DNA of 64,000 bases from NCBI RefSeq assembly GCF_006345805.1, contig NC_043020.1, positions 16,616,001 through 16,680,000 on the forward strand. The letters are read 5' to 3'. A program made the translations under genes and the position numbers. Below, in pieces: positions 1 through 64,000 of the stretch (its first letter is position 1; each line of letters opens with the position of its first letter). This stretch comes from Octopus sinensis (taxonomy: Eukaryota). A model generated the notes under the pieces. The model was given only the letters and a program-made list of their open reading frames with translations. It searched no databases and was not told where the DNA came from.

Positions 1-599
1 TCACTCTACATCTGCCCATTTTTAATAGAAAATGTGTGTGCATGCATATTACTTTTTGCTTCTGTGTCAAGTTATGTACAAAATTAACCATTAAACTGAA
101 GAATTACTTGATACTTTTTAGTAGATTATATGTTTGTTAAACTTTTACATGTTGAATGATAAGGACTTCAGTCTCTTAACCGCTAGCCTTTATCAAACTA
201 TATAAATATTAATGTGTGTGTGTGCTTAAATCGATTACATGACACTGTGAATATATACATGTATCTGTGTGTGTGTGATAAGACACTATGAGATCTATCT
301 TGCAGCATACCTGGAAAAGTAATGTAAATTGATGATGGTAGCATTAATGAAAATAACGATGTTATGCAAATGAACATCTCTACAATATCTGTCTACCAAA
401 TTCCACTCACAAATTTTTAGTAGAAGACACTTGCCCAAGGTAATGTCTTCCAACTGGTATCAATCTCAGAAGCGTGAAGTTGAAAAGCCAACTTCATAAC
501 AATATATCTGAGCCAATGCCAACTTGTTTTACTTTCATTATAGACACCCATTATTAATTTCTTTTAAATTGGTGGCACAAAACTTCAAATGTATAAAAG

Positions 600-876
600 T
601 GTTATATCTTTAAGCCTCCAGTATCATAGTACGGTTGATATTGTCGATGATAGGTAAAGAATACACTGTAACGGTGTTATAACAAAGCAAAATAGAAACA
701 GCAGCAGTAATAAACATGCAACAAACCAAGAATCAATATTTCCAACTCGAACTGTAAGCTGTACCTGGACTTCAAAGACCAAACTATGAACTGCCGACTA
801 TGTCAGACCATTACTATTTATATGTAGTGGGCCCCCATCTATTCTTGTCAGAGGGTGTCATACTCATGCCACAACA
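600..876 (-). repeat. 3' LTR of the Gypsy element
   Basis: Direct repeat of 5483-5764, with about 10 mismatches in the first 110 nt by eye. Confidence 0.9.
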
Positions 877-925
877 TCTCCCCTTTTGATATTTCGAGTT
901 CTGAAGGAATAAAGATTTTTTTTTT

Positions 926-1337
926 CTTTTCTTTTTACTTGTTTCAGTCATTTGACTGAGGCCATGCTGGAGCACCGCCTTTAGTCGAGCAAATTGACCC
1001 TGGGACTTATTCTTTGTGAGTCCAGTACTTATTCTATTGGTCTCTTTTGCCGAACTGCTAAGTGACGGGGACGTAAACACACCAGCATCAGTTGTCAAGC
1101 AATGCTAGGGGGACAAACACAGACACACAAACACACACACACACACATACATATAGATATATATACATATATACGACAGGCTTCTTTCAGTTTCCGTCTG
1201 CCAAATCCACTCACAAGGCATTAGTCGGCCCGGAGCTATAGCAGAAGACACTTGCCCAAGATGCCACGCAGTGGGACTGAACCCGGAACCATGTGGCTGG
1301 TTAGCAAGCTACTTACCACACACCCACTCCTGCGCCT
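926..1337 (-). mobile_element. F1 tRNA-headed SINE, near full length, nested in the Gypsy element
   Basis: On - it has A-box-like TGGgTGTGTGGT, B-box-like GGTTCAGTCCC, an internal TA/TG microsatellite and 3' ...GTCAAATGACTGAAACAAGTAAAAAGA. More than 20 copies occur in the window. Confidence 0.88.
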
Positions 1338-1851
1338 ATATTATTATTTTTTAGTATCTTTTTTGCTTAGGCCTTATCTCAAGCTGTTCGGTCTCCTTCC
1401 ATTTTCTCATGCTGGTTCTAAGGGACTCCATTACTTTTAGTGCTGGGACATTGATTGCATCAAAAAATACTTCCATAGGAATTTCTCTCCATTCTTCGGT
1501 AGGTCTCTTCTTTAGCAGATTTAGGTGTCTCATGTTCCCAGCATGATCCTTTAGATTAGATACATCATACTTCCTATTTTTTGGGTTTCAAAGCCATCCT
1601 TTCAGCCTTCTTTACCATTTTTGTAGGTTTTAAAACGCACTTTATTTCCTACTTTGAAATACTTCATTACATCTTTCGTATTTCCTTTACATCATTTTTT
1701 TTCTCTGGCAATAACTTACCAAAAATCGATTTTATTCTTCTTACAAACATCAATGCTGTAGGTGACTTTTCTTGAATTTGTACTTGGATTGGGGGTTACT
1801 CTATATACCCTTAAGAATTTTGTTAGTGCTTCGTTGTTACTTAATTCATTC

Positions 1852-4800
1852 CTAGCGTTTCTTAATTCTCCTTTGAACATCCAGGAATCTTTCTACCTCC
1901 CCATTTGACCTCAGGTGGTAGGGTGGAGTGAAAATATGCTTTATCACATGCATTTTACAGTTCTTGAATTCATACCCCAAGAATTGCATTCCATAATCAG
2001 AAACTAACATGTCTGGAACAACGTATTGCACAAACAATTCATATAGGAACTTTATAGTTGTCTTAGTGGTTGGTTTATTGCACCTGCATACCTCTGGCCA
2101 CTTTGTACAGCCATCTACCATGATTAGGTAGTAAGTGCCATTCACCGGTCTGGCATAGTAACCTAGATCATGGGTTCTCAGTCTCCAGCCATGATTCATA
2201 TTTTACCTCTGGGACTTTCATATTTTACCTGTGGGGTTCTCACCAAATTTTCAATATCCCAGTCCATAGTTGGCCAAGAGACATAGCTCCTCATTAGAGC
2301 TTTCATCCTTGACATTTTCAGGTTTTCACTGTGGAATTGCTGCAATACACATTTTTGTAATGTTGTTGGTACTACAACTCTTTGCTCATACATCATAATA
2401 TCTTCACATATTTGTATTTTTATTCTGCTTATTTTTTAAAGCTTCTTTCATTTTTGTAATATACTCATCACCTACAGATTTCATTCTTATATCTTGTGAG
2501 TCGCTGGCAGTTCTTGGATAACATTAGTCATAATACTTTTTATTTCATTTTCTGCCTTCAGTGTGGCTGTCACGATATCTTCTCGTGGTTCCGTATTTGG
2601 GGGAATTAATCTTGATAGACAGTCAGCATGACCAATTTTTTTTGGATGGAATATACCACACTTTGAAATTGTAATTTAGTAATATTATACCCCAATGTTG
2701 TAGTCAGTTCACTGTACTGGTAGGTAACCCTTTCTTTGACCCATAAATTGATAGCAATGGTTTGTGATCCGTTTGTAACAGAAACTTGTGAAATTTTTTC
2801 ACTGCAAAGATAATTGATAGGGCTTCTTTTTCTATCTGACTGTATTTTTTTCTCTACTGCTATCAATGAGCATGAAATATGAATCACTGGTTTCATACTT
2901 CTATCTTTATACTTGTGTAGCAAAACTACTCTTATTCCATACTCTGGAGCATCAGTCACTACAACAATGTCCATTTCAGGATCAAAATTTACTAGAGAAA
3001 AATCTGTGATTAGAATTTTTTTTATTTTTTCAAATACGTTTTGGCATTTAACTGACCAATTCCACTTTACTTCCTTTTTTCAATAAGTCATTCAATAGAG
3101 CTCTTAATCCATGCATGTTAGGAATGTAGTTTTGGTAGTAGTTTGCCTGCCCAAGAATTGCTTGTAATGTTAGTATATTTGTCGAAGCAGGCATATTCTT
3201 TATTGCATCTGTCCTTGATGGGTCAGGCCATCTACAAATTTTATCAATTATTTGCCCTAAGTACCTAATTTTGGGCAAAAAATATTTGCATTTTTCATCA
3301 CTCAAAGTGAACCCATACTCTTCAATTTTCTTGAGTGCAGCTTTTGTATGCTCCACATGCTGTTCACGCTAATTACTCTTCATATATCATCCAAATAAGG
3401 GATTGTAAATTCACAATCAGATAACATAGCATCCAAGATTTGCTGAAATATTGCCAGTACAACCTTTAATTCAAAAGGTAACCAGGTATATCTGCACAAT
3501 CCTCTATGTGTATTTATTGTCAGATACTTTGAGCATTTGTCATTTACTTTAATCTGTAAATAAGTGTCGAACAGATCCAATTTGGAGAAAATTTTTCCAC
3601 CGTTTAATTTTGCGAAAATATCCTCTGGAGCCGGCAGTGAATGATGGCATGTCTTTAAGTAGTCATTCAAATTGGCACACAGCCTGATCTTCTTATTTTT
3701 CTTTTTAATGCACACCCGGGTGCCACCCACTTAGAGTAATCCAACTTTTTAATGATTCCACTTTTTCCCAGTCTGTCATTTATGAATCCAATTGCAGCGA
3801 ACAGTACTTTTCTGTTAGATTTAGATACAGGCACAGCGTTTTCACCTACTTGAAAGCCGGCTTCAGTCTTTTTTAAATCCTCCATTAGCATCTGAGAAAA
3901 TATCTTTTTCAATTTTCTTTTCAATTCCTCTGACTATTTATTTTTAACAGGACATGGCAGAACTGAATAGTATAATTGCATAATGCATTCTTGTTTCCAC
4001 TCATATATTTTATTACGAACACTTGTCAATGAGCAGTTGACAGACCTGCTAGAAATAGCTGCTAAATGTCTCCAAATATCTCTCCATCTTCAAAGACGAT
4101 ACGGATATTTCATGGCTAAAACACTTTTGATTGCGGGCTTTTTTCACTTGGTGAGCTAAACAGTGACATACCTGTAACTAAAGGGGTTAGAATGTAACTG
4201 TTTTCGAATAATTTAATAACAATATCATGAAAAGCATATATACATACATACATACATACATACATACATGTATGGTTTGTGTGTTTCTCCTTGAAATATG
4301 ACATCTGTACACATTTTGCCCATGAAATGTAATTTATCATCTGTCACAGCATGCACAATTTTATGGTTTTATGTAACCTCAGTTTCCCAATTTTTCTCCA
4401 CGTATACACATTTATGATTGAAATCTCACTACTTGTATCCAACTGTAGTTTAATATTTACACCATTTATTTTTAAATGTACAAAATTTTCTTGTTTCTGT
4501 GTCATATTCACTTTTTGCTGAAAACGCCTTAGAACTTTTTGCGTTCGACCCTTGTAGTCTTGTCCTGCTGCGTGAGCTCTTGTGACCAAATTTCTGACAA
4601 CTATAACATTTTTGGTTTTTAAACGGACACTCTCTTCTAAAGTCTAGGCCTCCAGATCCTTAACATGGATTGTGGCCTGGCACTCATTTTTGGTTGTACT
4701 TTCCAGGTTGAGACATCTGAATTTTTGTGGAATCTGTCTGTTAAATTTTTTTCACACCATGCTTCAGGTTTACCATTGTTTCATATTCTTCTGCAATGGT

Positions 4801-5216
4801 CTGTAGGGTTATATCTTGGTTCGCTTGCTCCATTTTTGAAAGAATCCTTGCCCAAATTTCTCTATCCAGTTGTGATAAGATCTTGTGCGAAAATAAGGGG
4901 TTTAAGCATATCCTGAAGTTTAAAGTTTTCACACATATGTAATAAAGTCATCATTACCATTTTTTGTTATGTTCCAACATTCCATTCGAGGGTTAAATAA
5001 CGAACTTTTGTCACCAAAGATCTTTGAGAGTAATTCAATAGTTTCTTGGAAACAAATCTCACTTGACATTTTGGGCAATATAAAGTTACAGTAGCGTTCG
5101 TACTTGGCCGGAGCTATCTTGCATTGCAATAGCCGCACTTTCTCCTCATCTGAGCATGACTTGCAATCTTTTATTAAAAATTTCCTCATACCTTCTGTAG
5201 TACACATGAAACACAA
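1852..5216 (-). pseudogene. Gypsy gag-pol pseudogene (frameshifts and stops)
   Basis: ORF-track fragments 4929-5216, 4344-4589, 3380-3730, 3048-3356, 2606-2974, 2196-2396 and 1852-2199 give gag-PR-RT-RH-IN order. Confidence 0.9.
3951..4233 (+). repeat. Unclassified ~280-nt dispersed repeat, copy 1 (inside Gypsy pol)
   Basis: Colinear with 6931-7219; followed by (CATA)n to ~4267. Confidence 0.8.
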
Positions 5217-5482
5217 TACCCTCCTCCGGATTATAAGTGAGTTCAGAAATCAAGTTCATCTGGTGTAAATGAACTTAACGAATTTTCAGACTTCCTTGAC
5301 TGTAGCTCAGTTAACTATTGTTGTTGTTGTAATATTTACTCCTGCAACTCCTGTAGTTGTTTCTGTTGCTTCTCTTGAAGCTGTATTACTGCAGCTAATA
5401 AGTTCTCCATAATTTAACGATTTGTATGATGCACTAATTGTCAAATAACCTACATCAGCTTTGAAAAGTCCTCATCACTAGA

Positions 5483-5764
5483 TGTTATATCCTTAAGCCT
5501 CCAATATCGTAGTATGGTTGATATTGTCGATGATAGATAAAGAACACACTGTAACAGTGTTATAACAATGCAAAATAAAAACAGTAGCAGTAGCAAGCAC
5601 TCAACGAACCAAGAATCAATATTTCCAACACACTAACTCAAACTGTAAACTGTACCTGGACTTCAAAGACTAACTATAAGCTGCTGACTACATCAAACTG
5701 CTACTATTTTCATGTAGTGATCCCATCTATTCTCATCAGAGGGTGTCATACTCGCGCCACCACA
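5483..5764 (-). repeat. 5' LTR of the Gypsy element
   Basis: Direct repeat of 600-876; followed on - by a PBS-like sequence. Confidence 0.9.
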
Positions 5765-5783
5765 AGAAGAATCATTATCAGTT

Positions 5784-6151
5784 GGTGTGGCTGTGTGGTA
5801 AGAAGCTTGCTTCCCAGCCACATGATTCTGGGTTCATTCCCATTGCATGGCGCCTTGGGCTGACCAAAGCCTTGTGAGTGGATTTTGGTAGATGGAAACT
5901 GAAAGAAACCTGCCGTGTATGTTAATATATATATATAATATATATGCGGGTGGCACATAAAAAGCACCCACTACACTCACGGAGTAGTTGACATTAGGAA
6001 GGGCATCCAGCTGTAGAAACATTGCCAGATAAGACTGGAGCCTGGTGCAGCCTTCTGGCTTCCCGGATCCCCGGTCGAACCGTCCAACCCATGCTAGCAT
6101 GGTGAACGGACGTTAAACGATGATGATGATGATATATATATATATATGTGT

Positions 6152-6186
<35 letters not shown>

Positions 6187-6410
6187 ATATTTATATGTGT
6201 ATGTCTTTCTGTCTGTTTGTCCCCCGTCACCACTTGAACACTGGTGTTGGTGCGTTTATGTCCCCCGTAACTTAGCGGTTCGGCAAAACAGACCGATAGA
6301 ATAAGTACTGGGCTTACAAAGAATAAGTCCCGGAGTCGATTTGCTCAACTAAAGGCAGTGCTCCAGCATGGCCGCAGTCAAATTACTGAAACAAGTAAAA
6401 GAGTAAAGAG
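5784..6410 (+). mobile_element. F1 SINE with a nested F3 (RTE 3' end) at ~5946-6132
   Basis: The F1 head and tail are separated by an F3 segment ending (GAT)n, inserted in the internal TA microsatellite. Confidence 0.85.
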
Positions 6411-6421
6411 TATATACATAC

Positions 6422-6455
<34 letters not shown>

Positions 6456-6930
6456 ATATATTTATATGTGTATGTCTTTCTGTCTGTGTTTGTTCCCCCG
6501 TCACCACTTGAACTTGGTGTGTTTATGTCCCCATAACTTAGTGGTTTGGCAAAAGAGACCAACAGGATAAGTGCTTAGCTTAAAAAATAAGTCCTGGGAT
6601 CAATTTGTTTGGCTAAAATCCTTCAAGGTGGTGCTCCAGCATAGCCATACTCATAAAAGAATATGATATTTAAGTTTATCAAGGACATCAGCTGCACAAA
6701 TAAGTGAAATTTAATTCCTTCAAGGATTGGTGTCAGCTCATAATTTGCATTCCATTAAGTCTGTTCTTTCCCATGCCATTGCTCACTGCTGCCATAATAT
6801 ATATTATGGATAAAGGTCAGTTGTTGAAGGTCAGCACTATAGCCAATTGCATTAACCATTCCACCTCATTTTATCAATATTAGAAAGACACAAGGTAATG
6901 TGAACACCTGTAGGTTATGAACTCAGAACA

Positions 6931-7219
6931 GACATGACAGAACTGAATAGTATAATTACATAATGCATTCTGGTTTCCACTCATATATTTATTACAAACA
7001 CTCGTCAATGAGCCAATGTGGTTAACAGACCTGCTAGAAATAGCTGCTAAATGTCTCCGAATAACTCTCTCTCTCTTCAAAAACGATATGGCTATTTCAT
7101 GGCTAAAACACTTTCGATTGCGGGCTTTTTTCACTTGGTGAGCTAAACAATGACATACCTGAACTAAAGGGGTTGGAATTTTACTGTTTTCGAATAATTT
7201 AATAACAATATCATGAAAA
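6931..7219 (+). repeat. Unclassified ~280-nt dispersed repeat, copy 2
   Basis: Colinear with 3951-4233. Confidence 0.8.
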
Positions 7220-7284
7220 TCATTAGTTTTGCTGTTTTACTGGGTAAAATTAAGTTAGAGATAGATTTTATAAATAGGTGTCGA

Positions 7285-7676
7285 CATGGCTGTGTGGTAA
7301 GTAGCTTACTTACCAACCACATGGTCCTGGGTTCAGTCCGACTGCATGGCACCTTGGGCAAGTGTCTTGTACTATAGCCTCAAGCCAACCAAAGCCTTGT
7401 GAGTGGATTTGGTAGACAGAAACTGAAAGAAGCCTGTCGTGTATATATATATGTGTGTGTGTGTGTATGTATATGTGTGTCTATGTTTGTCCCCCCACCC
7501 ACCATCGCTTAACAACCGATGTTGGTGTGTTTACATCCTTGTAACTTAGTGGTTTGGCAAAAGAGACTGTAGGATAAGTACTAGGCTTACAAAGAATAAG
7601 TCCTGAGGTCAATTTGTTTGACTAGGAGTGGTGCTCCAGCATGGCTGCAGTTAAATGATTGAAACAAATAAAAGAA
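7285..7676 (+). mobile_element. F1 SINE
   Basis: Head tggctgtgtggtaagtagc; tail gaaacaaataaaaga. Confidence 0.85.
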
Positions 7677-8250
7677 TATATATATATCTATATATATGTA
7701 TATACATACACACACACAATACAATACATGCAGTCTTGAATCTTTCTTATAACACCTCATATATTACATACATACTTAACTACATGCATACACACATATA
7801 TTTATATGTACATACACACAGAGACACACACACACACAAACAAACAAACAAGAAATACTGGTGGAACATTCCCATTAAAACATGCCAAGTGTAAACATAA
7901 CAGGTCAGATATTGCTGTTAGGGACAGGCTGGAAAAAGTATATACCATCATAGAGGTCAACTGTCCTGTTGAGTGAATATCTCTTTGGAAATTGAAGAGA
8001 AAGAGAACAACTATGGACAACTGCCTCAAAACCTCCAGCATCTATATCCAGATTATAAATTCACATTTATAACAATAATAATTGGTGCACTTGGTTTTAT
8101 GAGTAAGTGCCAAAGTGACAGTCTGGATAAGCTGGAGGTTTCAGGAAAACAAAAATCAACAAATTATTTTGAACAGTGAAATAAGTGGTACTATGAAAAT
8201 ATGCAAGAAGTTTTACAAGTTTAAAATGTGACTTTGTTTTTGTTATCTAC

Positions 8251-8631
8251 GGGAGTGGCTGTGTGGTAAGAAGCTTGCTTCCCAACCACATGGTTCTGGG
8301 TTCAGTCCTACTGCGTGGCAACTTAGGCTACTGTCTTCTACTATAGCCTTAGGTCAACCAAAGCCTTGTGAGTGGATTTGGTAGACGGAATCTGGAAGAA
8401 GCCCGTTGTATATATATATATGTGTGTGTGTGTTTTTGTGTCTGTTTGTCTCCCACCATCACTTGACAACCAATGTTGATGTGTTTGCATCCCCGAAACT
8501 TTGCAGTTTGGCAAGAGAGACTGATAGAATAAGTACTAGGCCTACAAAGAATAAATCCTGGGGTCGATTTGTTTGACTAAAGGCAATGCCCCAGCATGGC
8601 CACAGTCAAATGACTAATACAAGTAAAAGAA
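8251..8631 (+). mobile_element. F1 SINE
   Basis: Full head-to-tail match to the other copies. Confidence 0.85.
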
Positions 8632-8775
8632 TATTAGCAAATGGTCTTTGTATTTTTGTTAAAAACTGGCTCCTTTTTCAGTGGAAGAATTCAAATAATT
8701 AAAAACGATAGAGAACGTGGAGGTGTGCACACACGTGTGCATGCATGCATACAAGCATGTGTACATTAGGGTATA

Positions 8776-9073
8776 CTCTTTTACTCTTTTATTTGTTTCA
8801 GTCATTTGACTGCGGCCATGCTGGAGCACCGCCTTTAGTCGAGCAAATCGACCCCAGGACTTATTCTTTGGAAGCCTAGTACTTATTCTTTTCGGTCTCT
8901 TATGCCGAACCGCAAAGTTACGGGGACATAAACACACCAGCATCGGTTGTCAAGCGATGTTGGGGGGGACAAACAGACACACACACATATATATATATAT
9001 ACATATACATATATACGACGGGCTTCTTTCAGTTTCCGTCTACCAAATCCACTCACAAGGCTCTGGTCGGCCC
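8776..9073 (-). mobile_element. F1 SINE, 5'-truncated
   Basis: Reverse complement of the F1 body and tail. Confidence 0.85.
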
Positions 9074-9950
9074 TCTATATTATAGTCTATTATTACACAT
9101 CTAATTTTCTAAGTATGTTAATTCTTGCTCTTCTCTTCTCTCTCAATAACAGATTAAACCTTGTCCTTTAGCAAATGAATATATTTGTATTTTTGAGCCT
9201 CAGCCTTGTTCTAACATAAATGCTTCTTCATTCCAATTTCTTTCCCTTTCCTATACAACAATCTCTATACTAAATCTCTGAACGAGGTATAAACAGTAAC
9301 TGCACGACAATGTGAGGTATACTTGCCATCTCAATAGGGCTAACCACTATTTGCAAAGGGACCTCTCTTTGCAAATACCATAAGGGCACAGAAAGTGTGC
9401 CTAAAGCCAGCTGGAGACGATGTTCTCCTGGGGCTACAAGCTACAGTAACACCCACCCTTAGTGTTTAGCCCTATTGAGATGGCAAGTATATCTCACATT
9501 GTCGTACAGTTACTGTTTATATCTCGTTCACAGATTTATTATTACTCACATGTGCTTGTACCACAAAACAAACAAAAACCACATTTATCTTTCCATTTAG
9601 TTTTAAATGTCAGCTGTTCTCCTGGGGCTACAAGCTACAGTAACACCCACCCTTAGTGGTTAGCCATATTGAGATGGCAAGTATACCTCACAATCTCTAT
9701 ACTATTGGCACCGTAATACCATTAATACTTTGTGCTTGAGTTGCTTCAGCAGAGTTCACTTTATTATAAGGGTTTTGAAAACAGGGTCACCAGTTTCCAC
9801 CCTAACCACTGTATTTTTTTATTCTGCACTCTCACCAACCTGAGACTGAGATATATAAAAGTCATGAATAGTGCCCCTTATCTCCTAACTTTTTCATTTC
9901 TAAACATACTTGGTAGTCATTCAAAAATAACAGCCATTTTTATGTGATTA

Positions 9951-10490
9951 CTAGCAGTATAGCCCGGCGTTGCCCGGGTATGTAAGAGCCCCTAGTAGGC
10001 AATGACTAATCCCAATCTAGTCCTTTCCCTCTAGGGAACGAAGGCGCATGTGTAGGTTGCAATGTCTTCTGTGTATACGATGTTCCTAGCTGTCCCTTTA
10101 GGCGAAAACGCGATTTCCCAAAATGGCATGATTTTATCGATTTTTTTCTGATGGTAAGGTATTGCATGGAAAACTAACGTCAGAATTAAGTTTCTTAGTG
10201 TAACATTAAGCTTCACCATGAGTTTGGTGAAATCGATTGCAAGTTGCGAAAACTACAACAGAAAATGTGTTGCATATAAAAAGCTGAGATTCTCGACCCC
10301 ATGTCGAATTTATCGATTTTTCTCAAAACTGGGGGAACTTTTCAAAATTTTCGCTGCGTTAGTTTTGAATTATGACATTGGGCTATGTGTGTGTTTAGTT
10401 TCATCAGAATCGGTTGAAAGCCGTGGTCAGGGTGAGGGTACAACCTGACAGACACACAGACAGACAAACTGCCGTTTATATAGAGAGAGA
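9951..10490 (-). mobile_element. Non-autonomous Helitron
   Basis: On - it starts TC (tctctctatataaacggcag) and ends with hairpin CCCGG-GCAACG-CCGGG then CTAG. It is inserted between A and T with no TSD. Confidence 0.85.
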
Positions 10491-10502
10491 TACTATGATC
10501 TT

Positions 10503-10725
10503 AGGGCAGTGAGCTTGCAGAATCATTAGCACACTGGATGAAATGCTTAGCAGTATTTCACCTGTTGCTACATTCTGAGTTCATATTCCGCCAAAGTCAA
10601 CTTTGCCTCTCATCCTTTCGAGGTCGATAGATTAAGTACCAGCTATGCACTGGGGTCAATGTAATCGATTATCCCCCTCCCCCAAATTTTGAGCCTTGTA
10701 TCTATACCAGAAAGGATTATACTGT
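10503..10725 (+). mobile_element. F2 tRNA-headed SINE (short tail)
   Basis: gagcttgcagaatcattagc...gagttcatattcc...ttgcctctcatcctttcgaggtcgatagattaagtacc...gccttgt...agaaaggatt. Confidence 0.8.
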
Positions 10726-11249
10726 GTTCTTGAACATAACGCAATTCCCAGTTTTTTTTAACTAAAAATCCCCTGGAGTACAGCCATAATTATGTATATT
10801 TTTTTAAGAATCCAGTGTAGAATCACTGCCAATTTTAAAAGCACTTAAAACATTAAGCTGGCATAGTTCCTTCTTTTGCTCAGTAACCTTAGTTGCTTAA
10901 AAATAAATTAAATAATATTTTTAAAACAATTGTATGTATAACTTCATACTGACAGCATGCTAACTGAATCAACAATTGCTATTGGGTACATTCGCAATAC
11001 ATACTGTGTTTAAAAGCCACGGGCATTGAAATATATCTTTTAGCAGTTAGATGTCTCAGGGCTACAACCTTTAATATCTTCATTTCTACACATTTGCTGT
11101 TGTATTTAATCTGTTTTTATTTTTACACTCAAATATAATGCTACCCAACTATTTTGATTGATTTTCTTTTTAATATTAAATTTGATGTATTATCTAAGAG
11201 TAATTATTGATAATTGCAATTCCTTTTCTTATTTCTCTGCTTCTTTCAG

Positions 11250-11384
11250 TATTACATATTGCCATTTGCCTTTCCAAAGTAAGTGGTTTTACATCGGAAC
11301 TGAACGTGGGAATGTACACATAGTGAACATAGAAACGTTTTCTCTGTCTGGTTATGTAATTAATTGGAACAAAGCAATTGAATT
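11250..11384 (+). CDS. STXBP5: Tomosyn / syntaxin-binding protein 5 internal coding exon A (WD40 region), 135 nt, phase 2-2
   Basis: Acceptor ttctttcAG ends 11249 and donor GTAAGT starts 11385. Translation ITYCHLPFQSKWFYIGTERGNVHIVNIETFSLSGYVINWNKAIE(L) closely matches my recollection of vertebrate tomosyn FCHLPFQSKWLYVGTERGNIHIVNVESFTLSGYVIMWNKAIEL. Confidence 0.95.
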
Positions 11385-11482
11385 GTAAGTATAAAAAATT
11401 CCTCTGGAATTGCCTTCTTTTCTCCAGTCGTCTGTGTTAATATTTGTTAAAGAAAAACTGAGCATTTTTATAGAGTCTTTAA

Positions 11483-11704
11483 CCCTTTAGTGTTCGCATT
11501 ATTCTGCCAAAATTAATCCTTTTTCATCCACATTGTTTTGAACTAATCATGCATTATCTTGTAGCTATGTGATTCTGATGAGGTAGCTGTTAATTTTTAA
11601 AACGATATTGTAGGGTTGGTGTGAGAGACCAGATCTGGCCAGTTTGAACATAAAAAAAGGCAGAATACTTTTGGCTGGATATGGCCAGTTTAAATGCTAA
11701 AGGG
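11483..11704. mobile_element. TTAA MITE family A (piggyBac-type)
   Basis: TTAA at 11479-82 and 11705-08; TIRs CCCTTTAGtgTT / AAtgCTAAAGGG. It lies 98 nt downstream of the exon A donor. Confidence 0.85.
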
Positions 11705-12057
11705 TTAATGCTGTTTTACCAACTTTTTAAATTGATATTTTTTATCACTCAACAGTAAACCATATTACAGATTATCATATCATCACATATACCATATTCG
11801 AAACATTGGTTGTTTAATTAGGTACCAGACCTCATATCATTAAAAAGCCAAATGAAGACATTCCTTGTAGGGGTCAAGTGGAGTAGAAGCTATTCTAAGG
11901 CTTAATATATTGACCCTCAAAAGGATGAAAGACAAGGTCGACCTCGGTGGGATGTAAACCCAGATTATAAAGGGTCATTCTTGAAAATTGCAAAGTGTTT
12001 TGTTTGTGGCTCTGAAGATTTAGTCAGTCTACTGCTCAAGTGTAGATTTAGATATTA

Positions 12058-12428
12058 TCATTTTACTCTTTACTCGTTTCAGTCATTTGACTGCGGCCAT
12101 GCTGGAGCACCACCTTTAATCAAGCAACTCGACCCTGGGACTTATTCTTTTGTAAGCCCAGTACTTATTTTATCGGTCTCTTTTGCCGAACCGCTAAGTA
12201 ACGGGGACATAAACACACCAGCATCGGTTGTCAAGCAATGCTAGGGGGACAAATACATTTTTTTTTCTGAAGATTCAGTTGTCAAGCAATGCTAGGGGGA
12301 CAAATTCATTTTTTTTTTCTGAAGATTCAGTTGTCGAGTCTCATAGAGACAATGACAGGGTGACATGCAGTGGGACTGAACCCAAAATCATGTGGTTGGG
12401 AAGCAAGCTTCTTACCACGTAGCCATGC
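12058..12428 (-). mobile_element. F1 SINE, rearranged, with an internal 51-52 nt tandem duplication
   Basis: F1 tail 12058-12250, duplicated block 12227-12335, head fragment 12355-12428. Confidence 0.75.
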
Positions 12429-13687
12429 CAGATTTTTTTCTTTCTTTTTTTTCTAAAGATTAAGTTTATATTTGAGACATTATAAATGTAAATGAACTTG
12501 TAGTTTGTACATTTTCAAATTTCAGAAAATTAGTGTCAGAACATTTTAATTTCACCATTTCAGTAGCTTTATCAAAGAAATGGTGAAGAGATATGCAAAA
12601 CTAGACTTTCTGAATATAAACTGTAAGCTAAAGTCTAAGAGTTCAGTATAAAAGATATGAGCATTATATAAGCACCAGTTCGATAGAGAAAAAAAGAACA
12701 ACCGCCAAACCAAGTGACAGAACATAGCAGTGGGTTTGGTGCTACTGTTCCATGCATGTGTTCATGTATATATACATATATGTTTGTGTGCATGTGTATT
12801 TTTATCACCTATTTCATAATATTTTCTTAATTCTGTGTAATAAAGATATCAGCCATTTCTTAACATATCTGTGGTGTTTGGCAATAAACACTGGGTTTTT
12901 TTTTTTTTATATATTTTCCTTGATATTTGCTATTCTATTGGATTCACTGAACATATATTATTTGTGGATCATTTATCAGTAAACACATAGCAAACATTTA
13001 AATTTAATGATCAAAAGTTTCTATAATGTGAGCTTTCTCTTTGTTTAAACAATCACTTCCACACATTATTATGGACTATTTTATCAAAATATTAAAATCG
13101 ATATTTTTTTTCAATGTATTCCATGGACACCAAGTAATGAAATGTTTCTTTTAATGGTGAATTTTGTATGCAGCATTTTTGAAAAATTTTGCTAATTATA
13201 AAATATGGATCTAGTGATATAAACATTTAAAATAGGCTTAAAGGAAATTGATTTGATTGGCTGGAAATCAATCAATAATCAGTGAAAAATATCTGCTGAA
13301 TAATTAACTCTTAACATCCTATTGAAAATATTCTAGGTCAAAAGCACAGCTTAATCCTGTAATGATTCCATTTCAGAACAGAGATGAGTGATAGATGAAG
13401 GGGTTAGAGGTTTCTCCCTTATATCTGAAAGGTTTTCAGTTTCTTTGAAATGAATGTAAACAAGTTTAGTATGATTCTTGTGATATCATGCATTTCAGGA
13501 CTGGCTGATCAATGCAGTTCCATGCAGTACTGTGTTGTACAAGAAGTTATGAGTTAATCAACTGATCTATACTTTTTTGCCATCTGTTTATTTCTACAAA
13601 TGCAAATGTTCATGCAAAATATATTTGGTGTAATCTAGTATTGACAAATATCTTCTGAGAAATACAGCATTAAAAATTTTTATATCT

Positions 13688-14070
13688 CTTATCTTTTACG
13701 TGTTTCAGTCATTTGACTGCAGCCAGGCCAGGGCACCACCTGGAACAGTTTTACTCAAAAAAATTGACCCTAGGCCTTTTTTTAAAAGCCTGGTACTTAT
13801 TCTATCTGTCTCCTCTGCCAAACCACTAAGTTACTGGGCTATGACCACACCACACCACCGCTGGTTGTCAAGTGGTGGTGAAAACAAACACACACACACA
13901 CACATATCTATACAACAGACTTCTTTCAGTTTATGTCTACCAAATCCAATCACAAGGCATTGATCAGCCTGAGGCTACAGTACAAGACACTTGCCCAAGG
14001 CACCACACAGTGGGACTGAACTTGAAATCATGTGGGTGGTAAGCAAGCTTCTTACCACACAACCATGTCT
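13688..14070 (-). mobile_element. F1 SINE, diverged
   Basis: Reverse complement of F1. Confidence 0.8.
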
Positions 14071-14149
14071 GTAATACTTTGTGACTAAATATCAGCAACC
14101 CCTTAAATGGAAGAGACATTTTAGCTAACTGGAAACACACAAAACCTGT

Positions 14150-14548
14150 TACTCTTTTACTTGTTTCAGTCATTTGACTGCGGCCATGCTGGAGCACCGC
14201 CTTTAGTCGAGCAGATCAACCCCGGGACTTATTCTTTGTAAGCCCAGTACTTATTCTATCGGTCTCTTTTTGCTGAACCGCTAAGTGACGGGGACGTAAA
14301 CACACCAGCATCGGTTGTCAAGCAATGCTAGGGGTACAAACACAGACACACAAACACATATATATATATATATATACATATATACGACAGGCTTCTTTCA
14401 GTTTCCGTCTACCAAATCCACTCACAAGGCATTGGTCGGCCCGGGGCTATAGCAGAAGACACTTGCCCAAGATGCCACTCAGTGGGACAGAACCCGGAAC
14501 CATGTGGTTGGTTAGCAAGCTACTTACCACACAGCCACTCCTGCGCCT
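14150..14548 (-). mobile_element. F1 SINE, near consensus
   Basis: Reverse complement of F1 ending cctgcgcct. Confidence 0.88.
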
Positions 14549-14859
14549 ATAAATTAAATTTATTTTTCGTTTATTTCTTGGGTGTTTGAAATTTCGTTAT
14601 GTAATTGGAATCTAGGTCAATGAGCTGTGTCAGTTCTCTGGCTGCAATTGTGCAACAAAAAGTTTTTTGTATCACATCACTTTCTAAACAACTTTTATTT
14701 GTATGTGTGTTTGTGTTTCTCCTTTTTGTTGTCTAAAATAGCGAGATTTCTGTAAGAAGCTTATGAAATTCTTATGAAGAAGCTTATGAAAGTCATATGG
14801 AGCCAAATCAAACTGTTTTAAATAATACACTCACACACATACACACGTATATACACACA

Positions 14860-15030
14860 TACATAGTGATTAGAATGTTTCACCCATGATCGTGAGATCT
14901 GGTTTCAATTCCCAGGCCAGCTGTGCATTGTGTTCTTGAGCAAAACACTTCATTTCACATTGCTCCAAGCCACTCAGTTATAAATGGTAACCCTGTGACT
15001 CACTGGTATGCCTTTCAGGGGAAATGTTAG
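14860..15030 (+). mobile_element. F4 tRNA-headed SINE (tgtgttcttgagcaaaacactt core)
   Basis: The core is shared with 17092-17385 and 26085-26290; B-box-like ggtttcaattccc. Confidence 0.65.
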
Positions 15031-15171
15031 CCAGAGTTCTGACCCAGCAGGTTGGCACCATTTGAAACTTAAAACAATACAAATTACATTGCGACAAGTA
15101 GTGTATGACAACACCTGATAGTCTTATCCATACCATGATATACATTTATCTATATATCTAGATTAATAGAT

Positions 15172-15478
15172 AGATATGTTTCTTTATTAGCCACACAGGG
15201 CTGCACAAAGACGGGACAAATTACAAGGTAGAGCTTTTCTTTTGGGGATAATAAAAGGGGGTTTGGTTTTCGATCAAAAGGGATTGTAAAAAGAAAGAGA
15301 AAGGCAAAAAAAAGGAGAGGAATAAAATAAAAGGAAAAAGAAAAGATCGATCAATAGGGATCGTTATCACAGAAATGGCAATATAAAGTGTAAAGGAGAG
15401 GACAGGTGAGGTTTATCCGTGGAAAGAAAAGCCTACGGAAAAGACCACGGTAACCTCGGTCAATGAAGTCACATGTTA
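15172..15478 (-). mobile_element. LINE 3'-end fragment whose tail resembles the F2 long tail
   Basis: On - it ends tttgtcccgtctttgtgcagccctgtgtggctaataaagaaac; inserted in a (GATA)n/(TA)n tract. Confidence 0.55.
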
Positions 15479-16440
15479 GATAGATAGATTGATACATAGA
15501 GAAGGAAAGAGAGAGAGAGATACGGAGAGAAGGAAAGAGAGAGAGAGAGAGATTTTACACTTAGATGGCAGAGATGAGCTTTTTTTTTTCCAAATTTGTA
15601 CATTTGCATAATGTTGGTGCAGTTGTTCCCATAACTGATATTTAATTGATACCATTAGGATTGGAATATTTTTGTCACTCAGATAAACAGTATGAAACAA
15701 ACTGACTTAAGAGCACATTTTTTTGATAAATATTTAAAAGGAAATATTTTTTTAAAAAATGGAACACAAGAACAACCATCAGCCAAAGGTGACGATCTTA
15801 TTAAGAATTTATATTTTCATTATTTTACTTTTGGACTGTTTATGTGACAAGTAATTTTTTCTTCATTGTTTTCATTTGAGGAGAGTAGTTTACTCCTTTT
15901 TTCTCTCTTTTGGAGTAAAAGTAATTATTTATTGTTCAATGTAAAACGCAAGGTTGAAAGTTCAAATCCAGTTAAATTTTAGTATTCTGTATTGTATTAA
16001 TTAATGATTATTTTTTTATACCCTATCATCAATATGGATCTTCAGTGTAGGGCATAGAGTGTAGATTGAAAGCTACTTGAAGTTATACTCTCTATATTGT
16101 CCATTCTGTTTTCCATCATCTGTTGATGCATATTTTTATCACGTTATATCACACTGATATCTCTATATCTCGTTTATATTGATTTCTTAGATATGCATTA
16201 GACATGTGCATTAGATAGATATGTGCATAGCCTTGAATTGAGTTGGCAGAGGGCAATAGTTAATTGCATCATCTGCAGAATCTAACTGGTATTTTATCGA
16301 CCCCAAACAGATAAAAGCCATCCTTTAGAATTTAAACCACCCATATTAGGCCCAAATATTCTACCTGCTTTATGTTTAAAACTGATCAGATCCAACCTTT
16401 CATGTTTACACTACAATTTCATTCTAAGAAATAAAGAATC

Positions 16441-17052
16441 AGGAGTGGCTGTGTGGTAAGTAGCTTCTTTACCAATCACATGGTTCCGGGTTCAGTCCCA
16501 CTGCGTGGCATCTTGGGCAAGTGTCTTCTACTATAGCCTCGGGCCGACCAAAGCCTTGTGAGTGGATTTGGTAGATGGAAACTGAAAGAAGCCCATCATA
16601 TATATGTATGTATATATATATATATATATATATATTTCTTTACTACCCACAAGGGGCTAAACACAGAGGAGACAAACAAGGACAGACAAACGGATTAAGT
16701 TGATTACATCGACCCCAGTGCGTAACTGGTACTTAATTTATCGACCCCGGAAGGATGAAAGGCAAAGTCGACCTCGGCGGAATTTGAACTCGGAACGTAA
16801 CGGCAGACGAAATACGGCAACGCATATATATGTGTGTGTGCATGTATGTATGTGTGTCTGTGTTTGTCCCCCTAGCATTGCTTGACAATCAATGCTGGTG
16901 TGTTTATGTCACCGTCACTTAGCGGTTCGACAAAAGGGACCAATAGAATAAGTACTAGGCTTACAAAAGAATAAGTCCCGGGGTCAAGTTGCTAGATTAA
17001 AGGCGGTGCTCCAGCATGGCCGCAGTCAAATGACTGAAACAAGTAAAAGAGT
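16441..17052 (+). mobile_element. F1 SINE with nested antisense F2-long (16633-16825)
   Basis: The F1 halves flank an F2-long fragment inserted in the internal (TA)n. Confidence 0.88.
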
Positions 17053-17091
17053 AATCATATCAATGAGGTTTTGAAACCAAGAGATAATGCT

Positions 17092-17385
17092 CTTCAGTGG
17101 TTACGGCATTGGGCTCACAATCATGAGGTAGTGAGTTCGATTTCTGGGCTGGGTTGTATGTTGTGTTCTTGAGCAAGACACTTTATTTCATGTTGCTCCA
17201 GTCCACTCATCTGTAGAAATGAGTTGCAACATCACTGGTGCCAAACTGTATCGGCCCCTTTGCCTTTCACTTGGAAAGGGGCATGGAAAGGGGAGACTGG
17301 TATGCATGGGCAACTGCTGGTCTTCCATAAACAATTTTGCCCAGAGTTGTGCCTTGGAGGGTAACTTTCTATGTGCAATCCCATG
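17092..17385 (+). mobile_element. F4 SINE
   Basis: cagtggtta...gagttcgatttc A/B-box-like head plus the tgtgttcttgagcaagacactt core. Confidence 0.7.
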
Positions 17386-17724
17386 AATGCTAAAGAGTTA
17401 AAGTAGGATTTGAACTAAGAGCATAAAAGGCTATCTGAATACAGGGTTTTACAAATATTTTGTTTTGATTTTAGAACCAAAAGACAAACAAGTGTAATGG
17501 TTGTTAGTATATCATAATGGTTAAGATGGCACCCTCAACCATGTAATCAGCTGGAATAAATCCCCAAAGGATGAAAGATAAAGTTGACTTTTTGTATGTT
17601 AGGAGACAACAATATTTCATTGAGGGAATTCATCACAAAACAGTAAATTAAAATACGCCCTTAATTTAAAAGGCCCATGTATTGTTGTTATCATTATTGT
17701 TGTTGTTGTTATTGTTAGGGTGGT

Positions 17725-18180
17725 GAAGGTGGCATATTGACAGAATCATTAGCATACTGGCCAAAATGCTTAGTGTTGTTCCTTCTGGTTTTACATTCTG
17801 AGTTTAAATTCTTATTTCTTTATTGCCCACAAGGGGCTAAACACAGAGGAGACAAACAAGGACAGACAAAGGGATTAAGTCGATTACATCGACCCCAGTG
17901 CGTAACTGGTACTTAATTTATCGACCCCGAAAGGATGAAAGGCAAAGTCGACCTCGGCGGAATTTGAACTCAGAACGCAGTGGCGGACGAAATACCACAA
18001 AGCATTTCACCGGCTTGCTAACGTTTCTGCCAACTTGCCGCCTTGAGTTTAAATTCTGCCAAGGCTAACTTTGCCCTTCATCATTTTAGGGTCAATAAAA
18101 TAAGTACCAGTTGAATACTGAGATCAATGTAATCAAACCCCAAACTTGTTGATCTAGTACCAAAATTTGAAATCATTATT
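17725..18180 (+). mobile_element. F2 SINE hosting an antisense full-length F2-long (17813-18043)
   Basis: 14-bp TSD tgagtttaaattct at 17799-17812 and 18044-18057. Confidence 0.9.
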
Positions 18181-18192
18181 ATTATTATTGTT

Positions 18193-18660
18193 TAGGTGGC
18201 AAGCTGGCAGAATCATTAGCACACTGGGTAAAATGCTTAGCAGCATTTCATCCATCTCTACATTCTGAGTTCAAATTATGCCAAGGTCAACTTGACCTTT
18301 CATCTTTTCAGGGTCAATAGATTAAGTACCAGTAAAACACTGGAATCAATATATATTTCTTTACTACCCACAAGGGGCTAAACACAGAGGGGACAAATGA
18401 GGACAAACAGATTAAGTCGATTACATCGACTCCAGTGCGTAACTGGTACTTAATTTATCGACCCCGAAAAATTAAAGGCAAAGTCGACCACAGCGGAATT
18501 TGAACTCAGAACGTAACGACAGACAAAATACGGCTACGCATTTCACCCGGCGTGTTAACATTTCTGTCCGCTCGCCACCTTGGAACACTGGAATCGATAT
18601 AATCGCCTAGTCCTCTCCCACCAAATTTCAGACCTTGTGCTTTTAGTAGAAAGAATTATT
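18193..18660 (+). mobile_element. F2 SINE hosting an antisense F2-long (~18354-18580)
   Basis: 18-bp TSD aacactggaatc(a/g)atata at 18336-18353 and 18584-18601. Confidence 0.9.
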
Positions 18661-19140
18661 ATTATTTTATTATCATCATTATTATTTTTATTATTATTAT
18701 TATGGTAGTGGTGGTAGTTTTAATCAGGTTATCTTGTTTTCAGGACACTGGATGGCAGTAATAAACAGTAGAGCAGTAGATTAAAATGCCTTGTGGTATT
18801 TAAGCTTTGTCAGTTTTGCTTTTCATCTTGGTTTTGATGAATATTTACAATAAATAATGTAAATATAGATTCTAATGACAAAGTTAATAGTCTGGAAAAA
18901 TTATAGTCTTAACAAACAACTCATCTCAGTCATTTAGACATCTTTTAATGTATTCCAGTATTAAAACACTGGATTCTACATAAATCTCTCTTTCTCTCTC
19001 TCTCTCTCTCACACACGTGTTATATGCATATCTGTCTCTCTATCGATTGATCAATAAAATACATACCAGTTGAGCACTGAGATCAAAGTAATTAACTACC
19101 CACCTCCCCTAGAATTTCAGGCCTTGTGTGTAAAATAGAA

Positions 19141-19171
<31 letters not shown>

Positions 19172-19179
19172 TATTATTA

Positions 19180-19590
19180 GGGCAATGAGCTGGCACAATC
19201 CTTAGCATACCAGGCAAAATGCTTAGCGGCATTTCAGCCATCTTTACATTCAGAGGTCTAATTCCTATTTCTTTATTGCCCACAAGGGGCTAAATATGGA
19301 GGGGACAAATAAGGGCAGACAAAGAGATTAAGTTGATTAGATCGACCCCAGTGTGTAACTGGTACTTAATTTATCGACCCCGAAAGGATGAAAGGCAAAG
19401 TCGACCTCAGCGGAACTTGAACTCAGAACGTAATGGCAGACGAAATACTGCTAAGCATTTCGCCCGGCATGCTAACGTTTCTGCCAGCTTGCCACCTTGG
19501 TCTAATTCCATCATGGTTGAGTACTGGAGTCAGTGTAATCAGCTTGCCCCTTCCCTCAAATTTCAGGCCTTGTGCCTATAGTAGAAATAA
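19180..19590 (+). mobile_element. F2 SINE hosting an antisense F2-long (19266-19497)
   Basis: 11-bp TSD ggtctaattcc at 19255-19265 and 19499-19509. Confidence 0.88.
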
Positions 19591-20314
19591 TTATTATTAT
19601 TATTATTAGTAGTAGTAGTAGTAGTAGTGCATGATGGTGCTGGTGGTTTTAATCAGGTTATCTCGTTTTCAGGCAGTAGATGCTTTTGGAAAAGTAGGGA
19701 AAGGTGACCTTAATGCTAGATGAAAGAGAACAGAATGGGATTCATGTGTGCCTTGGCACCACCTCCTTTCAGCTGACATAAAAAGCTAAAAAGTGTGCAC
19801 ATGATAGACATCAGAGATGAACCATAGATAAGAGATGTGAGATTTCTCAACTTGATATTAATACTGCCTCTGTCACTGATATATTTTTTTTTAACAAGTT
19901 CACTTTCTAATGGCACTGTTAGTCTATATATCACTCGTGGGGAAATGAGTCACTGCTGTTTTTAGCAATCACGTGTCCATCATTGACAAAACCAAGGATC
20001 GTTGAAATCACATGATGTGCTGGTCTCAGTGCTTGAGGTGATGGGGGTTTATTTCCTCACTAGTGGTATAAACGAGTGCATTTTGCACCAAAAAGACAAT
20101 ATGAGAGTTTCTCTCATGCTATCTACCTCAGTATAGTTTGTTCTAACACAACATCCTGGTTTAATTGGGGATAAATAAATATGATGAACATTAGTTCAGT
20201 CCTTGCTGCCCCACTCAGGTGAAGTGTACAGGCTAAGGCTGAAACATTTGTGACCGTGAGATACCTGCTGATGATGCAGAAAGGTTTCCAGCATTGCAAT
20301 GGGTTTAGAAGAGC

Positions 20315-20740
20315 TTGTATCTCTCAACCATTCTCGCATCTCTCGACCATTCTTGTATCTCTCCACCATTCTTATATTTCTCAACCATTCTCATATCTCT
20401 CGACCATTCTCGCATCTCTCCACCATTTTCCTATCTCTCAACTATTCTCATATCTCTCAACCATTCTTATATCTCTTGACCATTCTCGCATCTCTCGACC
20501 ATTCTTGTATCTCTCAACCATTCTCCTATCTCTCGACCATTCTCATATCTCTCAACCATTCTCATATCTCTCGACCATTCTCGCATCTCTCCACAATTCT
20601 TGTATCTCTCAACCATTCTCCTATCTCTCAACCATTCTCCTATCTCTCGACCATTCTCATATCTCTCGACCATTCTCGCATCTCTCGACCATTCTTGTAT
20701 CTCTCCACCATTCTCGTATTTCTCAACCATTCTCATACGT
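20315..20740 (+). repeat. 19-bp minisatellite array 1 (CCATTCTCCTATCTCTCGA-type, ~22 units)
   Basis: Direct reading of tandem units. Confidence 0.92.
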
Positions 20741-20799
20741 CTCAGCTATTCTCTGTTTGTCCAATAACCTCCCTTTTCAATTAAAAGAGATTCTAAAGC

Positions 20800-21005
20800 A
20801 GCAAATTTTCCGAATCATTAGTATGCCAGACAAAATGCTTAACAGCATTTTGTCCATCTTTATGTTCTGTGTGGAAATTCCGCGAAGGTCATCTTTCTCT
20901 TTCATCTTTTTTGGTGGGGATCAATAAAATCCAGCACTGGGATTGGTGAAATCGACTTAACCTATGCCCCCAAAATTACTGGCCTTGTGCCAAAATTTGA
21001 AACCA
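20800..21005 (+). mobile_element. F2 SINE (gccttgtgccaaaatttgaaacc tail)
   Basis: Diverged F2 head and core with the alternative tail. Confidence 0.7.
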
Positions 21006-21131
21006 CTTAAAAGAGACTCAGGAACAGCATGAATATCAAAAATTACTATTTCTAAATCTCACAATGTGAGATATTCAGCAACAGTATTTCAAGCGAGAAT
21101 TCGGCAGCGCCACCTCTAGCCGAGCAATTAT

Positions 21132-21176
21132 TCTGTGCTGATGAAGGAAAATAACCCAGAAATCGCAATACACAGA
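21132..21176 (+). ncRNA. Minimal type-I hammerhead ribozyme motif (sense to tomosyn)
   Basis: Stem I tctgtg/cacaga (6 bp), core CTGATGA, weak stem II a-gg-aaaataac-cc-a, GAAA, stem III at-cgca-at, triplet AUA. Confidence 0.6.
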
Positions 21177-21984
21177 TATTGATTTGAGCTGAGTGAGAGT
21201 GCTAGATTCCCTTGTTCGAAAACATAAGGACACAGATCGTGTCGTATAGCCAGCTGGAGATGACGTCTCCTGAGGCTAAATTAGAGCAACACTAGTCCTA
21301 AACCAGGACTGCCATGTTATGTTGGCAAACAATCTTTACTACACAGCATGAATGGCCGGACATCAAAGCAATCTAACACTTCATCTACGCACTACTCAAG
21401 TGTGGTGTTCACCAAACAGCTTACGCCTGAAAACAAATATATTGATATAAGTCGTTTATCCTAATCATGATCAACACAATACTTACAGAATTCAAACTAG
21501 CAACTACAGAATGTTTTTGTTTTCTTTTCATTTGATGCCAGGGAGTGTGTGGTGGGGGGGGGGAAGGGTTAACAAATATTATTGGCAACAGCATCTGATA
21601 ATATTTGTTCCAAGGGATTCCGTTAACTGCTGATTGGTCCCCGTGGAGGTAGAAACAGTTTTTGTGTTGTTTATTTTATTATTTAAAAAAATTTTTTTTT
21701 TTTTTTTGCTGCCAGAAAATGATACAGGTGTCACATTTTGAGTGAACAATACAAGTTACATTTGATCTAAGGACTAATCTACATCTCTCACTTACCCACA
21801 CCTGCAGCATCAATAAAAGATGTGAAGAACTGTTTGCATTCCTAAATCTCCAACAAAGCCTTATAGATAAATCTATAAATGACAATTATCCTGACTAATA
21901 AAACAGTCACATAACCTCCCCCCCCCCACAGCGTGCAAATTACCCATACTGTTATTGTCCAAGACTCATATTTGTCAACCTTGC

Positions 21985-22250
21985 TCCTATCTCTCGCCCA
22001 TTCTCCTATTTCTCGACCATTCTCCTATCTCTCGCCCATTTTCCTATCTCTCACCCATTCTCCTATCTCTCACCCATTCTCCTATCTCTCACCCATTCTC
22101 CTATCTCTCGCCCATTCTCCTATCTCTCGCCCATTCTCCTATCTCTCGCCCATTCTCCTATCTCTCACCCATTCTCCTATCTCTCGCCCATTCTCCTATC
22201 TCTCAACCATTGTCATATCTCTTGACCATTTTCCTATCACTCAACCTTTC
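21985..22250 (+). repeat. 19-bp minisatellite array 2 (~14 units, more homogeneous)
   Basis: Same unit as array 1 and the same 3' flank. Confidence 0.92.
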
Positions 22251-22544
22251 TCACATGTCTCAGCTATTCTCTTTCTGTCCAAATTACATCAGCTCTTATT
22301 TAAGCTTCAGGCCAAAAGATAGTACCTGCCCATGTGTGGATTTTGCTTTCTTCACCACTCACTTTTCTAACCTAGACAACAGCAACAGTGACTTTCAGTT
22401 ACTCTCTCTCAAAGCCTCTCTTCTCCACTCTTCTCTATGCATATTTATCCACCACCGCTTTCTAAACTCATTCAACTACCACCAACTTTCCAGCCATGTC
22501 TTTTCCTGCACTGAAGACATCCACTTCATTTCACCCCTCTTTAA

Positions 22545-23217
22545 CCCTTTTGATACCAACCTGTCTGAGACTGCCCCAGGTCCTCTAATGTAAGCTTACT
22601 GTTTTAAAGTAGTCTCAATTATAATCTTCCATCAAAATTTTATGTTAATTTGCTCCAAATCCCAGCTTAATAATGATAAAGTTATTTCACTAAATACCTC
22701 ATTAGATGCAGGTGTGGCTGTGTGGTAAGAGGCTCGCTTTGCAACTCATGGTTCCAGGTTCAGTCCCACTGCATGGCACCTTGGGCGAGTATCTTCTACT
22801 TTAGTCTCAGGCCAACCAAAGCCTTGTCCATGTATTTGGTATACAGAAACTGAAAGAAGCCTGTTGTATACATATATGTGATGTGTGTGTGTATCGTTTG
22901 TGTCCATGTTTGTTCCCCCATCACTGCTTGACAACTGGTGTTGGTGTGTTTACATCCCCATAACTTATGTGGTTCAGCAAAAGAGACTGATAAGTACTAG
23001 GCTTTAAGAAAATAAGTCCTGGGGGTCGATTTGTTGATTAAAAATTCAAGGCAGTGCTACAGCATGGCCACAGTCCACAGACTGAAACAAGTAAAAGAAG
23101 AAAAGAATTATTTTAAAAATTAATTGAAACAAAGACAGCATATCCTTAAATCCTTAAAAATGTTTTAGCCCGAAGGCTGCGGCCATGCTGGGGACAGAAA
23201 TATAGTAACAAAAGAGG
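22545..23217. mobile_element. TTAA MITE family B with nested F1 SINE (22705-23106)
   Basis: TTAA-CCCTTTTGATACC at 22541; ends gtaacaaaagaggTTAA at 23221. Confidence 0.75.
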
Positions 23218-23624
23218 TTAAGCCCATTGTCCTCAGTGATTTCAGCACTTAGCAAGTTTCTTACACTGTGCTTTTATGCACTGCTATTTATGCAGCTAGT
23301 GCAGATACTGAAACTTTTGCAATGCAATCCTTAACTTTCCACATCAAATAGTTTCATCACCTACTTGCAGAACATCGTTCTTATCCCCTACCCTAAGCAC
23401 TTCCAGATTGGCATCGCTGCACATGTTGGGTCTTCTTTACACTGCTTTATTGTAACAACTCAAACACAAATAGTATAAAATGCTTTCCCCTACCCCACCC
23501 TACCTCTGAGACCTTTATAATGCATCAAGTCACTTGACTGGTCACAGCTCTGACATTTCTATGTCAACTTTCCCTGATAGCCCCTGTACTTTGCACTTAA
23601 CCTATCAGACACAGCAAAGTATGT

Positions 23625-23850
23625 GCAAGCTGGCAGAAATGTTAGCAAGTCGGGCGAAATGCTTGGCAGTATTTCATCTGCCATTATGTTTTGAGTTCAA
23701 ATTCTGCCGAGGTTGACTTTGCCTTTCATCCTTTCAGAGTCGATAAATTAAGTACCAGTTACACACTGAGGTCGATGTAATCGACTTGATCCCTTTGTCT
23801 TTGTTTGCCCCTCTATGTTTAGCCCCTTGTGGGCAATAAAGAAATAAGAA
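23625..23850 (+). mobile_element. F2-long SINE, full length
   Basis: 14-bp TSD acagcaa(a/g)gtatgt at 23611-24 and 23851-64; tail aataaagaaataagaa. Confidence 0.9.
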
Positions 23851-24424
23851 ACAGCAAGGTATGTAAACATAGCCAAGCCATCCTCTAAAGCATATCACTT
23901 CATTATCCTATTCAGAGGCAAAACTCACAACCCCAAGTCGATCTACAAAATAGTTTGCTCATAGCCACAATCCAATTTGTGCAGGCAAGAAAATTGCCTA
24001 CCCTTACAAACTGGATGACTTTTACTTGTTTCTGCAACTTTAACAAGTTCCCCCACCTCTTAAACTACAATTAACTCTTTCAGTCCCTTGCTAAAAGGAC
24101 CCCTGCCAATCTTACACAATCCTTATTTCCTCCACTTTTCAACCAAGCACAAAAATATCTACAGTCACTTGAAGCCAACAAGGCTGCCAGCCCTGATAAT
24201 GTCCCTTCTATTACTCTCAAATAGTGCTCTCCTTAGTTGCCACCCACCCACACCAAACTCTTCTACCTCTTTTTCTCTCTTCCTCTTTCTCTCCTCAGCA
24301 ATCTATCCTGATCTTTGGGAAGACATTCCAATGTATCCATTTCTCAGGAAGAACAACCCCTCTGACCCTACTCACTGCCACCGCAATATCTCAAAGGTGA
24401 TAGAGACAGCCATTTACACCTTAA

Positions 24425-24637
24425 CCCTTTTGTTACTAACCCGGCCAAAACCGGCTCTGTGGTAAAATGTCTTGTTTCCATAAGTTTCGAATTAGAATAT
24501 TCCACCAAGCCTTAGTCACTAGTTACGTTCCTAACACTAGTTTAATGATAACTAAGTTATTTTACTAAATTCATTTTATATTTAGAATAATTGAAAGAAA
24601 CCCAGAGCATCTCAAAATAAATGCAGTAACAAAAGGG
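24425..24637. mobile_element. TTAA MITE family B, uninterrupted
   Basis: TTAA at 24421-24 and 24638-41; TIRs CCCTTTTGTTAC / GTAACAAAAGGG. Confidence 0.9.
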
Positions 24638-24914
24638 TTAAACTTCCTACATTAACAACCACCTACACAGCTTGCATATAACCACACCTATTGTCTGCCT
24701 TCTCTCCTATGTCAATCACCAATGGTCAGTCACAGTTGAGAAATCTGGTGAAAACTGTCAACACCAGTAAAGGATCTGACCATGGCTAACATGAGTTTTC
24801 TCTCAAAACTGCCCACCCATGCATTCTATCTGTCTCCCATCCTTTAGATTTGTGGCTTCCTGTTAGATCACACTGGATGACATATGTTGATGGAGTTCCA
24901 TCAGACAGACTCTC

Positions 24915-25306
24915 TCTTACTCTTTTACTTGTTTCAGTCATTTGACTGCGGCCATGCTGGAGCACCGCCTTTAGTCAAACAACTCGACCCCGGGACTTAT
25001 TCTTTTGTAAGCCCAGTACTTATTCTATCGGTCTCTTTTGCCGAACCACTAAGTAACGGGGACACAAACACACCAGCATCGGTTGTCAAGCAATGCTAGG
25101 GGAACAAACACAGACACACAAACACACACACGCATATATATATACAACGGGCTTCTTTCAGTTTCCGTCTACCAAATCCACTCACAAGGCTTTGATCGGC
25201 CCGAGGCTATAGTAGAAGACACTTGCCCAAGGTGCCACGCAGTGGGAATGAACCCGGAACCATGTGGTTGGTAAACAAGCTACTTACCACACAGCCACTC
25301 CTGCGC
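24915..25306 (-). mobile_element. F1 SINE, near consensus
   Basis: Reverse complement of F1. Confidence 0.88.
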
Positions 25307-26084
25307 TGTTTTTTTTTTTCAACTTTGATGCATCCTAAGCGTCGACCACATACAATCTTGACCTCTCACACCAAATCTATTCTGACCCCATAAACAGAAA
25401 TTTGTAATCATCCTTCAAGAGTGTCAGGTCAGTTGTGTCTGTTTTGGCAACAAAGACATAATCAATATCAAAAGAAATACTATTGTACACCACCACCTAT
25501 ACTCCCTCAACATGATCAACAAGAAAATTGCAGCAAAGCTGTGTGATATTGGTACCAGATATGGCATGCTGACCATCATGTAACTTGTTTGACATCGCGT
25601 TCTTATTCATCTCTTCCATTTTATTTTGACATACATAGTGCGTTTTTATTCTTTTTTTCCATTTTACGAATTCAATTTACATGTTTATTCTTCTTTTCTG
25701 GTTCCTACTTACAACTGTTTACAGATCACAACCTTCTCACAAACTGCATTAATGAGGAGCGCTTTGCACTGCGATGGTTGTGAAATAACACATAACTAAA
25801 TCTTTCACAGTTGCCGCCTCACAAGCTAGAAATCAACTGAGAATCTCTCCTGGCAAATGCACATCATCAATATAGAAATGATTTGCCTTCCTTCTTTAGA
25901 GCTAAGGAAAAAATATACTTTTTCTCCCAGCCACTACTGATCCTCTACAAAGTTTGAGTAAGACTCATATTAGAGTATTGCCTCAATACCTAGGATGTGC
26001 TGCTACCACTTCTACAATGGTATTTCTCCCATAGCTGGGACAGTGTTGCTCCTACTTCTACAATGGTATTGTTCCTACGCTTGA

Positions 26085-26295
26085 GAGGTGGAGGTGCGTG
26101 ACTTAAGATCGTAAGATTGTGGTTTTGATTCCTTGACCGGGTGACACATTGTGTTCTTGAGCAAAACACTTCATTTCACATTGCTTCCACTCAGCTGGCA
26201 AAAATGAGTAATCCTGCGACGGACTGGTGTCCTGTCCAGGTGGGCAATTTATACGCCATGGAAACCAGTTGACATGACTCAAGAAGGTAATCTTT
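26085..26295 (+). mobile_element. F4 SINE
   Basis: Core tgtgttcttgagcaaaacactt, then cctgcgacggactggtgtcctgtccagg and a ctttacct tail. Confidence 0.7.
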
Positions 26296-26544
26296 ACCTA
26301 CACCTAAGACAGCGCTATTTCCACATCTGGGACACTGTTGCTCCTACATCTGGGATGGTATTGCTCTTATCTCAGAATAGTTCTGCTCTTACAACCCCAC
26401 CGTTATTTTGTCCACCGTTTCCCCCTATGCACTTTACTAACGTCTGCACTCAGTATTTCACTCCACAAAATGCCAGCATTCTGGAATTCCCACCTTGCAA
26501 CTGTTTAAGAGAGCTGTTAATAGTGTCAGTCTCATTAATCTTGA

Positions 26545-26906
26545 GGGATCCATGAGGATCTCCTCCTTTCTCCCCTTGCTTTTCTGCCTCTCACTCTCTT
26601 CCCCTCTTACCTCCCCTTTTTGCACTCTTCTCTTTCTCGCTCTCTTCCCCTTCTTGCTCTCTCCCCTTCTCATTCTCTCTCCCCTTCTCACTTTCACCCC
26701 CTCTCACTTCCTACCCCCTTTCACATTTCACTTTATTCCCCTCCTTCTTTCTCCTCTTCTCGCTTTTCCCCTTTGTCCTACTTTCTCCCCTTTTGCTTTC
26801 TCTCCCTCTTGCTTTTTCCCCCTCCTCCTTTCTCCCCTTCTTACTTTACCCCTCCTCTTGCTTCCTCCCTCCCTCCTCACTTTCTCTCCTCTTACTTTCT
26901 CTCCAG
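26545..26906 (+). repeat. ~360-nt pyrimidine-rich low-complexity tract
   Basis: Strongly C/T-rich on +, ending ctctccAG. Confidence 0.9.
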
Positions 26907-27739
26907 TTAGCTACTAACAACTAGTAAAAGTGGTGGTGAATTCACAATTTGTCGATGGAGCCACATTCATCAAACACACTAAATACAAATTCTATAAACC
27001 AAGAACAATCTTACACGTGCATGTGTGTCCACACACGTGTATGTCTGTCTGTCTGTCCATGCCCTGTGTGTGTGTGTGTCAGTATTGTATGTGTCTATGT
27101 CCTGTGTCTCCTATATGTCTGTGTCTGTGTGTGTACACTTGCATGTATATGTGTATCCTGCGCTATCAACAGAAATTGGCCAATTTTGCAAATTTGTAAA
27201 ACATGTAATTTATGTCTACATCAGTTGATGGAATGTATAACAAGCGGCATTCACGACGATAATGATAAACTTTGATGGGAAATGAATAATTTCAAGAACA
27301 ATTTGGTTTCACCTAATTCAAAAGAGTAAACCTCTCCTCTTCTCAGTCCAAAGACCTCAGCATTAGATCCTCTTTGAAACCAAGTTAATAAGATCAGATG
27401 TTAATATGTGACTAGATTTGTAGCAAGCTTTCTAACAACATGGTATTAGTTACTCATTAGGTCCATGCTAGAATGATGTAAAATAATCTGGGTTTTACTT
27501 TGCATTTCCTTTATTTGCTTATTCTTTTACTGGTTTCAACCACTGGATTCTCATGTGACTATGCTGAGACACTACTTTTAAGGGTCTTTTTATTCTTTTT
27601 TTTTTTTTTTACTTAATACAATCACTTGTATTGATGCCAACAGTGATTTCAGTTTTGCATTCTTATTTATTGGTCTCTGTCACTAAATGGCTAAGAAAGC
27701 AGCTCAACACTAACACTGTTTTTATACACACACACACAC

Positions 27740-27777
<38 letters not shown>

Positions 27778-28005
27778 AGGCGAGCTGGCAGAAACGTTAG
27801 CATGCCGGGCGAAATGTTTAGTGGTATTTCGTCTGCGTTACGTTGTGAGTTCAAATTCCGCCGAGGTCGACTTTGCCTTTCATCCTTTCGGGGTCGATAA
27901 ATTAAGTACCAGTTACGCACTGGGGTCGATGTAATCGACTTAATACCTATGTCTGTCCTTGTTTGTCCCCTCTGTGTTTAGCCCCTTGTAGGTAATAAAG
28001 AAATA
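27778..28005 (+). mobile_element. F2-long SINE, full length
   Basis: ggcgagctggcagaaacgttag...gagttcaaattcc...gccccttgtaggtaataaagaaata. Confidence 0.9.
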
Positions 28006-28016
28006 TATATATATAT

Positions 28017-28395
28017 AGGCGCAGGAGTGGCTGTGTGGTTAGTAGCTTGCTTACCAACCACATGGTTCTGGGTTCAGTCCCATTGCATGGCACCTTGGGC
28101 AAGGGTCTTCTACTATAGCTTCAGGCTGACCAAAGCCTTGTGAGTGGATTTGGTTGACGGAAACTGAAAGAAGCCCATCGTATATATGTATATGTTTGTG
28201 TGTCTGTGTTTGTCCCCCCAACATCGCTTGACAACCGATGCCCATGTATTTACATCCCTGTCACTTAGTGGTTCGGCAAGAGAGACCGATAGAATAAGTA
28301 CTAGGCCTACAAAGAATAAGTCCTGGGGTCGATTTGCTCGACTAAAGGCGGTGCTCCAGCAAGGCCGCAGTCAAATGACTGAAACAAATAAAAAA
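28017..28395 (+). mobile_element. F1 SINE
   Basis: Starts aggcgcaggagtggctgtgtgg. Confidence 0.88.
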
Positions 28396-28636
28396 TACAT
28401 ATACACACACACACACACACACAAGTTAGCACATGAAGGCAAAACAAGGAGGAAAAAAATGGTTCTCGAATAGCAAAGGCAGAGTAATATGCTTTTATTA
28501 ATACTGCAAAATTATCACAAGTTTCACATTGCCTGTTTGTCAGTTTTCATCACAACTGTCTGCCAAACGGGAACTTGAAACTCTGAGTAACAGTCTTGTG
28601 GTAATTTTGTAGCTTTAATAAAAGTGTGTGTATGAA

Positions 28637-29006
28637 GAGAGTGGAGGCGCAATGGCCCAGTGGTTAGGGCAGCGGAATCGCGGTTTCGATTCCCAGACCG
28701 GGCATTGTGAGTGTTTATTGAGCGAAAACACCTAAAAGCTCCACAAGGCTCCGGCAAGGGGTGGTGGTGAACCCTGCTGTACTTTTTCACCACAACTGTC
28801 TCTCACTCTTTCTTCCTGTTTCTCTTGTACCTGTATTTCAAGGAGCCAGCCTTGTCACACTCTGTGTCACGTTGAATCTCCTCGAGAACTACGTTATGGG
28901 TACACGTGTCTGTGGAGTGCTCAGCCACTTGCACGTTAATATCACGAGCAAGCTGTTCCGTTGATCGTATCAGCTGGGACCCTCATTGTCGAAACCGACG
29001 GAGTGC
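28637..29006 (+). mobile_element. Distinct tRNA-headed SINE (F5), single copy in window
   Basis: A-box TGGCCCAGTGGTTAG and B-box GGTTTCGATTCCC; CpG-rich body unlike the flanks. Confidence 0.65.
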
Positions 29007-29550
29007 TCCTATATATATAGTATGAAGAGATTGAGGGAAAGAGAACCTTAAAATGTGATTCAATAGTGCTGGCTATAATTTGCCTTGATAATGTGTTAGC
29101 ATATATTTTTGCTTATATTGACTGGTATTTTGTATCTCTTTTCTATATCTAAATATGCTGGCACAATAGAAATGATCATCAGTAATGTACAATGTAGTCA
29201 GCAATTGCAGATGGAATTTTCTCCATTCCTATTTTTGTTGTCCTGTTATTATTTTTATTGCATTTGTGTAACATTGTCCATTTTTTTTCCGTCCTTGTTT
29301 TTGTATATATTCGCTGCTTTCTTCCAAGGAATCTAATGCTCTTAGCTTAATTTTTCCTTGGGGCTGGCCAGATTGGAGCAATCTCGAGTATAATCAGCCA
29401 AAATTGCGAAGATAATCTGGTACTCGACTGAGGAAAGAAAACTTCGAATGACCCGTCCTTGTTTACTTTGTATCTGGATGTTTTGTTGTCCCATTTTTAT
29501 ATCACCTAACTGTCCGGATGTTTTGCGTTCTTGTCCCATTTTGTATTTTG

Positions 29551-29608
<58 letters not shown>

Positions 29609-29630
29609 CATACACACACACATGCATGTA

Positions 29631-29858
29631 CAGGGTGGCCCAAAAGTAGCTTTACAGTTATTCAACTATCTCTTTTGCATTCATATATTAACAGTTTAGA
29701 TCTTAATTATAAAAAAATAGGAAATCATTCTATGCTAATTTAGTTAATTTTGTCAAGCTCCCTTTTCAGTTTGTAAGAAATATAAGTGTAATAAAATGGT
29801 TTAAAAGAAATTTGAAGTGCCTACATGATAACCATAAACCTACTTTTGGGTCACCCTG
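29631..29858. mobile_element. Tc1/mariner-type MITE
   Basis: TA flanks; TIRs CAGGGTGGCCCAAAAGTAG / CTACTTTTGGGTCACCCTG. Confidence 0.85.
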
Positions 29859-29862
29859 TATA

Positions 29863-30161
29863 TCTTTATATATAAAAGTGAAGTTGTGTGTCTGTCTCCT
29901 ACGATTTAGATTCCTAACTACTCCCACATTTTGCAGTGCAGTTTAACCAAAAGCGGGTATCTTATAGTCGTGATTCATATCGAGCCCTTCTGGGTATTAG
30001 CGTGCGTCTACGATGAGTCTACGATTTAAAAAAAAATTTACCATCATTTTTCCCATTTTCAATACATTTTTTTTGCTATTATATAAGGGAAGTAACTCTC
30101 TAAAAATGCTTATATAGTTATTTCCCTTACAAACCCGAGCAACGCCAGGCGATACTGCTAG
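29863..30161 (+). mobile_element. Non-autonomous Helitron, deletion derivative
   Basis: 5' TC, 3' cccgagcaacgccaggc...CTAG, A|T target; colinear with 38351-38736. Confidence 0.88.
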
Positions 30162-30444
30162 TGTGTATATATATATATATTGTTGATGTTATAAGAATCT
30201 ATAATCTTTGAAGAGAACATGAAGCTTTTTGTTTTTTGAAACTAGATCTCAAAAGGCTTATAAAGATATAAACAACAGCACATAAATATTAGGTTGAAAA
30301 CCAACTTTTGGATAGAAAACTTTGAGCAGCTTTTGACTTTTCTATCCAAAAGGAATTTTCAGCCCAATATTTACATGCTGTTATTTATAGCTTCATGTGC
30401 TTCAAGATCCAATTCCTAAAGAAAATTTGTTTATATAGGCACAG

Positions 30445-30577
30445 GCATGGCTGTGTGTTAAGAAGCTTACTTCCCATTCACATGGTTCCAAGTCCAGTCC
30501 CACTGCATGGCACCTTGGGTGCCATGCAGTGGGACTGAACCTGAAGCCATGTGCTTGGAAAGCAAACTTCTTACGAA
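30445..30577. repeat. Fold-back made of two inverted F1 SINE heads
   Basis: Perfect 20-bp stem 30495-30514/30518-30537 with loop TTG; the arms extend imperfectly to ~60 bp. Confidence 0.9.
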
Positions 30578-31053
30578 ACTTCACCCATACCTGCACCTGT
30601 ATATGTCTGTGTGTATGGATGTAGGGCTCCAGTCTAGGTTTACTACATCTCTGCACTTGTATGCACAGGTCCGTACCAGATCTTTTGAGGAAGAGTGGCA
30701 GTTAACCATTCATATAAGACTCTCTCTTCTATGTGTCATTAATATTTATCTAAGAGAAAAGCCACTAAGTTAGGCTAGCTGACACATCTTGGCACCAGTG
30801 TCATTTGCAAGCATTGCATTAAGCTTGTACCTGGTGAAGAGGTATCTTGGTTATATAGAGGACAATGTCACACTTCCCTAAATTGTTTGTATTCAGATTG
30901 TCCAGTAAACTAACCTCTGCTCTTTTATCATTACAAATTGGAAGGGATTGATTCCTTTCTGAGACTCTTCCTATGACTCTTGACTCAACTCACTTGTACA
31001 CACACGTGCATGAACAAATATACAGGTACATATACACAGATATATATATATAT

Positions 31054-31084
<31 letters not shown>

Positions 31085-31529
31085 GGATTAAGTATATATG
31101 TATACAAACACACACACATACACACACATACTCTTACACACACATACTCTTACCAACATGCTCACACATAGACACTCACATGCCCACATGCATTTACATG
31201 CACACATACTCATATACACACACCTACACACACACACCCATGCACACTCATATATTGAAATAAGGCAATCTCAGGAGACCATGAAATTTTAATTATAAGC
31301 AATGTCTACCATTTTTTTAATTCTTTCTTACACATGAATTGGTTGATTAGAATGTAATCACTCACACAAAAATATGGAAAAGAAGTATATGGCTTCTGCT
31401 GCTGAGTTTTAGAGCTCCTCATAGATTAACATCAGCCAGCCAGCTTCTAGTATAGCACTTAGGTTTCTACTTTGCTTATTATTATTGTTACCAGCCTTGC
31501 CTTACTAGCGGCACATGAAAAACATTTGA

Positions 31530-31810
31530 GCAAGGTCATTGCCAGTGCTGCTGGACTGGCTCCTGTGCAGGTGGCACGTAAAAACACCATTTGAGCGTGG
31601 CCGTTGCCAGTACCGCCTGACTGGCCCTCATGCTGGTGGCACGTAAAAGCACCCACTACACTCTCGGAGTGGTTGGCATTAGGAAGGGCATCCAGCTGCA
31701 GAAACTCTGTCAGATCAGATTGGAGTCTGGTGCAGCCATTTGGTCCACCAGTCCTCAGTCAAATCGTCCAACCCATACTAGCATGGAAAGCATACGTTAA
31801 ACGATGATTA
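31530..31810 (+). mobile_element. F3 (RTE 3'-UTR) copy
   Basis: tggcacgtaaaagcaccc...aggaagggcatccagc...catggaaagcatacgttaaacgatga. Confidence 0.82.
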
Positions 31811-31835
31811 TTATTATTATTATTATTATTGTTAA

Positions 31836-32545
31836 AGCAGCGAGCTGGCAGAATCATTAGTGCACTGGACAAAATGCTTAGAAGTATTTCGCCTGTCACT
31901 ACATTCTGAGTTCAAATTCCGCCAAGGCCGACTTTGCCTTTCATCCTTTCAGAGTCAATAAATTAAGTACTAGTGAAATACTGGAGTCAATGTATTCAAC
32001 TAGTCTCCTTTCCCCAAATTTTAGGCCTTGTGCCTTTAGTAGAAAAGGTTATTATTACCGTCATTATTAAGGTGGCTAGCTAGCAGAATTGTTATTGTGT
32101 CAGGTGATACGCTTAGTAGCATTTTTGTCCATCTTTTTATTTTCTGCGTTCAAACTCTGCTGAGGTCAACTTTACCTTTCATCCTATCATGGTTGATGAA
32201 ATAAGTACCAGTTATGCACTGAGGTTGTTATAATTGACTAGGCCCCTCCCCACCCAAAATGTGCATATAATAGAAAGGATTATTATTATTATTATTGTTA
32301 TTATTATTATTATTATTGTTATATATATTAGAGTGGCGAGCTAGCAGAATTATTAGCACACCAGGCTTAGTGGCATTTCATTTTTCTTTATGTTCTGAGT
32401 TCAAACTCTGCCAAGGTCACTTTTCCCTTTCATCCTTTCAGGGTCGATAAAATAAGTACCAGTTGAGCACTGGGGGTTGATGTACCTGACTATCCACCCC
32501 ACACCAAAATTTCAGGCCTTGTGCCTACGGCAGAAAGGATTATTA
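31836..32545 (+). mobile_element. Three head-to-tail F2 SINEs joined by (TTA)n
   Basis: Copies at ~31836-32050, 32068-32280 and 32330-32545. Confidence 0.82.
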
Positions 32546-32817
32546 CTAGTTATGATATACAAAACAAACATAGGAGAAATTTCTGTAAACACAAGTTTAT
32601 ATCATTTGTTCCTATACACGTTTCACCATTGTGGTTCTCTGTAACATAATGCAATAAAATATTCCCCTGGTTAAACAACCAATTTCACTTGGGACATTCA
32701 ATGCAGTTTTCTAAACAACCACAACGGTGATGTGTATTTACAAACATGATGTAACTTATATTTATTGTAATTTCTTGTCTACACACACACACGCGCGTAT
32801 ATATATATATATATATA

Positions 32818-33150
32818 TATATTATCATCATCATCATTTAATGTCCATTTTCCATGCTGACACTGGTTGGAAGACTTGATAAGAACTGGTAGCTCCAAAG
32901 CCTGTTTTGGCTTGGTTTCTAATCCCAACCTCTTCAGAGAGTGCACTAGGTGCTTTTTATGTGGCACCAGCACCCACACCAATACCTTTTACGTAACACC
33001 TTAGTTTTAGTATCTCAATTCTGTCGTGGTGGGCAGGTCTTCTTGAGTACAGCAATGCACCACATATCTCAGTCCTCTGTCATTTCCTGCATGAGGCTCA
33101 AAGTTTTGAGATCAGGCTTCAGTAGTTTGTCCCAAGTTCTCCACATACCG
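32818..33150 (-). mobile_element. RTE LINE 3' end: ORF C-terminus plus F3 3'-UTR
   Basis: On - it translates RTWDKLLKPDLKTLSLMQEMTED*DMWCIAVLKKT (RTE-type TW...DL...DR..W C-terminus), then tgctggtgccacataaaaagcacc...catggaaaatggacattaaatgatgatga. Confidence 0.72.
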
Positions 33151-33524
33151 AAATTTTTCTCTTTGCCTTCATAAAAAAGTATGTTTACCGTCATTGAGAT
33201 TCTTATAGTAGCAGGAAAAGAATTTTTAACTCCTTTTTCTAATTTCGGTATGTGGTGAAGCAGTTAGCTGAACCCTAATTATAATTATGTGGATAATTTT
33301 ACCTATAAAGGTTATTTTAATGTACTGATCTACTTGGTAAAATTGTTAATTAATTGATTAATTAATTAATTAATATAATTAATAAATTTTACCCTTCTAT
33401 TATTAATTTAAAATTATATATATCACTAGCAACTTCATACAGGTTGTTGGTCTTATCAGAAAATACAAACTTCTTTTTAGGCCTTCTAAAGTTTCTAATA
33501 TCGTATATTAGTTTGGTTTGAAAG

Positions 33525-33780
33525 AGGCTACTGTTGCCAGTTTCATGTAAATGGTACCCATGTTGTTGGCATGTAAAAGGCACTCATTACACTCTTGCAG
33601 TGGTTGGCATTAGGAGGGGCATCCAGCTATAAAACCCATGCCAATACAGGCAATTGGAACTTGGTGCAGCTCTCCAGTTTATCAGCTCCAGTCAAACTGT
33701 CTAACCCATACCAGCATAAATGGTGCTACATAAAAAGCACCCGTTGTGGTGTCATGTAAAAAGCACCCATGCTGGTGTCA
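33525..33780 (+). mobile_element. F3 (RTE 3'-UTR) copy, diverged
   Basis: ggcatgtaaaaggcactc...aggaggggcatccagc. Confidence 0.7.
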
Positions 33781-34332
33781 TATAGACACATACACACACA
33801 CACAAACACACACACAAACACACACACATACATGCATATATGTAAGTGTGCATACATTTAAAGACACATGGTAATATATTCAGTCTGAGTTTCTGTACAT
33901 AGATGTTATAAAGATAGCTAAATATTTTTGATTACTTTTGGAAGATTTGAATAATGCAATTACTACAAATGAAAATAATTTTGTCTATTTTGATGAATTT
34001 TTGGCACAGGAATAAAAAGTTATCTCAAAAATGATAAACAATTTGTCTTCTGTTTTTTCTTCCCCTTCTCCTGCAGAAAAATTTTGTAATTATTAGAAAA
34101 AGTATTTAAAAACCATTGCTTCATTAAAAATAATTAGATGTATCTGTTATTTACATATATTCAAAGAATATTCCTCATTCTCTTGTGAAATTAACAGAAC
34201 TCAAGTGTAGTATAAGTTAATTTGGAAACAAAAATAGTGATTAAATTCACTTGTTAATGAATAAGTATTTAGTTCATCAGAAAACTCAGTATTTATATAC
34301 CAATAGAATATATACTTGTATGTGGATTTGCA

Positions 34333-34378
<46 letters not shown>

Positions 34379-34383
<5 letters not shown>

Positions 34384-34603
34384 CTTTACTACACACAAGG
34401 GGCTAAACATAGAGGGGACAAACAAGGACAGACAAAGGGATTAAGTTGATTACATCGACCCAGTGCGAAACTGGTACTTTTTTTATCGACCCCGAGAGGA
34501 TGAAAGGCAAAGTCGACCTCGGCGGAATTTGAACTCAGAACATAATGGCAGATGAAATACGGCTACGCATTTCGTCCGGCTTGCAAACATTTCTGCCAGC
34601 TCG
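34379..34603 (-). mobile_element. F2-long SINE
   Basis: Reverse complement of F2-long, with its 3' end at (TA)n. Confidence 0.88.
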
Positions 34604-34850
34604 ATATATTTCAAGAAGTGGTGTGTCACCATTCCTTAGACTGAGCCATAATGTTTTGGTTCATAATCCTCATTTAACCTCCATTTTTCATGTTGTCATA
34701 GGTTGGATGGTTTGACAGGAGCTAGTCAGCCAGTGAGCTATCCAGGTTCCAACTGTCTATTTTGGCATTGATTCTATAGCTGGTTGCCCTTCCTAACACC
34801 AGCCACTTTACAGAGTGTACTGGATGCTTTTTACATGCTACCAACATGTG

Positions 34851-35352
34851 TGCTGCCATGTGGTACCAGCACGAGTGCTTTTTATAGAGCATTGGCATGT
34901 GTGTTCTTATTGTGACATCAGCATGAGTGCATTCTATATGGCACCGGCACAAGTGTTTTTCTATGTGACACCAGCACAAGTGCTTTTCTATATGGCACCA
35001 GCACAAACGCTTTTCTCTGACACCAGCACAGGTGCTTTTCTCTGTGATACCAGCACAGGTACTTTTCTATGTGACACCAGCACAGGTGCTTTTTCCACAT
35101 GGCACCATCACAGGTGCTTTTCTATGTAGCACCAGCGCAGGTGCTTATTCTACATGGCACCAGCACAGGTGCTTTTCTATGTGACACCATCACAGGTGCT
35201 TATTCTACATGGCACCAGCACAGGTGCTTTTCTATGTAGCACCAGCTCATGTGCTTTTTACCTGCTACAGACAGATACTTTTCTATATGATACCAGTATG
35301 GGTGCTTTTTACATGACACCACAATGGGTCCTTTTTATGTGGCACCAGCACC
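34851..35352 (-). repeat. 27-bp tandem array (~18 units) derived from the F3/RTE 3'-UTR motif
   Basis: Unit TGTGACACCAGCACAGGTGCTTTTCTA on +; continuous with the F3 tail at 34680-34850. Confidence 0.88.
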
Positions 35353-35394
35353 TGTGAGCCTGCAAAACAAAGACCTCTCAGCTGAGAGAGTGGG

Positions 35395-35790
35395 GGACAT
35401 GGCCAGGGAAAAAAAACGTCCTCATTGACTTCAAATGCTTCCAGCAGATCAGAGCAGATTTCCTTCCACTATCTTTTGTAATGCATTGTTATTACAGTCC
35501 AACTGTGCAGCAACCTTACTGAATCTCATTTGTCCATTTGCTGGTGATTCCCATCTGTGATCACAGTTGATGAACTCCCACTTCATTTCTCATCTTCCAT
35601 TCTGGTTCCTCCTTCCCTTGAACTTCATCCATTTGTGCACGTTGTTCTTGCCAGTGGTGCCATCTCCTTAAACAACATGAAGCCTCCTGTAGGTGTTGTA
35701 CAGCCTTCATACTTCTTCATCAAGAACTCAGTGACTACACATTGCTTCTGGTTACAACCCATTACTTGCCTGCTATGAGGAAGAACAGAT
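35395..35790 (-). pseudogene. Mariner-type transposase N-terminal remnant
   Basis: On - the fragments are VVTEFLMK, YRRLHVV*GDGTTGKNNVHKWMKF, FREGGTRMEDEK*SGSSSTVITDGN and EICSDLLEAFE (HTH region; cf. FxEGRxxxEDxxRSGRP). Confidence 0.7.
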
Positions 35791-35864
35791 ATTGTAGAGG
35801 AAGAATTACTCTACCAACATGTGCAGTTTGAATGACTTGTGTTGCTTAAAACATATGTTATTCC

Positions 35865-36082
35865 TACTAAGGGGCTAAACATAGAGGGGTCAAACATGGA
35901 CAGACATAGGTATTAAGTCGATTATATCGACCCCAGTGCTTAACTGGTACTTAATTTATCGACCCCGAAAGGATGAAAGGCAAAGTCGACCTCGGCGGAA
36001 TTTGAACTCACAACGTAACGGCAGCCAAAATACCGCTAAGCATTTCACCCGATGTGCTAACGATTCTGCTAGCTCGCCGCCT
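35865..36082 (-). mobile_element. F2-long SINE
   Basis: Reverse complement of F2-long. Confidence 0.85.
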
Positions 36083-36324
36083 TTTTTTATACAACCCTCA
36101 TACATAACGTGTAGCATGGGTATGTAGTTAACAAATTTGCTTCATAACCATGTAGTTGTGGTTGCAATCTTATTCCACAGTGCCTTGGGCAACTGTTTTT
36201 ATATTATAACCCTGGGCTGACCAATGGCTTGTGAACAGAATTGATAGACAGAAATTGTATGAAAGCCCATTGAATACATAGACAGTTAGATAGATGTGTC
36301 TCATACACTTATGCCAGCATGCAT

Positions 36325-36690
36325 ATTCTTTTATTCTTTTACTTGTTTCAGTCATTTGGCTGGAGCACTGCCTTTAGTCAAAAAAAATCAACACCAGGAC
36401 TTATTCTTTGTAAGCCTGGTACTTATTCTATTGGCTTCTTTTGTCGAACTGCTAAGTTACGGGGACGTAAACACACCAACATCAGTTGTCAAATGATGGT
36501 AGGGGGACAAACAAAGACACACACATAAATATATACAATCAGCTTCTTTCAGTTTCTGTCTACCAAATCCACTCATAAGGCTTTGGTTGGCCCAAGGCTA
36601 TAGTATAAGGCACTTGCCTAAGGTGCCATGCAGTGGGACTGAACCCAGAACCATGCAGTTGGGAAGCGAGTCTCTTACCACACAGCCATG
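36325..36690 (-). mobile_element. F1 SINE
   Basis: Reverse complement of F1; adjacent to a degenerate + strand F1 head at 36110-36290. Confidence 0.82.
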
Positions 36691-36943
36691 CTTGTGACTA
36701 GCCTATGTGCATGAATGTTGACATCCCATGGTTCAACTTATCACTATCTGAATAATACAGTGATATGATTTATTCTTTTACATGTTTCGGTCGTTTGACT
36801 GCAGCCATGCTGGAGCACCACCTTAAAAACTATTCACCCGACGTGATGTTTAAATTTCTTGTTGACATTACAACTGGTCATTCTATTATTAAACTAGTTT
36901 AGTGGAATAAAAACAAATCCTTGAAAACAGTTAACTTCAGTAT

Positions 36944-37290
36944 AAATAATAATAATGAAATTATTGTATACAGTGCTAAGGTGCACCACAACTTGTCAAA
37001 AATGTGTATAAAGCATATGCTGTAATGTACAAATGTCTGGAAAGCGAACAATGTATGAGTCAGATACATGCTTGTGTGTGTATGGAGGGGAGAAAATCAG
37101 GTGTAGTGTTGGCGAATCTCAGGAAGCATGGAAGTTTTGAAGGATGCAGTGCTCCGACAACTAACAACTAATGCTGGCAGTTTGTTCCATGCTTCAGCAA
37201 CTCTTAGCGTGAAAAAATGTTTCCGAAAGTCATGGGGGCTGTGTTGTTTTCTGACTTAGTAAACATGTCCACAGGTGGAGTTTGAAAAGG
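36944..37290 (-). mobile_element. CR1/L2-type LINE 3' end
   Basis: On - GHVY*VRKQHSPHDFRKHFFTLRVAEAWNKLPALVVSCRSTASFKTSMLPEIRQHYT* (stop 37097-99) matches the RxxFFxxRVxxxWNxLP...FK motif; 3'-UTR ends (ATT)n. Confidence 0.85.
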
Positions 37291-38350
37291 TGCTCAGAGC
37301 TGTTGTTAGTAAGATATTATTAGTGTGATTTGAACTCAGAATGTAAAGAACCTGAACAATTATTACAGGGCATTTTCCAATACTGTAGTGATTTTGTCCA
37401 TCCACCACCTTCAGCAAGCGATTAAATATAAAAATAGAATATAACAGTCTGAGATAAGTAAAGTTTCTTTTTTTTTTTTTTTGTAGTTATGTTCATATGA
37501 AGATGGTAAATCAATTACTAACAAGAAAATAATGATTCAGTACAAGAAAATAGCTGTTCTCCTAATAAATAGTCTGGAAATTTTCTAGACAAGGGAGAGG
37601 TGGGCAGTTATGTTGTCAAAACAATACAAAGAAAAAGCAAAAATGAACTTTGAAATAAATTCTTACACTCAGTTTAAAACCATGTGAATAACGTGTTATC
37701 AAAGTCCTTGTTTTCATTGCATTTTGTTTTTCTGGTGAATTGATAGACTCTCATATATCAAACAAATAAATTTTAAAATACTTAGAAGTAAAAAAAAGCA
37801 AATAAGAGAAAATACTTCAATAATCCATCAAATTTTCAAGATTTTGACCTTTGTGTCTTTTAAAACAAAATTAAGAATATGAATCACTTTATGGTTATTG
37901 TCTGTTTCAATATTTATTTATTCTGTTCACTGCAAAACAGTCTAGCCTTTCCTCTGTTGATGTTTATATAGTTATCTTCAGTTCTGTCAATTATTCGTGA
38001 AAAGAAAGCAATTTATGTGGCATTCTAAATGTTGATTTAATATCCGTTCAACATTGCACAGTGTATTCTTCTCAGCAAATCTTTTGAAATCTCCCCGTGA
38101 ATATAATTCAAATATTTTGTGTCTGATGCCTGCTTTATGAGGAATTCTTGGCAGCATCTTATTGAGATTTAGTTTCCATTGCTGATTCCACCATTCCCTT
38201 AGAAAATAGTTGCAGCTTTTCTACATTGTCTCAGTCCTACTTCCACAGACATATTGACCATTCATGACAGAACTGCATTTTTCTTTTCCTGCTGTTTTCA
38301 AAAACACCTGACTACTTATTTATGTACATTATCATTATTTGATTTTTAAA

Positions 38351-38736
38351 TCTTTATATATAAAAGTGAAGTTGTGTGTCTGTCTCCTACGATTTAGATT
38401 CCTAACTACTCCCACATTTTGCGGTGCAGTGTAACCATCTTATAGTCGTGATTCATATCAAGCCCTTCTGGGTATTAGCGCGCATCTACGATGAGTCTAC
38501 GATTTAAAAAAAAAATTACCATCATTTTTTCCCATTTTTAATGCATTTTTTTGCTATTATATAAGGGAAGTAACTCTCTAAAAATGTATTATTAAATCTC
38601 AGAACGTAAAAAGCTACAGTTACACTCCCCCTTTGTGGTTAGCCATATTGAGATGGCTATTATACTTTACATCTCTAAAAATGCTTATATAGTTATTTCC
38701 CTTACAAACCCGAGCAACGCCGGGCGAAACTGCTAG
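38351..38736 (+). mobile_element. Non-autonomous Helitron
   Basis: 5' TC, 3' hairpin cccgagcaacgccggg then CTAG, A|T target. Confidence 0.88.
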
Positions 38737-39189
38737 TAATAAATAAACTTTCCTATCTCTTTCTTTGACTAGTTCACTTCAAATCTTACTACAGCCTTTA
38801 TGCTAAGATCAAATCTTCTCACAGTCATTGTGTCCCACCACAGTGTAAGCTATAGAACTCTTCTTGCTGCAGCCTACATCATTGATACCAGATTCCTTCT
38901 TTATAATTTGAGTGGTTAACAGCAGAAAAGGCACCAGACTATCAAACATTTGTGCCAGAAATAATACAGATCCTTTTTATTTTTTACTAACTTCAGTCAT
39001 TAAGATGACAGCCATGCTGGGGCAATGCCTTGAAGAAGGAATTAACCTCAGTACTTCTTTTTTTTTCTTTTTTACATTTGCTAATTATTCTATCGTTCCC
39101 TTTTGCTGAACAGCTAAGTTATGGGGACATAAACAAACTAACACCAGCTGACAAGCACAGACACAAAGACATATGCATATAGATATATA

Positions 39190-39441
39190 CAGGGTGGTGC
39201 AAAAGTAGGTATACAGTTATGAAAAAAAAAAAGAAAACATGTACAATTCTCGTTTATATTTATCAAAAGAATTAAAACTTAGAATGGAAATATTATAGTT
39301 ATAATAAATGTATTGTTATGGTTAGTGACACTGAAAATATAAAAAATGAGGCTAATTAATTTAATGTGCTAATCATTTTAATGAATTAAGTATTATAACA
39401 TTGCTGTTATACTTACTGTATACCTACTTTTGCACCCACCT
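39190..39441. mobile_element. Tc1/mariner-type MITE (TIR related to 29631 copy)
   Basis: TIR cagggtggtgcaaaagtaggtatacagt / actgtatacctacttttgcacccacc; TA context. Confidence 0.75.
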
Positions 39442-39809
39442 ATATACATATATATAGATAGATAGATAGACAGACAGATATGTAGACATAGAAGAGATAG
39501 ATAGACAGATGTGTAGACAGAGAAGGTAGGTAGGTACATACGTACATGTACGATTGACTTCTTTTAGTTTCTGTCTACCAAATCCTCTCATAAGACTTTG
39601 GTCAGCTCAAAAGATACTTGCCCGAGTGATACTGAGCACAGAACCATTGTGGTCAGGAAGTAGGCTTCTTACCACACAGTGATGAGATTAAGAGAAGTGT
39701 CTTCCTCTTTTCTATTTTCGCATGGGGAATTAATGTAAGAAAATAGAATAAAAACGTGAATTCATTTTGCAAGTTTCTTGACGTGAAACCATGTGTTGAA
39801 ACAGATATT

Positions 39810-40105
39810 GTTATATTTCGGGATGGTCATTTTTTCCCCTTTCCTGCCAAATAAACACAGGCACTATATATTTATTTTTCATTTGTTTATTAATATTCTT
39901 ATGTCCATTGTCTGGAAATCTTTTGTCATACATATGTGACCTCTTCAGTGATCCTTTCTATCCATGTGTATCCTCCTGCTCTACCAAGTCCATTCTGTCC
40001 TTCTAACATCATAGAACAATAATAAACGAGTGAAAAATGAATATACAGTGTGTGTGTTTATTTGGAAAAAAAAAAATGACCATCCCAAAATATAACAATA
40101 GAATA
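39810..40105 (-). mobile_element. Penelope-like pseudo-LTR relic (P1) with a decayed hammerhead and an inverted partial copy
   Basis: On - CTGAAGA-G-GTCA(catatgta)TGAC-aAAA at 39921-39948; ~60-nt inverted repeat 39810-39872 / 40045-40105; homologous to 43955-44420. Confidence 0.5.
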
Positions 40106-41756
40106 AAAACAATTACCAAGGAAAGCCTAAAGATAACAAGTTCAGTCTCTGAAAATACTTGCCATCATGAGTTCCTGACAACACTAGCTCACCGTTTTCT
40201 TTGTCCCATCATGCATCATTGCATCTTCTTTTTGCTGTCTGCATTTAATCAATACTCTTGTTTCTCCTTCGTCTATTTGTTGGCTATCTTTAACACCCAG
40301 CCTTTTTGTTCTACATTCAACAGATTATACATTTCTATAAACATCCTTTGGGTTCACTTTATATATTATACCACAATAAACATTCTGTTTGTTGTGTCTT
40401 CTTTATATGTATGTATGTATATTACATACCAAGAAGTCTGTTATCAATATATCTTTCTAAATGTTTTCCTTTCATTCTTTGGCTCTCGTCATATTATCGT
40501 TAGTTCTATCTACAGTACTTCAGTAACCATTTGTATAAAAAACCACTTCCCCACTTCACCAACCAGTAAGTCCTCTCAGAGCTTCTGATACTGTTGTTAC
40601 AGTTACTCATGCTTCAGCTAAACTTTTCTCTTCTAGTCAATTTAAACTGTTGTTTCTTTAGGTTTTGACTTTCTTTTCTCAGCTACCTTTCTGTGTTCAT
40701 AAAATTTGTTCATATGCCATAAGAAGAGATAAATTCTTGATAAAATTCTAGGATTTTTTTCTATTTTATTTTATTTTATTCTAACACAAAGCCGTCTCCA
40801 GTTTCCTTAAATTTCAACTTTGTTTTCTTTCCTTGTTCTACTGACTTGTATTTTATTTATCGGATTAGTTTAAACATTTGTGTATGAAGCTAGTAAACCA
40901 TGACAGAGTGGAGAAGGCATATAACAACAACAACAACCCAAACATGAAAGAATAAACTAAAAATATAAACATGAAAACTAGAAAGAAGAAATAAAAATAG
41001 AAAGAAGAAAAATTAAATGTATGTTCCTGTAAATGCTTCACGGATGAATTATTTTGAACCATATTTTTTTCTTTCTTTTCATGTTTGAATGATGTGGTTG
41101 TATATTTGAACCTCTCGCTCAGATCAGTAAAGTGCAACGTCTGTGATTGGGTTTCAACTTGCAACACTGTGGAATCAGGTTATATGTATCACATTGGCAG
41201 GGTGCAGTACAATGTGCTGATGTCTGTGGCGGCTGTGTTTGAATTGTTGATATTGTATAGTCAATATCCAATCTCTTAACTACTTAACTATAAAGTAAAT
41301 AGTTGGATCCTAGGAAACTATTTTCTCTTCTCTGTCTCTCTCTCTCTCTAACTCTTTCTCTCTCTAACTCTCTTTCCCCTCTCTATCTCTCCCTCCCCCT
41401 CTCTCTCTGAATCTTCTTGGCATCTTCAGCAAATATCATTCTTTGATAGTAAACCAATTTATTTCAATCTTGAACTATTCCTGCTTAACAATAGCATTGC
41501 TGTTGTCATCATTTAAAATGATTTATATCTTAATCTCAGGATAAATATGGGTGCCTGTATTATCAAATAAGCTTTATGCTAGGAAAGAAAAATGTGATTT
41601 GTGCATTTAATATATATTTTAGCAAGATATGAAATGAGATAGTTAAAAACAAGCACCTAGTGTTAGGCTTAACCACGATATAGCATATGTACAGCTGTAC
41701 ATACCTATCCAACCCTTCTTACAATGCCAAAGTGGAACATTAAGCATTTTGTTACC

Positions 41757-42039
41757 ATGTGGCACGTAATCCGATCGTGGCCGTTGCCAGCCTCGCCTGG
41801 CCGCCGTGCCGGTGGCACGTAAAAAGCACCATCCGATTGTGGCCGTTTGCCAGCGTCGTCTGGCACCTGTGCCAGTGGCACGTAAAAAGCACCCACTACA
41901 CTTGTGGAGTGGTTGGCGTTAGGAAGGGCATCCAGCCGTAGAAACCTTGCCAGATCAGACTGGGCCTGGTGCAGCCTACTGGCTTCCCAGACCCCAGTTG
42001 CACCGTCCAACCCATGCTAGCATGGAAAGTGGATGCTAA

Positions 42040-42067
<28 letters not shown>
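41757..42067 (+). mobile_element. F3 (RTE 3'-UTR) copy inside a TTAA MITE family B relic
   Basis: Three tggcacgtaaaaagcacc-type subunits and a (GAT)n tail. The flanks ttttgttaccat / ttctgttgagatactttgcc rejoin into the MITE B sequence. Confidence 0.8.
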
Positions 42068-42070
<3 letters not shown>

Positions 42071-42544
42071 CTGTTGAGATACTTTGCCTTTGTTTCAGTT
42101 AATTTTTGAATATTTAAGAATTTAGTAAAATAACTTTCTTATTAAGCTGATGTCTGGAACAAATTAACAAAATTTTGATAGAAGATTATAATTTAAATCA
42201 CTTTCGAACAGTAAGTTTGTGTTGTAGAACCAAGGACAGTCTCAGGTGGGTCGCATTATGGCTCCTGAGTTGGTTTATTAGGCCAATATTAGCATAAAAT
42301 CCACAGATATAGTATGGGGCAGGGGGATGTAATAGGAGGGTCGAGACATGGTAGGACCTTCACTTTTGGCACATCCTTCCTCTCTTTAGTTCTAGAAACA
42401 TCTAGAAACTACTCCCTGATACTCTGTCACTTTTGCTACATCGTACCTCTGCAATCTATCTACGATATTCTATTTCTATGTATGAAATTGTTTGTGTTTA
42501 AAATTACCTTAATGACCCACTGTACATATTTGTCTCATTTGCAG

Positions 42545-42608
42545 GTCACGAAAAACCCATCCAGGCCCAGTTGTGCACCTTGAAGACAATCCCATAGACC
42601 CCAGTAGG
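42545..42608 (+). CDS. STXBP5: Tomosyn internal coding exon B, 64 nt, phase 2-0
   Basis: Acceptor catttgcAG ends 42544 and donor GTAAGT starts 42609. The first G completes TT|G (Leu) from exon A. Encodes SRKTHPGPVVHLEDNPIDPSR (cf. tomosyn SSKSHPGPVVHISDNPMDEGK). Confidence 0.94.
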
Positions 42609-44047
42609 GTAAGTTTGCCTTTTAATATATTACTGTCTATCAAAGAAGTATGAAAAGTGGTGTAACTGGGAAAGCATTCAGTGGTGGCAGTATTTTAAGG
42701 CTGTATCACTACATTAATATATGAATTTGTAATTCTTTTCCTTCACCCCTTTAATTCTCTATATCATTTGTACTCTCTGTAAATTAGACCTTTTTATCTG
42801 TATACATATATACATTTTTTGTATTTCATATATTTGATATACTTTGTATATTGACCTGCCTAACTTGCTTATCCTTACATTTACTCATATACCCACTCAA
42901 GCTTAAATCTCTTGAGCTCTACTAAGTGTATTCTATATGGAGAATATCTGGATCTTATCTATCAATTATAAATTATTACTAGTCATACCTGTCATTACAC
43001 TTCTGGATAACAACTTAGTCAAGAGGAAATGGATCCTTCAGCAAAAACCTACTACAATGATCACATGGATATGCTCAACATATTTTTTTCTTGAAATAAC
43101 TTTTAATTCTATTTTCACACATTCTTTCTGTCACTGTATTTTTCTCTCAACAACCACCTATCTTTATAGGGAAAGTTTTTTTAAAGTTTGTGTTGCATTG
43201 TCTAATGTTGAAAGACACAGACACACATACACAAATACATACAGAAATACTCACACACTAACAGCCGAAAAAATAACTTTATGTATTATACATACACATA
43301 TAATTACTATTATTTCTTTTTTTTTTTTTTTGAAGTCAGTATTGCATTGTGTTGACAGACTTGCAATTAAAACTCCTGCATTTTGGAGTCCATAAAATAA
43401 GTACCAGTTGAGTTCTGGGATCAATGTAATTGACTTGACCCTCCCTCAAAATTTCACGCCTTGTGTCCATTGTAGAAAGGATTATTATTATTATTATTAT
43501 TTTTTTTTTTTTTTTTTTTTATTAATACTAATAATAATAATGTTATTATTTCTTCTAAAAATGACATTTGAATTAATTCAGCTAGTAGAAAATCAGATAA
43601 TTAATAGTGTGTTGTCACAAGTATAGCCATGTGGTTCTGAAATTTGCTTCACAACCATGTGATGCCACACACATCTTTGGACCAGTGTCTCATTATACAT
43701 AGTCTCAGACAAACTAAATTGTTGCGTGTGGAATATGGAGATGAAAACCATAGAGACCAGAGGGAGTTTTACTTGATCTTTTAGCATGCCATATTTAACA
43801 ATTTTTTGTCATATTTCTGTTTAAAAACACTGCCTTTATTCTAAATAATTTAGAAAATAATTAGAAGTTTAGTAAAATAGCTTTGCCATTATGAATCTTG
43901 TGTTTGAAACATAAATTAATATCAAATTTCGGTGGAAGCTTTTAATTTTGTTGTTGTATTTGGAAATGGTCATCTTTTGACAATTAAACACATGCACTAT
44001 TTATATGGTCTTCATTTTAGTTTCAGTATTATTATTTTTAGATTTTT

Positions 44048-44370
44048 ACGGAGATGTACTTGCATAGCAAGTAACCTGATCAGAGATCGTGTGCTGGAAC
44101 AAAAACAATTGCAGTGGGGAAGGTGTTTATAAGCCATTTAAGAAACACACAAAAACCGTTAGATTCACTTCAACATTTAAATTTAATTTGCCAAAATATT
44201 TTCATTGCTTTGAGACCGCGACCTGTTCACTGACAAAATTCCATGCTAGGTCGCAGTCTCTAAGCGATGAAAATATTTTGACAAATCAAATTTAAATGTT
44301 GAAGTGAATCTAACGGTTTTTGTGTGTTTCTTAAATGGCTTATAAACACCTTCCACGCTGCAATTATTTT
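44048..44370 (-). mobile_element. Hammerhead-containing fold-back element (P2), copy 1
   Basis: Long inverted arms centred near 44240; colinear with 49584-49888; G3-C8 hammerhead at 44187-44238 with point decay. Confidence 0.8.
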
Positions 44371-47300
44371 CAGTTTGTCAAATTTCTTTCGTCACACATT
44401 CTATGATCTCTTTAGCGACTTTCTGTCCCAAATGGCTCTTCTTCACAGAACCAGAAACAGTTTCTGCTAGGTTGGTACCCAAAGAGTTAAGCTGTCATAC
44501 AGTTTAAAACCACCACATGACTCTTGAATGCCTGCAGTGATGTCCACTCTGATGTTTGTTTTACTAAGTAACAGTAACTTATTGTGGTAAACTACTTCGG
44601 TTTTTCCACTTGTTTCCTCTTCATTCCAGAGAAAGAAATCAATATTGTAGCTTCAAACCAAAACTGAATTTTATCCAGCTATTCTCCTCAAGAAATCTCA
44701 TAAATTGATTAAACAATTTATCTCTGTCTTGCTCACTCTATCTGGTAGCTTGCCAGAATTTACTAATGAAACCATGGAACACTTAGAATCATTAAACTCA
44801 ATCATACTGAAAGCACAGTCTCCTTCTATTATCTATTCATTAAAGCAGCGAAGAGAACAACACTACGGTTTCCTGGTACTAAATCTTAATTTCTTACTAA
44901 CCTTTTATACAAATATTTTCTGACTGCAATCATTTTCCATTGATTTCTTACAGTAATTTATAATTGGATATCAATGGATGTGGGCTTTTTTTTTTTATTT
45001 CATTTTGCTAATAAAAAAAACCCCAAAAAACTAAAGCTTCAGATAACAGTTTGTGAATAATTTGTCACGATTCCACTTGTGCAGCAGTCAATAAGTAACA
45101 TACAGAGATATAGTTCACTGCAGCAAACGGTGGGGAAACTGTGTAATTGCCAGGTGTTGTTTGAAATCATCTTGTCGAGGTCAACTTGTGCCACATGCAT
45201 CAGGGAAGGCTAACTTTTACTTTACATATATTACATGAAGACTTTAATGGTGACCTGACAACTCGTGAATTTTTCAGAGCTTTATTTACTTGTAAATACC
45301 ACAGAATTAGTTCTAATGAATGGCTTTTACAAATATTTTCCAATGTGGTATTTCTTTACGATACTGTAGCTTGTTTAAAGTGTTTAGTAATGGTTGTGTT
45401 ACAGTATATTCATCATTCATAGTATTTAAACTTTGCTGGCATGTTAAGTTTATTTGTTGTGTTTCAATTACTATGCACAAGTTTTTACTTTAATCACACA
45501 TACTGTCTCTCTTCCATTACTCCACCTAACAGTGTCTCTCCTATTTCTTCCTAGCTCATTCAGTTTCCCTCTTCGTGCTCTCACTTCTTTCTCCCTCTTA
45601 CTCTACTTCATCTCTTATTTCCACTTTGTCAATTACAATGCTCTGAATGAACAGAATCAACATAGAGTGATGACAGTCTTTTTGTCTTGTGTGACGCAAA
45701 GCAACCTAACTTGTGTTGGTGTCATGATAAAATGTACCCAGTACACTCCGTAAAGTTGTTTGTAAATAAACAGATAAAACATTGGGTCAAGAGAAGATTT
45801 TAGGATTGTTTCATTCTAGTGTCACTCTGTAAAATGGTTGATATTAGGAAGGGTATCCAGCCATAGAAACCATTCCAAAGAATAGAATGTTTGAGCAAGA
45901 TGTGGTTTTCCTACCCATCTAGTATGGCAGTAACTCCAAATAAGAACTTGGGACTGTACAAACCCATCCAAAGCATGCCATCTTGTAAAGCGAATGTAAA
46001 ATTAAGATGATGGCACACACAAACTCCATGTGAAGTTCTTTGAGGTCCATGTGTTTTGCTTTGGTCAGAGTGTAACTGCATTACCCTAATTGTCGCTGTT
46101 GGTGACACAGATATAACTCACTCATTAAAATATTTAAATAATGTTTCTTGCCATGACTAACCCAGCTGTTATTATTCTAAATTCTCTTAGAATATAGTCT
46201 TCATTTTGGTATTGCAGCTACTGCTACACTGGGCTGTTTGAGCAACCATAAAGAATTTCCCTTTTTGTCTCATTAATAATGAAGTAATCATATTGGAACA
46301 ATTTATAACATATATAATATTTTGGGTGAAACTATTTCCAGTAAAATTGTTCAAGTTCTAGAAAGGAAGGCTATATTGTTAATTTTTTTATTATTTAGTT
46401 CATTTATAATTTATTTTTCCAGCAATTAAATTCTTTAAATTTCTCTGATGAAACCCATGAAATTGTTTAATAAGGATAACTTAAGACAGGAGGAATGATA
46501 TTAAATATTCACAATGGACTTCTTTCAGTTTCTGTCCACCAAATTCACTCATAAGGCTTTGATCTGCCTGAGACTATAGTAGGAGACACTTGCCCAAGTT
46601 GCCATGCAGTGGAACTGAATCCAGAACCACAGGCTTCTTACCACACGACCACACCTGTGTGTAAAGTATTGTCCCATCCTTTTTAGAGTAATGGTAAGAA
46701 AATGAAATGATATCACAATAATTTCAAAATATCTATTTTATCACATGAAGACATTGAATTCTTGTTGAATTTGCTTTGATAAAACTGTGTAACAGGTTTT
46801 GTCCTTGGGTAGTAACTTTTATTTCCCATTTGTTTACTCCTTGAAAGTATGAAAAATGTTTCATATTTCCTTCAAACTTTGCTTTTGCTGCAATATTTAT
46901 TCAAACCCCAAAGAATCCCTCTGAACACATGGCTATGATGCTTCCCCACTACACCTGCTCAAGATCAGAGATGCACATATTGGAATAGACACACTTTGAA
47001 ATCTGTCTTTAGAAAATTGTTGCTGAGAATAAAGAAAAAAAAACCCATAAATAACCTGTTCCAAGACATCAAGTTCTTTGTTCAGTTGAAATTACTGAGG
47101 GGTTTTATTTATATAATTGTTATTATTTATTTATTTATTTTTTTAGTCAAACAGAAGGATCCTTATTGTTGATGTTTGATAACATCCAACATATCAACTT
47201 GTAAAATAAGAACATTCTGAAATCAATATCTTAAAATATTTCCAACAATACTGTAACATATGTTACATTTCTGATCATAAATATTGACTGTGAGATTATT

Positions 47301-47579
47301 TATAGAATACGAAGACAATCCTACATGATTTGATTAACAATTAAGACTTCAGTGTTTACTTCAAGTAATTCAATCTCAATAATTAATTTTTCTAATACAT
47401 CTCTCTCCATATAAGAAAATATGACAACTAATCTTAGTGCTTACGCTTGATATCAAGTCAAATCCAATATCATAACTAACACCATTAGTTTCCTCCTTCT
47501 TTGGGACCTCGTATGTCCATCCCTCTCCAGATCTGACCAAAGTGATTTCCTCTAAAATGAGATAAAGAGAAAATATATT

Positions 47580-47700
47580 AGCAATCACCTCCACAGTACT
47601 GGACTGGTAGTTTGAACTTGAAAGGATGAAAGACAAAATTAATTTGGCAGGATTCAAACTCGGAGCACAAAGAACCAGAAAAAATATATACTGCAAGGTG
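47580..47700 (-). mobile_element. F2 SINE, diverged
   Basis: aaaggatgaaagacaaaattaatttggcaggattcaaactc. Confidence 0.65.
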
Positions 47701-47804
47701 CAGATGTAGCTTATGTTTATTTCCCAACCATGTGGTCTTGAGTTTAGTCCCACTACATGGCACCTTGGGTGAGTGGGTTTGGTAGATGGAAGCTGAAAGA
47801 AGCC

Positions 47805-47850
<46 letters not shown>

Positions 47851-48127
47851 ATGTGTGTATCCTTGCCTTGAGATAGTGTGATGGCTATAAATGAGCATCA
47901 CTGTAATGCATGCCATGAAAAACATGCCCAGCCAAGGGGAGATGTAACCCTTCATGGAAACTGGTAAGAGTTGGGGGATGGAAGAGCATTGAACTATAGA
48001 AAATCTGCCTCAACAAATCCATCTAAGCCATGCAAGCATGGAAAAGTGGACGTTAAAACAGTGGTGGTGGTGATGGTTGTGGTGGTGGTGGTGGTGATGA
48101 TGAGTATGAATGTATTCTCTAATGTAT

Positions 48128-48296
48128 CCAGGCATGACTGTGTGGTAACAATTGTACTTCCCAACCACATGGTTCCAGATTCAGTCCCACTGCATGACAC
48201 CTTTGTCTAGTGTCTTCTACTACAGCCTCGGGTCAACCAAAGCTTTGTAAGTGGATTTGGTTGGCAGAAACTGAAAGAAACCCATATATATATGTA

Positions 48297-48349
<53 letters not shown>

Positions 48350-48530
48350 TTATGTGTGGTGTGTTTATGTCTCCATAACTTAGCAGCTTGGCAAAAGAGG
48401 TCAATAGAATAAGTACTACGTTTACAAAGAATAAGTCCTGGAGTCGATTTCTTCAACTAAAAAAACCCTTTAAAGCAGTGTTCTAGCAAGGCCGCAGTCA
48501 AATGACTGAAACGAGTAAAAGAATAAAAGA
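48128..48530 (+). mobile_element. F1 SINE
   Basis: Head-to-tail match. Confidence 0.82.
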
Positions 48531-48584
48531 ACAATGTTCAAACAAACTCATCACTATCAGTATATTGTTTTCTTCTTTCTGGCA

Positions 48585-48780
48585 ACACTGTTAGTACACC
48601 AGGCAAAATACTTTGCCGCATTTAGTTCATCTTTACATTCTAGGTTCAAATTCCACTGAGGTTGACTTTACCTTTCATTTGATAAAATAAGTACCAGTTG
48701 AGTACTGGGGTTGATGTAATCAACTTACCCCACTCTCCAGAAATTGCTGGCCTTGTGCCAAAATTTGAAGCCAATATATT
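48585..48780 (+). mobile_element. F2 SINE (gccttgtgccaaaatttgaa tail)
   Basis: F2 core with the alternative tail. Confidence 0.75.
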
Positions 48781-49583
48781 GACTTCTTCATGTCTTGCTT
48801 TGAAATTTAAGTTCAAATAAGTATGAATTGGAGATAGACTTCTGTTGTGACATGAGAGCTACTGATTTATGTGTCTAAGCGTGTCAAATATCATAAAATT
48901 GCATCTTAGTGCCTACTAGATATTTCTGAGAAGTCTTTAGGTGTGAAACTGGCAATCAAATTTTGAGCCAGCCAATAATAATGAGTGACTAGAGACAGAG
49001 AGCTGTAGAAGTTTCTAGGTTTTTGTTTCCAAACAATATTTCGCTGTAAAAAAATTTTGTTCAGAAACAATGTGTTAAAACATATATTGCTCTGCTTTGG
49101 TGTTATATTAAAAGTGGTCGGCGGAAAAATTGCTGATATATAATAAAAGAGATTAATAGAGGAAACTTATGAACGTAATAACACTTAAATGTAATATTTC
49201 TGTCTAATTTTGGATCAAAGCTAGTAATTTTGAAAGGAGCAGGGAGTCAATTACATCCCCTCTAGTGCTCAACTGGTAAATATTTTATTGATTTGTGGCT
49301 TAGTGGTTAACCCTCAGAACTCCAGTGGCCACTGTTCCAGCCACCAACCACATATATAAATAGCCCAGCAGCTTCTATTCCGGATGCCACATTGTACTGT
49401 TTACAAATATATCACTTAACCCTTTCGTTACCAACCCGGCTGAAACCGGCTCTGGCTCTGTAGTACAAATGTCTTGTTTCCATAAGTTTTGAATTAAAGT
49501 CTTCCACCAAACCTTAGTCACAATTTATGTTCCTAACACTAGCAGAATGATAAATTTATTTTACTAAATTCTTTGTTATATTT

Positions 49584-49888
49584 ACAGAGATGTACTTGCA
49601 TAGCAAGTGATTTGATCTGAGTTCGTGTGCTGAAACGAAAACAATTGTAGCATGGAAGGCGTTTGTAAGCCATTTAAGGAACACACAAAAGCCGTTCGAT
49701 TCACTTCAACATTTAAGTTTAATTTGTCAAAATATTTTCGTCACTTTAAGACCGCGACCTGTTCACTGACAAAAATCCTTAAAGCGACGAAAATATTTTG
49801 ACAAATTAAACTTAAATGTTGAAGTGAATCAAACAGCTTTTGTGTGTTTCTTAAATGGCTTACAAACACCTTCCACGCTGCAATTGTT
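49584..49888 (-). mobile_element. Hammerhead-containing fold-back element (P2), copy 2
   Basis: 12-bp duplication tttgttatattt at 49572-83 and 49889-900; inverted arms; same left boundary as the 44048 copy. Confidence 0.85.
49723..49773 (-). ncRNA. Minimal type-I hammerhead ribozyme, G3-C8 variant, apparently intact
   Basis: On -: UUUGUCA (stem I) GUGAACA G GUCGC-GGUCUUAAA-GUGAC (stem II) GAAA A-UA-UU (stem III) U | UGACAAA (stem I). Confidence 0.75.
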
Positions 49889-50954
49889 TTTGTTATATTT
49901 AAAGTAATTGAAAGAAACACAGAGCATCTCAAAATAAATACAGTAACAATAGGGTTAACAACCCCTCGGCCAATTAGCGACATTGTTGCTTTTGGTTATT
50001 GGTCTGTGCGTACACTATCAAAGGGTGTACTTCCTGATGATTGAAGCTGGTCCCACTAGTTTTCTGTGAAAATGAGTCAAAGAAATTTGTCTATGAGTGA
50101 TGTCTTGAACCAAGTGTTGTCATCTGATGAAGAGGCTATTGACAATTATGATCATGGCAATGATGCTAATTTTGAGAGTGAATCTGACAATGATTTAGAC
50201 CCAGAAAGTGAAAGTGATGAGCTTGATGATTCTGTTGCTGTACAAAATGTACAGCCACTGGCAAATGTGCATGGTGCGGTGCCAGTTGGTCAACAAAAAA
50301 GGGAGCATGTTTGTAGCAGGAACGGCAGGCACACTTTACATGGTGGCTGGTGAGGTGGTAGACCCAATGTTCCACTCAGAGTAAGACCCAATACTCCTCC
50401 AGGATGGCAGAGAGACACTGTAGACTTTGCAGAGCACCAATTTATGCCAAATAGTTCTCCAGGGCCCAGGAACATGCCTGATACTATAAATATAGACAGC
50501 ACTCTAAATGATTATTTTAGTTTATTCTGGAATGACGACTTATGGGATATTTTACTCAAGGAAACTAAGAATCAAGCTGAAAGTGTGTCTCGGGCAAAGC
50601 CAAATAATTTCTCGGCAAAAATTTTGCATGAGAAAAAACTTACATTGGAAGAACTGAAAGATTTTTTGGCCTTTGAGTGACCATAGAAATGCTGGTGCAC
50701 AAGGCTCACTATGAACAGTACTGGCAGTCAAAGGATGCCTTACTAACACTGACCTCAGGGATTAATTATAGGACAAGTCTTGTACAGTTTATCGTTCCTA
50801 TCAATGTTCTGATTGCCCTCGTTTGCACAGTGCAATAAAGACCAAATAGCATGAATTCTGTTGCAACTCATGACCTCTGGAAAACCTGATATTTCTCAAT
50901 TTCTTTATATTTTCAATTCCTTTGGTATCCATTCTGTTAGCATATATTATTATT

Positions 50955-51239
50955 ATTAAGACAGCAAGCTGGTAGAATCATTAGCATGCCAGGTGAAATG
51001 CTTAGCGGGATTTTGCCCATAGCTATGTTCTGAGTTCAAATTCCACTGAGGTCAACTTTGCCTTTCATCTTTTCGGGGGTCAATGAATTAAGTACCATTT
51101 ATGCACTGGAGTCGATGTAATCGATTGATCCCCTCCCACCAAATTTCAGGCCTTGTGCCTTTAGTAGAAAGGATGATTGTTGTTGTTGTTGTCGTTGTCG
51201 CTGTCGTCATCACTGCCGTCATTGTTGTTGTTGTTGTTG

Positions 51240-51270
<31 letters not shown>

Positions 51271-51500
51271 TGCAGCAGCAGCAGCAGCAGCAAGGCTGGC
51301 AGAATCTTTAGCAAACCGGACAAAACACTTAGCAGTATTTCATCTGTCTTTAAGTTCTGAATTCAAATTCCACAAGGTTGACTTTACTTTTCATCCTTTT
51401 GGGGTCAATGAAATAAGTACCAGTTTCACAGTGGGGTCGATGTAATCGACTAGCCCACTTCATCACAATTTCAGGCCTTGTACCTATAGTAGAAAGGTTT
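50955..51500 (+). mobile_element. Two head-to-tail F2 SINEs separated by a (GTT)n(GCT)n(GCA)n tract
   Basis: Copies at ~50955-51175 and ~51290-51500. Confidence 0.82.
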
Positions 51501-51677
51501 ATTATCATTATTATTATTATTATTATTATGCAATGATGTCTTGTTATTCATTCGGTTTCATTGTGAACATTTTCTATGCTCTCAGTTCTTCTCTATTTTT
51601 TTCATTGTAATGCGATTATTTTCTTCCAGAATACTTTGTCAACTGACTGAGCAGGAAACCTTGACACTTCTCTCTCA

Positions 51678-51717
<40 letters not shown>

Positions 51718-52459
51718 CACATGCAAGAGAGACAGGCTGCTCTGAGACACACAAAGACAGACAAAACAGATGCGGTTGATGATAGATATCTATATATTGT
51801 TTTAATCTGTTCAAATTGCATGGTGGATACCAAAGACACAATTGTTAATATATAATGCATGCACTACATAAATAAATCACAAGCATCGGCAATATTGATT
51901 TTTATTGTTGTTGTTGATAACGATGTTGTTGCTGGTAATGATGTTGGTGTGTGTTGTTGTTGAACAACATGGATTCCTATTCTTAATTTAACAGCACGCC
52001 GTATTAACTAGCGACCATCATAGCAGCCTCTCATTTTTTCCGTAGTAGTGATGATGATGGTGGGGTCGTTATGTATGTATGTATGAATGATGTTGTTGTT
52101 GTTGTTGTTGCACCAGTTACAAACTGTAATTGAACTCGTGTCTAACCACTCATTTCACAATTGATGGAACAAAAGATCAAATTCAACAAAACTCCGACAT
52201 AAAAAGATCTAACTAAACATTGACATTGATTCAATAATTTCTAACATCAAGGCTATTTTCAGTTCGATTGGGGCTTGTTTATATTTTGTTTGCTTTTTGT
52301 TGGTTGTTTTTTTTTGTTTCGTTTTTCAATGAAATCAGGCTGTTTTGTTATATAACTGATTCCATATTGCTGGCTGGCCTCAGACAATATGCATTATTGT
52401 TAACCTCCCACTAATAACATCTCTCTGCTAATATATACTTCTCTGTCTCTCTTTCTGTA

Positions 52460-52705
52460 TACGTGCATGCATGTGTGTATGTGCATGCATGTCTATACAT
52501 GCATGTGTATGTGTGTATGTGCACATATATGTATGTTATATACATATATATATATGTATACATACATATATATACATATATATATGTATATATATGTATG
52601 TATATATATATATGTATATATATGTATGTATACATATATATAAATAGATAGATATATTATGTATGTGTGTGCATGTGTATTTATGTATGCATACATGCAT
52701 ACCTA

Positions 52706-52763
<58 letters not shown>

Positions 52764-52790
52764 ATATAAACATGTGTATGTATACACACA
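52460..52790. repeat. Compound (TA)n/(TG)n microsatellite
   Basis: Direct reading. Confidence 0.95.
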
Positions 52791-53159
52791 TATACAATAT
52801 AATTACTGATTAAAATATCACAGAAAAATATTGATACATCAAATGAAATTTTGTTGGTCTCTTTTTTTTCTTTTATTATTTTTTGCATTCAGAAATAGAA
52901 AAATAAATAGTGAAAATTTAATTGTACAAACATTATTATTTTATCAAGTAATTGTGTGAGTTGGTGTGCTTGCATTAATCCCACATTTCATATGTTTATT
53001 TACACACGCACACATACACACACATGTAACACCTTTATAGTCAATACACACAACTCACACCAACCAACAAGGAATCCTCTATATCTCAGTAATTTTCAAA
53101 CAGTATTTTGTTGCATCTGATGTGCCCTCAGCATATCTCGGGTTTTTAAAAATACAGTT

Positions 53160-53388
53160 TAGCCTTTTAGATACTGACCCACCTGAGACCACCCCTGCTT
53201 CTACGATATAGTCTTCCCTTTTTTAAATGATTCAGATGAAAGCTTTAGTTCAAATTAAATTTTAATTTTAAAGTGATTCAAATTAAAGCTTAATAATGAC
53301 AAAGTTATTTGACTAAACTTGTCTTGATTTTTAAAAATCAATTGAAACAAAAGCAGTGTATTTCAATAGAAATATGGTAACAAAAGGG
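53160..53388. mobile_element. TTAA MITE family B copy
   Basis: Ends gtaacaaaagggTTAA (53389-92); body colinear with the 22545 copy. Confidence 0.72.
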
Positions 53389-53616
53389 TTAAGGCTTAGG
53401 CACATCCATGTTAATGCTTAAATTTCTTGAAAAGAAAATGTATTCATATTGAGAGACTGATGGGAGAAGTACCAGGCATAAGAATAAAAAATAAATAAGT
53501 AAAATAAATAAGTGGGGTTAGGGTTAGTTCATTCGATGAAAAGTTTTTCAAGGCCATGCCCCATCAAGGCTGAAGTCAAACTGCTAAAACAAGTAAAAGA
53601 TAAAAGATATATGTAT

Positions 53617-53774
53617 AGGCGCAGGAGTGGCTGTGGGGTAAGTAGCTTGCTTACCAACCACATGGTTCCAGGTTCATTCCCACTGTGTGGCACCTTGGGC
53701 AAGTGTCTTCTACTGTAGCCTCAGGCCGACCAAAGTCTTGTGAGTGAATTTGGTAGATGGAAACTGAAAGAAGC

Positions 53775-53816
<42 letters not shown>

Positions 53817-54035
53817 TGTGTGTATATGTTTGTGTGTCTGTGTTTGTCCCCCCAACATCGCTTGACAACCGATGCTGGTGTGTTTACGTCTCCGTAACTT
53901 AGCGGTTCAGCAAAAGAGACCGATAGAATAAGTACTAGGCTTACAAAGAATAAGTCCTGGGGTTGATTTGTTCGACTAAAGGCGGTGCTCCAGCATGGCC
54001 GCAGTCACATGACTGAAACAAGTAAAAGAGTAAAG
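53617..54035 (+). mobile_element. F1 SINE, near consensus
   Basis: Head-to-tail match; flanked by ~116-nt direct repeats. Confidence 0.9.
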
Positions 54036-54316
54036 TAAAATAAATAAGTGGGGTTAGGGTCAATTCGTTCGCTGAAAAGTTTTTCAAGGTGATGCCCCGA
54101 TAAGGCTGCAGTCAAATGGCTAAAACAAGTAAAAGATTAAAGATATATGCCTCAACAACATATATATATAAACAAACTTATATTTTGTTGTGTCTGGGGA
54201 GAGTCATTTTCTTTTTGTGCCTTATAATGTAACACACTCACCGGTAAAATTTCCACTTATTTCTTATATTTATTTTCTTAAAATTTTCATTGATGTTTTA
54301 GCACATCCATGTTGAT

Positions 54317-54601
54317 GCTGACATCATAAGAATTTTATAAACATTCTAGAGAATGTGAAATAATTATTTTTTGGAATAATGCTTCTTGAAGCACATCACA
54401 TACAGCTATAAAGAATAGCATGTATATATTGGATTACTGGATAGAAAACGTCAAAGGCCACTTGTGGGACTCAAAACCACATCTGTTATCACATCTACAA
54501 GAGCACAGGACGTCATGAAGTCCAGAAATTAAACCTTAAATGTTTATAGATTTTCATAGTCATAGAAGTAAGATATCTGTTGTTCAAATAAAGGGCTCAC
54601 T
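54317..54601 (+). repeat. ~285-nt direct repeat upstream of exon C
   Basis: Colinear with 55836-56119. Confidence 0.9.
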
Positions 54602-55190
54602 TATATTTGTTTTCTAGAAATGTTGAATGTGTATTGCATTATACAGACAAGAAAGTAATATTTCAAATGCAGTATTGCCATGAAAACAGCAGGCAAATCA
54701 GGTATTATTATCCTTGCAGTCCCTTGACAGCTTTTTTCCATCTTGCAAGAGTTAGGTTACCCAATTTTTTTGCTGTTTTTACTTTGTTACTACCTTCAGA
54801 ATATTAATTTCTTGTCTGTATATATGTATGTATTTGTGAGGTTGCATGTGTTTGCGTCTCCCCTTGACATCATGTAATGTTGTAAATGAATGTCATTTGT
54901 TTCTAATATCCTGTCCATGAGGAGATATTTCCTCACTTGAAAACAGATGAGGCTTGGCAATGGGGAAAGGCATCCAGTTGTAGATGTTCTGCTTCAGTAA
55001 ACTCGATCCAACCTATGAAAGCATAGGAAAGTGAACATTAAAATGATGATGAATAACAGCCACACTAAAGCTTATTTTGTACTTGTCTCAGATATGAGGT
55101 GAACTGTTCCATTTATTCATTGTTGGTCTTGTGATTGAAACGAAAAATGTATGAAATAGTTTGATTAATTGAATTTATTTTATATTTCAG

Positions 55191-55274
55191 CTATTGATAG
55201 GTTTTGAATCGGGTATAGTGGTTGTGTGGGATTTAAAGAATAAAACAGCCGAATTAAGATTTTCTACCCCTGAA
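55191..55274 (+). CDS. STXBP5: Tomosyn internal coding exon C, 84 nt, phase 0-0
   Basis: Acceptor tatatttcAG ends 55190 and donor GTAAGT starts 55275. Encodes LLIGFESGIVVVWDLKNKTAELRFSTPE (cf. tomosyn LLIGFESGTVVLWDLKSKKADYRYTYDE), in frame with exon B. Confidence 0.94.
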
Positions 55275-55539
55275 GTAAGTATTCTCTTTCTCTATATACC
55301 TTTTTCCATATGTAACTTAAGACAGTGCTCCAGCATGGCTGCAGTCAAATGACTGAAACAAGAAAAAGTAAAAGAAATATATATATATTTCAAAGATTTA
55401 ATAAAATATACACATAATAATATATATACACACACATATTCAAGTATATAAGCATATCTGTTTATATGCATATATATATATATGTATGCATTTGTATGTG
55501 TGTACATGTGTAAATGTGTGTGTGTGTGTGTGGAAATTG

Positions 55540-55828
55540 TAGTTGTGGTCGTTGCCAGTGCTGCCTGACTGGTTCCCCATACCAATAGCATGTAAAAACC
55601 ACCATCCAAACATGGCTGATGCCAGTTCCACCTGACTGGCTCCCATGCTGGTGGCACGTAAAAAGCACCCACTACACTCTCGGAGTGGTTGGTGTTAGGA
55701 AGGGCATCCAGCTGTAGAAACATTGCCAGATCAGATTAGAGCCTGGTGCAGCCTCTTGGCTTGCCAGTCCCCACTCAAACGGTCCAACCCATGCCAGCAT
55801 GGAAAGCGGACGTTAAACAATGATGATT
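55540..55828 (+). mobile_element. F3 (RTE 3'-UTR) copy
   Basis: tggcacgtaaaaagcacccactacactctcggagtgg...ggacgttaaacaatgatga. Confidence 0.85.
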
Positions 55829-55835
55829 ATGATTA

Positions 55836-56119
55836 CTGATGCCATAAGAATTTTATAAACTTTCAAGAGAATGTGAAATAATTATTTTTTGGAATAATGC
55901 TTCTCGGAGCACATCACATACAGCTATAAAGAATAGCATGTATATATTGGGTTGCTGGATAGAAAAAGTCAAAGGCCACTCATGGGACTCAAAACCACAT
56001 CTCTTGTCTAATCTACAAGTGCACAGCACATCATGAAGTCCAGAAATTAAACCTTACATGTTTTTAGATTTTCATAGTCATAGAATTAAGATATCAGTTG
56101 TTCAAATAAAGGGCTCACT
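55836..56119 (+). repeat. ~285-nt direct repeat downstream of exon C
   Basis: Colinear with 54317-54601. Confidence 0.9.
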
Positions 56120-57059
56120 GAATATAATATGAACATCAACAACACCATAGAATACAGCTGTCTATCAGAAATATCTCTCTCTTTCTCTCTCCTTCAGTGA
56201 AGTGATTCGTATAAGAAGCAGTGTATGATGTATGAGTCATTTCTATTGCATTATTTCAACAAAATGGTTGGTATAAGGGATGACATAAGATATAAGTTAC
56301 TCAGGAGAAATATGTTGACTGATACAAGGAAAGGTTTCTAATTTTCATTTGTGATTGTGTTGTGAATTTTTTTGTTTTGTTTGACAATTTACTTTACATA
56401 TGTCTAGAAAAAATAAATATCCTTGCGGCTATTTACCAGAGTATTTTGGAAGTAGGTTTATTGAATCTGTTGTTTAGAAGAAACATCCAAATTTTCTTTA
56501 TGCCACGAGGCATTTTCTAACAAAACAATGAAACCAAGCCGGCGACGAGAACATCTTGTTACACTCAACATTCGAAAGATAATGATAAACTTATTGAACA
56601 TTTTCAAGAACCATATAAGAGATTTAAAAACCATTCTAAAAAAAAAAAACTGCATCATTTAAGGCAAATCACGAAGATAGATAAACTGTAGCTTATCATA
56701 TATCACAATTAATTGCAGAGAGCAGTAACAGCCATAATGTAGGTGGAACTTTGATAACACTTTCTATCAAAGTGTTTTCTCAACAGCTGTGCATTAAGTT
56801 CCAACTTCAGTTATAAAAACTCTAAGACTACACTTTGATGAAATGGGTTAATGTTGAAAATAAATTTATTAATGGTCTTCAAAACTCACCATTTTCTATG
56901 CTGTTGGACATTAATGCTTTATTGGTGAAAAATGCAGTGTTTTGATAAAAAAAATAGTGCACCGCACAAAGATGTGATATTTACTGTAAATTTTGTTACA
57001 GATACAGGGATATCTCCTGCTATGAAATCATATATAGCAATAATAATAATGATAATAAT

Positions 57060-57790
57060 AATAATAATTTCAAACTATGATACAGGGCCAGCAATTTTGG
57101 GGTAGGGGTATGTCAATTACATCAATCCCAGTATTCAACTGGTACTTATTTTATCGATCCTGAAAGGGTGAAAGGCAAAGTTCACCTCGGTGGAATTTGA
57201 ACTCAGAACACAAAGCCCGAAGAAATACAGCTAAGCATTTTGCTTGATGTGCTAATAATTCTACCAGCTCACTACCTTTGCAATAATAATAATAATAATA
57301 ATATAATAATAATAATAATAGTAGTAGTAGTAGTAGTAGTAGTAATGGTTTCAAATTTTGCCATAAGAGCAGCCATTTTGGGGGAGGAGATGAATCGATT
57401 ACATTGACCCCAATATCCAACTGATACTTATCTTATTGAGCCCAAAAGAATGAAAGGTAAAGTCAACTTTGGCAGAATTTGAACTCAGATTGGAGTGATG
57501 GGCAAAATACTGTTAAGCATTTCATCCAGCAAGCTAACAATTCTGCCAGCTCACTGCCTTAATAATAATAATAATAATCATTTCTACTATAGGCACAAGG
57601 CCTGAAATTTTAGGAGAAGATGCCAGTCAATTAGATCGACTCCAGTATGCAACTGGTACTTAATTTATCAAACCCAAAAGGATGAAAGGCAAAATTGACT
57701 TCAGCAGAATTTGAACTCAGAATGCAACGATGGGCAAAATATCGCTTAGCATTTCATCCATCATGCTAACAATTCTGCCAGCTTGCCAGC
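57060..57790 (-). mobile_element. Three tandem F2 SINEs joined by (TAA)n/(TAG)n
   Basis: Copies at ~57060-57280, 57345-57560 and 57580-57790. Confidence 0.82.
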
Positions 57791-57975
57791 TTAATAATAA
57801 TGAACCTTGAACAGTACTGTTGCATGAGTTAATGACAGCATTACCAGTAATGAGTCTTTGTTGCAGTTTTGTTTCTTATTTGAAGAAGGACATGTCATAC
57901 ATTTTTTGTATGGATTATATGGTCTGTAGGTAATACCTTGTCAGAAAACATTTGAGCACAAGTCTTCATAATTAA

Positions 57976-58196
57976 CCCTTTAGTGTTTAATCCGGCCACA
58001 TCCGGCCCAATATATTATACATGTTTTATATTCAAACTGGCGATATCCAGCCTCTCACACCTAACCTACAGTGACATTCTAAAAATAAACATTCACATCA
58101 TTGAGACCTCAAAGCTATAAGATAATGCATGATTAATTCAAAACAATTTGTGTGAAAAAGTATTACATTTAACAGAATAATCTGAACACTAAAAGG
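57976..58196. mobile_element. TTAA MITE family A
   Basis: TTAA at 57972-75 and 58197-200; reverse orientation to the 11483 copy. Confidence 0.85.
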
Positions 58197-58220
58197 TTAA
58201 ACATAAAATTTGGATCTTGA

Positions 58221-58428
58221 CTCTTTAGCAGCTATATCCTTGTATTCTACCTTGTTTTATGTTCAGTTTGGCAAGATCCAGCCTTTCACTCTTATCCTAC
58301 AATGTCATTCCAAAAAATGAACAATCACACCATTGAAATCTTAAAACTATGAAATAATGTATGGTTAATTCAAAACATAGTGAATGAATAAGCATAAGAT
58401 TTGACATAGTAATCTGAATGCTAAAGAG
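58221..58428. mobile_element. TTAA MITE family A, older adjacent copy
   Basis: ttga-ctctttagc ... gctaaagag-TTAA; colinear with 57976-58196. Confidence 0.75.
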
Positions 58429-59022
58429 TTAAGAAGAAAGCAAGTACCAAAAATTGACAGAATATTTTGACAGGCACGCTTAGACAGTAATGAACAATTT
58501 ACCAAGCTGCTATAACTCTCAGAAGTTTGTTGGCTCTCAAAGAGTGTATGTGTGACTTGTTTTATTGAATTATACGAGAGTATCATACTGTTTGTTGAAA
58601 GCGAAAATGACATTGATCTCTGCCAATATTGTTAAGAAAAAATAAAACACAAATTATATTTGGCAGTCATTTTTAAGAAATATAATTAAATTAATTTGCA
58701 GCTTCAATGAGCCAATATAACACTTATAATTGAAAAACGAAATGTTGCTTTCCTCATTTATTGAAGAACTTGATCTTTTCCATTGTAAACTTTTAAAGGG
58801 GCAATTTCGTTAGTCTAATGATATGTTATAAACATGTTATAATAGTAGAGAAAACTGCAAGATTCATTTATCAACTTAACCTGCTCAAGCTGTAATCCTC
58901 AGTTTGCTGGGAGTTTTAAACCTCACACTCAGCCTAATTTCCAGCTTAGTAGGAATTGGTAAACACCATGATTAAAATCTAGTCAGACTAAAAATAAGTT
59001 GACCTAAAAATAAAGTGACCAT

Positions 59023-59188
59023 AGGCGTAGAAGTGGCTGTGTGGTAGGTAGCTTGCTTACCAACCACATGGTTCCGGATTCTGTGCCACTGCGCGGCACC
59101 TTGAACAAGTGTCTTCTACTATAGCCTCGGGCCAACCAAAGCCTTGTGAGTGGATTTGGTAGATGGAAACTGAAAGAAACTTGTCATA

Positions 59189-59249
<61 letters not shown>

Positions 59250-59455
59250 ATACGTTTATGTGTCTGTGTTTGTCCCCCCCAACATCGCTTGACAACCGAT
59301 GCTGGTGTGTTACGTCTCTGTAACTTAGCAGTTCGGCGAAAGAGACTGATAATAAGTACTAGGCTTACAAAGAATAAGTCCTGGGGTCGATTTGCTCGAC
59401 TAAAGGCGGTGCTCCAGCATGGCCACAGTCAAATGACTGAAACAAGTAAAAGAGT
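59023..59455 (+). mobile_element. F1 SINE
   Basis: Head-to-tail match. Confidence 0.88.
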
Positions 59456-59742
59456 ATCAGTGATCAATGCAGAATTTGTTTACAACTTTCAGCTCAGAGA
59501 TAACATAGTTTTAGGTGTTGTTATACCAATTTTTCAGCCACGGTGCTCACCACACCTAAACACTTTGAGAGAGCAAAAAATAAAAAGACAACAATGTAAA
59601 TAGTTTACTTCTGAAGAGGTTGTGGTAGATTTTAGATTCTGGTAAAGATCAGTAGGAATTTTCAGTCACCTGTATCCAGAGGATAACTTGGAGTTAGTTA
59701 AAAATTAGATATTTCAAGTGGAAAATTATTAAGGATGTTTCT

Positions 59743-60140
59743 TAGGAGTGGCTGTGTGGTAAGTAGCTTGCTTACCAACCACATGGTTCCGGGTTCAGTC
59801 CCACTGCATGGCACCTTGGGCAAGTGTCTTCTACTATAGCCTCGGGCCGACCAAAGCCTTGTGAGTGGATTTGGTAGACGGAAACTGAAAGAAGCCCGTC
59901 GTATATATGTATATATATATATACATGTGTGGGTTTGTGTGTCTGTGTTTGTCCCCCTAGCATTGCTTGACAACCGATGCTGGTATGTTTATGCCCCCAT
60001 TACTTAGTGGTTCGGCAAAAGAGACCGATAGAATAAGTACTGGGCTTACAAAAAGAATAAGTCCCGGGGTCGAGTTGCTTGATTAAAGGCGGTGCTCCAG
60101 CATGGCCGAAGTCAAATGACTGAAACAAGTAAAAGAGTAA
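59743..60140 (+). mobile_element. F1 SINE, near consensus
   Basis: Head-to-tail match. Confidence 0.88.
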
Positions 60141-60718
60141 GGTGGTGGGGAGGAGCGGGTTCTTCTCAATCAGCTGACAGGTGTGTTGATGCAATGTTAG
60201 TTTCAGATTGACAGATGACTAATCCCAAATAATATCCTCAAAATTTTTGTCCAGTAATTTTTTGTTAGCCTCTTTTTGTTTGTGATATGTATGTTTTCAT
60301 GTTCTGGATATGACAATTGGGTACAGAGTATCTAGTTATGTCCCCATGCTCGGGGCTGATAAGTGGGGTTAGTGAACTTCAAAAATAGCGGAAAACAATT
60401 TAATGATAGTTTAGAAGCGGAAGGTATATGATTGGATGGTGAATACTTTTTACTGCAAATCCAGTTGAATTTGATGTGACGTGTGAAGAGGAACAATCAG
60501 AAGTAAGATATGATAGGTATGACACTAAACTGTATCTGGTGGTGAGGTTCCAGTTCTGGAGGTGTGGTGAGCAGTCACTCCTTAATTACTCCTAGATCAG
60601 TTCTGGCCTGGAATGGTAGTACTTTTCAGGGTCCCATCTATGGGTTAAATAGATTTTTGTAAGGGTAGACTGGACTCTTTAGTAATCAATCTAGAAGGAA
60701 AACTCCAAAATTAATACC

Positions 60719-60950
60719 TATTTCTTTACTACCCACAAGGGGCTAAACACAGGGGGGACAAACAAGGACAGACACACGGATTAAGTTGATTACATCGACC
60801 CCAGTGCGTAGCTGGTACTTATTTAATCGACCCCGAAAGGATGAAAGGCAAAGTCGACCTCAGCAGAATTTGAACTCGGAACATAACGGCTGACGAAATA
60901 CGGCTACGCATTTCGCCCGGCGTGCTAACGACTCTGCCAGCTCGCCACCT
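60719..60950 (-). mobile_element. F2-long SINE
   Basis: Reverse complement of F2-long. Confidence 0.88.
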
Positions 60951-60974
60951 ACCATCTTCCAAAATTCGCTAAGT

Positions 60975-61260
60975 CAACATGGAAGAGTATGGTTGATGAA
61001 ATTAACATGAGGTGTGTCCACTAATGTAGATTCATACGATGGGAGAAACTATCTCGTGTTAGCGCACATTCTGCTGTCAGTGGAGTTCGAGGCAGGAAAT
61101 GATGATGAACTAAGCAGATCCATAGTCTCACTTGGTCATGCTTGGAAATCCAGCCAAAATGTCTAATGATACTTGCTTATGATAGGACCTCATTATGAAG
61201 CTACCTGGGGATCTCTACCACCATCCTAGGAATGGTGGGTAGAAAAAAATGAATGGCTGG
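60975..61260 (+). mobile_element. Possible very old RTE ORF C-terminal relic
   Basis: Weak motifs only (SGVRGRK; LMILAYDRTSL). Confidence 0.3.
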
Positions 61261-61349
61261 ATGTATAAATTGGTTCTTCAATGATGCAATCACTTGTTTC
61301 AACACTTAGACTCAAATCAAGGCTAGACAAGAACAACTCTGAAATGAAT

Positions 61350-61560
61350 TGGTTTCAAATTTTGGCTCAAGGCCAGCAGTTTCAGTGGGTCGGCTAAGTC
61401 GATTACATCATCTGCTGTACTCATCTGGTAGTTATTTTATCGACTTCAAAAGAACGAAAGGAAAGTCAACCTTAGCAGAATTTGAACCCAGAATGTAACA
61501 ATGGATGAAATACTGCCAAGCTTTTTGCCCAGCATTCTAATGATTCTGCCAACACGTCAT
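61350..61560 (-). mobile_element. F2 SINE, diverged
   Basis: ggtttcaaattttggctcaaggcc...aaagtcaaccttagcagaatttgaac. Confidence 0.7.
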
Positions 61561-62377
61561 CTTAAATCTGAATTAAATTAATTATAAGTTAATAACATGT
61601 GTGTTTGTGTAAGTATGTGGGTACATGTTATACTTTTTATATCTGGTACCATACTAAATTCAATTTCTAATAGTACTTGTTCATTCTCACTAACTTACAA
61701 ACATACAGAAATAACCACACACATGCACACGCATGTATACACATGCACATACTTTCATCTATTTTGACTGAGGTTTTATGAAAATTTTCATAATTTAATC
61801 TTTAATCAAGACCTGTCTCTTCAAGCCTCATACAAAAAAAAAACATTTTAGTCATTTGAGTTTATGAAAGACTATGTGATAACTGTGTTTGTGTGTACAC
61901 ACCACACATATCTCATGAGACTTTATCACTTGATTCAAAATAATGTTGACTCTTCTTGTTTTGTATACTTATTTAGTTTGGCATTTTTTTTTTTTTTTTG
62001 GTTTTTTCTTGTTCTTTCTCCCATTTTTTTTGGGTGTTTTTAAACTTTTATTGTGATATTCAACTGAAAGAAATAATCAACACCGCCATCATCTTTATTC
62101 TCACCATCATCACCATCGCCATCATAATTTCCATTGTTTGCTTTGACATCGTAATCTTCAACTGTACTCCCACCTTCGCTGTCGTTCTCAATAACAATAT
62201 GTTTTCACTTAAATCTGTATCACCAAAGCAAAATATAATATGGGTGGGTGTTCATGAATCTGTACAACCAAAATAATGCAGCGCGTATGTGTGCGTGCAT
62301 GTATGTATATTGCTAAAACATTTTGTGTTTGCGTATGTTTTGTGTATCTGTATAATTGAAAAAATATAGTGAGTGTT

Positions 62378-62380
<3 letters not shown>

Positions 62381-62439
<59 letters not shown>

Positions 62440-62598
62440 TTCTAGTGTGAGCATTTTTGTACACAAATACCCATTATAAATATAGTGGGAGTATTTGTGT
62501 GTGTGTGTGTATATATATATATATAGAGAGAGAGAGGGGGGATTCTAGTGTGAGCATTTTTGTACACAAATACCCACTGTAAATATAGTGGGAGTATT

Positions 62599-62644
<46 letters not shown>

Positions 62645-62718
62645 TTCTAGTGTGAACATTTTTGTACACAAATACCCATTGTAAATATAGTGGGAGTAAT
62701 TGTGTGTGTATGTGTGTG

Positions 62719-62751
<33 letters not shown>

Positions 62752-62820
62752 GAAAGAGAGAGAGAGATTCTAGTGTGCGCATTTTTGTACACAAATACCC
62801 ACTGTAAATATAGTGTGAGT
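62381..62820 (+). repeat. Tandem array of four ~100-120 nt units, each with a (GT)n(AT)n(AG)n compound microsatellite
   Basis: Core gattctagtgtgagcatttttgtacacaaatacccactgtaaatatagtgggagtattt repeated 4 times; degenerate ~40-nt subunits continue to ~63070. Confidence 0.92.
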
Positions 62821-63091
62821 ATATGTGTATCTACATAAGTAAAATAATAGTGTGGGTGTTTAGGTATTTATGTAAATAAAACAATATCGTGTGGGTATTT
62901 GTGTATCTATATCATTAAAATAATCAATGTGTGTTTGTATATCTATATAACTAAAATAACAGTGTGAGGACATTTGTGTATCTATATGACTAAAATAATA
63001 AGATGTGAGCATTTGTATGTCTATATAAGTAAAATTATAATGTGAAGTGTTTATGTATCTATATAATTAGTATGGGTTTTTGTATATCTAT

Positions 63092-63325
63092 ATCATCATC
63101 ATCATCATCATCATTAACGTCCGCTTTCCATGCTAGCATGGGTTGGACGGTTCAACTGGGGTCTGGGGAGCCCGAAGGCTGCACCAGGCCAGTCAGATCT
63201 GGCAGTGTTTCTACAGCTGGATGCCCTTCCTAACGCCAACCACTCCGAGAGTGTAGTGGGTGATTTTATGTGCCACCGACACAGGTGCCAGACGAGGCTG
63301 GCAGACGGCCACGCTCGGATGGTGT
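63092..63325 (-). mobile_element. F3 (RTE 3'-UTR) copy
   Basis: (TCA)n then ttaacgtccgctttccatgctagc...ggatgcccttcctaacgcc. Confidence 0.85.
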
Positions 63326-63594
63326 TTAAAATAATTGGTGTGTGTGTGTATTTGTATATCTATATCACTACAATAGTGTCTGGTATATGTAAATTGTGCG
63401 TGAAAGTCAAACTATGTTTGACCTTGAAAAATATTTTCTTCCTTATAAGTAAAACTGTATCTGGAGAACACATGATGATACTGTGAGTTTAGTTGTGTTG
63501 TTGAAACACTACATTTTCTTATGTTAAAAGTTAAAACACAGTTTTGCATCCTATGACATGAAGGGAAGGGAATACTACAAAAAGTGTGTGGGCA

Positions 63595-63752
63595 TGTATG
63601 TGTATCTATATATATATATGCATATATACATATATATATATATATATATGTGTATGTGTATGTGTGTGTATATATATGTATATATACATATATACATATA
63701 TATATATATGCATATATACATATATATATATGTATGTGTATGTGTGTGTATA

Positions 63753-63783
<31 letters not shown>

Positions 63784-63873
63784 GCATATATACATATATA
63801 TATGTGTATGTGTGTGTATATATATGTATATATACATATATGTATATATACATATATATATATACATATATAC

Positions 63874-63918
<45 letters not shown>

Positions 63919-64000
63919 ATGTGTATGTGTGTGTGTATATATATGTATATATACATATATAATATATGCATATGTGTGTGTGTGTGTGTGTGTGTGTGTA
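63595..64000. repeat. Long compound (TA)n/(TATG)n/(TG)n microsatellite
   Basis: Direct reading. Confidence 0.95.

What the first reader, a model, noticed from the sequence alone, without database searches (positions are those of the whole stretch)
17725..19590. A SINE that repeatedly inserts antisense into its own family, twice at the B-box
Seen: three consecutive older F2 copies within 1.9 kb each contain a full-length F2-long in the opposite orientation with clean TSDs (14, 18 and 11 bp). Two land at the equivalent position at the end of the host B-box region (...aaattct| and ...taattcc|). The clean copy at 23625-23850 shows the tail ends AAGAAATAAGAA, complementary to the TTCT/TTCC at those sites. 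Inference: tail-to-target microhomology priming makes the family target its own Pol III promoter, which would inactivate older copies and create short intramolecular dsRNA. I know of no description of this in cephalopods.
Basis: partly seen in the sequence, partly recalled or inferred. Interest (0 to 1): 0.7.

Follow-up and report, generated by a model that had tools for sequence, protein, structure and literature searches.

The report
Younger octopus SINE nested inside older SINEs
Four copies of a younger octopus SINE sit backwards inside older SINE copies within 3 kb, which is real but looks like ordinary nested retrotransposition steered by the element's preference for TA-rich and RGAA sites, not a proven self-targeting system.

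Summary
Three full-length "F2-long" SINE copies (17813-18044, 18354-18583, 19266-19498, all minus strand) lie inside three older plus-strand short-family copies. Their target-site duplications are 13-14, 18 and 11 bp. Two were primed at the same bond, just after the B-box-like motif. The insertions are independent: the hosts belong to different subfamilies, the TSDs are host-specific, and the inserts are only 87-90% identical to each other.

- The family tail ends in AAAGAAATA in 10 of 11 copies. The extra AGAA may be target-derived.
- The dominant target is (TA)n, in 5 of 10 copies. RGAA accounts for 3 of 10.
- The fourth clustered copy (16633-16826) is nested antisense in a different SINE family, at its internal (TA)n. 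So nesting follows the motif, not family identity.
- The B-box is duplicated in the TSD, not destroyed. The hosts were already old and damaged.
- Nesting enrichment is nominal (P about 0.02-0.05, post hoc). The B-box "hotspot" rests on two events.
- The dsRNA potential is real (fold z -3.7 and -7.4).

Position- and orientation-specific SINE-in-SINE hotspots are well documented for human Alu. This is a new example of a known kind. A genome-wide tabulation could not be done with the sequence reachable here.

The parts
16440..16985 (+). F1-family SINE (different family, about 313 bp) acting as host. It is split at its internal (TA)n/(TG)n microsatellite.
   Evidence: BLAST of an F1 copy matches 16440-16609 (query 5-174) and 16845-16985 (query 174-313). 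Sequence read.
16633..16826 (-). F2-long copy, 5'-truncated (model positions 40-233), nested antisense in the F1 host inside (TA)n.
   Evidence: nhmmer score 228.6 bits. Flanks are TA repeats.
17727..17812 (+). Host A (short family), left part, ending at model position 86. The last 13 bases (17800-17812) are the left TSD and the B-box-like motif.
17813..18044 (-). Insert A: full-length F2-long (model positions 2-233).
   Evidence: nhmmer score 268 bits. Alignment.
18045..18188 (+). Right TSD of A (18045-18057, gagtttaaattct) followed by the rest of host A. Its tail subfamily is ccaaaatttgaaatcatt plus (ATT)n.
18195..18353 (+). Host B, left part. It starts directly in host A's (ATT)n tail. The left TSD is 18336-18353.
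18354..18583 (-). Insert B: full-length F2-long, inserted at a host-private TATAT site (TSD TATATYGATTCCAGTGTT in sense orientation).
   Evidence: nhmmer score 248 bits..
18584..18701 (+). Right TSD of B (18584-18601), the rest of host B, and its (ATT)n tail.
18702..18744 (+). 43-nt 3' flank of host B. It is shared at 88% identity with the flank of host C (19631-19673).
   Evidence: These are the only two copies in the window.
19048..19180 (+). 5'-truncated short-family copy plus its (ATT)n tail. Host C starts in that tail.
19181..19265 (+). Host C, left part, ending at model position 86. The left TSD is 19255-19265 (ggtctaattcc).
19266..19498 (-). Insert C: full-length F2-long.
   Evidence: nhmmer score 269 bits.
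19499..19625 (+). Right TSD of C (19499-19509) and the rest of host C (model positions 139-227). About 52 bp of host (model positions 87-138) are missing just beyond the TSD. The (ATT)n(AGT)n tail follows.
23625..23846 (+). It belongs to the same GCAAGC/GGGCAAT sub-lineage as inserts A and C.

Best explanation
These are ordinary, independent target-primed reverse-transcription insertions of a younger SINE into older SINEs, in a SINE-dense stretch of an Octopus genome.

Shown:
- F2-long shares its tRNA-like head and core with the short family but has a different, about 65-nt 3' module ending in AAAGAAATA.
- Each insert has its own TSD.
- The hosts are older than the inserts.
- The hosts themselves were laid head-to-tail by insertion into each other's (ATT)n tails.

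Inferred:
- Where F2-long lands is set by the nick and priming preference of its unidentified partner LINE. That preference is for DNA whose nicked 3' end resembles the RNA tail, mostly (TA)n, and for one sub-lineage RGAA(TT).
- The short-family body offers very few such sites. The best one is AAATTCY at the end of the B-box-like motif, on the strand that forces antisense orientation. So two hits at one bond and the antisense orientation are by-products of the motif.
- The hairpin-forming composites are a side effect. They are possible ADAR substrates if the region is transcribed as part of an intron.
For: Independence of the events:
- Host A has a different tail subfamily from hosts B and C.
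- Left and right TSD copies are identical within each composite but differ between A and C at homologous host positions.
- Inserts are 87-90% identical to each other, in a star-like pattern.

Motif-driven site choice:
- TSD starts are TATAT in 5 of 10 copies (P = 2e-8) and RGAA in 3 of 10 (P = 1.5e-4).
- Insert B uses a host-private TATAT. At that position the short-family copies aligned mostly read caatgtaatc, and host B reads caatataatc.
- The fourth clustered copy is antisense in the (TA)n of an unrelated F1 SINE.
- A different retroposon with the same 3' tail (15180-15480) has the TSD TATCTATCTA.

Motif scarcity in the host:
- By my reading of the short-family alignment, RGAAT occurs about three times in the short-family sequence, twice in antisense.
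- Of 89 RGAATT sites in the window, about 12-15 are SINE B-box ends.

Nesting level:
- 4 of 9 copies lie in the 16.8% of the window that is F1 or F2 SINE: P = 0.049.
- 3 of 9 copies lie in the 7% that is F2-related: P = 0.021.
- This is the same order as the four-fold nesting excess reported for human TEs (PMC2836564).

Tail-matched targeting in the older family: 10 of 15 short copies are preceded by (ATT)n. This fits the published correlation between 3' microsatellite and TSD start (PMC6007223).
Against: - Two of three same-family nestings at exactly the same bond has P = 0.007 under a uniform model. It has P of about 0.001-0.005 if only a 4-5-nt RGAA(T) motif is required. So the explanation needs a longer recognition motif, about 6-7 nt, which the 10-11 available sites cannot establish.
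- 2 of about 15-17 short-family B-box ends in the window are occupied. That rate is high if it is general.
- All four clustered copies are antisense to their hosts.
- The partner LINE was not identified.
- The sample is one 64-kb window that was selected because it looked unusual.
Confidence: 0.6

Rival explanations
1. The F2-long sub-lineage has a tail ending ...AAATAAGAA. This tail pairs with TTCT/TTCC at the end of the B-box of its own relatives and produces a true, family-directed antisense hotspot, one that exceeds motif-matched background.
For: - A and C were primed at the identical bond.
- A, C and the un-nested copy 23625 share GCAAGC and GGGCAAT, and all three have RGAA right after AAATA. 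None of the 6 copies in the TAG/TAA tail lineage with a readable junction does. With the L002 CAAT-type copy counted on the sub-lineage side, that is 3 of 4 against 0 of 6 (Fisher P = 0.03, worked out by hand).
- The double hit is unlikely under 4-5-nt motif models.
- There is an Alu precedent for a single-nucleotide self-insertion hotspot (PMC2836564).
Against: - n = 2, chosen post hoc.
- A CAAT-type copy in O. bimaculoides (L002) has TATTTA, not RGAA, after the tail.
- AGAA is present in both TSD copies, so it belongs to the target.
- The other two clustered nestings are at TA sites, and one of them is in another family.
- No further nested event was found in 207 kb of additional Octopus DNA, though that DNA held only 2 F2-long copies.
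- The B-box is duplicated, not disrupted, so the proposed promoter inactivation does not follow.
Confidence: 0.27
2. Retention bias rather than insertion bias. F2-long inserts fairly broadly at A/T-rich sites, but copies landing in pre-existing SINE junk, and in antisense to the host transcript, are tolerated, while others are purged.
For: - The F2-long tail carries AATAAA in sense orientation.
- 7 of 9 window copies are on the minus strand, while 13 of 17 short copies are on the plus strand.
- SINE density is very uneven: 9 F2-long copies per 64 kb in the window against 2 per 207 kb in LTR-rich loci.
Against: - Gene orientation in the window is not established. The candidate exon at 11158-11388 has no Pfam or PDB support.
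- Retention bias does not explain identical nick positions.
- The strand counts are not significant.
Confidence: 0.08
3. The three composites descend from one composite by local duplication, or are an assembly artefact of a collapsed SINE array.
For: - Hosts B and C share a 43-nt 3' flank at 88% identity.
- Composites A and C align in register over 274 nt at 85% identity.
Against: - Inserts B and C are at different host positions with different TSDs.
- Hosts A and C belong to different tail subfamilies.
- The TSD pairs are identical within a composite but differ between composites.
- The inserts differ by 9.5-13%.
- Homology after hosts B and C stops after 43 nt.
Confidence: 0.03

Closest known systems
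Alu-in-Alu self-insertion hotspot and nested-TE hotspots in human (Levy, Schwartz and Ast 2010, PMC2836564)
   Same: A SINE nests in older members of its own family at a single preferred nucleotide and in a preferred orientation. This is explained by how the nicked target primes reverse transcription. Young TEs nest in old TEs about four-fold more than expected.
   Different: The Alu hotspot is in sense orientation, after the A-rich linker, and uses L1 with poly(A). It is based on 15,759 events. Here the orientation is antisense, the site is the end of the B-box-like motif, the tail is not poly(A), the partner LINE is unknown, and there are two events.
Tail-matched target choice of RTE-related and other 'stringent' LINE/SINE pairs (Nishiyama and Ohshima 2018, PMC6007223)
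   Same: The first bases of the TSD correlate with the microsatellite-like 3' end of the element. Here (ATT)n-tailed copies lie in (ATT)n, and ...AAATA-tailed copies lie in (TA)n.
   Different: The T-stretch-plus-10-nt signature described there was not seen by eye at the A, B and C sites and was not formally scored. The partner LINE clade is not determined here.
CORE-SINEs of octopus (OR1/OR2, Ohshima and Okada 1994; cited in PMC4824008 and PMC4758252)
   Same: A tRNA-like head with a B-box-like GAGTTCAAATTCC, a conserved central domain shared by families with different 3' tails, and an octopus host.
   Different: The OR1/OR2 sequences could not be obtained. The resemblance of the core to the MIR/CORE domain is from memory only.
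Inverted SINE pairs as ADAR substrates (Alu in primates; hyper-editing of repeats in octopus, PMC5625713 and PMC9068888)
   Same: Oppositely oriented related SINEs within a few hundred bases fold into long imperfect dsRNA.
   Different: Here the inverted pair is created by nesting within a single element. No expression or editing data were examined.
Tandem-like and palindromic SINE structures in bivalves (PMC11481361)
   Same: Mollusc tRNA-related SINEs occur in direct arrays and palindromes, often in introns.
   Different: Unequal recombination was proposed there. Here the arrays have (ATT)n junctions and the nested copies have individual TSDs, which point to serial insertion.

Membership tests
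Non-LTR retroposon inserted by target-primed reverse transcription | Each copy is flanked by its own target-site duplication, and the empty site can be reconstructed | tested here: met
   TSDs of 13-14, 18 and 11 bp. The hosts become contiguous HMM hits after excision.
Non-LTR retroposon inserted by target-primed reverse transcription | The 3' tail is shared with a partner LINE | tested here: inconclusive
   The 45-nt tail is shared with another short retroposon at 15180-15480. No LINE ORF with this tail is present in the window.
tRNA-derived SINE (Pol III type 2 promoter) | Head recognisable as a tRNA | tested here: not met
   ARAGORN found no tRNA genes in the window. The Rfam scan of 16500-19700 at E up to 10 gave no tRNA match.
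tRNA-derived SINE (Pol III type 2 promoter) | A and B box motifs at suitable spacing | tested here: inconclusive
   GAGTTCAAATTCC matches the canonical GGTTCGANNCC at 8 of 11 positions by eye (consensus). The A box is weak. No transcription data were examined.
CORE-SINE superfamily | Central domain of about 60 nt homologous to the CORE consensus | not testable with these tools
   No Repbase, Dfam or SINEBase sequences are on hand. PMC15861 is not held. The resemblance is recalled from memory only.
Nested-TE insertion hotspot (sensu Levy et al. 2010) | The distribution of many exact insertions along the host consensus deviates significantly from background, with a dominant position and orientation | tested here: inconclusive
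   Three same-family events, two at the same bond (P = 0.007 under a uniform model, post hoc). No further events were found in 207 kb of extra Octopus DNA.

The most novel reading that the evidence does not exclude
Homing by read-through. Once an F2-long master sits antisense at a B-box end, its Pol III transcripts run past the tail into antisense host-SINE sequence (AGAAUUUAAACUC...). That 3' extension can pair over many bases with the same region of any other short-family copy. Daughters would then be primed at the identical bond and orientation. This would be a self-reinforcing, homology-guided SINE-into-SINE targeting that also seeds intronic dsRNA across the genome.
Probability: 0.06. Interest if true: 0.75.

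Novelty: new member of a known kind. Interest (0 to 1): 0.3.

Why it matters
If a genome-wide B-box-end peak exists, it would give a non-mammalian, non-L1 example of a single-nucleotide SINE self-insertion hotspot. It would also give a handle on how the unknown partner LINE picks and primes its targets. And it could partly explain why octopus genomes are unusually rich in loci able to form long dsRNA, the substrate of their heavy repeat-directed A-to-I editing (PMC5625713, PMC9068888). As it stands, the locus mainly illustrates how tail-matched insertion builds SINE arrays and nests in a SINE-dominated genome.

Tried and rejected
Searches for more copies:
- A protein search with an ORF translated across the SINE found nothing.
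- Exact-pattern scans of viral, metagenome and prokaryote genome collections found nothing.
- A piggyBac-like ORF query found nothing.
- A reverse-transcriptase query did reach Octopus bimaculoides and O. sinensis chromosomes. Ten 20-kb loci were fetched. They are LTR-rich and SINE-poor: 2 F2-long copies in 207 kb, none nested. An ENA locus, L011, has none of these SINEs.

Provenance: the window's own ORF is not on record, so the source assembly was not identified.

tRNA origin of the head: no support from ARAGORN or Rfam. The MIR2619 match at 18002-18236 (31 bits against a gathering score of 113) is just the inverted SINE heads.

Rejected explanations:
- A single duplicated composite.
- Regional clustering as an independent signal. 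3 of 9 copies within 1.7 kb is not significant (P = 0.145).
- Internal priming on the AGAA inside AAAGAAATA. This would delete the terminal ATA, which is retained.

Literature and gene identification:
- The octopus genome paper and the CORE-SINE paper are not held.
- The candidate exon at 11158-11388 could not be identified by PDB or Pfam search.

Full report
**What is there.** The window is AT-rich (36.6% GC) and carries SINE families that also occur in Octopus bimaculoides chromosomes. Two related families share a tRNA-like head and a conserved core of about 170 nt but have different 3' modules.
- The older "short" family ends ...TTTCAGGCCTTGTGCCTATAGTAGAAAGGATT(ATT)n, with a second tail variant ...CCAAAATTTGAAAYCATT. 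Its copies are 13-25% diverged at non-CpG sites.
- The younger "F2-long" family ends ...TTAGCCCCTTGTGGGYARTAAAGAAATA. Its copies are 4-9% diverged.
- The window holds nine F2-long copies and about 26 short-family copies or fragments (7.0% of the pre-insertion sequence).
- A third, unrelated SINE family of about 313 bp, here called F1, covers 9.9% of the window.

**Checking the observation.** The three composites are as described. Exact coordinates are in the parts list.
- Each insert is full length (model positions 2-233) and on the minus strand, inside a plus-strand host.
- The TSDs are 13-14 bp (gagtttaaattct), 18 bp with one mismatch (aacactggaatc[a/g]atata), and 11 bp (ggtctaattcc).
- Removing each insert and one TSD copy turns every host back into one contiguous profile hit.
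- The left parts of hosts A and C both end at model position 86. So the nick that primed reverse transcription, the one next to the element's tail, was at the same phosphodiester bond. That bond is immediately 3' of the B-box-like GAGTTCAAATTCY.

**Independence of the events.**
- Host A has the ...AAAATTTGAAATCATT tail variant. Hosts B and C have ...TATAGTAGAAA.
- Within each composite the two TSD copies are identical. Between A and C they differ at several homologous host positions (gagtttaaattct against ggtctaattcc). That is not expected if one composite had been duplicated.
- The inserts are 87.2-90.5% identical to each other, no closer than to copies elsewhere.
- Hosts B and C do share a 43-nt 3' flank at 88% identity, and homology then stops. 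So those two hosts may be related by a small duplication or by 3' transduction. Their inserts are nevertheless at different positions with different TSDs.

A fourth F2-long copy lies 1 kb upstream (16633-16826, minus strand, 5'-truncated) and is also nested antisense. Its host is an F1 SINE (16440-16985, plus strand), and the insertion is in that element's internal (TA)n/(TG)n tract. So all four F2-long copies in this 3-kb stretch are nested antisense in SINEs, and one host is not a relative.

**Where F2-long inserts.** In the sense orientation of the element, the bases that follow ...AAAGAAATA and begin the TSD are as follows:
- TATAT-type in five of ten copies: 16633, B, 27780, 34379 and L002.
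- RGAA in three: A has AGAATTT, C has GGAATTA, and 23625 has AGAAAC.
- GGTA in one (60719) and ACAC in one (L003).

Against window background frequencies of about 1% each, TATAT (P = 2e-8) and RGAA (P = 1.5e-4) are both enriched. A different short retroposon with the same 45-nt tail (15180-15480) has the TSD TATCTATCTA. Insert B sits at a TATAT that exists only in host B. At that position the short-family copies aligned mostly read caatgtaatc, and host B reads caatataatc.

The older family shows the same principle more strongly. Ten of fifteen full copies are preceded by (ATT)n, which is their own tail repeat. This produces head-to-tail arrays at 17.7-19.6 kb, 31.8-32.6 kb, 51.0-51.5 kb and 57.1-57.8 kb. 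It matches the published correlation between 3' microsatellites and TSD starts (PMC6007223).

**The tail-microhomology claim.**
- The family tail ends in AAAGAAATA in 10 of 11 copies.
- The AGAA/GGAA after it in A and C is present in both TSD copies, so it belongs to the target.
- In the "clean" copy it can be read either as tail or as the first bases of an imperfect 18-bp TSD.
None of the six TAG/TAA-lineage copies with a readable junction has RGAA. With the L002 copy counted on the sub-lineage side, the split is 3 of 4 against 0 of 6 (Fisher P = 0.03, worked out by hand). A sub-lineage whose RNA ends ...AUAAGAA, possibly followed by terminator Us, is therefore plausible.
- The data here cannot decide this.

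**Is the B-box a hotspot?** The figures below are all post hoc, and they come from one window that was picked because it looked odd.
- Under a uniform model, two of three nestings at one bond and orientation has P = 0.007.
- With only a 4-5-nt RGAA(T) requirement, the double hit would still be unlikely, because only about 1-4% of such sites are B-box ends.
- With a 6-mer RGAATT it is unremarkable. The window has 89 such sites, of which about 12-15 are SINE B-box ends.
- By my reading of the short-family alignment, the short-family sequence contains RGAAT about three times, twice in the antisense sense. So antisense orientation is the expected outcome.
- Nesting in F2 relatives: 3 of 9 copies against 7.0% coverage, P = 0.021.
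- Nesting in any SINE: 4 of 9 copies against 16.8% coverage, P = 0.049.
- Clustering of 3 copies within 1.7 kb is not significant: P = 0.145.
- The additional 207 kb of Octopus DNA that could be fetched is SINE-poor. It added two un-nested copies only.

- The insertion does not hit the promoter. The nick is just past the B-box-like motif, and the TSD duplicates that motif. The host's A-box region and B-box-like motif remain upstream of the insert with their spacing unchanged.
- What the insertion does is separate the host head from its own 3' tail.
- The hosts were already decayed. Host A has a T4 run at 17789-17792, and host C lacks model positions 87-138.
- The dsRNA idea holds structurally. 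Composite C folds with the host head paired to the antisense head of the insert (-129 kcal/mol, z = -3.7). Composite A folds with a duplex of about 100 bp between the insert core and the host core (-152.6 kcal/mol, z = -7.4).
- Whether the region is transcribed is unknown.

**Comparison with what is known.**
- Position- and orientation-specific nesting hotspots, including a single-nucleotide Alu-in-Alu hotspot explained by priming, and a four-fold excess of young-in-old nesting, are documented for human (PMC2836564).
- Octopus genomes are SINE-dominated and show heavy repeat-directed A-to-I editing and an unusually high density of potential long dsRNA (PMC9068888; PMC5625713).
- Tandem and palindromic SINE structures are described in bivalves (PMC11481361).
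- I found no paper describing this particular octopus pattern.
- Membership of the families in the CORE-SINE superfamily (octopus OR1/OR2) is a recollection, not a test. The head is not recognised as a tRNA by ARAGORN or Rfam.

**Verdict.** This is a real, neatly preserved set of four independent nested insertions. The best explanation is ordinary TPRT with tail-like target preference in a SINE-dense region (confidence 0.6). A true B-box-end hotspot beyond motif content remains possible (about 0.27) and is cheaply testable genome-wide. Promoter inactivation is not supported. The case is a new example of a known kind, of modest interest.

Noticed in passing
window 16440-16985, with about 25 further copies (e.g. 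996-1336, 7287-7610, 8252-8565, 14219-14547, 24986-25306, 28018-28330, 53618-53963, 59744-60071): A second, unrelated SINE family ('F1', about 313 bp, starting GGCGCAGGAGTGGCTGTGTGG...) covers 9.9% of the window. It has an internal (TA)n/(TG)n tract. That tract is expanded in some copies (5784-6337) and serves as a target for F2-long.
   Followed up: partly
window 31837-32550, 50959-51510, 57053-57791, 17727-19625: Short-family SINEs form head-to-tail arrays of 2-4 copies joined through (ATT)n. 10 of 15 full copies are preceded by (ATT)n, which indicates serial insertion into the tail repeat.
   Followed up: partly
window 15180-15480 (-): A different short retroposon without the F2 head shares the last 45 nt or so of the F2-long tail (...CCCTGTGTGGCTAATAAAGAAACA). 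It has the TSD TATCTATCTA, so it probably uses the same partner LINE.
   Followed up: partly
window 18702-18744 and 19631-19673: Hosts B and C are followed, after their ATT tails, by the same 43 nt (88% identity) ending in ...GTTTTCAGG. Homology then stops. This could be 3' transduction up to a T-run, or a small duplication that predates both inserts.
   Followed up: partly
window 19510-19513: Host C lacks about 52 bp (model positions 87-138) immediately beyond the TSD on the head side of insert C, with 'atca' left in between. Whether the deletion predates the insertion or accompanied it is unresolved.
   Followed up: no
window 20314-20753 and 21984-22271: Two arrays of a 19-bp minisatellite (GTATCTCTCAACCATTCTC and CTCCTATCTCTCGCCCATT, 23 and 14 copies). 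They create long spurious ORFs.
   Followed up: partly
window 1852-3924 (-): A degraded LTR-retrotransposon pol (RT and integrase fragments with frameshifts). It is 55-72% identical to 'K02A2.6-like' proteins of O. bimaculoides and O. sinensis.
   Followed up: partly
window 50066-50680 (+): ORFs resembling the N-terminal part of a piggyBac-type transposase (from memory), cut off by two short-family SINEs at 50959-51510. No database hit was obtained.
   Followed up: partly
window 11158-11388 (+): An ORF ending ...LPFQSKWFYIGTERGNVHIVNIETFSLSGYVINWNKAIEL looks like a WD40-type exon. Tomosyn or Lgl-like is a recollection only. No Pfam hit and only weak WD-repeat PDB hits were found. If real, the SINE cluster lies in an intron of a plus-strand gene.
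   Followed up: partly
window as a whole against loci L001-L010: F2-long density is 9 per 64 kb in the window but 2 per 207 kb around LTR-retrotransposon genes in O. bimaculoides and O. sinensis. This is strong regional heterogeneity of SINE load.
   Followed up: partly
window 18002-18236 (-): A sub-threshold Rfam match to plant MIR2619 (31 bits against a gathering score of 113). It is produced by the inverted heads of insert A and host B, and it is not a miRNA gene.
   Followed up: yes
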